Source: Thiotrichaceae bacterium
GTDB taxonomy: Bacteria; Pseudomonadota; Gammaproteobacteria; Thiotrichales; Thiotrichaceae
Direction: 5' to 3'
NCBI GenBank assembly: GCA_026992705.1
Contig: JALWYT010000007.1
Span: 1,312 to 30,673, forward strand
Length of the DNA stretch: 29,362 nucleotides
The position numbers and the translations under genes were made by a program. Under the pieces are notes generated by a model that saw only the letters and a program-made list of their open reading frames with translations, ran no database searches and had not been told where the DNA came from. Below are positions 1 to 29,362 of the stretch, one piece after another. Numbering within the stretch: position 1 is the stretch's first letter; every line of letters starts with the position of its first letter.

Positions 1-792
1 ACCACGATTAGAGAATGTTTGTAAAAAGATTGCACCAGCAACGAAAACAGTTGCAAAAGCAAGCCAAAAGCGTTGTGCTTGATACCAAAATCTTACAACA
101 ATTGCCGATGTTCCTTGGAAGATAAGTGATAATAAGGGGGCTGATGACAGCGTCAGTAACATGGATAAAAATAAAACAAGCACACCGACAAAATAACGTG
201 TTTTAAATTTAAAGAGCATCAGCATTAGCATAAATGGAAAAAATAGGGCGGCAATAGTGCCGTAAAGAATGGGGTGAGCGAATACATTGGTTGCTCTGAG
301 AATGCCTAGCCTTACATAATAATGTGTATAAAGCCGATAATCTAAGGAATCATGCCCTGTTAGCATTTTTGCCCATTCGTGCAAAATGCGGTGATGTGAA
401 AAGCTCTCGTAAACGCCAAAGCCAAACAGCAATACTAAAATAGCGACAAAGCTGATTTGCATGGTGTAAAAGCGTTTTGGTGTGGTAATCCACATTTTAG
501 CGAGGTAGAAAGCCCCTAGTGTTTCAATTGCATAAATACCCGTTGACTCAAGTGCTTTTTGAATATTATGATTATAAACAAAACTAATAAATACCAAGCC
601 AACTAATGCAAATAGCAGAATATCAATGAGATCCGCTTCTTCTAATAAGCGACGAAAATTGAGCAGGCTATAAATTAACGCGATGCCTAGCACAACGCGA
701 TAAGGCTCAATGCGTAAGCTTCCTGCCATAACGTGAAACTCGACAGGAATAAAAATTGAGAGAATAAATAAGATGATTAAAATGCTAGGCAT
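1..792 (-). CDS. O-antigen ligase/Wzy polymerase-like multi-pass membrane protein (partial, runs off the window edge)
   Basis: Not in the ORF track. My translation from ATG at 792 is open for 264 codons to position 1: MPSILIILFILSIFIPVEFHVMAGSLRIEPYRVVLG...GILRATNVFAHPILYGTIAALFFP...SMLLTLSSAPLLSLIFQG. Many hydrophobic segments, RAxxxFxHPIxYG and TxSSxP motifs typical of Wzy_C/O-antigen-ligase-like proteins, and a position downstream of wzx. Confidence 0.75.
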   Translation of the reverse strand, partial: MPSILIILFILSIFIPVEFHVMAGSLRIEPYRVVLGIALIYSLLNFRRLLEEADLIDILLFALVGLVFISFVYNHNIQKALESTGIYAIETLGAFYLAKMWITTPKRFYTMQISFVAILVLLFGFGVYESFSHHRILHEWAKMLTGHDSLDYRLYTHYYVRLGILRATNVFAHPILYGTIAALFFPFMLMLMLFKFKTRYFVGVLVLFLSMLLTLSSAPLLSLIFQGTSAIVVRFWYQAQRFWLAFATVFVAGAIFLQTFSNRG

Positions 793-822
793 GTGTTGTC
801 GCTACTATTTGTTCTGTAACCG

Positions 823-976
823 TAACTACTTAGCGAAATTAATGGTAAAGGTAGTCAATGATTGCTTATTCGGGACGCTGTGAATACATCCATGTAAGCT
901 CTAAGTCAGCATCCTTGCTGCCTAAGCCCGAAGAATCAACCACTGACTACTTTGCATAAATTACGCTAAGTAGTTA
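823..976. mobile_element. 154-bp MITE-like element with ~50-bp imperfect terminal inverted repeats and TA at both ends
   Basis: The left arm 823-874 and the reverse complement of the right arm 927-976 share a perfect outer 13 bp (TAACTACTTAGCG) and 20/24 inner bp. The core has small hairpins TACAT-CC-ATGTA and CAGCA-TCCT-TGCTG. No ORF. Confidence 0.7.
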
Positions 977-997
977 GCTATAACCTAAATCAATAAC

Positions 998-2296
998 TTA
1001 TTCACTGTGCCGTAGTGAAGATACTGCTTCAGGAATAAGTAATTTTTGATAGAAAAAAGTTATCATAACAGAAAATGCAAGAAATCCATTAGCAATTAAA
1101 GTGGCTATCGCTGCTCCTTCCATGCCATAAATTTTTATCAGGATCACATTGCTGATGAAGTTAATGATTAACGAAAGCACAAGGATTATATTCAAATAAC
1201 GGACTTTTTCTCGAATAATAAACATAAAAGAGAAGGTCAAACTGGTTGCTCGTAAAAATTGAGCCAGCAATAAAATCATTAAACTCGACTGTGCTGCAAT
1301 ATACTCTTCCTTAAACACTGAAAGTATAGGGGCAGAAAACGCTGCCATCAGCACAGTAACAGACAAAAGGACAAAAATGACTAATAAAGTTGCCTGCCAG
1401 AAAAAAGCCTTGAGTTTTGCGGACTCTTGTTTGGCGATATTTAATAAGCGGGGGTAAATTGTTGAATCTAAAGCACCTAAAAAGAATAAACTGACGAATG
1501 ATACGGTTGCAGCGGTGTTAAATAAGGCGACTTGTGCGGTATTTAGGAAGTAACCAACCATCAAAGTATCCGCCCAAAGCATAAAAAAAGAAAAATAAGA
1601 CACAGGAGCTAAGGGGAAAGATTGCCTCGCCATTGTCATCAAGTTCGGCACATTATTAGGTAGTTGTGAAAGCCTTTTTTCAAAATAACCCCAAGTCAAT
1701 AATAATGAAGCAATACCTGCAATCACCAGTGATGCAATATAGAGCTGAATAAAGTGCTGCTCTTGCCTAAAATCATTCCAAAATAAAAAAACAATAAGCA
1801 GAAAGCAGGAAGCGGGTAGGGCGTTTTGTATTAGGACTGATAATATCGTTCTTTTTATCGCCTTTAGATAAAAGCTATTGATGGTTAACAGGCTAAAAAA
1901 AAACAGGCTAACCCCTGCCCAGCGTAAATTGCTCAATGAAATTTCGTGATGAAAAAATTGCTGTTGCAGATAAGGAGCCGTGACCAGCCATAATAAGGTC
2001 ATAATGACCGAACAAATAAACGTGAGGACATAGCTGTTTTTTAAAAATGCAGAACGATAGCTAATATCTTCTGCCTTGCTGCTGGCGACCTCCTTTATTA
2101 ATAATTGCTCCAGCCCAATACGGCTAAGTAAAGAAACGCCCGGAATAAAAGTCATTAATAAAAATAAAACCCCCGCTTCAGGTCGTGCCAGTGTGCGAGT
2201 CATTAAAATACGCAAAGAAAAATTAAGACCGACCCCAATAAAACGAGCAATAATTGAAAAGAGACTGTGCAGAAGGAGCTTATCGTTATTTTTCAT
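998..2296 (-). CDS. wzx: Wzx-type polysaccharide flippase (MOP/MATE-like superfamily)
   Basis: 432 aa, hydrophobic throughout. Motifs RIL(M)TRTL..PEAG, MLWADTLMVGYFL...VALFNTA and LIKIYGMEGAAIATL. Sits in a polysaccharide operon. Confidence 0.85.
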   Translation of the reverse strand: MKNNDKLLLHSLFSIIARFIGVGLNFSLRILMTRTLARPEAGVLFLLMTFIPGVSLLSRIGLEQLLIKEVASSKAEDISYRSAFLKNSYVLTFICSVIMTLLWLVTAPYLQQQFFHHEISLSNLRWAGVSLFFFSLLTINSFYLKAIKRTILSVLIQNALPASCFLLIVFLFWNDFRQEQHFIQLYIASLVIAGIASLLLTWGYFEKRLSQLPNNVPNLMTMARQSFPLAPVSYFSFFMLWADTLMVGYFLNTAQVALFNTAATVSFVSLFFLGALDSTIYPRLLNIAKQESAKLKAFFWQATLLVIFVLLSVTVLMAAFSAPILSVFKEEYIAAQSSLMILLLAQFLRATSLTFSFMFIIREKVRYLNIILVLSLIINFISNVILIKIYGMEGAAIATLIANGFLAFSVMITFFYQKLLIPEAVSSLRHSE

Positions 2297-2339
2297 AAGC
2301 TAAATTTAGAGGAAAAGAAAGGCAATTCATAATAAACCA

Positions 2340-2807
2340 CTACAAGCACGAAGCAATAAATTGAATTAAATCATTTTGGCGTTGATTATCGCTAGGTGTT
2401 GGTTTCTCCAAGGTTTTGTAGCGATTTAATAAGTCAATCAAGCGTTTATTATTCGGAGCCGCATAAACGCCAGTTAATTTATCCATCCATTTAAGCCCAT
2501 CGGCTTGATGATCATTACGATGTTCACCGAGTTTATATTGACGATTCATCACAATAATCGGTACTTGTTTTTCACGAGCGGTAATAATATTCCCCATGCC
2601 CGCATGAGCAACCACTAAATCAGCTTGTTCGACACGCCGATTATATTCATCTGCATCAATAAATGCTTTCCACTGCATATTTTTAGGAATGTATTTCCCT
2701 TCGGCGATTTGAGCAAAGGCAGATTCATTATTGTCACCCACCCACTCATCGACAATACGAATCATGCGATCAAATGGAAACTGTGTGCCAACTGCAACAA
2801 AAATCAC
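2340..2807 (-). CDS. pssE: PssE/CpsG (Alg13-like) GT28 C-terminal glycosyltransferase subunit
   Basis: 155 aa. MIFVAVGTQFPFDRM, HAGMGNI and EHRNDHQ are the Alg13/PssE signatures. Overlaps its partner gene by 4 bp. Confidence 0.85.
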   Translation of the reverse strand: MIFVAVGTQFPFDRMIRIVDEWVGDNNESAFAQIAEGKYIPKNMQWKAFIDADEYNRRVEQADLVVAHAGMGNIITAREKQVPIIVMNRQYKLGEHRNDHQADGLKWMDKLTGVYAAPNNKRLIDLLNRYKTLEKPTPSDNQRQNDLIQFIASCL

Positions 2808-3262
2808 AAAATCGCTCCTTTAAACTGAGCTTTATCATCCGCTAAATGTTGCCACTGCGTTAAAAAAATGGTGACATGATTTTTTACCATTCGCCCAGAG
2901 CGAGAAAGCTGCTTAACATTGGCAATACTATCCACCCAAATTCGATTAATCCGCAAAAATTTGGCAAGCAACATGGTAACAACCCCCGGAGCTGTACCCG
3001 TTGAGATGACCGTATCAGGGCGTTCTTTTAACAAAATATAAAGCACTTGTATTGCACAGGGGATTAGCATGAGCTTATTATCAGCACTTACATCGACGAT
3101 ATTGTAGAGTTTTTTATCTGCTTGCTTGGATTGAAACAAAGCCGCAGGAACCGCATAAACAATCTTACAATCTTGCTGTTTTAGCAAGCCATCACAGATT
3201 TTATTAAGTTGAATCCAATGTCCGCCAGGTGAGGAAATTGCAAGAATTTTCTTTTGCGGCAT
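2804..3262 (-). CDS. pssD: PssD/CpsF (Alg14-like) glycosyltransferase subunit
   Basis: 152 aa. SSPGGHW, PDTVISTGTAPG, IWVDSIANV and FLTQW motifs. Confidence 0.85.
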   Translation of the reverse strand: MPQKKILAISSPGGHWIQLNKICDGLLKQQDCKIVYAVPAALFQSKQADKKLYNIVDVSADNKLMLIPCAIQVLYILLKERPDTVISTGTAPGVVTMLLAKFLRINRIWVDSIANVKQLSRSGRMVKNHVTIFLTQWQHLADDKAQFKGAIL

Positions 3263-3272
3263 GTCTTAGTCT

Positions 3273-4226
3273 CTATATTTTACGAAGATAAAAAGCGGCT
3301 TGGTCGCCTTGCTCATGAGCATTAAGCTCTTTCGCTCGTTTTTCAAAGTTTTTAATATCTTTTTTAGTGAAAATCGAGTGTTTTATGCCTTCAGCATAGG
3401 AGCGTTTATCCCTTAACGGAATATTCTGCTGATATTGCTCACTGCCCCAAAATTGCAAAGCATTAGAATCATAAATGACTTGCTGCAAAGCGAAACCGTT
3501 TTTTTCCGCCAGTTGCCGCATACTTTCGACAGAATGCAAAAATAAATGGCGTGGAGCATCTAGCTGAACCCAGTTCAAGCCATAGTGCATCCACGCATAC
3601 GATGACACGGTTGGAATACGAATCAAGCATTGCCCATTATCATCTAGCAACTGATGAACTTTTTGCAGAACTTCAGCTTGATCAAACACATGCTCAAATG
3701 AATGGTGGAACATAATTAAATCCCACTTGCCAGTAGCTTCCTGGATAGATTTTTTTTCAATGCTTAAACCGTTCTCATAGTGAATATCTGCTTCATTAAA
3801 GGGATCAATGCCAAGTAAATGTTGAAAGCCAATTTCTTTTAATGAAAACAGCAAATTACCTGCACCGCAGCCTACATCCATAATTTTTGAGGATTTTTTA
3901 AGCTTTAATGGTTTTAATGTGCTTAATTTAGGTTCAGGCGAAGCAAGGTGAATTAAACGCCCTAATAAGCCATGCTCACCCATTACCGCATAGCCATCGC
4001 GTAATTTCGTTAGCCATCGTTTAATGGGGTTAGCATGGCTATTTTTTTTGTAGGAATAATAATTATCAGGGTAATAATCTGCCAGATTATCAGGAAGATC
4101 AGCAATTTGCAGGCAGCCACAATTTGAGCATTCAAAATAGAGGTGCTCATCACCTAAGCCCAACATCATTTCTTTGGCTTTATATTGACGGTTATCGTGG
4201 CTATTTCCGCAAATTCTACATTGCAT
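3273..4226 (-). CDS. Class I SAM-dependent methyltransferase with an N-terminal CxxC...CxxC zinc ribbon
   Basis: 317 aa. CRIC...CSNC, SAM motif MDVGCGAG, then DLIMFHHSFEHV and QLDAPRHL. Typical of polysaccharide-cluster methyltransferases. Confidence 0.85.
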   Translation of the reverse strand: MQCRICGNSHDNRQYKAKEMMLGLGDEHLYFECSNCGCLQIADLPDNLADYYPDNYYSYKKNSHANPIKRWLTKLRDGYAVMGEHGLLGRLIHLASPEPKLSTLKPLKLKKSSKIMDVGCGAGNLLFSLKEIGFQHLLGIDPFNEADIHYENGLSIEKKSIQEATGKWDLIMFHHSFEHVFDQAEVLQKVHQLLDDNGQCLIRIPTVSSYAWMHYGLNWVQLDAPRHLFLHSVESMRQLAEKNGFALQQVIYDSNALQFWGSEQYQQNIPLRDKRSYAEGIKHSIFTKKDIKNFEKRAKELNAHEQGDQAAFYLRKI

Positions 4227-4231
4227 AGTGG

Positions 4232-5281
4232 CTAATGTTCCCCGAATAAGACAGCATTAACTTGCCATTTGCCAAGCATATTTAAATACCACTCCAGCGT
4301 TTTTTGAATGCCTGTTTCATAAGTTTCTACAGGTTGATAGCCTAATTCAGTAACTATTTTTTTGGTATCAACGGCATAACGACGATCATGACCTGGGCGA
4401 TCATTAACATGGGTAATCAGCCTATCGTGTGGAGCCTTTTCAGGGAAGGCTTCATCCATAGCAGAACAAAGTAATCGCACTAAGCTAATATTTGTCTGCT
4501 CATTATGTCCACCTAGGTTATAAGTCTCACCTGCTGCCCCTTTATTCAAGATAAGCTCAATGCCACGATTGTGATCATCCACATATAGCCAATCACGAAT
4601 TTGTAAACCATCGCCATAAATCGGCACAGGTTTATCCGCTTTTAAATTAGAGATAGTCAGTGGAATTAATTTTTCAGGGTATTGCCAAGGCCCATAGTTA
4701 TTAGAGCAGTTACTAATACTGATATTCATACCGTAAGTGTGATGGTAGGAACGTACGATATGATCAGATGAGGCTTTACTCGCCGCATAAGGGGAGGTGG
4801 GGGCATACGGTGTATTTTCCGTAAATGCAGGGTCAGTATCAGACAAAGTGCCATAAACTTCATCGGTAGAAACATGGTGGAAGCGATGATTATCAGGCAA
4901 ATGCCCATCATCCATCCAGACTTTTTTAGCCGCTTTTAGCATGGAATGTGTGCCGTCAATATTGGTTCTAAAGAAGGCATCAGGGCCATAAATAGAGCGG
5001 TCAACGTGTGATTCTGCGGCAAAATGCACAATGGTATCAATTTCATGCTCAAGCAATAACGTCTCAACTAAAGCCTGATCTAAAATATCACCATGCACAA
5101 ATACAAAGTTGGGATTGTCGTTTAGCGGGTCAAGATTGGCTCTATTTCCTGCATAGGTTAACGCATCTAAGACCACAACTTTGGAGTCTGGATAGTTTTC
5201 CAGCCAGTAATAAACAAAGTTAGTGCCGATAAAACCAGCACCGCCTGTTACAAGTAGATTTTTAGCTTGGTAATTAGTCAT
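4232..5281 (-). CDS. rmlB: dTDP-glucose 4,6-dehydratase
   Basis: LVTGGAGFIG, HFAAESHVDRSI, STDEVYG, PYAASKA, NCSNNYGP, DRPGHDRRYA. Confidence 0.97.
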   Translation of the reverse strand: MTNYQAKNLLVTGGAGFIGTNFVYYWLENYPDSKVVVLDALTYAGNRANLDPLNDNPNFVFVHGDILDQALVETLLLEHEIDTIVHFAAESHVDRSIYGPDAFFRTNIDGTHSMLKAAKKVWMDDGHLPDNHRFHHVSTDEVYGTLSDTDPAFTENTPYAPTSPYAASKASSDHIVRSYHHTYGMNISISNCSNNYGPWQYPEKLIPLTISNLKADKPVPIYGDGLQIRDWLYVDDHNRGIELILNKGAAGETYNLGGHNEQTNISLVRLLCSAMDEAFPEKAPHDRLITHVNDRPGHDRRYAVDTKKIVTELGYQPVETYETGIQKTLEWYLNMLGKWQVNAVLFGEH

Positions 5282-5301
5282 ATATTTTGTTTGCTTATTT
5301 A

Positions 5302-6183
5302 TTAATTTTTTTCAACCATCAATTCATCCAACATCTTGTCCAAACTTTTTTGCCAATGCGGTAATGTTTCGCCGATTGCTTGTTCGGTTTTGCGTTTATC
5401 CATTACGCTATAAGCAGGACGTTGGGCAGGTGTTGGGTAATCTTGTGTACGAATGGCTTTAATGGGTATCTGTGTATTTAATAATCCTTTTTGTAAAGCT
5501 TGCTGTTGAACGGCTACTGCAAAGTCATACCAGCTTGCAACGCCATTGTCAGAACAGTGGAAAAAACCGCTCTGCTGCTTTGCTTCTAGCTTCCAAATCA
5601 CCTGAGCTAGCGTATTTGCCCATGTAGGTGTGCCAATCTGATCCACAACAATACCGAGAGAATCACGTTCTTGCATCAGTTTTAACATAGATTTTACAAA
5701 ATTATTACCATGAGCCGAATAAAGCCAAGCGGTTCGGATAATCAGGCTATTATTTGGGGCAAATGATACAACAGCCTTTTCCCCTGCGTGTTTGCTTTTA
5801 CCATAAACACTGCTGGACTCACCCGTATAATCTTCCTCTAAATAAGGGGAGCTTTGTTTGCCATCAAAAACAAAATCGGTTGAGATTTGAATAATTTGTG
5901 CCTGATGCTCGCTTGCAGTAATGGCTAGGTTTTTAGCCCCTTGCTCATTGATTTTCCACGCCAGTTTGTCTTCACTTTCAGCCTTATCTACCGCAGTATA
6001 AGCGGCAGCATTGATAATCACGTCAGGCTGATACTCTGCGACAAATTGCTCAACTTGCTCTGATTGACAAATATCTAAGCGGTCAACATCGGTGCAAATA
6101 AGTTGATAATTTGTCGGTACTGAGCGTTGTAATTCATAGCCTAATTGCCCTGATGCTCCTGTGATAAGAATCTTTTTTCCCAT
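5302..6183 (-). CDS. rmlD: dTDP-4-dehydrorhamnose reductase
   Basis: ILITGASGQLG, INAAAYTAVDKAE, ISTDFVFDG, YGKSK, RTAWLY, DQIGTPT, RPAYS. Confidence 0.97.
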   Translation of the reverse strand: MGKKILITGASGQLGYELQRSVPTNYQLICTDVDRLDICQSEQVEQFVAEYQPDVIINAAAYTAVDKAESEDKLAWKINEQGAKNLAITASEHQAQIIQISTDFVFDGKQSSPYLEEDYTGESSSVYGKSKHAGEKAVVSFAPNNSLIIRTAWLYSAHGNNFVKSMLKLMQERDSLGIVVDQIGTPTWANTLAQVIWKLEAKQQSGFFHCSDNGVASWYDFAVAVQQQALQKGLLNTQIPIKAIRTQDYPTPAQRPAYSVMDKRKTEQAIGETLPHWQKSLDKMLDELMVEKN

Positions 6184-6194
6184 ATCATCACCTG

Positions 6195-6743
6195 TTAATC
6201 AAACACAATTGCATTACTGAGCGGTAAACCATTTTTATCTTTTTCAGATAAAAGAGGTGGAGCATTGTTGACTAATCCCCAATCAATACCGATGGTCTTA
6301 TCATTCCAGATAATCGTTTGCTCGGAGCCAGGATCATAAATATCCGTACATTTATATAAGAAATCTGCAAAATCACTCAGTACATAAAAACCATGAGCAA
6401 ATTGTGGTGGAACCCACAGCATACGGTGATTTTCTTCACTCAGTTCAACGCCTACATATTGCCCAAAAGTCGGTGAAGATTTGCGAATATCAACAGCGAC
6501 ATCATAGACACGCCCCGTAGTGACTCGCACTAATTTCCCTTGCGTATGATTTAGTTGATAGTGTAAACCACGCAAAATGCCTTGGCTGGAACGGCTGTGA
6601 TTATCTTGCACAAAATCAACATCAAGTCCTAATTCAGCGAATTTAGCTTGATTCCAGCTTTCTAAAAAGAAGCCTCGCTCATCACCAAAAACCGTAGGCT
6701 CGATAATTTTTACGTCAGGAATGGAAGTGTTTATTATTTTCAT
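6195..6743 (-). CDS. rmlC: dTDP-4-dehydrorhamnose 3,5-epimerase
   Basis: FGDERGFF, VQDNHSRS, LRGLHYQ, DVAVDIR, AHGF, LSEKD. Confidence 0.97.
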   Translation of the reverse strand: MKIINTSIPDVKIIEPTVFGDERGFFLESWNQAKFAELGLDVDFVQDNHSRSSQGILRGLHYQLNHTQGKLVRVTTGRVYDVAVDIRKSSPTFGQYVGVELSEENHRMLWVPPQFAHGFYVLSDFADFLYKCTDIYDPGSEQTIIWNDKTIGIDWGLVNNAPPLLSEKDKNGLPLSNAIVFD

Positions 6744-7609
6744 TATTTCACAATATCGTTGAGGTATTGACCATAACCACTTTTTTTAAGTGGATCAGCA
6801 AGTGCTAATAATTGTTCAGTTGTAATATATCCCATACGCCATGCAATTTCTTCAGGGCAAGCAATTTTAAGCCCCTGACGCTCCTCAATAATACGAATAT
6901 AATTAGCCGCATCTAATAAGGAGGCATGCGTACCCGTATCAAGCCACGCTGTACCACGTTTAAGCATCTCAACTCTGAGGCGACCTTGCTCAAGATAGGT
7001 TTGGTTGACATCGGTGATTTCTAATTCACCTCGATGCGATGGCTGTACTGCCTTAGCAATTTCCACGACATCATTGTCATAAAAATAAAGCCCTGTAACG
7101 GCATAATTAGACTTTGGCTTTTCAGGTTTTTCCTCAATACTCAAGGCTTTACCTTGATCATCAAAATCAACCACACCATAGCGTTCAGGGTCTTTAACAT
7201 AATAACCAAAGACGGTTGCACCCTCGGTTTCTTTAGCAACCGTTTGCAAACGACTTGGCAAACCTTCGCCATAGTAGATATTGTCACCAAGGATTAGCGT
7301 AACTTCATCATCAGCAATAAACGATTCACCAATAATAAATGCCTCGGCTAAACCATTTGGCTCAGGCTGAATAGCATATTGTAGATTTAATCCCCAATTT
7401 GAACCATCTCCCAATAAATTCTGAAAAGCCGCCTGATCCTGTGGTGTGGTGATAATCAAAATATCCTGAATACCAGACAGCATTAATACCGATAAGGGAT
7501 AATAAATCATCGGCTTGTCATAAACAGGCATAAGCTGCTTACTGACAACCTGAGTCAAGGGGTGTAAGCGAGTGCCACTTCCTCCCGCTAAGATGATACC
7601 TTTTCGCAT
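6743..7609 (-). CDS. rmlA: Glucose-1-phosphate thymidylyltransferase
   Basis: [52 protein letters not shown]. Confidence 0.98.
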
Positions 7610-7808
7610 AAAACTAAAAACCTATTATTAAAATTTTAGTGGCTAGGGATTTTACAAGAAATACTTTTTCCCCAGTAAGAAATTATCAATAATCGGTATA
7701 GTTTTTATTTTTTATGGTAGAAAAATGAATCCTTATGCAATATTGCCCATAAACCTCACATGGCGTAGCATTAGCCCCCCTACAAATAAAAACAAACGTC
7801 GGTGATTT

Positions 7809-9212
7809 ATGGCAGGAAAAACATTATACGATAAAGTCTGGGATGCTCATGTGGTTCGTCAGGAAGATGATGGCACATGCTTATTGTATATCGACAGACA
7901 CTTGGTTCATGAAGTAACTTCCCCACAAGCCTTTGAAGGGCTACGCATGGCAGGGCGTGATTTATGGCGGGCGGATTCAATTCTTGCTGTAGCGGATCAC
8001 AATGTCCCCACTACAGGTTTAGAAAATGGCATTACTGACCCCGTTGCAAAAGTTCAGCTTGATACGTTAGATAGCAACTGCGAAAGCTTTGGTATTACTG
8101 AATTTAAAATGGGCGACCAACGGCAGGGGATCGTCCATGTGATTGGACCTGAGCAGGGAGCAACTTTACCGGGAATGACAGTTGTCTGTGGTGATTCGCA
8201 TACCTCAACGCATGGAGCGTTCGCGGCATTGGCTCATGGTATCGGCACGTCTGAGGTTGAGCATGTAATGGCAACGCAGTGCTTAATTCAGAAAAAAATG
8301 AAAAATATGCTCATTCGTGTTGATGGGCATGTCGGCAAAGGGGTGACTGCGAAAGATATTGTATTAGCGATTATCGGCAAAATCGGCACTGCAGGCGGCA
8401 CAGGCTATGCCATTGAATTTGCAGGCGAGGCGATTGAAGATTTATCAATGGAAGGTCGTATGACGGTTTGCAATATGGCAATCGAAGCGGGTGCAAGAGC
8501 GGGGATGATTGCAGTTGATGATAAAACCATCGACTATATAAAAGATCGCCCCTATGCTCCAAAAGCGGAACAATGGGAGCAAGCCGTTGCCGCTTGGAAA
8601 GAGCTAAAATCTGATGCGGATGCGGTTTTTGATAAAGTTGTTACATTAAATGCAGCCGATATTGAGCCACAAGTGACATGGGGAACCTCGCCTGAAATGG
8701 TATTGCCGATTAATGCGAGCGTTCCAAATCCTGATGATGAAGCTGATGCGGTCAAAAGTAATGCAATCAACGCCGCATTGGATTATATGGGCTTGGAAGC
8801 TGGAATGCCGATTGACAGTATTCAGGTCGATAAGGTTTTTATTGGCTCATGCACCAATTCGCGAATTGAAGATATTCGTGCAGCAGCGGAAATCGTAAAA
8901 GGACGAAAAGTCGCGGATAACATCAAATTAGCGATGGTTGTACCGGGGTCGGGGCTTGTGAAACAACAGGCAGAAGCAGAAGGCTTGGACAAAATACTCA
9001 TCGAAGCAGGCTTTGAATGGCGGAATCCGGGCTGCTCTATGTGCTTAGCGATGAATGCCGACCGCCTAGAACCACAAGAGCGTTGTGCCTCGACCTCTAA
9101 CCGCAATTTTGAAGGTCGCCAAGGGCAGGGCGGACGCACACATTTAGTTAGCCCCGCAATGGCAGCCGCCGCAGCGGTGACAGGTCACTTCACTGATGTA
9201 AGGAGCCTTTAA
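7809..9212 (+). CDS. leuC: 3-isopropylmalate dehydratase large subunit
   Basis: [58 protein letters not shown]. Confidence 0.98.
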
Positions 9213-9213
9213 T

Positions 9214-9846
9214 ATGGAAAAGTTTACAGTACACCAAGGCAAAGTTATTCCGCTTGATCGTCCAAATGTGGATACGGATGCCATTATTCCCAAACAATAT
9301 TTGAAATCCGTTAAACGCTCTGGCTTTGGCGTGAATTTATTTGATGACTGGCGGTATCTTGATGCAGGTGAACCTGATATGGATCACAGCACCCGCCGAA
9401 TCAATCCAGATTTTGTACTCAATAATCCCGACTATGCAGGCGGCTCTATCTTAATTGCACGCGAAAACTTTGGCTGTGGCTCATCGCGTGAACATGCCGT
9501 CTGGGCATTAACTGACTATGGTATCCGAGCCGTTATTGCCCCAAGCTTTGCGGATATATTCTTCAATAATAGCTTTAAAAATGGCTTGTTACCGATTGCT
9601 CTAAATGCCGATGTTGTCGATGCGATATTTAAAGAAATCACCGCAGGCTATGAATTAAACATCGACCTAGAAAATCAGCAAGTTACCACACCTAACGGCA
9701 CGGTGTATCCTTTCGAGATTGACGAATTCCGCAAATACTGCATGTTAAATGGCTTAGACGATATTGGCTTAACCCTACAACACGCCGATGCCATCAAAGC
9801 CTACGAAGAACGCCGCAAGCAAGAAGCCCCTTGGTTGTTTGCATAA
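9214..9846 (+). CDS. leuD: 3-isopropylmalate dehydratase small subunit
   Basis: [40 protein letters not shown]. Starts 1 bp after leuC. Confidence 0.98.
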
Positions 9847-9858
9847 AGAAAGATTGTA

Positions 9859-9889
9859 GCTACTCAGTATGTAAATTATACTGAGTGGC
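9859..9889. terminator. Hairpin between convergent leuD and phoR, a likely bidirectional terminator
   Basis: GCTACTCAGTAT (9859-9870), 7-nt loop, ATACTGAGTGGC (9878-9889): a 12-bp stem with one G-U pair on the plus strand and A/T-rich flanks. Confidence 0.6.
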
Positions 9890-9924
9890 AATAATATAAA
9901 AAATACCTAATAAATTTGGTTTAC

Positions 9925-11229
9925 TCAAATTTTTTGTATTACGATCCGTTCTTTAGGGAAGATACAAGTAAAACAACTTCCCTTGCCAAATTTACTTTTG
10001 ATATCTAATTTTGCATCATGCTTTAACATAACATGTTTAACAATGGCAAGCCCTAGCCCTGTTCCACCTGTACTACGAGAGCGTCCTTTATCAACACGGT
10101 AAAAACGTTCGGTAAGGCGATTGATATGTTTTTCTTCTATACCAATACCATTATCTTGTACACTAAATTGAGCAGTATTTTGTTGCTTCTTCCAAGTGAT
10201 TTTTATCTCTCCACCTGAGGGTGTGTAGCGTAAGGCATTAGTAACGAGATTACTAAAAGCACTATGTATTTCTTTAGCATTACCTTGAATATTCAAGTGA
10301 TTATCTATGTCGCAATGGATACTGTAATGTTGCTCACCTTTAAATATTTGAGCCTCGCGGTGAATATCTTTAATCATAGCAGCGATACAGATAATATCGT
10401 TGATGGCTTCTTGCTGGTTTTCTAAGTTAGATAGCATCAATAAATCATCAAGCAGTGTGGTCATGCGATCTGTCTGCAGTGACATTTGTTGATAAATTGG
10501 ATTTAGCATAGGATCATTATCTCTATCAGAAAGTAACTCTAAATAGCCTGAAATGACAGTAAGTGGTGTGCGTAACTCATGTGAGACATTAGCAACAAAT
10601 AAGCTACGCACACCTTCTAATTGACGCATTCGTGTTGTATCACGGGCAGATAATAGTTGTTTCTTTTTGCCATAGGGAGCAATACGAAAGTTAAGTGATA
10701 TATCTGCATCAAAAGGGGATTCTATATCGATAGAGTGAGAAAAATCTTTGTGGTTATAATATTGAGCAAATTTCTTATTATTGATACAACGGGTGATATG
10801 TTGACCAATAGAGTCTACTTGATTCATTTGTAATATATGTTTTGCTGACTCATTAAACCATTCGATACCACCAAATTCATCTAAAATTACAATGGCATCG
10901 GGCATAGCAGCTAAAACTTCATGAAAGCGTTTGACTAAGGCACTTAAACGTTTTTTATGCTTTTTATTTTTCTTTTCAGTTTTTATGGCTTGTTGAACAA
11001 ATAAACCCCAAACGCCATGTGTACTTGGAATGGGCGTAGCTGATTTATAGGATAACCAAGTGAGTACTTTCCAAGCTTGTTTAAAATGCAATAGTAAATA
11101 AATAACAAGAGATAGGCTAAAACTTAAACCGACACTTTCTGTTAAATAACCAATAACTAGACTAATAAAAACAATTAAAAAGAACCAAGTGAGTTCTTCT
11201 TTAACTGCTTGCTTACTATAAGTTTGCAT
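9925..11229 (-). CDS. phoR: Phosphate regulon sensor histidine kinase PhoR
   Basis: 434 aa. N-terminal TM region, PAS region (AMPDAIVILD...IEWFN), H-box ANVSHELRTPLTV, N-box NLVTNALRYT, DNGIGI, ERFYRVDK, GTGLGLAIVK. Overlaps phoB by 14 bp. Confidence 0.95.
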   Translation of the reverse strand: MQTYSKQAVKEELTWFFLIVFISLVIGYLTESVGLSFSLSLVIYLLLHFKQAWKVLTWLSYKSATPIPSTHGVWGLFVQQAIKTEKKNKKHKKRLSALVKRFHEVLAAMPDAIVILDEFGGIEWFNESAKHILQMNQVDSIGQHITRCINNKKFAQYYNHKDFSHSIDIESPFDADISLNFRIAPYGKKKQLLSARDTTRMRQLEGVRSLFVANVSHELRTPLTVISGYLELLSDRDNDPMLNPIYQQMSLQTDRMTTLLDDLLMLSNLENQQEAINDIICIAAMIKDIHREAQIFKGEQHYSIHCDIDNHLNIQGNAKEIHSAFSNLVTNALRYTPSGGEIKITWKKQQNTAQFSVQDNGIGIEEKHINRLTERFYRVDKGRSRSTGGTGLGLAIVKHVMLKHDAKLDIKSKFGKGSCFTCIFPKERIVIQKI

Positions 11230-11914
11230 TACTTTTCTCTGCTAGACGATAACCTGTTCCACGTATTGTTTGTATAAATTTATCATATCGGTAAGGAGCT
11301 AACACCTTGCGTAAACGTCCGATATGTACATCGACGGTACGTTCTTCCACATAAGTATTTCTCCCCCAAAGTCGATCCATTAATTGTGAACGAGTAAATA
11401 CACGATTAGGGTTTTCCATAAAATATTTTAATAAACGATATTCTTTAGGTCCAAGGTCAATATTATGGTTTTGTAGGCTAACCTGATGACTAGCCGTGTC
11501 GAGTATTAAATCAGCAATTCGTAATTCAGTGTTGTTCGTTTCTTTTTTGGTACGACGTAATACGGCTTTAATACGTGCAACTAACTCTAACGGTGAAAAA
11601 GGTTTGACAACATAATCATCAGCTCCTGCATCTAAACCTGTAATTTTATCCTGTTCTTCTACACGAGCAGTGAGCATGATAATAGGAATATCAGCGTAAA
11701 TTTCTTCTGCTTTAAGTTGTTTGGTTAATTTGATGCCATTAGTATCTGGTAACATCCAGTCCATTAAAATTAAGTCTGGGGTATGTTGGTCAAGTATTTG
11801 CCATAAGCTTTTACCATCTTTTGCTTCGATTAACTCAAAATCGGTTTTTAATGTAGCAAAACGAAACATATCTCGAATGGGCTTTTCATCCTCAACAATT
11901 AAAATCACTGGCAT
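11216..11914 (-). CDS. phoB: Phosphate regulon response regulator PhoB
   Basis: ILIVEDE, phosphoacceptor in LMDWMLPD, GADDYVVKPFS, ERTVDVHIGRLRK, TIRGTGY. I place the start at ATG 11914 (MPVILIVED, GAGG RBS upstream) rather than the track's 11938. Confidence 0.95.
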   Translation of the reverse strand: MPVILIVEDEKPIRDMFRFATLKTDFELIEAKDGKSLWQILDQHTPDLILMDWMLPDTNGIKLTKQLKAEEIYADIPIIMLTARVEEQDKITGLDAGADDYVVKPFSPLELVARIKAVLRRTKKETNNTELRIADLILDTASHQVSLQNHNIDLGPKEYRLLKYFMENPNRVFTRSQLMDRLWGRNTYVEERTVDVHIGRLRKVLAPYRYDKFIQTIRGTGYRLAEKSNANL

Positions 11915-11931
11915 TTTGCACAACCTCGAAT

Positions 11932-11965
11932 TTGTCATAAAAGTGTAATATTTCTGCTAAATAAT
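11932..11965 (+). promoter_or_regulatory. Pho box plus -10 element facing the DUF47-pit operon
   Basis: TTGTCAT-AAAA-GTGTAAT (11932-11949) resembles the consensus CTGTCAT-A(A/T)A(T/A)-CTGT(C/A)A(C/T). It is followed by a 10-bp spacer and AATAAT (11960-11965), the usual PhoB promoter geometry. Confidence 0.65.
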
Positions 11966-11999
11966 ACCCGCAATTGAATAATTACGAGAGGAAATTTTT

Positions 12000-12680
12000 A
12001 TGCCGACTAAGCCTTATATGTCAGGGTTATTTGGGACATCACCCATTCGACCTTTGCAGCAACATATGACGGTTGTATATGACAGCGTTAAAAACCTTGA
12101 GCCACTATTTGCTGGGCTTATTGATGAAGACACTAAAAAAATAGCAGTAGCAGCTAAAAAAATTGCAGATGGGGAACATAAAGCAGATGTGATGAAAAAA
12201 GAACTTCGTCACCATCTTCCTAAAGGCTTATTTATGCCTGTTGATCGCCGTGATTTACTCGATGTTTTATTAATGCAGGATAGTATTGCAAATCAAGCAA
12301 AGGATATAGCTTCATTAATTATGGGTAGAAAAATGACACTACCTAAGCAAATGCATGAATTATTTATTCCTTATGGGCAGCGTTGTATTGATGCAGTAGA
12401 ACAGGCAAGAAACATTATCCATGAATTAGATAAGCTGGTTGAAACAGGCTTTAGAGGTTTAGAAGTGGATCATGTTGAAGAGATGATTAGTAAATTAGAC
12501 AGTATTGAGTCAGAAACAGATAAATTACAACGTCAGCTCCGTGATGTGTTGTTTACTTTAGAAGATGAACTTCGTGCAACAGATGTTATGTTTACTTACC
12601 GTTTGATTGAGTGGGTTGGTCGTGTTGCCGATGATGCTCAAAAAGTTGGTAGTCGTTTACAGCTTATGTTAGCTCGCTAA
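12000..12680 (+). CDS. DUF47 / TIGR00153 PhoU-like phosphate transport regulator
   Basis: 226 aa, helical. LFGTSPIRPLQQHM, EHKADVMKKELRHHLPKGLFMPVDRRDLL, ESETD, RVADDAQKVGSRL. Directly upstream of pit; strong GAGAGG RBS. Confidence 0.9.
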   Translation: MPTKPYMSGLFGTSPIRPLQQHMTVVYDSVKNLEPLFAGLIDEDTKKIAVAAKKIADGEHKADVMKKELRHHLPKGLFMPVDRRDLLDVLLMQDSIANQAKDIASLIMGRKMTLPKQMHELFIPYGQRCIDAVEQARNIIHELDKLVETGFRGLEVDHVEEMISKLDSIESETDKLQRQLRDVLFTLEDELRATDVMFTYRLIEWVGRVADDAQKVGSRLQLMLAR

Positions 12681-12692
12681 AGAGGAGAAGAC

Positions 12693-13961
12693 GTGATGGA
12701 CTTTTTACAAGATATTAACATGATTTATATCCTCTTAGCTGCCATATTTGGCTTATTTATGGCATGGGGAATTGGGGCTAATGATGTGGCAAATGCAATG
12801 GCAACATCAGTTGGTTCGAAAGCAATTACACTAAAACAAGCCGTTATTATTGCCGCAATATTTGAATTTTCAGGTGCTTATCTAGCAGGTGGTGAAGTTA
12901 CTGAAACGATTCGTAAAGGGATAATAGATTCAGCACCTTTTCAACATGAACCAAATTTATTAATTTGGGGAATGTTAGCATCCTTATTAGCAGCAGGGAC
13001 ATGGTTATTAGTCGCCTCACATAAAGGTTGGCCAGTATCAACAACACACAGTATCGTAGGTGCTGTTGTTGGGTTTGCGGCTGTTGGTGTAGGAATGGAG
13101 GCTGTTAGTTGGGGAAAAGTTGGAACAATTGTTATGAGTTGGGTTGTTTCCCCTCTTTTAGCGGGAACAATTGCTTTTTTAGTCTTTACCAGTATTCAAA
13201 AACTCATTCTAAATACCAATGATCCTTTAAGGAATGCAATAAAATATGGTCCTATTTATCTCTTTATGGTGGGGTTTGTTATTTCATTAGTGACGATAAA
13301 GAAAGGGCTTAAGCATATTGGTTTAGATTTATCAGACGGACAAGGGCTTATGATTGCGGTTATTATCGGTCTAATGGTTGCTATATTAGGTTTAGTATTA
13401 ATCCGTAAAGTTAGAATTAGAAAATCAGATGATAAACAATTTTCTTTTTCAAATGTTGAAAAAATATTTGGTATTATGATGATTTTTACTGCAGCAGCAA
13501 TGGCATTTGCACATGGTTCTAATGATGTTGCAAATGCAGTTGGTCCTATGGCGGCTGTTATTGGAATTGCTACATCAGGTGGAGATATTGCTAATAAAAC
13601 GGGTATTCCTGCTTGGGTATTATTAGTAGGTGGTCTTGGTATTGTCATTGGTTTGGCAACATTTGGTTATAAAGTTATTGCAACGGTAGGTAAAAAAATC
13701 ACTGAACTTACACCAACACGGGGTTTTTCTGCTGAAATTGCTGCAGCAACAACAGTTGTATTAGCTTCTTATACAGGGATTCCAATATCAACAACACATA
13801 CCTTAGTTGGAGCTGTATTAGGTGTTGGCTTTGCTAGAGGCATAGCATCAATAGACTTACGAGTAGTTGGTAATATCTTTATGTCATGGATTATTACATT
13901 ACCTGCAGGTGCTGTATTATCAATTATTTTCTTCTTTATGTTAAAGGGGATGTTTGCTTAA
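12693..13961 (+). CDS. pit: PiT-family inorganic phosphate transporter
   Basis: GANDVANAMATSVG and AHGSNDVANAVGP signature repeats, PVSTTHS and PISTTH. GTG start after a GAGGAG RBS. Confidence 0.95.
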   Translation: MMDFLQDINMIYILLAAIFGLFMAWGIGANDVANAMATSVGSKAITLKQAVIIAAIFEFSGAYLAGGEVTETIRKGIIDSAPFQHEPNLLIWGMLASLLAAGTWLLVASHKGWPVSTTHSIVGAVVGFAAVGVGMEAVSWGKVGTIVMSWVVSPLLAGTIAFLVFTSIQKLILNTNDPLRNAIKYGPIYLFMVGFVISLVTIKKGLKHIGLDLSDGQGLMIAVIIGLMVAILGLVLIRKVRIRKSDDKQFSFSNVEKIFGIMMIFTAAAMAFAHGSNDVANAVGPMAAVIGIATSGGDIANKTGIPAWVLLVGGLGIVIGLATFGYKVIATVGKKITELTPTRGFSAEIAAATTVVLASYTGIPISTTHTLVGAVLGVGFARGIASIDLRVVGNIFMSWIITLPAGAVLSIIFFFMLKGMFA

Positions 13962-13964
13962 ATA

Positions 13965-14046
13965 ATCTTAAATGGAGCTGTTAGCATAGTGAGACAGTTT
14001 ATCAATTAATAAATTAATTTCGCTATATTTAATAGCTCCAAAAGAT
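13965..14046. terminator. Long imperfect stem-loop filling the pit / lprI-like convergent gap
   Basis: TGGAGCTGTTA (13973-13983) pairs with TAATAGCTCCA (14030-14040). Further inside, ATAGTGAGA pairs with TTTCGCTAT, and outside, ATCTT pairs with AAGAT. Confidence 0.5.
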
Positions 14047-14052
14047 ATAGAA

Positions 14053-14922
14053 TTATTTTGTTGATAATAAGGTATATTTTTTAGCTATGCTTAAAGGAGG
14101 TAGTTCACCATCAGGACCTTCATACTCGCCAGTAAAGGTATGAATAATTGTTGGATTGTCCTCCCCTGATTTATTTCTGGCTATACATAAAATATTTCCT
14201 GCATTTTCTTCTTCCCCTGCTTTACAATATTTTTTAAATGTTGTTTCACTTTCAGAATAAAATAAATCACCAAGAGTGTCTCCAACTTTCCCAATTACTG
14301 ATGCTGAGTTAGCCATAGTTTTTGACTTATATAAACCTGTAGCAGTAACGCCTAGCCCCATTTCACAAGAACCATCTTGTATTATAGATATTTCCTCCTC
14401 TGCAAATTTAAATTGTAACATACAGTCTTGTTCTTTATCTTTATAAGTGGCTATATCATCTTTTATTTCTATAATTCCCTCTACTTCTCCCGTATTACCT
14501 TTAGCATTAACAATAAGTAATTTAAAATAGGTCTCACCTTCTGACGTTGTTATTTCTAATTCACCTTCTTCTGATTCATATTTTCCATCTTTTGATGAAA
14601 AAACTAATTTAGACGATGAATTTTTTGATAATTCAGCAATACGTTCTTTCATTACATTATTTATACATTCCACTGTTTTACATTTATTCCTAACCATGTT
14701 TAGCCATGATGTTTGTTCTGCCTTTAAGCCTTCAGGATTGTTTGAGATAGCCAAAGCATCCTTATATTTCGATGCTAAATCTTCATCTAGTTTAGAGGCT
14801 TTTTCATTACTGCAAATGCTTTCTTCTACAAATGTAGAAGCTTTCTTACAATCGAAACTAGCAGCATGGACAGAAGACAGTAGTGTAGTAATAGAAATGG
14901 CAAGCAAGAATTTTTTATTCAT
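14053..14922 (-). CDS. Secreted protein with an N-terminal LprI-like (DUF1311) lysozyme-inhibitor domain and uncharacterised C-terminal domains
   Basis: Sec signal peptide ending VHA, then ASFDCKKASTFVEESIC...LDEDLASKY...AEQTSWL..RNKC...C, the LprI-family Cys pattern. Acidic beta-rich middle region. Confidence 0.75.
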   Translation of the reverse strand: MNKKFLLAISITTLLSSVHAASFDCKKASTFVEESICSNEKASKLDEDLASKYKDALAISNNPEGLKAEQTSWLNMVRNKCKTVECINNVMKERIAELSKNSSSKLVFSSKDGKYESEEGELEITTSEGETYFKLLIVNAKGNTGEVEGIIEIKDDIATYKDKEQDCMLQFKFAEEEISIIQDGSCEMGLGVTATGLYKSKTMANSASVIGKVGDTLGDLFYSESETTFKKYCKAGEEENAGNILCIARNKSGEDNPTIIHTFTGEYEGPDGELPPLSIAKKYTLLSTK

Positions 14923-15290
14923 AATTAATATCCTTATAATCTCTAAAAAAGCGTGAAACTTAACACTAGTCTAATTTTATGGCATGTCAAATAAAAACGA
15001 GAAATAATTATGATAACAGTGAGTTGAAGTTATATTTTGGCGTGTATTAAATGTTTTTAACAAGAAAAGACTATAACCATTTTTTCATCACTTCTTAGCT
15101 TGCTTCAGAAAGAGATCAAAATTTTATAATAGTATTAATTTTTATTTTTTGATCCTTTGTTTCAGAAAAATTCGTTTTACCAAGATAGTAGCAGCAAGTA
15201 CTACGCTACGGTTTTTGTTTTAGTCTAAATTATTGTGATTAGGACTTAACTCAACTCTATGAATACAAAATTTAAAAACGGAGTAAACAA

Positions 15291-15872
15291 ATGTTCGACC
15301 AAACACCAATCATTTCACCATGTCTTCCTAAATCGCTTAAATGTGTACAATCTGATGAGGAACTTGCTAAAGTACTTGAATTCAGGAAAAAAGTATATTC
15401 CCATACCTATCCAGGTGTTGAGATTGCTAAAAATGATCCTTATTACGATCAAGCCTATGTTGTTTATTCTGAAACAGATGAAGGTAAAGTAGAAAGTACA
15501 GGGACGGTAATTTTTGATAGCCAAAAAGGCTTACCAGAAGATAAATATTTTGCTGAAATGGTTAAGGAATATCGGCAATCAGGCAAAAAATTAGTTGAAA
15601 TTGGACGGTTTGTTATTGCAGGTCATAAAATTGATTTGCTGCAATATTATTACAAGGCTATTTATGACGTTGCTATAAAAAATCATATTGATATTGTTTT
15701 AATGGTTATTCGTCAAAAAGATATACGTTTTCATCAACGCATGATGGGTGTTGATTTACTTATACATGATATTGAAGAAGATTTCGGAAGTAGTTATGCT
15801 TTCTCTTGTATTGCTTGGGATATTGTAAAGACTCCGCAACGTTTTCATAATTGGGTTGCATTTGTAGCATAA
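15291..15872 (+). CDS. FeeM-like N-acyl amino acid synthase (GNAT fold)
   Basis: 193 aa. FRKKVY, GTVIFDSQKGLPEDKYF, then YRQSGKKLVEIGRF, matching the FeeM/NAS pattern DS..GLP.D..(F/Y)......R..G..L.E..R. GGAG RBS upstream. Confidence 0.7.
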   Translation: MFDQTPIISPCLPKSLKCVQSDEELAKVLEFRKKVYSHTYPGVEIAKNDPYYDQAYVVYSETDEGKVESTGTVIFDSQKGLPEDKYFAEMVKEYRQSGKKLVEIGRFVIAGHKIDLLQYYYKAIYDVAIKNHIDIVLMVIRQKDIRFHQRMMGVDLLIHDIEEDFGSSYAFSCIAWDIVKTPQRFHNWVAFVA

Positions 15873-16024
15873 ACGTTATTCAATTCTGTTTAGTATTTAT
15901 GCCCCTTTGTGCAATAAAAAATAATTGCATAACATGGGGCTATAAAAACTATCTTAATTATTTCTTTATAATTAGCATTTTTTTAAGTCTACATAAGACA
16001 CTGTTGTTATTTTTGTTATTTAAG

Positions 16025-16038
16025 GTCCAAATTTGGAC
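16025..16038. promoter_or_regulatory. Perfect 14-bp palindrome, candidate operator
   Basis: GTCCAAATTTGGAC is self-complementary and ends 77 bp before the FW-domain gene start. Confidence 0.35.
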
Positions 16039-16115
16039 TCTTGTGGTGCGTTGTAATATTTGCTCTTATCAGGTGTTCTAAAATGTACATAACATACTGA
16101 TAGGGGAGCAAGAAG

Positions 16116-16502
16116 ATGAAATATGGGTTGCTAATACGCGATAAACAACTATTTGGTGTTGAAGTTAAACAGTATTCAAAAAATGTTGTTGCCTCCGGAG
16201 AATATTTTGTACAAAAATGGAAAATTTTAAACCTTAGTAATAAACAGTGGAAAAATCTACATCTTCGACATATTGATAAATCACAAATGGGTTTATATCC
16301 TTATTTAAAAGTAAAACAACATAAAATTTTAATTCCTGATACTCAAATAGGTGAATCAGCAGAAATTAAAATTACATTTAAGGCTCCTAATTACCCTTGT
16401 TGTGTCGCTTCTCACTGGAATATCATTGATGAGAAACATCATATAGTATTGGATCGTATTAATTTAAAAGTTACAGTTCTATCTCATCCTGAGATAGTTT
16501 GA
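16116..16502 (+). CDS. Stand-alone NBR1-type FW / Ig-like domain protein
   Basis: 128 aa. VVASGEYFVQKWKILN...WKNLHL...IPDTQIGESAEIKITFKAP...SHWNIID fits the NBR1-Ig pattern (PGe.F.K.W.l.N...W...L...vp...PGe...i.v.f.AP....W.l.d). Own GGGGAG RBS; in-frame TAG at 16101-16103. Confidence 0.75.
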   Translation: MKYGLLIRDKQLFGVEVKQYSKNVVASGEYFVQKWKILNLSNKQWKNLHLRHIDKSQMGLYPYLKVKQHKILIPDTQIGESAEIKITFKAPNYPCCVASHWNIIDEKHHIVLDRINLKVTVLSHPEIV

Positions 16503-16504
16503 AA

Positions 16505-17371
16505 TTATTCTAGATTTTGAATTTGTTCCCGCATTTGTTCAATTAACACTTTTAAGTCAACAGCTAATTGTGTTGTTTCAGCATCGTTCGATTTTGATGC
16601 AAGTGTGTTAGCCTCACGGTTAAGCTCTTGCATTAAAAAATCCAAACGCCTGCCGATGGCTTCGTCCCGTTCTAATATATCGTTGATTTCATCCAAATGA
16701 GCCATTAGGCGATCAAGTTCTTCATCAACGTCTAAGCGTTGAGCTAATAAGACTAATTCTTGCTCTAAACGATCATTATCGGTTGTGATATTGAGTTCTT
16801 GTATGCGTTTGAGCAGTTTCTCGCGTAGATTAATAATAATTTGCGGACGATTTTTGCGGATTCGTACAATAATTTCGGCAATTTGATCACAGCGTTGGAA
16901 AATAAATTCAGCAAGCCGCTTGCCTTCACGCAGTCGGGTATCAATCAATTCCTCAAGTGTGTCATCGAGTAGTTGTTTAGCAGGTTTAAAAGCTAGGCTA
17001 GTGTCGATAGCGATTTCTTGAGCAACACCTGGCCAATTAAGTATATCAAGGGCATTAATTGGCTTAGGATTTTCAATATGCCCTTCTACCTGACGAGTGG
17101 CAATAATTAAAGCACGGGCAAGTGGCTCATTAACAGTGATATTATTTTGAGCTTCGCTGTTAGTGGTGAAACGCAAATTAGCATCAACTTTTCCTCGTTT
17201 CAATCGAGATTTTATTTGCTCATAATAATGACTTTCTTGACTACGGAATTCAGGCGGTAGGTTAATACGAATATCTAGATAACGGTGATTAACCGAGCGG
17301 ATCTCCCAGATGCAAGTACCGTATTCACCTGAGACTTCCTTATATGCAAAAGCTGTCATGCTCTTGGCCAT
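16505..17371 (-). CDS. yicC: YicC/YloC family endoribonuclease
   Basis: SMTAFA, EIRSVNHRYLD, LKRGKVD, DVDEELDRL, GRRLDFLMQELNREANTLASKS, IEQMREQIQNLE. Confidence 0.96.
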   Translation of the reverse strand: MAKSMTAFAYKEVSGEYGTCIWEIRSVNHRYLDIRINLPPEFRSQESHYYEQIKSRLKRGKVDANLRFTTNSEAQNNITVNEPLARALIIATRQVEGHIENPKPINALDILNWPGVAQEIAIDTSLAFKPAKQLLDDTLEELIDTRLREGKRLAEFIFQRCDQIAEIIVRIRKNRPQIIINLREKLLKRIQELNITTDNDRLEQELVLLAQRLDVDEELDRLMAHLDEINDILERDEAIGRRLDFLMQELNREANTLASKSNDAETTQLAVDLKVLIEQMREQIQNLE

Positions 17372-17496
17372 TTATACTGTCCTTTTATTGGTTCCTTATG
17401 GCATTTATAGCATAAGTTAGCAAGCTAAGTTGTAAATAAAATATTCTATTAAAATAGCAATCTGATTTATTCCTGTGATAGCATTCAGTCCTTTAA

Positions 17497-19994
<2,498 letters not shown>

Positions 19995-20009
<15 letters not shown>

Positions 20010-20160
20010 CTTCACTACGGCAGATAGCATAAGCTATTGATTCCACAGCGGTTTAAAAAATGCCCGCTTAACCTAAGGGTGAAGCTAAGATTTTTTAAAA
20101 TCCACTGTGAAACCAATATCTTACGCTCTCTTATCCGCATTGAAGCCACGGATTCAGGTT
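19995..20160. mobile_element. 166-bp MITE-like long inverted repeat overlapping the kdsA 3' end
   Basis: The left arm 19995-20061 and the reverse complement of the right arm 20090-20160 match at 57/67 positions by my alignment. The outer 20 bp match 19/20 (AACCTGAATCCGTG[A/G]CTTCA). Confidence 0.7.
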
Positions 20161-20242
20161 ATAGTCAATCGGGTAAACGATAAAAAAACAGTTTTTTGTC
20201 ATAAAAATAACATAAAGCGACAGTAAACTATTGATAAATTGA

Positions 20243-21547
<1,305 letters not shown>

Positions 21548-21556
21548 TTAATTAAT

Positions 21557-21591
21557 ATAAAAGGGAAAAAGTTTCATTTTTTCCCTTTTAT
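21557..21591. terminator. Bidirectional intrinsic terminator between eno and the convergent oxidoreductase
   Basis: Perfect 14-bp stem: ATAAAAGGGAAAAA, loop GTTTCAT, TTTTTCCCTTTTAT. Confidence 0.85.
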
Positions 21592-21609
21592 CAGTACTCA
21601 GACATTTAT

Positions 21610-24600
21610 TTACAATAGTACCTTTTCAATCCCTCCATTTACGGCTTTTTTCACAAAATCCTCTCGCCATTTGTTGCCTAATATGTGTTTGGCAAGTTCA
21701 ACAACAATATAGTCGGTTTGCAAGCCTGTTGTGCTTTGGTAGCGGGATAGCCCTTGTTGGCAGGCGGGGCAGGAGGTGAGTATTTTTACGTCGTTTTGTT
21801 GGGCTTTTTCTTTGCCTATGAAGGCTTTTATGCCTTTTTTCAGCTCTTCTTCTTTGCGGAAGCGTAGTTGTGTGGCGATGTCGGGGCGGCTGACGGCAAA
21901 GGTTCCTGCTTCGCCACAGCAGCGGTCGGATAGGGTGATTTGTTGATTGCCGAGCAATTTTTGAGCAACGTCGATGGAGTTGTGGATTTTCATCGGTGTG
22001 TGGCAGGGTTCGTGATACAGGTATTGTTGCCCTTTAATTCCTTGTATTTTCACGTCTTTTTCCATTAGGTATTCATGAATATCTAATAAGCGACAGTCAG
22101 GGAAGATGCGTTGGAATTCATATTTTAGCAATTGATCCATACAGGTTCCGCAGGAGACGATGACCGTTTTGATATTGAGATAGCTCAATGCGTGAGCGAT
22201 GCGATGAAATAAAACACGGTTTTCGGTTGAAATTTGTGAAGCTCGCTCGGTATCACCGCCTGCATTTTGCGGATAGCCACAGCAAAGATAGCCTGGGGGT
22301 AGTACAGTGGTTGTGCCGACGTAGTGCAGCATTGCCAGTGTTGCGATACCAACTTGGCTAAATAAGCGTTCGGAGCCACAACCGGGGAAATAAAAGACAG
22401 CATCGCTGTTTTTGCTGGTCTTTTTTGCATCACGCAAAATAGGAATGACTTTGTTATCTTCTAAGCCCAGCATCGCTCGCATGGTTTTACTAGGCACATC
22501 GCTTGGCAATGGTTTTTTAACAAATTCAATGACGTGCTCGGTAATCTTAGGCTTGCCGATGGTTTTTGCAGGTTGCTTTTTCTTTTTGAATGCACCGAAT
22601 GTTTTTAAAGCTCGATGCCCAAAGGCTTGAGCTTTAAAGCCTATTCGAATTATTCCTGTACGAGCTAATTTAATGGTGCTTGGGTCGCTTGCATTCAAGA
22701 ACATCATGGAGGCTTGCGTGACGAGACTACTTTTTCTTAAACCCCGTTCTTTTAGCAATTTACGCATTCGCACACTGACATCACCAAAGTCAATATTAAC
22801 AGGGCAAGGGGTGAAGCATTTGTGACAGATGGTGCAATGGTCGGCAACATCGTTCATCTCGTCAAAATGTCGAATGGAAATGCCGCGTTTGGTTTGCTCC
22901 TCATACAAAAACGCCTCAATACTCAAGCCTGTTGCGAGAATTTTATTACGCGGGGAGTACAGCAGATTAGCTCGCGGAATATGCGTGGTGCAGACTGGCT
23001 TGCATTTTCCACAGCGGAGGCAGTCTTTAATATCATTATTGAGTTTGCCCAGTTCATCATTTTCTAGCACGATGGTTTCCCGCTCAACAAGGCGTAGTGA
23101 GGGAGTATAAGCCTTTTGCAAACCCGAATCTGGCATTAATTTGCCTTTGTTAAAATGCCCGTTAGGGTCGATTTTTTGCTTGTAATCGGCAAAGGCTTGG
23201 CTAATCTCCTTCTGCAAATATTGCATTTTAGTTAGCCCAATACCGTGTTCGCCTGAGATAACGCCATCGAGTGATTGAGCTAATTCCATGATTTCATCGA
23301 CCAAATGCTCCGCCTCATTCATCATGTCATAATCATTGGAATTAACGGGGATATTGGTATGCACATTGCCATCACCCGCGTGCATGTGCAGGGCAATAAA
23401 TAGGCGACGATTGCGGTATTTTTTATGGATTTGGACGATGTTTTCCCGCAAAGGCTTGAGATTATTGCCAACGAAAATTTGCTGTAATGGCTTTCTAACT
23501 TCATTGCGATAGGAAATCAGTACATCTCGACGCAATAATAGATTGATCAGCTTATCGTTGGGGCGGCAGCGGCTTTGTTCTTCTTTTGAAAGCAGGTGTT
23601 GGCAGTCTGAAGCGGGGGTTTCAAAATTATCTAAAATGGCGGTCCAGCGTTGTTTTAGCGTGTTTAGATGCTGTACGGCATTGTCGATTTTTGCTTGTAG
23701 AATTTCGTCATTTTCTTGGCTGTCCTCATAATTGGCAATTTGTCGCAGTTCAGGTTGATCGCCTTGTAAGCAGTCAAGCATGGCATCAATGGTTTGCAAT
23801 TTATTGAGCATGGATTGACGAATATTAATTTTCTCAATGCCCTCACTATAAGCAGCTAAATTATGCAGCGGGATTACCACATCTTCATTGATTTTAAAGG
23901 CATTGGTATGAGCAGCAATCGCAGCGGTTCTTGCACGGTCAAGCCAGAATGACCGCCTTGCTTCGGGGCTAGTGGCAGTAAACCCTTCAGCATTGCGTTG
24001 ATTGGCAAGCCTAATAACTTCAGAAGCAGCCGCAGAAACCGCATCGTCATCATCGCTGACAATATCCGCAATTAGCACCATTTTAGGCAATATGCCTCTT
24101 GCTCCTTTGGGGGTGTATTTGACCGCTTTGACATAGCGTTCATCTAAATGCTCTAAACCTGCGAGTAGAACATCGGGGTTATTGTCGAGTGTGTCTTTAA
24201 TTTCGACAATGGCAGGCACGGCTTCGTGTAAATCTGTACCGTAGAATTCCAAACAGACTGTGCGAATCTTTTCAGGCATTCTGTGCAGAATAAATTCAGC
24301 CGAGGTAATAAGCCCATCGCAGCCTTCTTTTTGAATACCCGGCAGACCGCCGAGGAATTTATTGGTGACATCTTTGCCCAAGCCTGCTTTGCGGAAAAAA
24401 CTACCCGCATAGCGTAGGATTTCAGGTTCAGCTTTTGGGGTTTTGCCGTCTTTTTCATAGCGGGTAACGGCAAATTCGACGGTTTCAGCCTCGTGTAATT
24501 TGCCGAGATTATGGTTCAACCGCCTAACTTCTAGCCAGTCGGCATCAGGCGTAACCATTCGCCATGAGACAAGATTATCAAGCGTGGTTCCCCAGAGAAC

Positions 24601-25464
24601 GGCTTTTTTACCACCTGCATTCATGGAAACATTACCGCCGATGGTCGAAGCATCTTGCGAGGTGGGATCAACAGCGAATACTAAGCCATGATTTTCAGCC
24701 AGCTCTGATACTCGCCGAGTGACTACGCCTGCACCTGTGCGAACGGTTGCGACCTTCTGCCCGTTGGCAGCAATATCATCGCGGTATGTTACCTCGCTGA
24801 TGTGTTCTAATTTTTCTGTATTTATCACCGCTGAGTGGCAGTCCAGCGGAATCGCTCCCCCCGTATAACCTGTACCACCACCACGTGGAATAATGGTCAA
24901 ACCTAAGTCAATGCAGCATTGCACTAAATTAACAATTTCTTCTTCACTGTCAGGCGTTAGCACAACAAAAGGAAGCTCAACCCGCCAGTCGGTTGCATCA
25001 GTAACATGAGCGACTCGTGATAGACCGTCGAATAAGATATTGTTTTTATTGGTATAATTTCTAAATAATTTGCGAGCTTTGTCGCGTAACTTTTTATGAC
25101 GTGGAAACCAATCGGCAAAATCTTGTACCGCATCACTGGCATATTGCACCAAATCTAGGGTAAGTAAATTACCTGCCGCCCGCTCTTTAATGCGGTCAAT
25201 ACGCTCGTTTAAGGATTTAATCAAGGCATCTAAGCGGTCGCTGTGTTTTAGTAAATCATCCTGAATATATGGATTACGCGATGCAATCCACATATCGCCC
25301 AGCATTTCTAATAGCATATGAGCAGAAACGCCCGTATTACGACTGCCACGCAATGATTCTAAAATATCCCACGCCTTCTCACCAAGCAAGCGATGCACGA
25401 TTTCGCGGTCAGAAAATGATGTGTAGTTATAAGGAATTTCGCGGATAGTTTGTGTATTTGCCAT
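21610..25464 (-). CDS. Multidomain FAD-binding / 4Fe-4S / CCG oxidoreductase (DUF3683-DUF3400 type, glycolate/D-lactate dehydrogenase-like)
   Basis: 1284 aa. [76 protein letters not shown] and RCCGEAG. Confidence 0.92.
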
Positions 25465-25539
25465 AAGTCCAATGATTTAAGCAAAACGGTATTTTACAGT
25501 AAAAAGAAAGGATTAGCACATACCACTAAAGGTATCAGT

Positions 25540-26853
25540 TTAAATATACTGCTCTATTAACAAGACTAGCTTGTCAATTAATTGCTTTTGATCTTGATCT
25601 GATAAAGAGCTAAGAGGTTGGTAAGGGTTATTGATTGGTGAGTAACGAGATATATTGTCTGCAAAATTAAAACCGCAAGGATTAAGGATAATAGGGATAA
25701 CGTTTGTTTGGTCATTATTAGCTTGGGATAATAATATGGTGAAGTCTGTATTTTGGGTAAAAGGAGAGTGGAGGAAGTCATTGGAGATTAATAAAACTAC
25801 AATTTTTGCTTGTCTAAGTTCCTCATCGATATAGGGGTACCAATCTGGTTGTGTGTTAAATTTGGTGTTTTCCCAGTATTTGATATTTACTTTATCTTTT
25901 AGCTTTGTCAGCGAGTTTTTTAATTTTTCTAGCCATGTTTTGTCATGACAATGATAGGCAATAATAATTTGCTTAGTTGATGTATAGGTTATTGATTTTT
26001 TGTGCTGATAAGTCAAAAAAGTGTACCCTGAGAATGGGTTGATTTGTATAAATAGTTTTCCATTGGGATAAACCTTCCAACCATTTTCACTTAAATAAGG
26101 TTCAATATAGTCATGACTTTCGTGTTCAGAAGCACATTCAGCAAGTAACTTTGCTCCGTCATCCCAGCTTGGATCAATGCGGTTGTGTAGGATTTTAGGT
26201 TTGACAGATTGCTGCTTGGATAAGTGCAGGCTGATAATTACGACATCATGTTTTTTTAACTGCTCTGCTTGTTTGGCAATGCTGTAATCCGGAGCATCAG
26301 AGGCTAAGCCATCTGATAAGATAATCAATACTTTTAAGCCGTACTCAGTCTCTTTGCTTGCCTTATGAAATACCTCATCAACTTTTTCTAAGGCAGTCAT
26401 GAGTGGGCTAGTCCCTTGTGCAGTGATAGCAAGGGATTTGAGGTGAGCTTGCTGTTTTTTCCAGTCTTTGATCAGAGCTCCAAGCTTGATAATGGGGGAT
26501 TCTTGTTTAAATAGACTTTTTATTGCAGGTTCTTCTTTTTCAGAGAGTATTGAAACAGGGTTGTCGAAACCAAAGCCATAGGCGAATAGGTCGATATTAT
26601 TTTCTGAAACTAGTGAGGGTTTGATGAGTTTGATTTTTTGTACGCTTTGCTCAAGTAGCCCTGTAAACACATCCAAGCCTGATTGTTTTTGGCTTGCTTG
26701 TGATATGGATGCAGAGGCATCAACAAGAATGCCAATCAGCCAAGGATGTGAAGAGTTAGGGCGATTAATTGTGTTTCCCCTTATTTGGTAAATCTTCTGA
26801 AATATCGACGGGAATTTCAATACCATCATCTGATATTTTAGGAGGGACAGCAT
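25540..26853 (-). CDS. vWA domain fused to a C-terminal TIR-like domain
   Basis: N-terminal vWA with MIDAS DASAS, GTSP and ILSDG. The C-terminal ~140 aa (25971-25540) read IIIAYHCHDKTWLEKL...YWENTK...W...IDEELRQAKIVVLLISNDFLHS...VIPIILNPC, a bacterial TIR_2 pattern. Coordinates are the maximal ORF; the true start is probably ATT at 26769. Confidence 0.75.
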   Translation of the reverse strand: MLSLLKYQMMVLKFPSIFQKIYQIRGNTINRPNSSHPWLIGILVDASASISQASQKQSGLDVFTGLLEQSVQKIKLIKPSLVSENNIDLFAYGFGFDNPVSILSEKEEPAIKSLFKQESPIIKLGALIKDWKKQQAHLKSLAITAQGTSPLMTALEKVDEVFHKASKETEYGLKVLIILSDGLASDAPDYSIAKQAEQLKKHDVVIISLHLSKQQSVKPKILHNRIDPSWDDGAKLLAECASEHESHDYIEPYLSENGWKVYPNGKLFIQINPFSGYTFLTYQHKKSITYTSTKQIIIAYHCHDKTWLEKLKNSLTKLKDKVNIKYWENTKFNTQPDWYPYIDEELRQAKIVVLLISNDFLHSPFTQNTDFTILLSQANNDQTNVIPIILNPCGFNFADNISRYSPINNPYQPLSSLSDQDQKQLIDKLVLLIEQYI

Positions 26854-28426
26854 CGACAGAATTCATTAAATGTTGTAACCCTTTTAGTTGTTGCTTGATT
26901 TCAGGGCTTATATCTTCACTTTCTTCAATAATTTGTATGATTTCAGGAGTTAAGCCTTCTTCTTCGATACGTTTTTGAATATCACCTGGTAGTTGTAAAC
27001 TAGGTTCAGTATTTGCTTGTGGTTCTGGTGCAAACTTTGCAATTAACTCTTCTGGTGTCATTGTTTCCCCATTTAGTGTGATCTTACCATCTGCGAAGCT
27101 GGCATTTAGAATAAGCTTATTATTTTCATCTTTTAGCATACCTTCAGGAGTCATCATAGTTAACAGCATCTTCATTTGATCGGGTAACATTGCTTTGTCA
27201 ATGTTAAGATCAATTGTGCCTGTGATAAAATTTAGTAAACCTGAAACATCACCTAATAATAAGCTATCTATATCGATAGTTTTTTGCTCATTACCCGTAT
27301 AGATAAGTTTGCTATCTAATGTTGTATTACCTCTATCACCTAATAGTTTGATAACTTGATTAAATTGTGTTTTTTGAGCGATTAACACTTTGTCAAATAT
27401 GACCTTAATCATTTCTTTGCTAGTGTCTTGTAACTGCTGAATTAAGGACATCATTTTTTCTTGTCCCTCGGGGGTTTGCGTCGCATCTGCATTCCACATT
27501 AATTGATTTTGTAGATTATTGATTTTAGCTTCAATTTGGCTAACTGCTTGCAAACCTGTTGCACTCAAGCCCTGATAATTTGCATGATAGCTTGCTTGTT
27601 TGATGGTGTGCGATGGTTCAACAATATTTTCTGCTTGTAATTGTAGTGTGCCGTTGACTTCATCACCTTGTTGTTCTGAATTGCTTGTGGCTGATAAATC
27701 AAAAGTAATAGCATCACCTGTTGTTGGTTTTAGTTTGATTTCTGGTGCAGATACTTTGCTGCTTCCTAACATTTGTGAGCCAATAAAGCCGGTGATATTT
27801 AGGTCAGCCGTTACGCTAGGGATAATAAGCTCTAGGTTTTTATCTTGCAGATGCATTTCACCAATTGCAAGTTTAGCTGTACCCGTATTATTTTGCATGG
27901 ATTGTGTGCCACTGAGTGTTAAACCATCAATATCAAAATTTGCCTCACCTGCTTGGCTAAGTGGTGAAATCTTGATGGTATAATGTGCTTTTTGATCAAA
28001 GCCAATAAAGTTCTCAGCAATAATGGGGGTTTTATTAGAAAAAAGCTCGGCAATAACGATTGCTGTGTTTTCATCCAAGGCATCAAGATCAATCTGTGAA
28101 ACAGATTTAGATACGCCAAACTCAAGCCCTGTTTCTGTTAAAAAGACAGGTCCATGAGTAATTTTTGTAATGATTTTGGCATTAGATAAAATATTATCAA
28201 TAAAGGGGGAGCCCGTTGTAATTTTTAATATAGCCTGTGCGTTACGGAATGATGTATTTTTATAATCAAGTAATTCAATTGTCACACCATTATTCGTGGC
28301 ATTATTATTGTTGATATATTGTTTAATTTGATTCTCAGTTTCTTGTGAGAGGAACCATGTGGTACCACTCCAAATAACAGCAATAAGAATGGTAAGGAGG
28401 ATAAGTGTTCCAAATAACTTTTTCAT
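26765..28426 (-). CDS. YdgA / DUF945 family membrane-anchored protein
   Basis: 553 aa. Single N-terminal TM anchor (…AVIWSGTTWFLSQETENQI), ELLDY....F...A, ITHGP, and GKITLNG near the end of the conserved region. Confidence 0.8.
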   Translation of the reverse strand: MKKLFGTLILLTILIAVIWSGTTWFLSQETENQIKQYINNNNATNNGVTIELLDYKNTSFRNAQAILKITTGSPFIDNILSNAKIITKITHGPVFLTETGLEFGVSKSVSQIDLDALDENTAIVIAELFSNKTPIIAENFIGFDQKAHYTIKISPLSQAGEANFDIDGLTLSGTQSMQNNTGTAKLAIGEMHLQDKNLELIIPSVTADLNITGFIGSQMLGSSKVSAPEIKLKPTTGDAITFDLSATSNSEQQGDEVNGTLQLQAENIVEPSHTIKQASYHANYQGLSATGLQAVSQIEAKINNLQNQLMWNADATQTPEGQEKMMSLIQQLQDTSKEMIKVIFDKVLIAQKTQFNQVIKLLGDRGNTTLDSKLIYTGNEQKTIDIDSLLLGDVSGLLNFITGTIDLNIDKAMLPDQMKMLLTMMTPEGMLKDENNKLILNASFADGKITLNGETMTPEELIAKFAPEPQANTEPSLQLPGDIQKRIEEEGLTPEIIQIIEESEDISPEIKQQLKGLQHLMNSVDAVPPKISDDGIEIPVDISEDLPNKGKHN

Positions 28427-28468
28427 TATTATTTCATTCCTGTCAGTGTGTAAATATTTGTGATTAAT

Positions 28469-28669
28469 TTAAATTTCACAGCCCTTCTCACCATAAATAG
28501 CCATGATTGATTTAAGTTCTGCATAGAGATAATCACAATCCTGTTTTGAAAAGCCATTAAGCTCAGTAGGTATCACATTTTGATCTAATTGACCAAGCAA
28601 TATGTTGATTTTTTTACAACCAAGCTGGCAGAGTTCTTCAAGTGCATTTTCTAAATGTTCATTTGTCAT
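28469..28669 (-). CDS. Small hypothetical protein, 66 aa with four Cys
   Basis: LEELCQLGC...ELKSIMAIY. Co-oriented upstream of DUF945 and divergent from hemB; fills an otherwise empty gap. Confidence 0.65.
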   Translation of the reverse strand: MTNEHLENALEELCQLGCKKINILLGQLDQNVIPTELNGFSKQDCDYLYAELKSIMAIYGEKGCEI

Positions 28670-28749
28670 GGCTTATATCATACAAAATATTTCCAGAAGA
28701 TTATATTTTTCTCTATCATAACGCTTATTTTCTTAAATAGAGATGTTAA

Positions 28750-29362
<613 letters not shown>

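Follow-up and report, generated by a model that had tools for sequence, protein, structure and literature searches.

Quorum sensing through LuxI/LuxR and AHLs, and its counterparts PpyS/PluR (photopyrones) and DarABC/PauR (dialkylresorcinols), all pair a gene for a signal synthase with a gene for an autoinducer-binding regulator of the LuxR family, and the relatives of the locus described here do likewise. Receptor-synthase loci can also hold a third gene, either within them or alongside, whose product may be a small XRE-like HTH repressor (RsaL), a receptor-binding anti-activator (TraM and QslA) or a truncated receptor (TrlR). The genes for the synthesis of the AHL-like esters termed NAMEs are stated to be unknown (PMC11580390). 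The FW (NBR1-Ig) domains that have been characterized bind proteins, namely MAP1B, TAX1BP1 and Ams1, and bacterial FW domains have been mentioned without a function (PMC9582228, PMC9233695).

The stretch of DNA that we analyzed (29,362 nucleotides at its full length; hereafter ‘the window’) lies on contig 7 of a Thiotrichaceae MAG of 2.1 Mb in 362 contigs. An earlier, sequence-only reading had singled out two co-oriented genes in it, separated by a 243 bp spacer, as a FeeM-like N-acyl amino acid synthase and a stand-alone FW protein that might receive its signal. Both ORFs are present on the same strand with that spacing (Table 1), and each is preceded by a good Shine-Dalgarno sequence. Together with a divergent lipoprotein gene (positions 14053–14922) the pair makes up a low-GC stretch, with a GC content of 0.33 for the GNAT gene and 0.29 for the FW gene, as compared to 0.39 for the window. 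We place at roughly one half the probability that this pair derives from a quorum-sensing-like cassette specific to the Thiotrichaceae, of which it would be a relocated fragment, and in which a LuxR-like protein would act as the sensor and the FW protein as a modulator.

Table 1. Features of the gene pair and of the spacer between its members, in positions of the window.
Feature	Position	Strand	Basis
FeeM-type GNAT N-acyltransferase, 193 aa, putative acyl-amide signal synthase	15291..15872	+	Pfam PF21926, AF2/Foldseek, orthologues
GC-clamped imperfect hairpin directly after the GNAT stop codon	15896..15946	+	MFE and centroid folds
AT-only stem-loop followed by T7; candidate weak terminator-like site	15954..15985	+	RNA fold and sequence
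Dyad GGTCCAAATTTGGAC plus block TTGT-n7-TGTAATATTTGCT, putative operator/promoter of the FW gene	16024..16063	+	Conservation in three lineages
Stand-alone FW / NBR1-Ig domain protein, 128 aa, cytoplasmic, without an HTH	16116..16502	+	Pfam PF16158, profile and fold matches

The product of the upstream gene matched the Pfam FeeM family (PF21926) with an E-value of 5.5e-15 and a score of 55.9 bits (cut-off 27), and its orthologues (40–80% identity) scored 53.8–67 bits against the same model. When an alignment of nine orthologues was compared with all PDB sequences, the sole match was FeeM itself (2g0b). In that profile match Glu103, which is invariant across the nine orthologues and the wider family alignment, is aligned to the glutamate of the FeeM KKLAEV segment, which we take to have a catalytic role in FeeM. 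An AF2 model of the protein (pLDDT 88.5) was closest to FeeM (TM 0.71–0.79) and returned chains of 2g0b as its top six Foldseek matches (TM 0.68–0.79), followed by the AHL synthases LasI (1ro5), MesI (6wns), TofI (3p2h) and BjaI (5w8g) with TM values of 0.57–0.65. The family match and the modeled fold thus bear out the description of this enzyme as FeeM-like with a LuxI-related fold, and all residues that are invariant over the GNAT family are retained in it. Membership in the LuxI family itself was ruled out, since the protein gave no match to PF00765 (the LuxI family model) at E-values up to 1; that model also found no match across the window genome, nor in the control genomes of the same search. 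A GNAT toxin-antitoxin system was rejected as well, on account of the FeeM-type family match and fold and the absence of an antitoxin-type partner. A class-wide search of 400 sampled Gammaproteobacteria recovered the GNAT subfamily from the Thiotrichaceae only, plus one weak match without partner genes, and a metagenome scan using the GNAT alignment gave no matches.

The order to which the window belongs comprises a single family, with 107 species genomes. We searched the same 100 genomes of that family with the GNAT, with the FW protein and with LuxR-like and methyltransferase alignments, and tallied the neighborhoods of the four genes by script; loci fetched from relatives were also scanned with our own HMMs. 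Outside the window's genus a SAM methyltransferase gene followed the GNAT gene within 500 bp in all 32 cases (several of them as one fused ORF of 429–467 aa), as compared to neither of the two cases inside the genus. A LuxR-like gene with an autoinducer-binding domain (PF03472) lay within 3 kb of the GNAT gene in 27 of the 32. In the sister clade, which consists of Thiothrix sp. SCUT-1, Ca. T. singaporensis and three MAGs and whose GNATs are 47–50% identical to that of the window, the gene order is XRE-HTH-FW, LuxR-like, GNAT and methyltransferase, and a convergent gene lacking a family match comes next. Pfam searches with the neighbors in genomes G054, G001 and G024 returned HTH plus FW, Autoind_bind, FeeM and class I methyltransferase. 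The stop codon of the HTH-FW gene overlaps the start of the LuxR-like gene in G001 and in the MFD MAG, which suggests coupled translation, and some relatives display decay of the cluster (stop codons in G096 and an interrupted LuxR-like gene in G024). The nearest named families of the methyltransferase (BioC, trans-aconitate and fatty-acid O-methyltransferases, and UbiG) scored far below their cut-offs, so that ‘carboxyl methylation’ is a guess at its activity. As a separate observation, a module of FeeM and methyltransferase is also carried on Aliarcobacter plasmids.

Literature on FeeM with LuxR, on N-acyl amino acid synthases with autoinducer receptors and on Thiothrix quorum sensing, together with two surveys of LuxR solos and luxR-linked clusters, yielded no account of a GNAT-methyltransferase-LuxR cassette or of an FW-LuxR pairing. 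The larger assembly is apparently a previously undescribed cell-to-cell signaling cassette of the Thiotrichaceae.

A GNAT gene followed by an FW gene without an HTH was found in the window's genus only, in the window genome (G000) and in one of the two other genomes of the genus (G014), with spacers of 243 and 275 bp, respectively. The remaining genome (G006, 97% complete) contains none of the GNAT, FW and LuxR-like genes. No methyltransferase was found in G000 or G014 in a profile search with E-values up to 1e-5, and their LuxR-like orthologue is unlinked to the GNAT gene, being located on a different contig in each (C61:2185–2979 in G000 and contig 277 in G014) and having different neighbors in the two genomes. 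The GNAT-FW pair displays the same order and similar spacing at different chromosomal sites: it adjoins yicC in G000 and type II secretion genes in G014, and in both G006 and G014 yicC is followed by cbpA-degP. All three genes are lower in GC than their surroundings, as is the pair relative to its flanks in both genomes. Both of its ORFs are intact in the two genomes, at 66% and 52% identity, and the FW gene is intact in a third lineage as well (67–68% identity).

In the GNAT tree, the proteins of G000 and G014 are sister to the clade of HTH-FW-linked GNATs, and in the LuxR-like tree they group with eight LuxR-like proteins whose genes are directly preceded by an HTH-FW gene (with moderate SH-like support of 0.80). 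The agreement between the two trees suggests that the cassette originally had four genes and was broken up in this genus. The survey of gene neighborhoods showed that the GNAT-FW pairing recurs, in that it is found in the sister genome in the same order at another site and that an HTH-FW gene lies within 2.5 kb of the GNAT gene in all members of the sister clade; the methyltransferase that is obligatory elsewhere was not found here. The GNAT-FW association is that of one clade, and so amounts to one or two independent events.

The sequence-only reading had allowed the enzyme to make an N-acyl amino acid serving either as a signal or as an antibiotic, and the role of a signal synthase fits the wiring of its relatives to an autoinducer-binding regulator (27/32). 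A product with no signaling role, that is, a lipoamino acid acting as a membrane lipid, surfactant or antibiotic, which the FW protein regulates or handles without any quorum sensing, would be in keeping with the discovery of N-acyl amino acid synthases, FeeM included, by way of antibiotics or surfactants that they produce (PMC4897644; references in PMC11580390), and with the lack of a methyltransferase and of an adjacent receptor in this genus. We nevertheless consider such a product unlikely: the GNAT subfamily is linked near-obligately to an autoinducer-binding regulator across the family, the GNAT, FW and LuxR-like genes are jointly present or absent within the genus, and no exporter, resistance gene or further tailoring gene adjoins the pair.

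The downstream protein matched the Pfam N_BRCA1_IG family (PF16158) with an E-value of 2.7e-12 and a score of 47.6 bits (cut-off 28). Its profile matches were to NBR1 (4ole, 8.6e-10), CtNbr1 from Chaetomium (7vqo, 1.1e-8) and ILRUN (6vhi, 7.1e-8), and the structures closest to its AF2 model (pLDDT 83.6) were those of NBR1 (4ole) and ILRUN (6vhi), with Foldseek TM values of 0.63–0.74. A likeness to lipid binders of the ML/NPC2 type was ruled out, as these appeared far down the fold list with TM values of only 0.43–0.47. Of the four signature tryptophans, W35, W45 and W101 are present and the third signature position (FMW in NBR1) is occupied by a residue other than Trp; that tryptophan is also missing in the Thiothrix HTH-FW proteins. 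The earlier description of the protein as ‘stand-alone’ is correct, because the open frame leaves no room for an N-terminal HTH (likewise in the sister genome), and an HMM scan of the 243-bp spacer found no HTH remnant.

An exhaustive profile search delineated an FW-only subfamily of 128–139 aa, with members in the window, G014, P0008 (68% identical to the FW protein of the window), P0009 and P0010; the next FW relatives tested were all XRE-HTH+FW proteins of about 200–240 aa. A word-index search with the FW protein recovered only the window's own protein. A metagenome scan with the FW-only alignment produced two unrelated HTH-FW loci and one short informative contig (Ga0256832_1119189), which carries a 67%-identical FW-only gene that is convergent with yicC, as in the window. 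The 390 bp upstream of that gene, on what is a short contig, include a MITE-like insert and lack the end of a GNAT gene. In the FW tree, the two FW-only proteins, that of the window among them, are located on a long branch apart from the cluster-linked HTH-FW proteins; this tree thus does not bear out descent by loss of the HTH from a cluster-linked copy.

The LuxR-like protein of the window genome is full length, is 43% identical to the cluster-linked protein (E-value 2e-75) and matched PF03472 with 37.2 bits (cut-off 23). The LuxR-like profile aligned end to end, the HTH being covered as well, with RhlR (residues 20–238), TraR and LasR; the GerE Pfam model was unmatched by the LuxR-like proteins. 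We read the ligand pocket by reference to TraR residues W57, Y61, D70, P71, W85 and G113 and the roles that we presume them to have. In the RhlR alignment the equivalents of Y61, D70, W85 and G113 are kept, and those of W57 and P71 are both Phe, invariant in the subfamily, a pattern that would suit a ligand of the acyl-amide type whose head group is not a lactone.

Outside the genus, an FW gene was found within 500 bp of the LuxR-like gene in 15 of 38 places, in 11 of which there was no GNAT gene within 3 kb, and within 3 kb of a GNAT gene in 4 of 38 (the sister-clade loci), to which the two genomes of the genus are added. At least three arrangements of the FW and LuxR-like genes exist (co-directional with FW upstream, convergent and divergent), and the adjacency would be expected by chance about once in a thousand per gene, the cases being phylogenetically non-independent. 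These pairs, most of them without a GNAT gene, indicate that the FW gene tracks the receptor more than the synthase. By the same pattern, the GNAT is probably the signal synthase, the LuxR-like protein encoded elsewhere in the genome is probably the receptor, and the FW protein is probably an accessory factor associated with that receptor.

The FW protein had previously been cast as the receiver, an Ig-like substitute for LuxR whose beta-sandwich would itself bind the acylated amino acid or pass it on to a partner. The HTH+FW proteins do have the architecture of one-component regulators, in which the C-terminal domain is normally the sensing one, and the FW gene in this genus comes directly after the synthase gene. 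However, the presence of a true LuxR-family receptor gene, which neighbors the synthase in those 27 relatives and has an orthologue in the window genome, disfavors this role, as does the pattern of FW-LuxR pairs, 11 of 15 of which have no synthase nearby. The known ligands of FW domains are, moreover, proteins (PMC9233695, PMC9582228), and the fold is that of NBR1 and ILRUN as opposed to the lipid-binding ML type. We regard a lipid receptor of this kind as quite unlikely, and the receiver part of the sequence-only reading was not supported.

Both of the elements previously noted in the spacer exist. The GC-clamped imperfect hairpin pairs its GCCCC...GGGGC arms in the RNA fold; it has no U-tract on its 3′ side and is not kept in the two relatives available (G014 and Ga0256832). 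The spacer as a whole folds better than shuffled sequences (z −3.9), and the AT-only stem-loop that follows the hairpin was not called in a terminator scan that needs three G-C pairs. The 14-bp palindrome GTCCAAATTTGGAC at positions 16025–16038 is exact, and no further copy of it was found in the genome. Its dyad outline (GGTnnAAATnTnnAC) and the adjacent block (TTGT-n7-TGTAAYATTTGYT) are kept in the window, in G014 and in Ga0256832 (the metagenome contig), and the changes between lineages within the dyad are symmetric (CC/GG to AT/AT). A genome search with a degenerate form of the dyad gave 12 matches, as compared to 2 in the control, none of them near the GNAT or LuxR-like gene. The conservation of this region suggests that the FW gene probably has its own regulated promoter, of which the dyad would be a part.

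It is improbable that the locus is a decaying remnant in which the GNAT and a truncated FW protein no longer work together: the methyltransferase that was not found, the lacking HTH, the unlinked receptor, the low GC and the variable location would suit such a fate, as would the degradation of the related clusters in G096 and G024, but each ORF has stayed intact in the two genomes while identity is down to 66% and 52% (with the FW gene intact in a third lineage), the FW-only form is a small conserved subfamily, and the conservation of the ORFs, of the catalytic motifs (including all family-invariant GNAT residues) and of the dyad and promoter block upstream of the FW gene, at 52–80% identity, makes simple decay unlikely.

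If the pair is a relocated fragment of a quorum-sensing-like cassette, then the GNAT would use acyl-ACP or acyl-CoA as the donor of a fatty acyl chain and attach this chain to an amino acid or a comparable amine, thereby generating an N-acyl amide signal. In the relatives the methyltransferase would then cap this product by methylation, plausibly as a methyl ester, and in the window genome the product would be unmethylated. Because a methyltransferase that accompanies the GNAT in every other case was missed by the profile search in this genome, the product and its recognition by the receptor are uncertain. The signal would be sensed by the LuxR-like protein encoded at G000:C61:2185–2979, and the FW protein, expressed from its own promoter carrying the conserved dyad, would modulate that receptor by protein-protein contact. 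Its most likely role would be that of an anti-activator like TraM or QslA, with contact to the synthase being less likely. The HTH-bearing FW proteins might serve as co-regulators or as RsaL-like repressors; the FW protein of the window, which is devoid of an HTH, could act only by contact, in the manner of TraM and QslA.

A broader proposal, which we offer tentatively and hold to be more doubtful, is that these genes represent an undescribed form of LuxR-type quorum sensing, in which a FeeM-type synthase and a methyltransferase would produce the autoinducer (plausibly the methyl ester of an N-acyl amino acid, mimicking the lactone head group) and the FW protein would be a third, receptor-binding component. 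The window would then contain a minimal variant, with an FW protein without a DNA-binding domain and an unmethylated signal. If true, this would provide a whole clade of LuxR-family receptors that are otherwise counted as ‘solos’ with a cognate non-LuxI synthase, and would indicate which genes could produce AHL-like N-acyl amino acid (methyl ester) signals. It would also place the FW/NBR1-like domain of bacteria, from which a domain of eukaryotic autophagy receptors is presumed to descend, in a functional context for the first time, and would point to cell-cell signaling in filamentous sulfur bacteria, which is relevant to wastewater bulking.

Compared to its eukaryotic counterparts in NBR1, CtNbr1 and ILRUN, the FW protein belongs to the same domain family by profile and fold; it differs from them in being bacterial, cytoplasmic and single-domain, without PB1, ZZ or UBA domains, and its partner proteins are necessarily other ones. 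RsaL, TraM, QslA and TrlR have no sequence or fold kinship with the FW protein, whose role is deduced from gene position; it resembles them in being encoded by a third gene in or beside a receptor-synthase locus, and the HTH-FW proteins, like RsaL, carry an HTH of the XRE type.

The GNAT resembles the FeeM type I N-acyl amino acid synthases (PF21926, 2g0b) in its size of about 190 aa, in a Pfam score above threshold, in its best structural match and in the aligned conserved glutamate, although their identity is only about 17%. Its E-I-G-R-F sequence, corresponding to E-V-V-Q-F in FeeM, is nearer to E-x-S-R-F, which we take to be the LuxI motif. ACP or tailoring genes of the fee type are absent from the vicinity of the GNAT of the window, and the LuxR-family wiring seen in the relatives of the GNAT is unreported for FeeM.

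NAMEs come from a different bacterial class, no Thiotrichaceae chemistry being known, and were reported to be inactive in AHL signaling, and no methyltransferase was recovered from the genome of the window; the FeeM-type synthase plus SAM methyltransferase of the relatives would be the simplest route to such AHL-like esters. Relative to LuxI/LuxR, the locus departs in a GNAT without a PF00765 match, in a methyltransferase partner that is obligatory in the rest of the family, in an additional FW component, in the dispersal of its parts in the window genome and in a receptor with Phe at the W57 and P71 equivalents. What it shares with that system is a synthase with a LuxI-related GNAT fold and a LuxR-like protein that can be aligned from end to end with RhlR, TraR and LasR.

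A cassette of FeeM-type GNAT, SAM methyltransferase and LuxR-family gene occurs family-wide, in loci L043 and L045 (see table) and in about 30 more, and is apparently a synthase/receptor system of the Thiotrichaceae that is so far undescribed. The GNAT and methyltransferase are fused into a single ORF of 429–467 amino acids in genomes G011, G033, G039, G046 and G064. The Thiothrix-type cluster (XRE-HTH-FW, LuxR-like, GNAT and methyltransferase genes) also encodes, convergent to the methyltransferase, a conserved protein of 180–207 amino acids, for which searches of Pfam and NCBIfam returned no match.

The cassette is damaged in some genomes (loci L046 and L044 in the table). In G024, about 0.8 kb of inserted DNA appears to interrupt the LuxR-like gene. 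The HTH-FW gene of G096 is broken into two frames and its GNAT carries a TGA and frame breaks, possibly through errors of assembly. A LuxR-like search of the family genomes yielded six genes with exactly one in-frame stop each, four of which (G068, G080, G083 and G098) have a convergent HTH-FW gene within 500 bp; these single stops may represent recurrent pseudogenisation or two-gene splitting.

Coordinates of cassettes and associated features (G, genome; C, contig; L, retrieved locus)
Feature	Location	Strand	Remark
GNAT + methyltransferase + LuxR-family	L043:4513-7399		G054
GNAT + methyltransferase + LuxR-family	L045:883-3698		G001, Ca. Thiothrix sp. SCUT-1
Damaged cassette	L046:4559-6768		Ca. 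Thiothrix singaporensis CP059265
Damaged cassette	L044:5452-7562		G024
LuxR-like, stop TGA	G089:C1:770480-771226		HTH-FW ~3 kb away
LuxR-like, stop TAA	G068:C1:1044345-1045091		convergent HTH-FW <500 bp
LuxR-like, stop TAA	G083:C1:1716561-1717307		convergent HTH-FW <500 bp
LuxR-like, stop TGA	G017:C10:87293-88042		contig without FW match
LuxR-like, stop TAG	G098:C127:3533-4282		convergent HTH-FW <500 bp
LuxR-like, stop TAG	G080:C1:491831-492577		convergent HTH-FW <500 bp
180–207-aa protein	L045:336-899	+	no family match
180–207-aa protein	L043:3957-4577	+	no family match
180–207-aa protein	L044:8903-9442	-	no family match
Small XRE-HTH-only paralogue of HTH-FW	L043:3458-3781	-	next after 180–207-aa protein
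Lipoprotein, LprI (PF07007) + DUF1131-like parts	window 14053-14922	-	divergent from GNAT
~90-bp insert	L068:290-380		Ga0256832_1119189
7TM-DISM sensor kinase + response regulator, then FeeM-like GNAT	L109:996-4552		Aliarcobacter cryaerophilus plasmid NZ_CP099557.1

Beside the window's GNAT-FW pair, the lipoprotein gene shares one low-GC stretch (GC 0.32) with the GNAT, and its product also weakly matches the A1S_1983-type family. No counterpart was seen beside the pair in the sister genome G014, whose contig stops close by. The vicinal Cys95-Cys96 of the window FW protein (encoded at window 16398-16403) is not conserved in alignments of FW-only and HTH-FW proteins; Cys95, in a 'PC' motif, is common to six of seven FW-only and most HTH-FW proteins, and Cys96 was found in the window genome only.

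A degenerate form of the dyad upstream of the FW gene, GGTNNAAATNTNNAC, occurs 12 times in the window genome versus twice for a reversed control. These copies might mark a regulon; none of the 12 lies near the GNAT or the LuxR-like gene. Separately, the conserved promoter block of locus L068 is separated from the start of its FW gene by a MITE-like insert, which has terminal inverted repeats (CCTGAATCCGTGA...TCACGGATTCAGG) and no counterpart in the window.

On plasmids of Arcobacter/Aliarcobacter, the genes for a 7TM-DISM sensor kinase and a response regulator are followed immediately by one for a distant FeeM-like GNAT (27% identity), a further case of a synthase adjoining a sensor.

Follow-up and report, generated by a model that had tools for sequence, protein, structure and literature searches.

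We analysed a window of 29,362 nucleotides, which is the whole stretch of DNA to which the positions below refer, from a Thiotrichaceae bacterium. The open reading frame 25540..26853 (−) is present in it, and a second sample assembles an identical sequence (0 differences over 25601-27017). It holds a real gene, which encodes a vWA domain fused to a TIR domain and is flanked by a DUF945 gene and a DUF3683-FAD-oxidase-CCG gene. No AAA_3 gene was found in the window, and none of the RNA runs searched contained a match to its sequence. The features of the locus are as follows.

25540..26769 (−): vWA-TIR coding sequence, re-annotated, 409 aa, with an almost certain ATT start at 26769-26767 and a TAA stop at 25542-25540.
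26035..26745 (−): vWA domain, aa 9-245, assigned to the TerY type from Pfam, Foldseek and TerY likeness.
25975..26034 (−): disordered linker, aa 246-265, weakly conserved, with pLDDT <50 at aa 248-259 and dN/dS of 0.45-1.6.
25543..25974 (−): TIR-fold domain with a degenerate active site, aa 266-409, from Pfam, AF2, Foldseek and motif alignment.
26770..26853 (−): non-conserved 5′ extension of the open reading frame, 84 nt, inside the 3′ end of the DUF945 gene, with ATGs at 26853, 26829 and 26826.
26777..26782 (−): Shine-Dalgarno (SD) sequence AAGGGG, 7 nt upstream of the ATT start.
26765..28426 (−): DUF945 (YdgA-like) gene with an N-terminal signal-anchor (Pfam 5e-33), the upstream gene of the operon.
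28469..28669 (−): 66-aa Cys-rich small open reading frame of the hemB-smallORF-DUF945 block (79% and 44% identity; four invariant Cys).

The two domains and the intervening linker that an earlier note had read from the sequence are all borne out. Pfam VWA (PF00092) matches at 1.6e-5 and TIR_2 (PF13676) at 2.2e-11, both above their gathering scores, and the AF2 model has a pLDDT of 90.8 for the whole protein. The N-terminal half resembles vWA folds in Foldseek (TRAP, ANTXR, integrin I, BatB and Rea1-MIDAS). Because vWA folds dominated the whole-protein matches, a separate model of the TIR alone was needed. This model (pLDDT 94.1) matches the TIR folds of RRS1/RPS4, AbTir, SARM1 and SPARTA with TM scores of about 0.5-0.63, RRS1 being the top match, and a TIR profile search finds 49 PDB TIR chains. 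The MIDAS is complete, with Asp17/Ser19/Ser21 in DASAS (26721-26707), Thr120 in GTS (26412-26410) and Asp153 in SDG (26313-26311), and these residues are kept in 31/31 homologues analysed. At its C-terminal end the vWA domain has a subdomain specific to the family (aa ~185-245), in which Trp202 and Trp231 are invariant. The protein carries no signal peptide or export signal, and we propose that it is cytoplasmic.

The 5′ end of the gene has to be revised. While the reading frame exists as previously given, translation almost certainly starts at ATT 26769-26767 and not at ATG 26853, because the 5′ extension, which overlaps DUF945, is blocked by an in-frame TAG in L054, a relative with 84% identity; in L001 the DUF945 stop closes it. 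The 84 nt of positions 26770-26853 are thus probably not translated as part of vWA-TIR. None of the three ATGs in the extension is preceded by an SD, and the arrangement of an SD, 6-10 nt and ATT or ATC is found at 9/9 clade loci, at eight of which the stretch from the in-frame stop to the conserved PW...LVD strand contains no ATG, GTG or TTG. The N-terminal codons are under purifying selection in the two pairs of greater divergence (dN/dS 0.09 and 0.15), while in the closest pair, with a value of 0.65, there are too few changes to judge. In the window the ATT start and the DUF945 stop share one base (ATTAA).

It should be mentioned that the AUU start is deduced from comparative sequence and that the window itself does have upstream in-frame ATGs, both of which count against it.

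In E. coli, initiation at AUU or AUC reaches about 1-2% of that at AUG, and the use of AUU is known only for infC and pcnB (bioRxiv 10.1101/063800). The infC gene of the window's own genome lacks a canonical start as well (GGAG, 8 nt, ATC). The parallel with infC, which encodes IF3 and is subject to IF3 autoregulation at its AUU-type start, lies in an SD ahead of a non-canonical AUU/AUC start, a layout that is conserved across orthologues; the vWA-TIR protein, on the other hand, is unrelated to IF3, and an IF3 dependence of its translation is a proposal. Since the clade genes have this type of start and lie 0-71 nt behind a co-directional gene, we propose that their initiation is either coupled or IF3-discriminated. 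Shared across the family, the SD with AUU/AUC offers comparative work an unusual example of a non-canonical start that is conserved in genes other than infC and pcnB.

We now turn our attention to the TIR domain. The usual view of bacterial TIR domains is that they are NADases or signal synthases, and the earlier note had mentioned such roles for bacterial TIRs in anti-phage systems. The active site speaks against them here. The alphaC motif is S-x-[WF]-[CI]-x-x-E-L, and its Glu in the family consensus falls opposite the Glu of SSWCLDEL, the plant-TIR motif of 3jrn; we take this plant Glu to be the catalytic residue. The window protein has Asp342 there (GAC 25746-25744), along with Gln307 in place of the BB-loop Gly and Ala271 in place of the betaA Ser. 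The loss is clade-wide: the Glu is kept in 0/8 sequences of the window's clade as compared to 68/70 other TIRs, the BB-loop Gly in 0/8 as compared to 65/70, and the betaA Ser in 1/8 as compared to 65/70. The TIR core positions are retained in 7-8 of the eight. The clade consists of ten sequences on one branch, to which the loss of Glu maps as a single change (SH-aLRT 100), and at this position the other nine members have D, D, A, T, R, I, I, S and V, the two Asp belonging to the nearest relatives, L054 and L001. On these alignments the TIR of the clade is probably a pseudo-enzyme and is unlikely to act as an NADase or signal generator, although Asp342 might still support some catalysis. We know of little precedent for a bacterial TIR with a non-catalytic scaffold role. 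Plant RRS1 has a non-catalytic TIR, and it offers, like the animal adaptor TIRs, a structural and functional analogy rather than a group to which the protein belongs.

The closest comparison is a Glu-bearing sister clade, whose members share 40-68% identity across Acidobacteriota, Cyanobacteria, Planctomycetota and Betaproteobacteria (for example AFDB cluster A0A2M8R7R4 and loci in Holophagales, Ideonella, Pseudanabaena and Rhodopirellula). The two clades have the same two-domain architecture, length and MIDAS, with 25-30% identity over the full length. The sister genes start with ATG and still have the catalytic Glu as well as the BB-loop Gly; the window's clade has lost all three. The sister genes stand alone and adjoin IS91 transposases or integrases, whereas the members of the window's clade have housekeeping genes around them, and neither mobile elements nor defence islands adjoin them. 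In the Glu clade there is no MoxR and no conserved neighbour; an all-against-all BLAST of the neighbours gave only transposase and integrase matches, and neither Pfam nor PADLOC matches the small upstream open reading frames of L043 and L005. A gene of the Glu clade is probably a self-contained, infection-triggered, NAD-depleting switch. The two clades form a natural pair for asking what a bacterial TIR does without catalysis.

One may ask whether the window protein has remained such a switch, i.e. an active abortive-infection effector, in which the vWA would sense a phage protein, the TIRs would oligomerise, Asp342 or another acidic residue would hydrolyse NAD+, and the AUU start would limit the amount of a toxic enzyme. 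Scarce expression would fit a toxic effector, the sister clade resembles mobile single-gene defence, both domains are under strong purifying selection (see below), and in the window, L054 and L001 an Asp stands where the Glu would be. The TIR fold is accompanied by a match of the TIR part to a ThsB-type profile (7.8e-13), the best PADLOC match of the protein. However, with A, T, R, I, S or V at this position in the other clade members, there is no conserved acidic residue, and the BB-loop Gly and the betaA Ser have gone too; nor are the housekeeping contexts those of a mobile defence gene. Compared with Thoeris ThsB and the TIR NADases AbTir and SPARTA TIR-APAZ, the fold is common (the TM of 0.5-0.63 given above) and the catalytic Glu is missing. 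Furthermore, no ThsA-type (SIR2/TM-SLOG) partner is present among the flanking genes (DUF945 and the FAD oxidase), which sets the locus apart from Thoeris. We consider an active effector unlikely, if worth keeping in mind.

Next we consider the DUF945 gene, which the earlier note had regarded as membrane-anchored and as a possible partner. The gene is indeed upstream and has the N-terminal anchor, but as a conserved partner it does not hold up. DUF945 lies directly upstream of vWA-TIR in five loci of 43-84% identity, with start and stop overlapping or 5-26 nt apart, with differing downstream genes, and with no terminator-like site found between the two genes. These observations would suit a two-gene module connecting envelope and cytoplasm, with DUF945 as envelope partner, the vWA as sensor and the TIR as output or adaptor. 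However, the five sequences constitute one monophyletic subclade (99 support), and all of them are at the same hemB-DUF945 locus. Membership of one clade means that the linkage arose only once and that its synteny was passed down by descent. No DUF945 adjoins the gene in five other clade loci or in any Glu-clade locus. In the congeneric genome G055, the hemB-smallORF-DUF945 block (44% identity) is followed by argG, while its own vWA-TIR is located elsewhere, 71 nt behind cobN; the small open reading frame 28469..28669 is thus not specific to vWA-TIR. Four other clade members follow unrelated genes (cobN, glyoxalase, GH114 and others). In addition, the signal-anchor predicts a periplasmic DUF945 body, and vWA-TIR has no export signal. 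A complex prediction for DUF945 (553 aa) with vWA-TIR (409 aa) returned a score of 0.00 with 'no answer' and speaks neither for nor against binding, and the listed titles and abstracts on DUF945/YdgA contain nothing informative on its function. The two-gene module is therefore doubtful to us. Some functional tie is possible, as five divergent loci retain DUF945 while the downstream genes vary, but the gene is probably a transcription and translation carrier for vWA-TIR. The adjacency, being inherited synteny and probably translational coupling, calls for caution in reading partnership from gene neighbourhood.

The vWA module, judged by profile comparison, is of the TerY type, i.e. the sensor type of the TerY-P anti-phage triad, and the suggestion that it comes from conflict-system families is thereby upheld. 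In hhalign, the family profile aligns with the genome's own TerY at 94.6% (E 7e-8, 221 columns, aa 5-241). The PADLOC TerY profile PDLC02224 gives E 0.0041 for the window protein and 1.4e-6 for P0018, and 5/16 family members have such matches. Relatives of the same vWA module bear CHAT, EAD8 or alpha/beta-hydrolase domains. The entire vWA, including the C-terminal subdomain, aligns with TerY and the MIDAS is intact; the window protein is, on the other hand, only ~22% identical and has the TIR fused at the point where TerY ends. The TerY-P triad, consisting of a TerY-like vWA, a PP2C phosphatase and a Ser/Thr kinase, was predicted by Anantharaman et al. 2012, and anti-phage activity of a TerY-P-like module was demonstrated by Gao et al. 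2020, both according to PMC11090510 and PMC7699616. In contrast to the triad, no PP2C phosphatase or Ser/Thr kinase gene adjoins vWA-TIR at any locus examined.

The architecture as such, previously put forward as possibly undescribed, is in fact on record, since vWA-TIR fusions have been reported in the vWA-MoxR-VMAP/iSTAND ternary conflict systems (Kaur, Burroughs, Iyer & Aravind 2020, PMC7159879). What is shared with these systems is the combination of vWA and TIR in one polypeptide, and vWA relatives with their typical EAD8, CHAT and alpha/beta-hydrolase domains. The window gene differs from them in being single, in its housekeeping surroundings and in a TIR that lacks the catalytic Glu, and no MoxR, VMAP or iSTAND gene was found adjoining vWA-TIR at any locus examined. 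PADLOC and NCBIfam matched no full-length defence-system model, only ThsB-type TIR profiles and, weakly, TerY in several matches.

The protein could then be a trans-acting part of a system encoded elsewhere, served by the genome's TerY-P triad, through control of a TerY-like vWA by kinase and phosphatase, or by a MoxR-type ATPase. Besides the TerY-like vWA and the ternary systems just mentioned, this finds some basis in the genome, which carries one AAA_3 MoxR gene and, on a 1.58-kb contig, a TerY gene with a PP2C gene after it. However, TerY was not found in G055 and G056, both of which have vWA-TIR, and the TerY contig may represent bin contamination (5.3%). The only clear AAA_3 gene of the genome, on contig C64, has nadA as its neighbour, and the 2.3 kb assembled there contain no vWA or VMAP gene. 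Finally, a MoxR, kinase or phosphatase gene is adjacent to vWA-TIR at 0/15 loci examined, which agrees with the absence noted earlier for the window. We thus find a trans-acting role very unlikely.

A link to cobaltochelatase was also considered, as suggested by the position of the G055 homologue behind cobN and by a weak TIGR02442 match of the vWA (E 0.0018). It was rejected because CobN is missing from the window's genome, which is 97.9% complete, and because in G056 cobN is on another contig.

The vWA and the TIR are both under purifying selection, with dN/dS of 0.09-0.19 overall (vWA 0.14 and TIR 0.09 relative to L054; 0.15 for each relative to L001). That the gene is a decayed and now functionless relic of a defence gene, as its missing catalytic residues, its lack of a canonical start codon and the great rarity of the family (10 matches among 5.8 billion clustered proteins) might suggest, is already disfavoured and hardly credible to us, because these dN/dS values hold for both domains, the frames are open in ten sequences spanning about 30-84% identity, every member retains the MIDAS, and the layout of SD and ATT/ATC is itself conserved.

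On the basis of these comparisons, the lost NAD-cleaving residues and the rare AUU start give the gene the look of a descendant, now tamed and scarcely translated, of a mobile bacterial suicide-immunity gene, and not of a new DUF945-partnered defence system. The ancestor would have been a stand-alone, Glu-keeping TerY-vWA-TIR gene travelling on mobile elements, which settled as a resident in a hydrothermal-vent Thiotrichaceae lineage. The MIDAS would still bind an acidic residue of a protein ligand, and the TIR would then serve as a non-catalytic assembly or adaptor module. Synthesis would be kept very low and dependent on the upstream gene, with DUF945 as the carrier gene in its subclade rather than an obligatory partner. 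The anatomy, the folds, the lost catalytic motifs, the purifying selection, the layout of the start site and the distribution are seen directly in the analyses above, and ligand binding, the scaffold role and the low level of translation are what we infer from them. To this explanation as a whole, i.e. a resident TerY-vWA and pseudo-TIR protein with low, coupled translation and DUF945 as carrier, we assign a probability of roughly 0.5. Its broader interest lies in a clade that sheds the Glu, the BB-loop Gly and the betaA Ser while the fold stays under purifying selection.

The tamed-descendant reading can be taken one step further, although this is tentative and, in our judgment, rather unlikely to hold in full. 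The clade might represent a domesticated, non-catalytic TIR adaptor gated by initiation fidelity, that is, an immune-derived sensor of translational perturbation and a functional analogue of the animal adaptor TIRs or of plant RRS1. Since the start class is in common with infC of the same genome and the gene is always the coupled distal one in another operon, the protein would accumulate only when IF3 discrimination drops, as might happen under stress, in the cold or upon phage takeover of translation. The TerY-type MIDAS would then capture its ligand and the pseudo-TIR would nucleate assembly.

It is finally worth pointing out that the database entries P0003, P0004, P0011, P0013, P0015 and P0020 start within or after the MIDAS motif. 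Gene callers shorten these proteins, and the family therefore appears 'TIR-only', with the vWA being overlooked.

The gene under study, vWA-TIR, follows directly on a DUF945 gene. Single residues are numbered from its ATT start, which gives a protein of 409 aa.

26853→25540, minus strand: open frame of vWA-TIR, 437 aa from the first ATG
26769-26767, minus strand: likely start ATT, 7 nt after AAGGGG (26782-26777)
26721-26707: DASAS of the MIDAS, completed by Thr120 in GTS and Asp153 in SDG
aa 130-211 of the 437-aa frame: VWA (Pfam, 1.6e-5, exceeding the gathering score)
C-terminal part of the frame: TIR_2 (Pfam, 2.2e-11, exceeding the gathering score)
28426→26765, minus strand: DUF945 gene with N-terminal signal-anchor

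Both domains proposed in the earlier note, a vWA with a complete MIDAS metal site and a C-terminal TIR_2-like domain, are borne out by these motifs and matches and by the predicted folds. The AlphaFold2 model (117-sequence alignment) has a mean pLDDT of 90.8, with disorder confined to the linker at aa 248-259, and Foldseek relates its N-terminal half to vWA/I-domains (TRAP, anthrax-toxin receptors, integrin I, BatB and Rea1-MIDAS). The TIR modelled alone reaches 94.1 and resembles the RRS1/RPS4, AbTir, TIR-1/SARM1 and SPARTA TIRs, with TM values of 0.5-0.63. The PADLOC match covers the TIR part only, with a ThsB-type profile (7.8e-13). Positions 25601-27017 were recovered with no differences in the assembly of an independent sample.

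The TIR has lost its catalytic residues. In a maximum-likelihood tree of 31 full-length vWA-TIR proteins, a long branch with 100% support separates 21 proteins from the 10 on the window's side. The MIDAS is kept in all 31, while the catalytic Glu is kept on the 21-protein side and absent from all ten others, which have D (the window, its 84%-identical relative L054 and its 53% relative L001), A, T, R, I, I, S and V at this position. The column was anchored by profile alignment to plant TIRs, where the consensus Glu pairs with that of SSWCLDEL, which we take to be the catalytic residue. When 70 other TIRs are set against 8 sequences of the window's clade, the catalytic Glu is found in 68/70 and 0/8, the BB-loop Gly in 65/70 and 0/8, the βA Ser in 65/70 and 1/8, the Pro after the catalytic Glu in 55/70 and 0/8, and Gln377 in 65/70 and 0/8. 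The loss is selective, the hydrophobic and structural TIR positions being kept in 7-8 of the 8. As judged from homologues, the comparison shows that it is clade-wide and extends beyond one residue.

The domain is nevertheless not decaying, because its dN/dS is 0.09 against L054 (vWA 0.14) and ca 0.15 against L001, as for the vWA. To us this suggests a pseudo-enzyme, in which the fold would be retained and the chemistry lost. The NADase or signal-generating activity that the earlier note names for bacterial TIRs is unlikely here, given the clade-wide loss of the catalytic Glu, the BB-loop Gly and the βA Ser, and for the same reason we regard a still-active NADase working through Asp342 as doubtful.

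The start of the gene is likely the ATT at 26769, and not the ATG at 26853. We compared the DNA of nine window-clade loci, and in eight of them no ATG, GTG or TTG occurs from the upstream in-frame stop to the conserved Pro-Trp-Leu-(Ile/Val)-Gly strand. At each of the nine loci, a Shine-Dalgarno sequence (AAGGAG, AGGAG, AAGGGG or TAAGG) stands 6-10 nt 5' of an ATT (six loci) or ATC (three loci). Upstream ATGs are present only in the window (26853, 26829 and 26826); they lie within DUF945 and have no Shine-Dalgarno sequence, and the extension from them is closed in L054 by an in-frame TAG. Together, these observations point to the ATT, which shares one base with the DUF945 stop (ATTAA). The peptide that follows ATT/ATC is conserved (I-D-L-Y-K-P-S in one subclade). 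In the two more divergent pairs its dN/dS of 0.09 and 0.15 indicates purifying selection; for the window and L054 the value is 0.65, with too few changes to be informative.

Since no canonical start exists, public gene calls in the window's clade begin too late, inside or after DxSxS in the database homologues P0003, P0004, P0011, P0013, P0015 and P0020. Strand β1 and the MIDAS would thereby be deleted, and because of these late calls the precomputed Pfam annotation of the six proteins is TIR_2 alone or a weak VWA match. The infC gene of the window's genome (contig C356, locus L057, minus strand) is alike: GGAG, 8 nt and ATC stand upstream of the IF3_N match, and no ATG, GTG or TTG is found upstream of the IF3 N-domain, a non-canonical start as in E. 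coli infC. Initiation at AUU and AUC in E. coli runs at ca 1-2% of that at AUG, and infC and pcnB are the only confirmed AUU genes there (10.1101/063800). At all nine loci a gene of the same orientation precedes vWA-TIR by 0-71 nt (DUF945 in five, otherwise cobN, a glyoxalase gene, a GH114 gene and one other gene), and the constant feature is thus a weak, coupled start behind another's gene.

The membrane-anchored DUF945 neighbour described earlier is indeed present, but the adjacency is limited to one subclade and is uncoupled in the congeneric genome G055, so that DUF945 does not count as a conserved neighbour. The five DUF945-linked genes form this subclade (99% support); at least three share one hemB(-)/DUF945 locus, with a small Cys-rich ORF between hemB and DUF945 in two of them, and the remaining two contigs end inside DUF945. 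G055 keeps hemB-small ORF-DUF945 (44% identity), followed by argG, and has its vWA-TIR (31% identity, other subclade) behind cobN. The linkage is therefore inherited synteny. The two genes are probably also linked by co-transcription and translational coupling, with no terminator-like site between them. The adjacency is no evidence of partnership, though it may reflect a lineage-specific tie. DUF945 is single-copy in the window's genome and its protein, judging by the signal-anchor, would be mostly periplasmic; no export signal was found in vWA-TIR. A true module of the two is in our view unlikely. As a relevant neighbour, cobN was ruled out, being absent from the window's genome.

Between hemB and DUF945 in the window, a conserved 66-aa ORF (28469-28669, minus strand) with four invariant Cys has 79% and 44% identity in two congeners and matches no family. 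Its product may be a small metal- or redox-binding protein, and it may be transcribed together with DUF945. The gene immediately downstream of vWA-TIR, also on the minus strand, is a 1284-aa fusion (21610-25464; DUF3683, FAD-linked oxidase, 4Fe-4S, CCG and DUF3400), whose position there is not conserved in related loci.

By profile comparison, the window's vWA is of the TerY type and belongs to conflict-system modules. The vWA-TIR family profile can be aligned with the genome's own bona fide TerY along 221 columns (aa 5-241; probability 94.6%), including the vWA C-terminal subdomain, in which Trp202, Trp231 and other residues are invariant in the family. With the PADLOC profile for TerY, 5 of 16 family members are hit (best 1.4e-6; 0.0041 for the window, aa 116-237). 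The same module (aa ~30-273) is also seen with an N-terminal CHAT peptidase, EAD8 or classical AAA ATPase, or with a C-terminal alpha/beta-hydrolase or TM segment. As set out in PMC11090510 and PMC7699616, the TerY-P triad consists of a vWA protein (TerY), a PP2C and a kinase, and anti-phage activity is reported for a TerY-P-like module. Fusions of vWA and TIR are already on record in vWA-MoxR ternary systems (PMC7159879), and the two-domain architecture of the window's protein is a known one, not the new minimal one considered in the earlier note.

A trans-acting role in TerY-P or MoxR machinery is improbable. The window's genome does have a TerY gene (L056:707-1558, minus strand, PADLOC 3.5e-105), followed on the same 1.58-kb contig, C184, by a PP2C_2 phosphatase gene (L056:3-692, minus strand), probably a fragment of a TerY-P defence triad. 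However, no TerY was found in two congeneric genomes that also carry vWA-TIR, and that of C184 is therefore accessory or bin contamination.

The vWA-TIR protein is cytoplasmic and has two domains, a TerY-type vWA whose MIDAS is intact and a TIR that keeps its structure but not its catalytic residues. Both domains are under purifying selection and the weak-start layout is conserved; a relic is very hard to credit. We propose that the MIDAS would bind a protein ligand at an acidic residue and that the TIR would be a homotypic assembly or adaptor surface, not an NADase, while the AUU/AUC start would keep the protein very scarce and make its production depend on the upstream gene and on discrimination by IF3. 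The probability of this whole reading is about 0.5. What would be new is a pseudo-TIR across a whole clade, a Shine-Dalgarno-AUU/AUC start across the family with the systematic mis-annotation that follows, and DUF945 as a carrier gene, not a partner.

The family is rare, with ten matches, six full-length, among 5.8 billion clustered proteins, and 24 proteins at E<1e-30 when 1.84 billion representatives were searched exhaustively with HMMER, ca 20 of them full-length vWA-TIR proteins at 27-44% identity. Among the 107 genomes of the GTDB family, full-length vWA-TIR is confined to the window's genus, all three genomes of which carry it. The window's MAG has 2.14 Mb (97.9% complete, 5.3% contamination), and its DNA is present in hydrothermal-vent metagenomes.

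Divergence between the window and L054 (ENA ERZ23491061 contig) is mosaic over 26175-26774. The N-terminal ca 200 vWA codons, starting exactly at the ATT, have 95-100% DNA identity, against just 70-80% for the 3' end of DUF945 and the TIR half, and dS rises from 0.14 in the vWA to 1.84 in the TIR. X5, a contig from another study, likewise matches 26528-26781 and diverges beyond. The pattern suggests a recent recombinational exchange of a vWA allele between strains, or it may be an assembly chimera in L054. A second TIR gene in the window's genome (contig C240, L030:3110-4366, plus strand), beside relA/spoT, encodes a TIR_2 with Glu in FVRLE, TM segments and a periplasmic LprI-like domain. It is broken by an in-frame TGA in strand betaC (CAVM*VIIG), which could be a pseudogene mark, an assembly error or read-through.

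On the Glu-bearing side we looked at six loci (L033, L034, L035, L036, L043 and L005), with 40-68% identity across Holophagales, Ideonella, Pseudanabaena and Rhodopirellula (four phyla). All have ATG starts, and the genes stand alone, adjoining IS91-type transposases or phage-type integrases. The lack of an adjacent MoxR, kinase or phosphatase, remarked on earlier for the window, holds at these six as well, with no otherwise conserved neighbour. This looks like a mobile single-gene system, and is a candidate for mobile single-gene defence outside the PADLOC v2 models. At L005, a ThsB-like TIR gene (PADLOC 4e-109) and a HerA-like gene lie near the Glu-bearing vWA-TIR.
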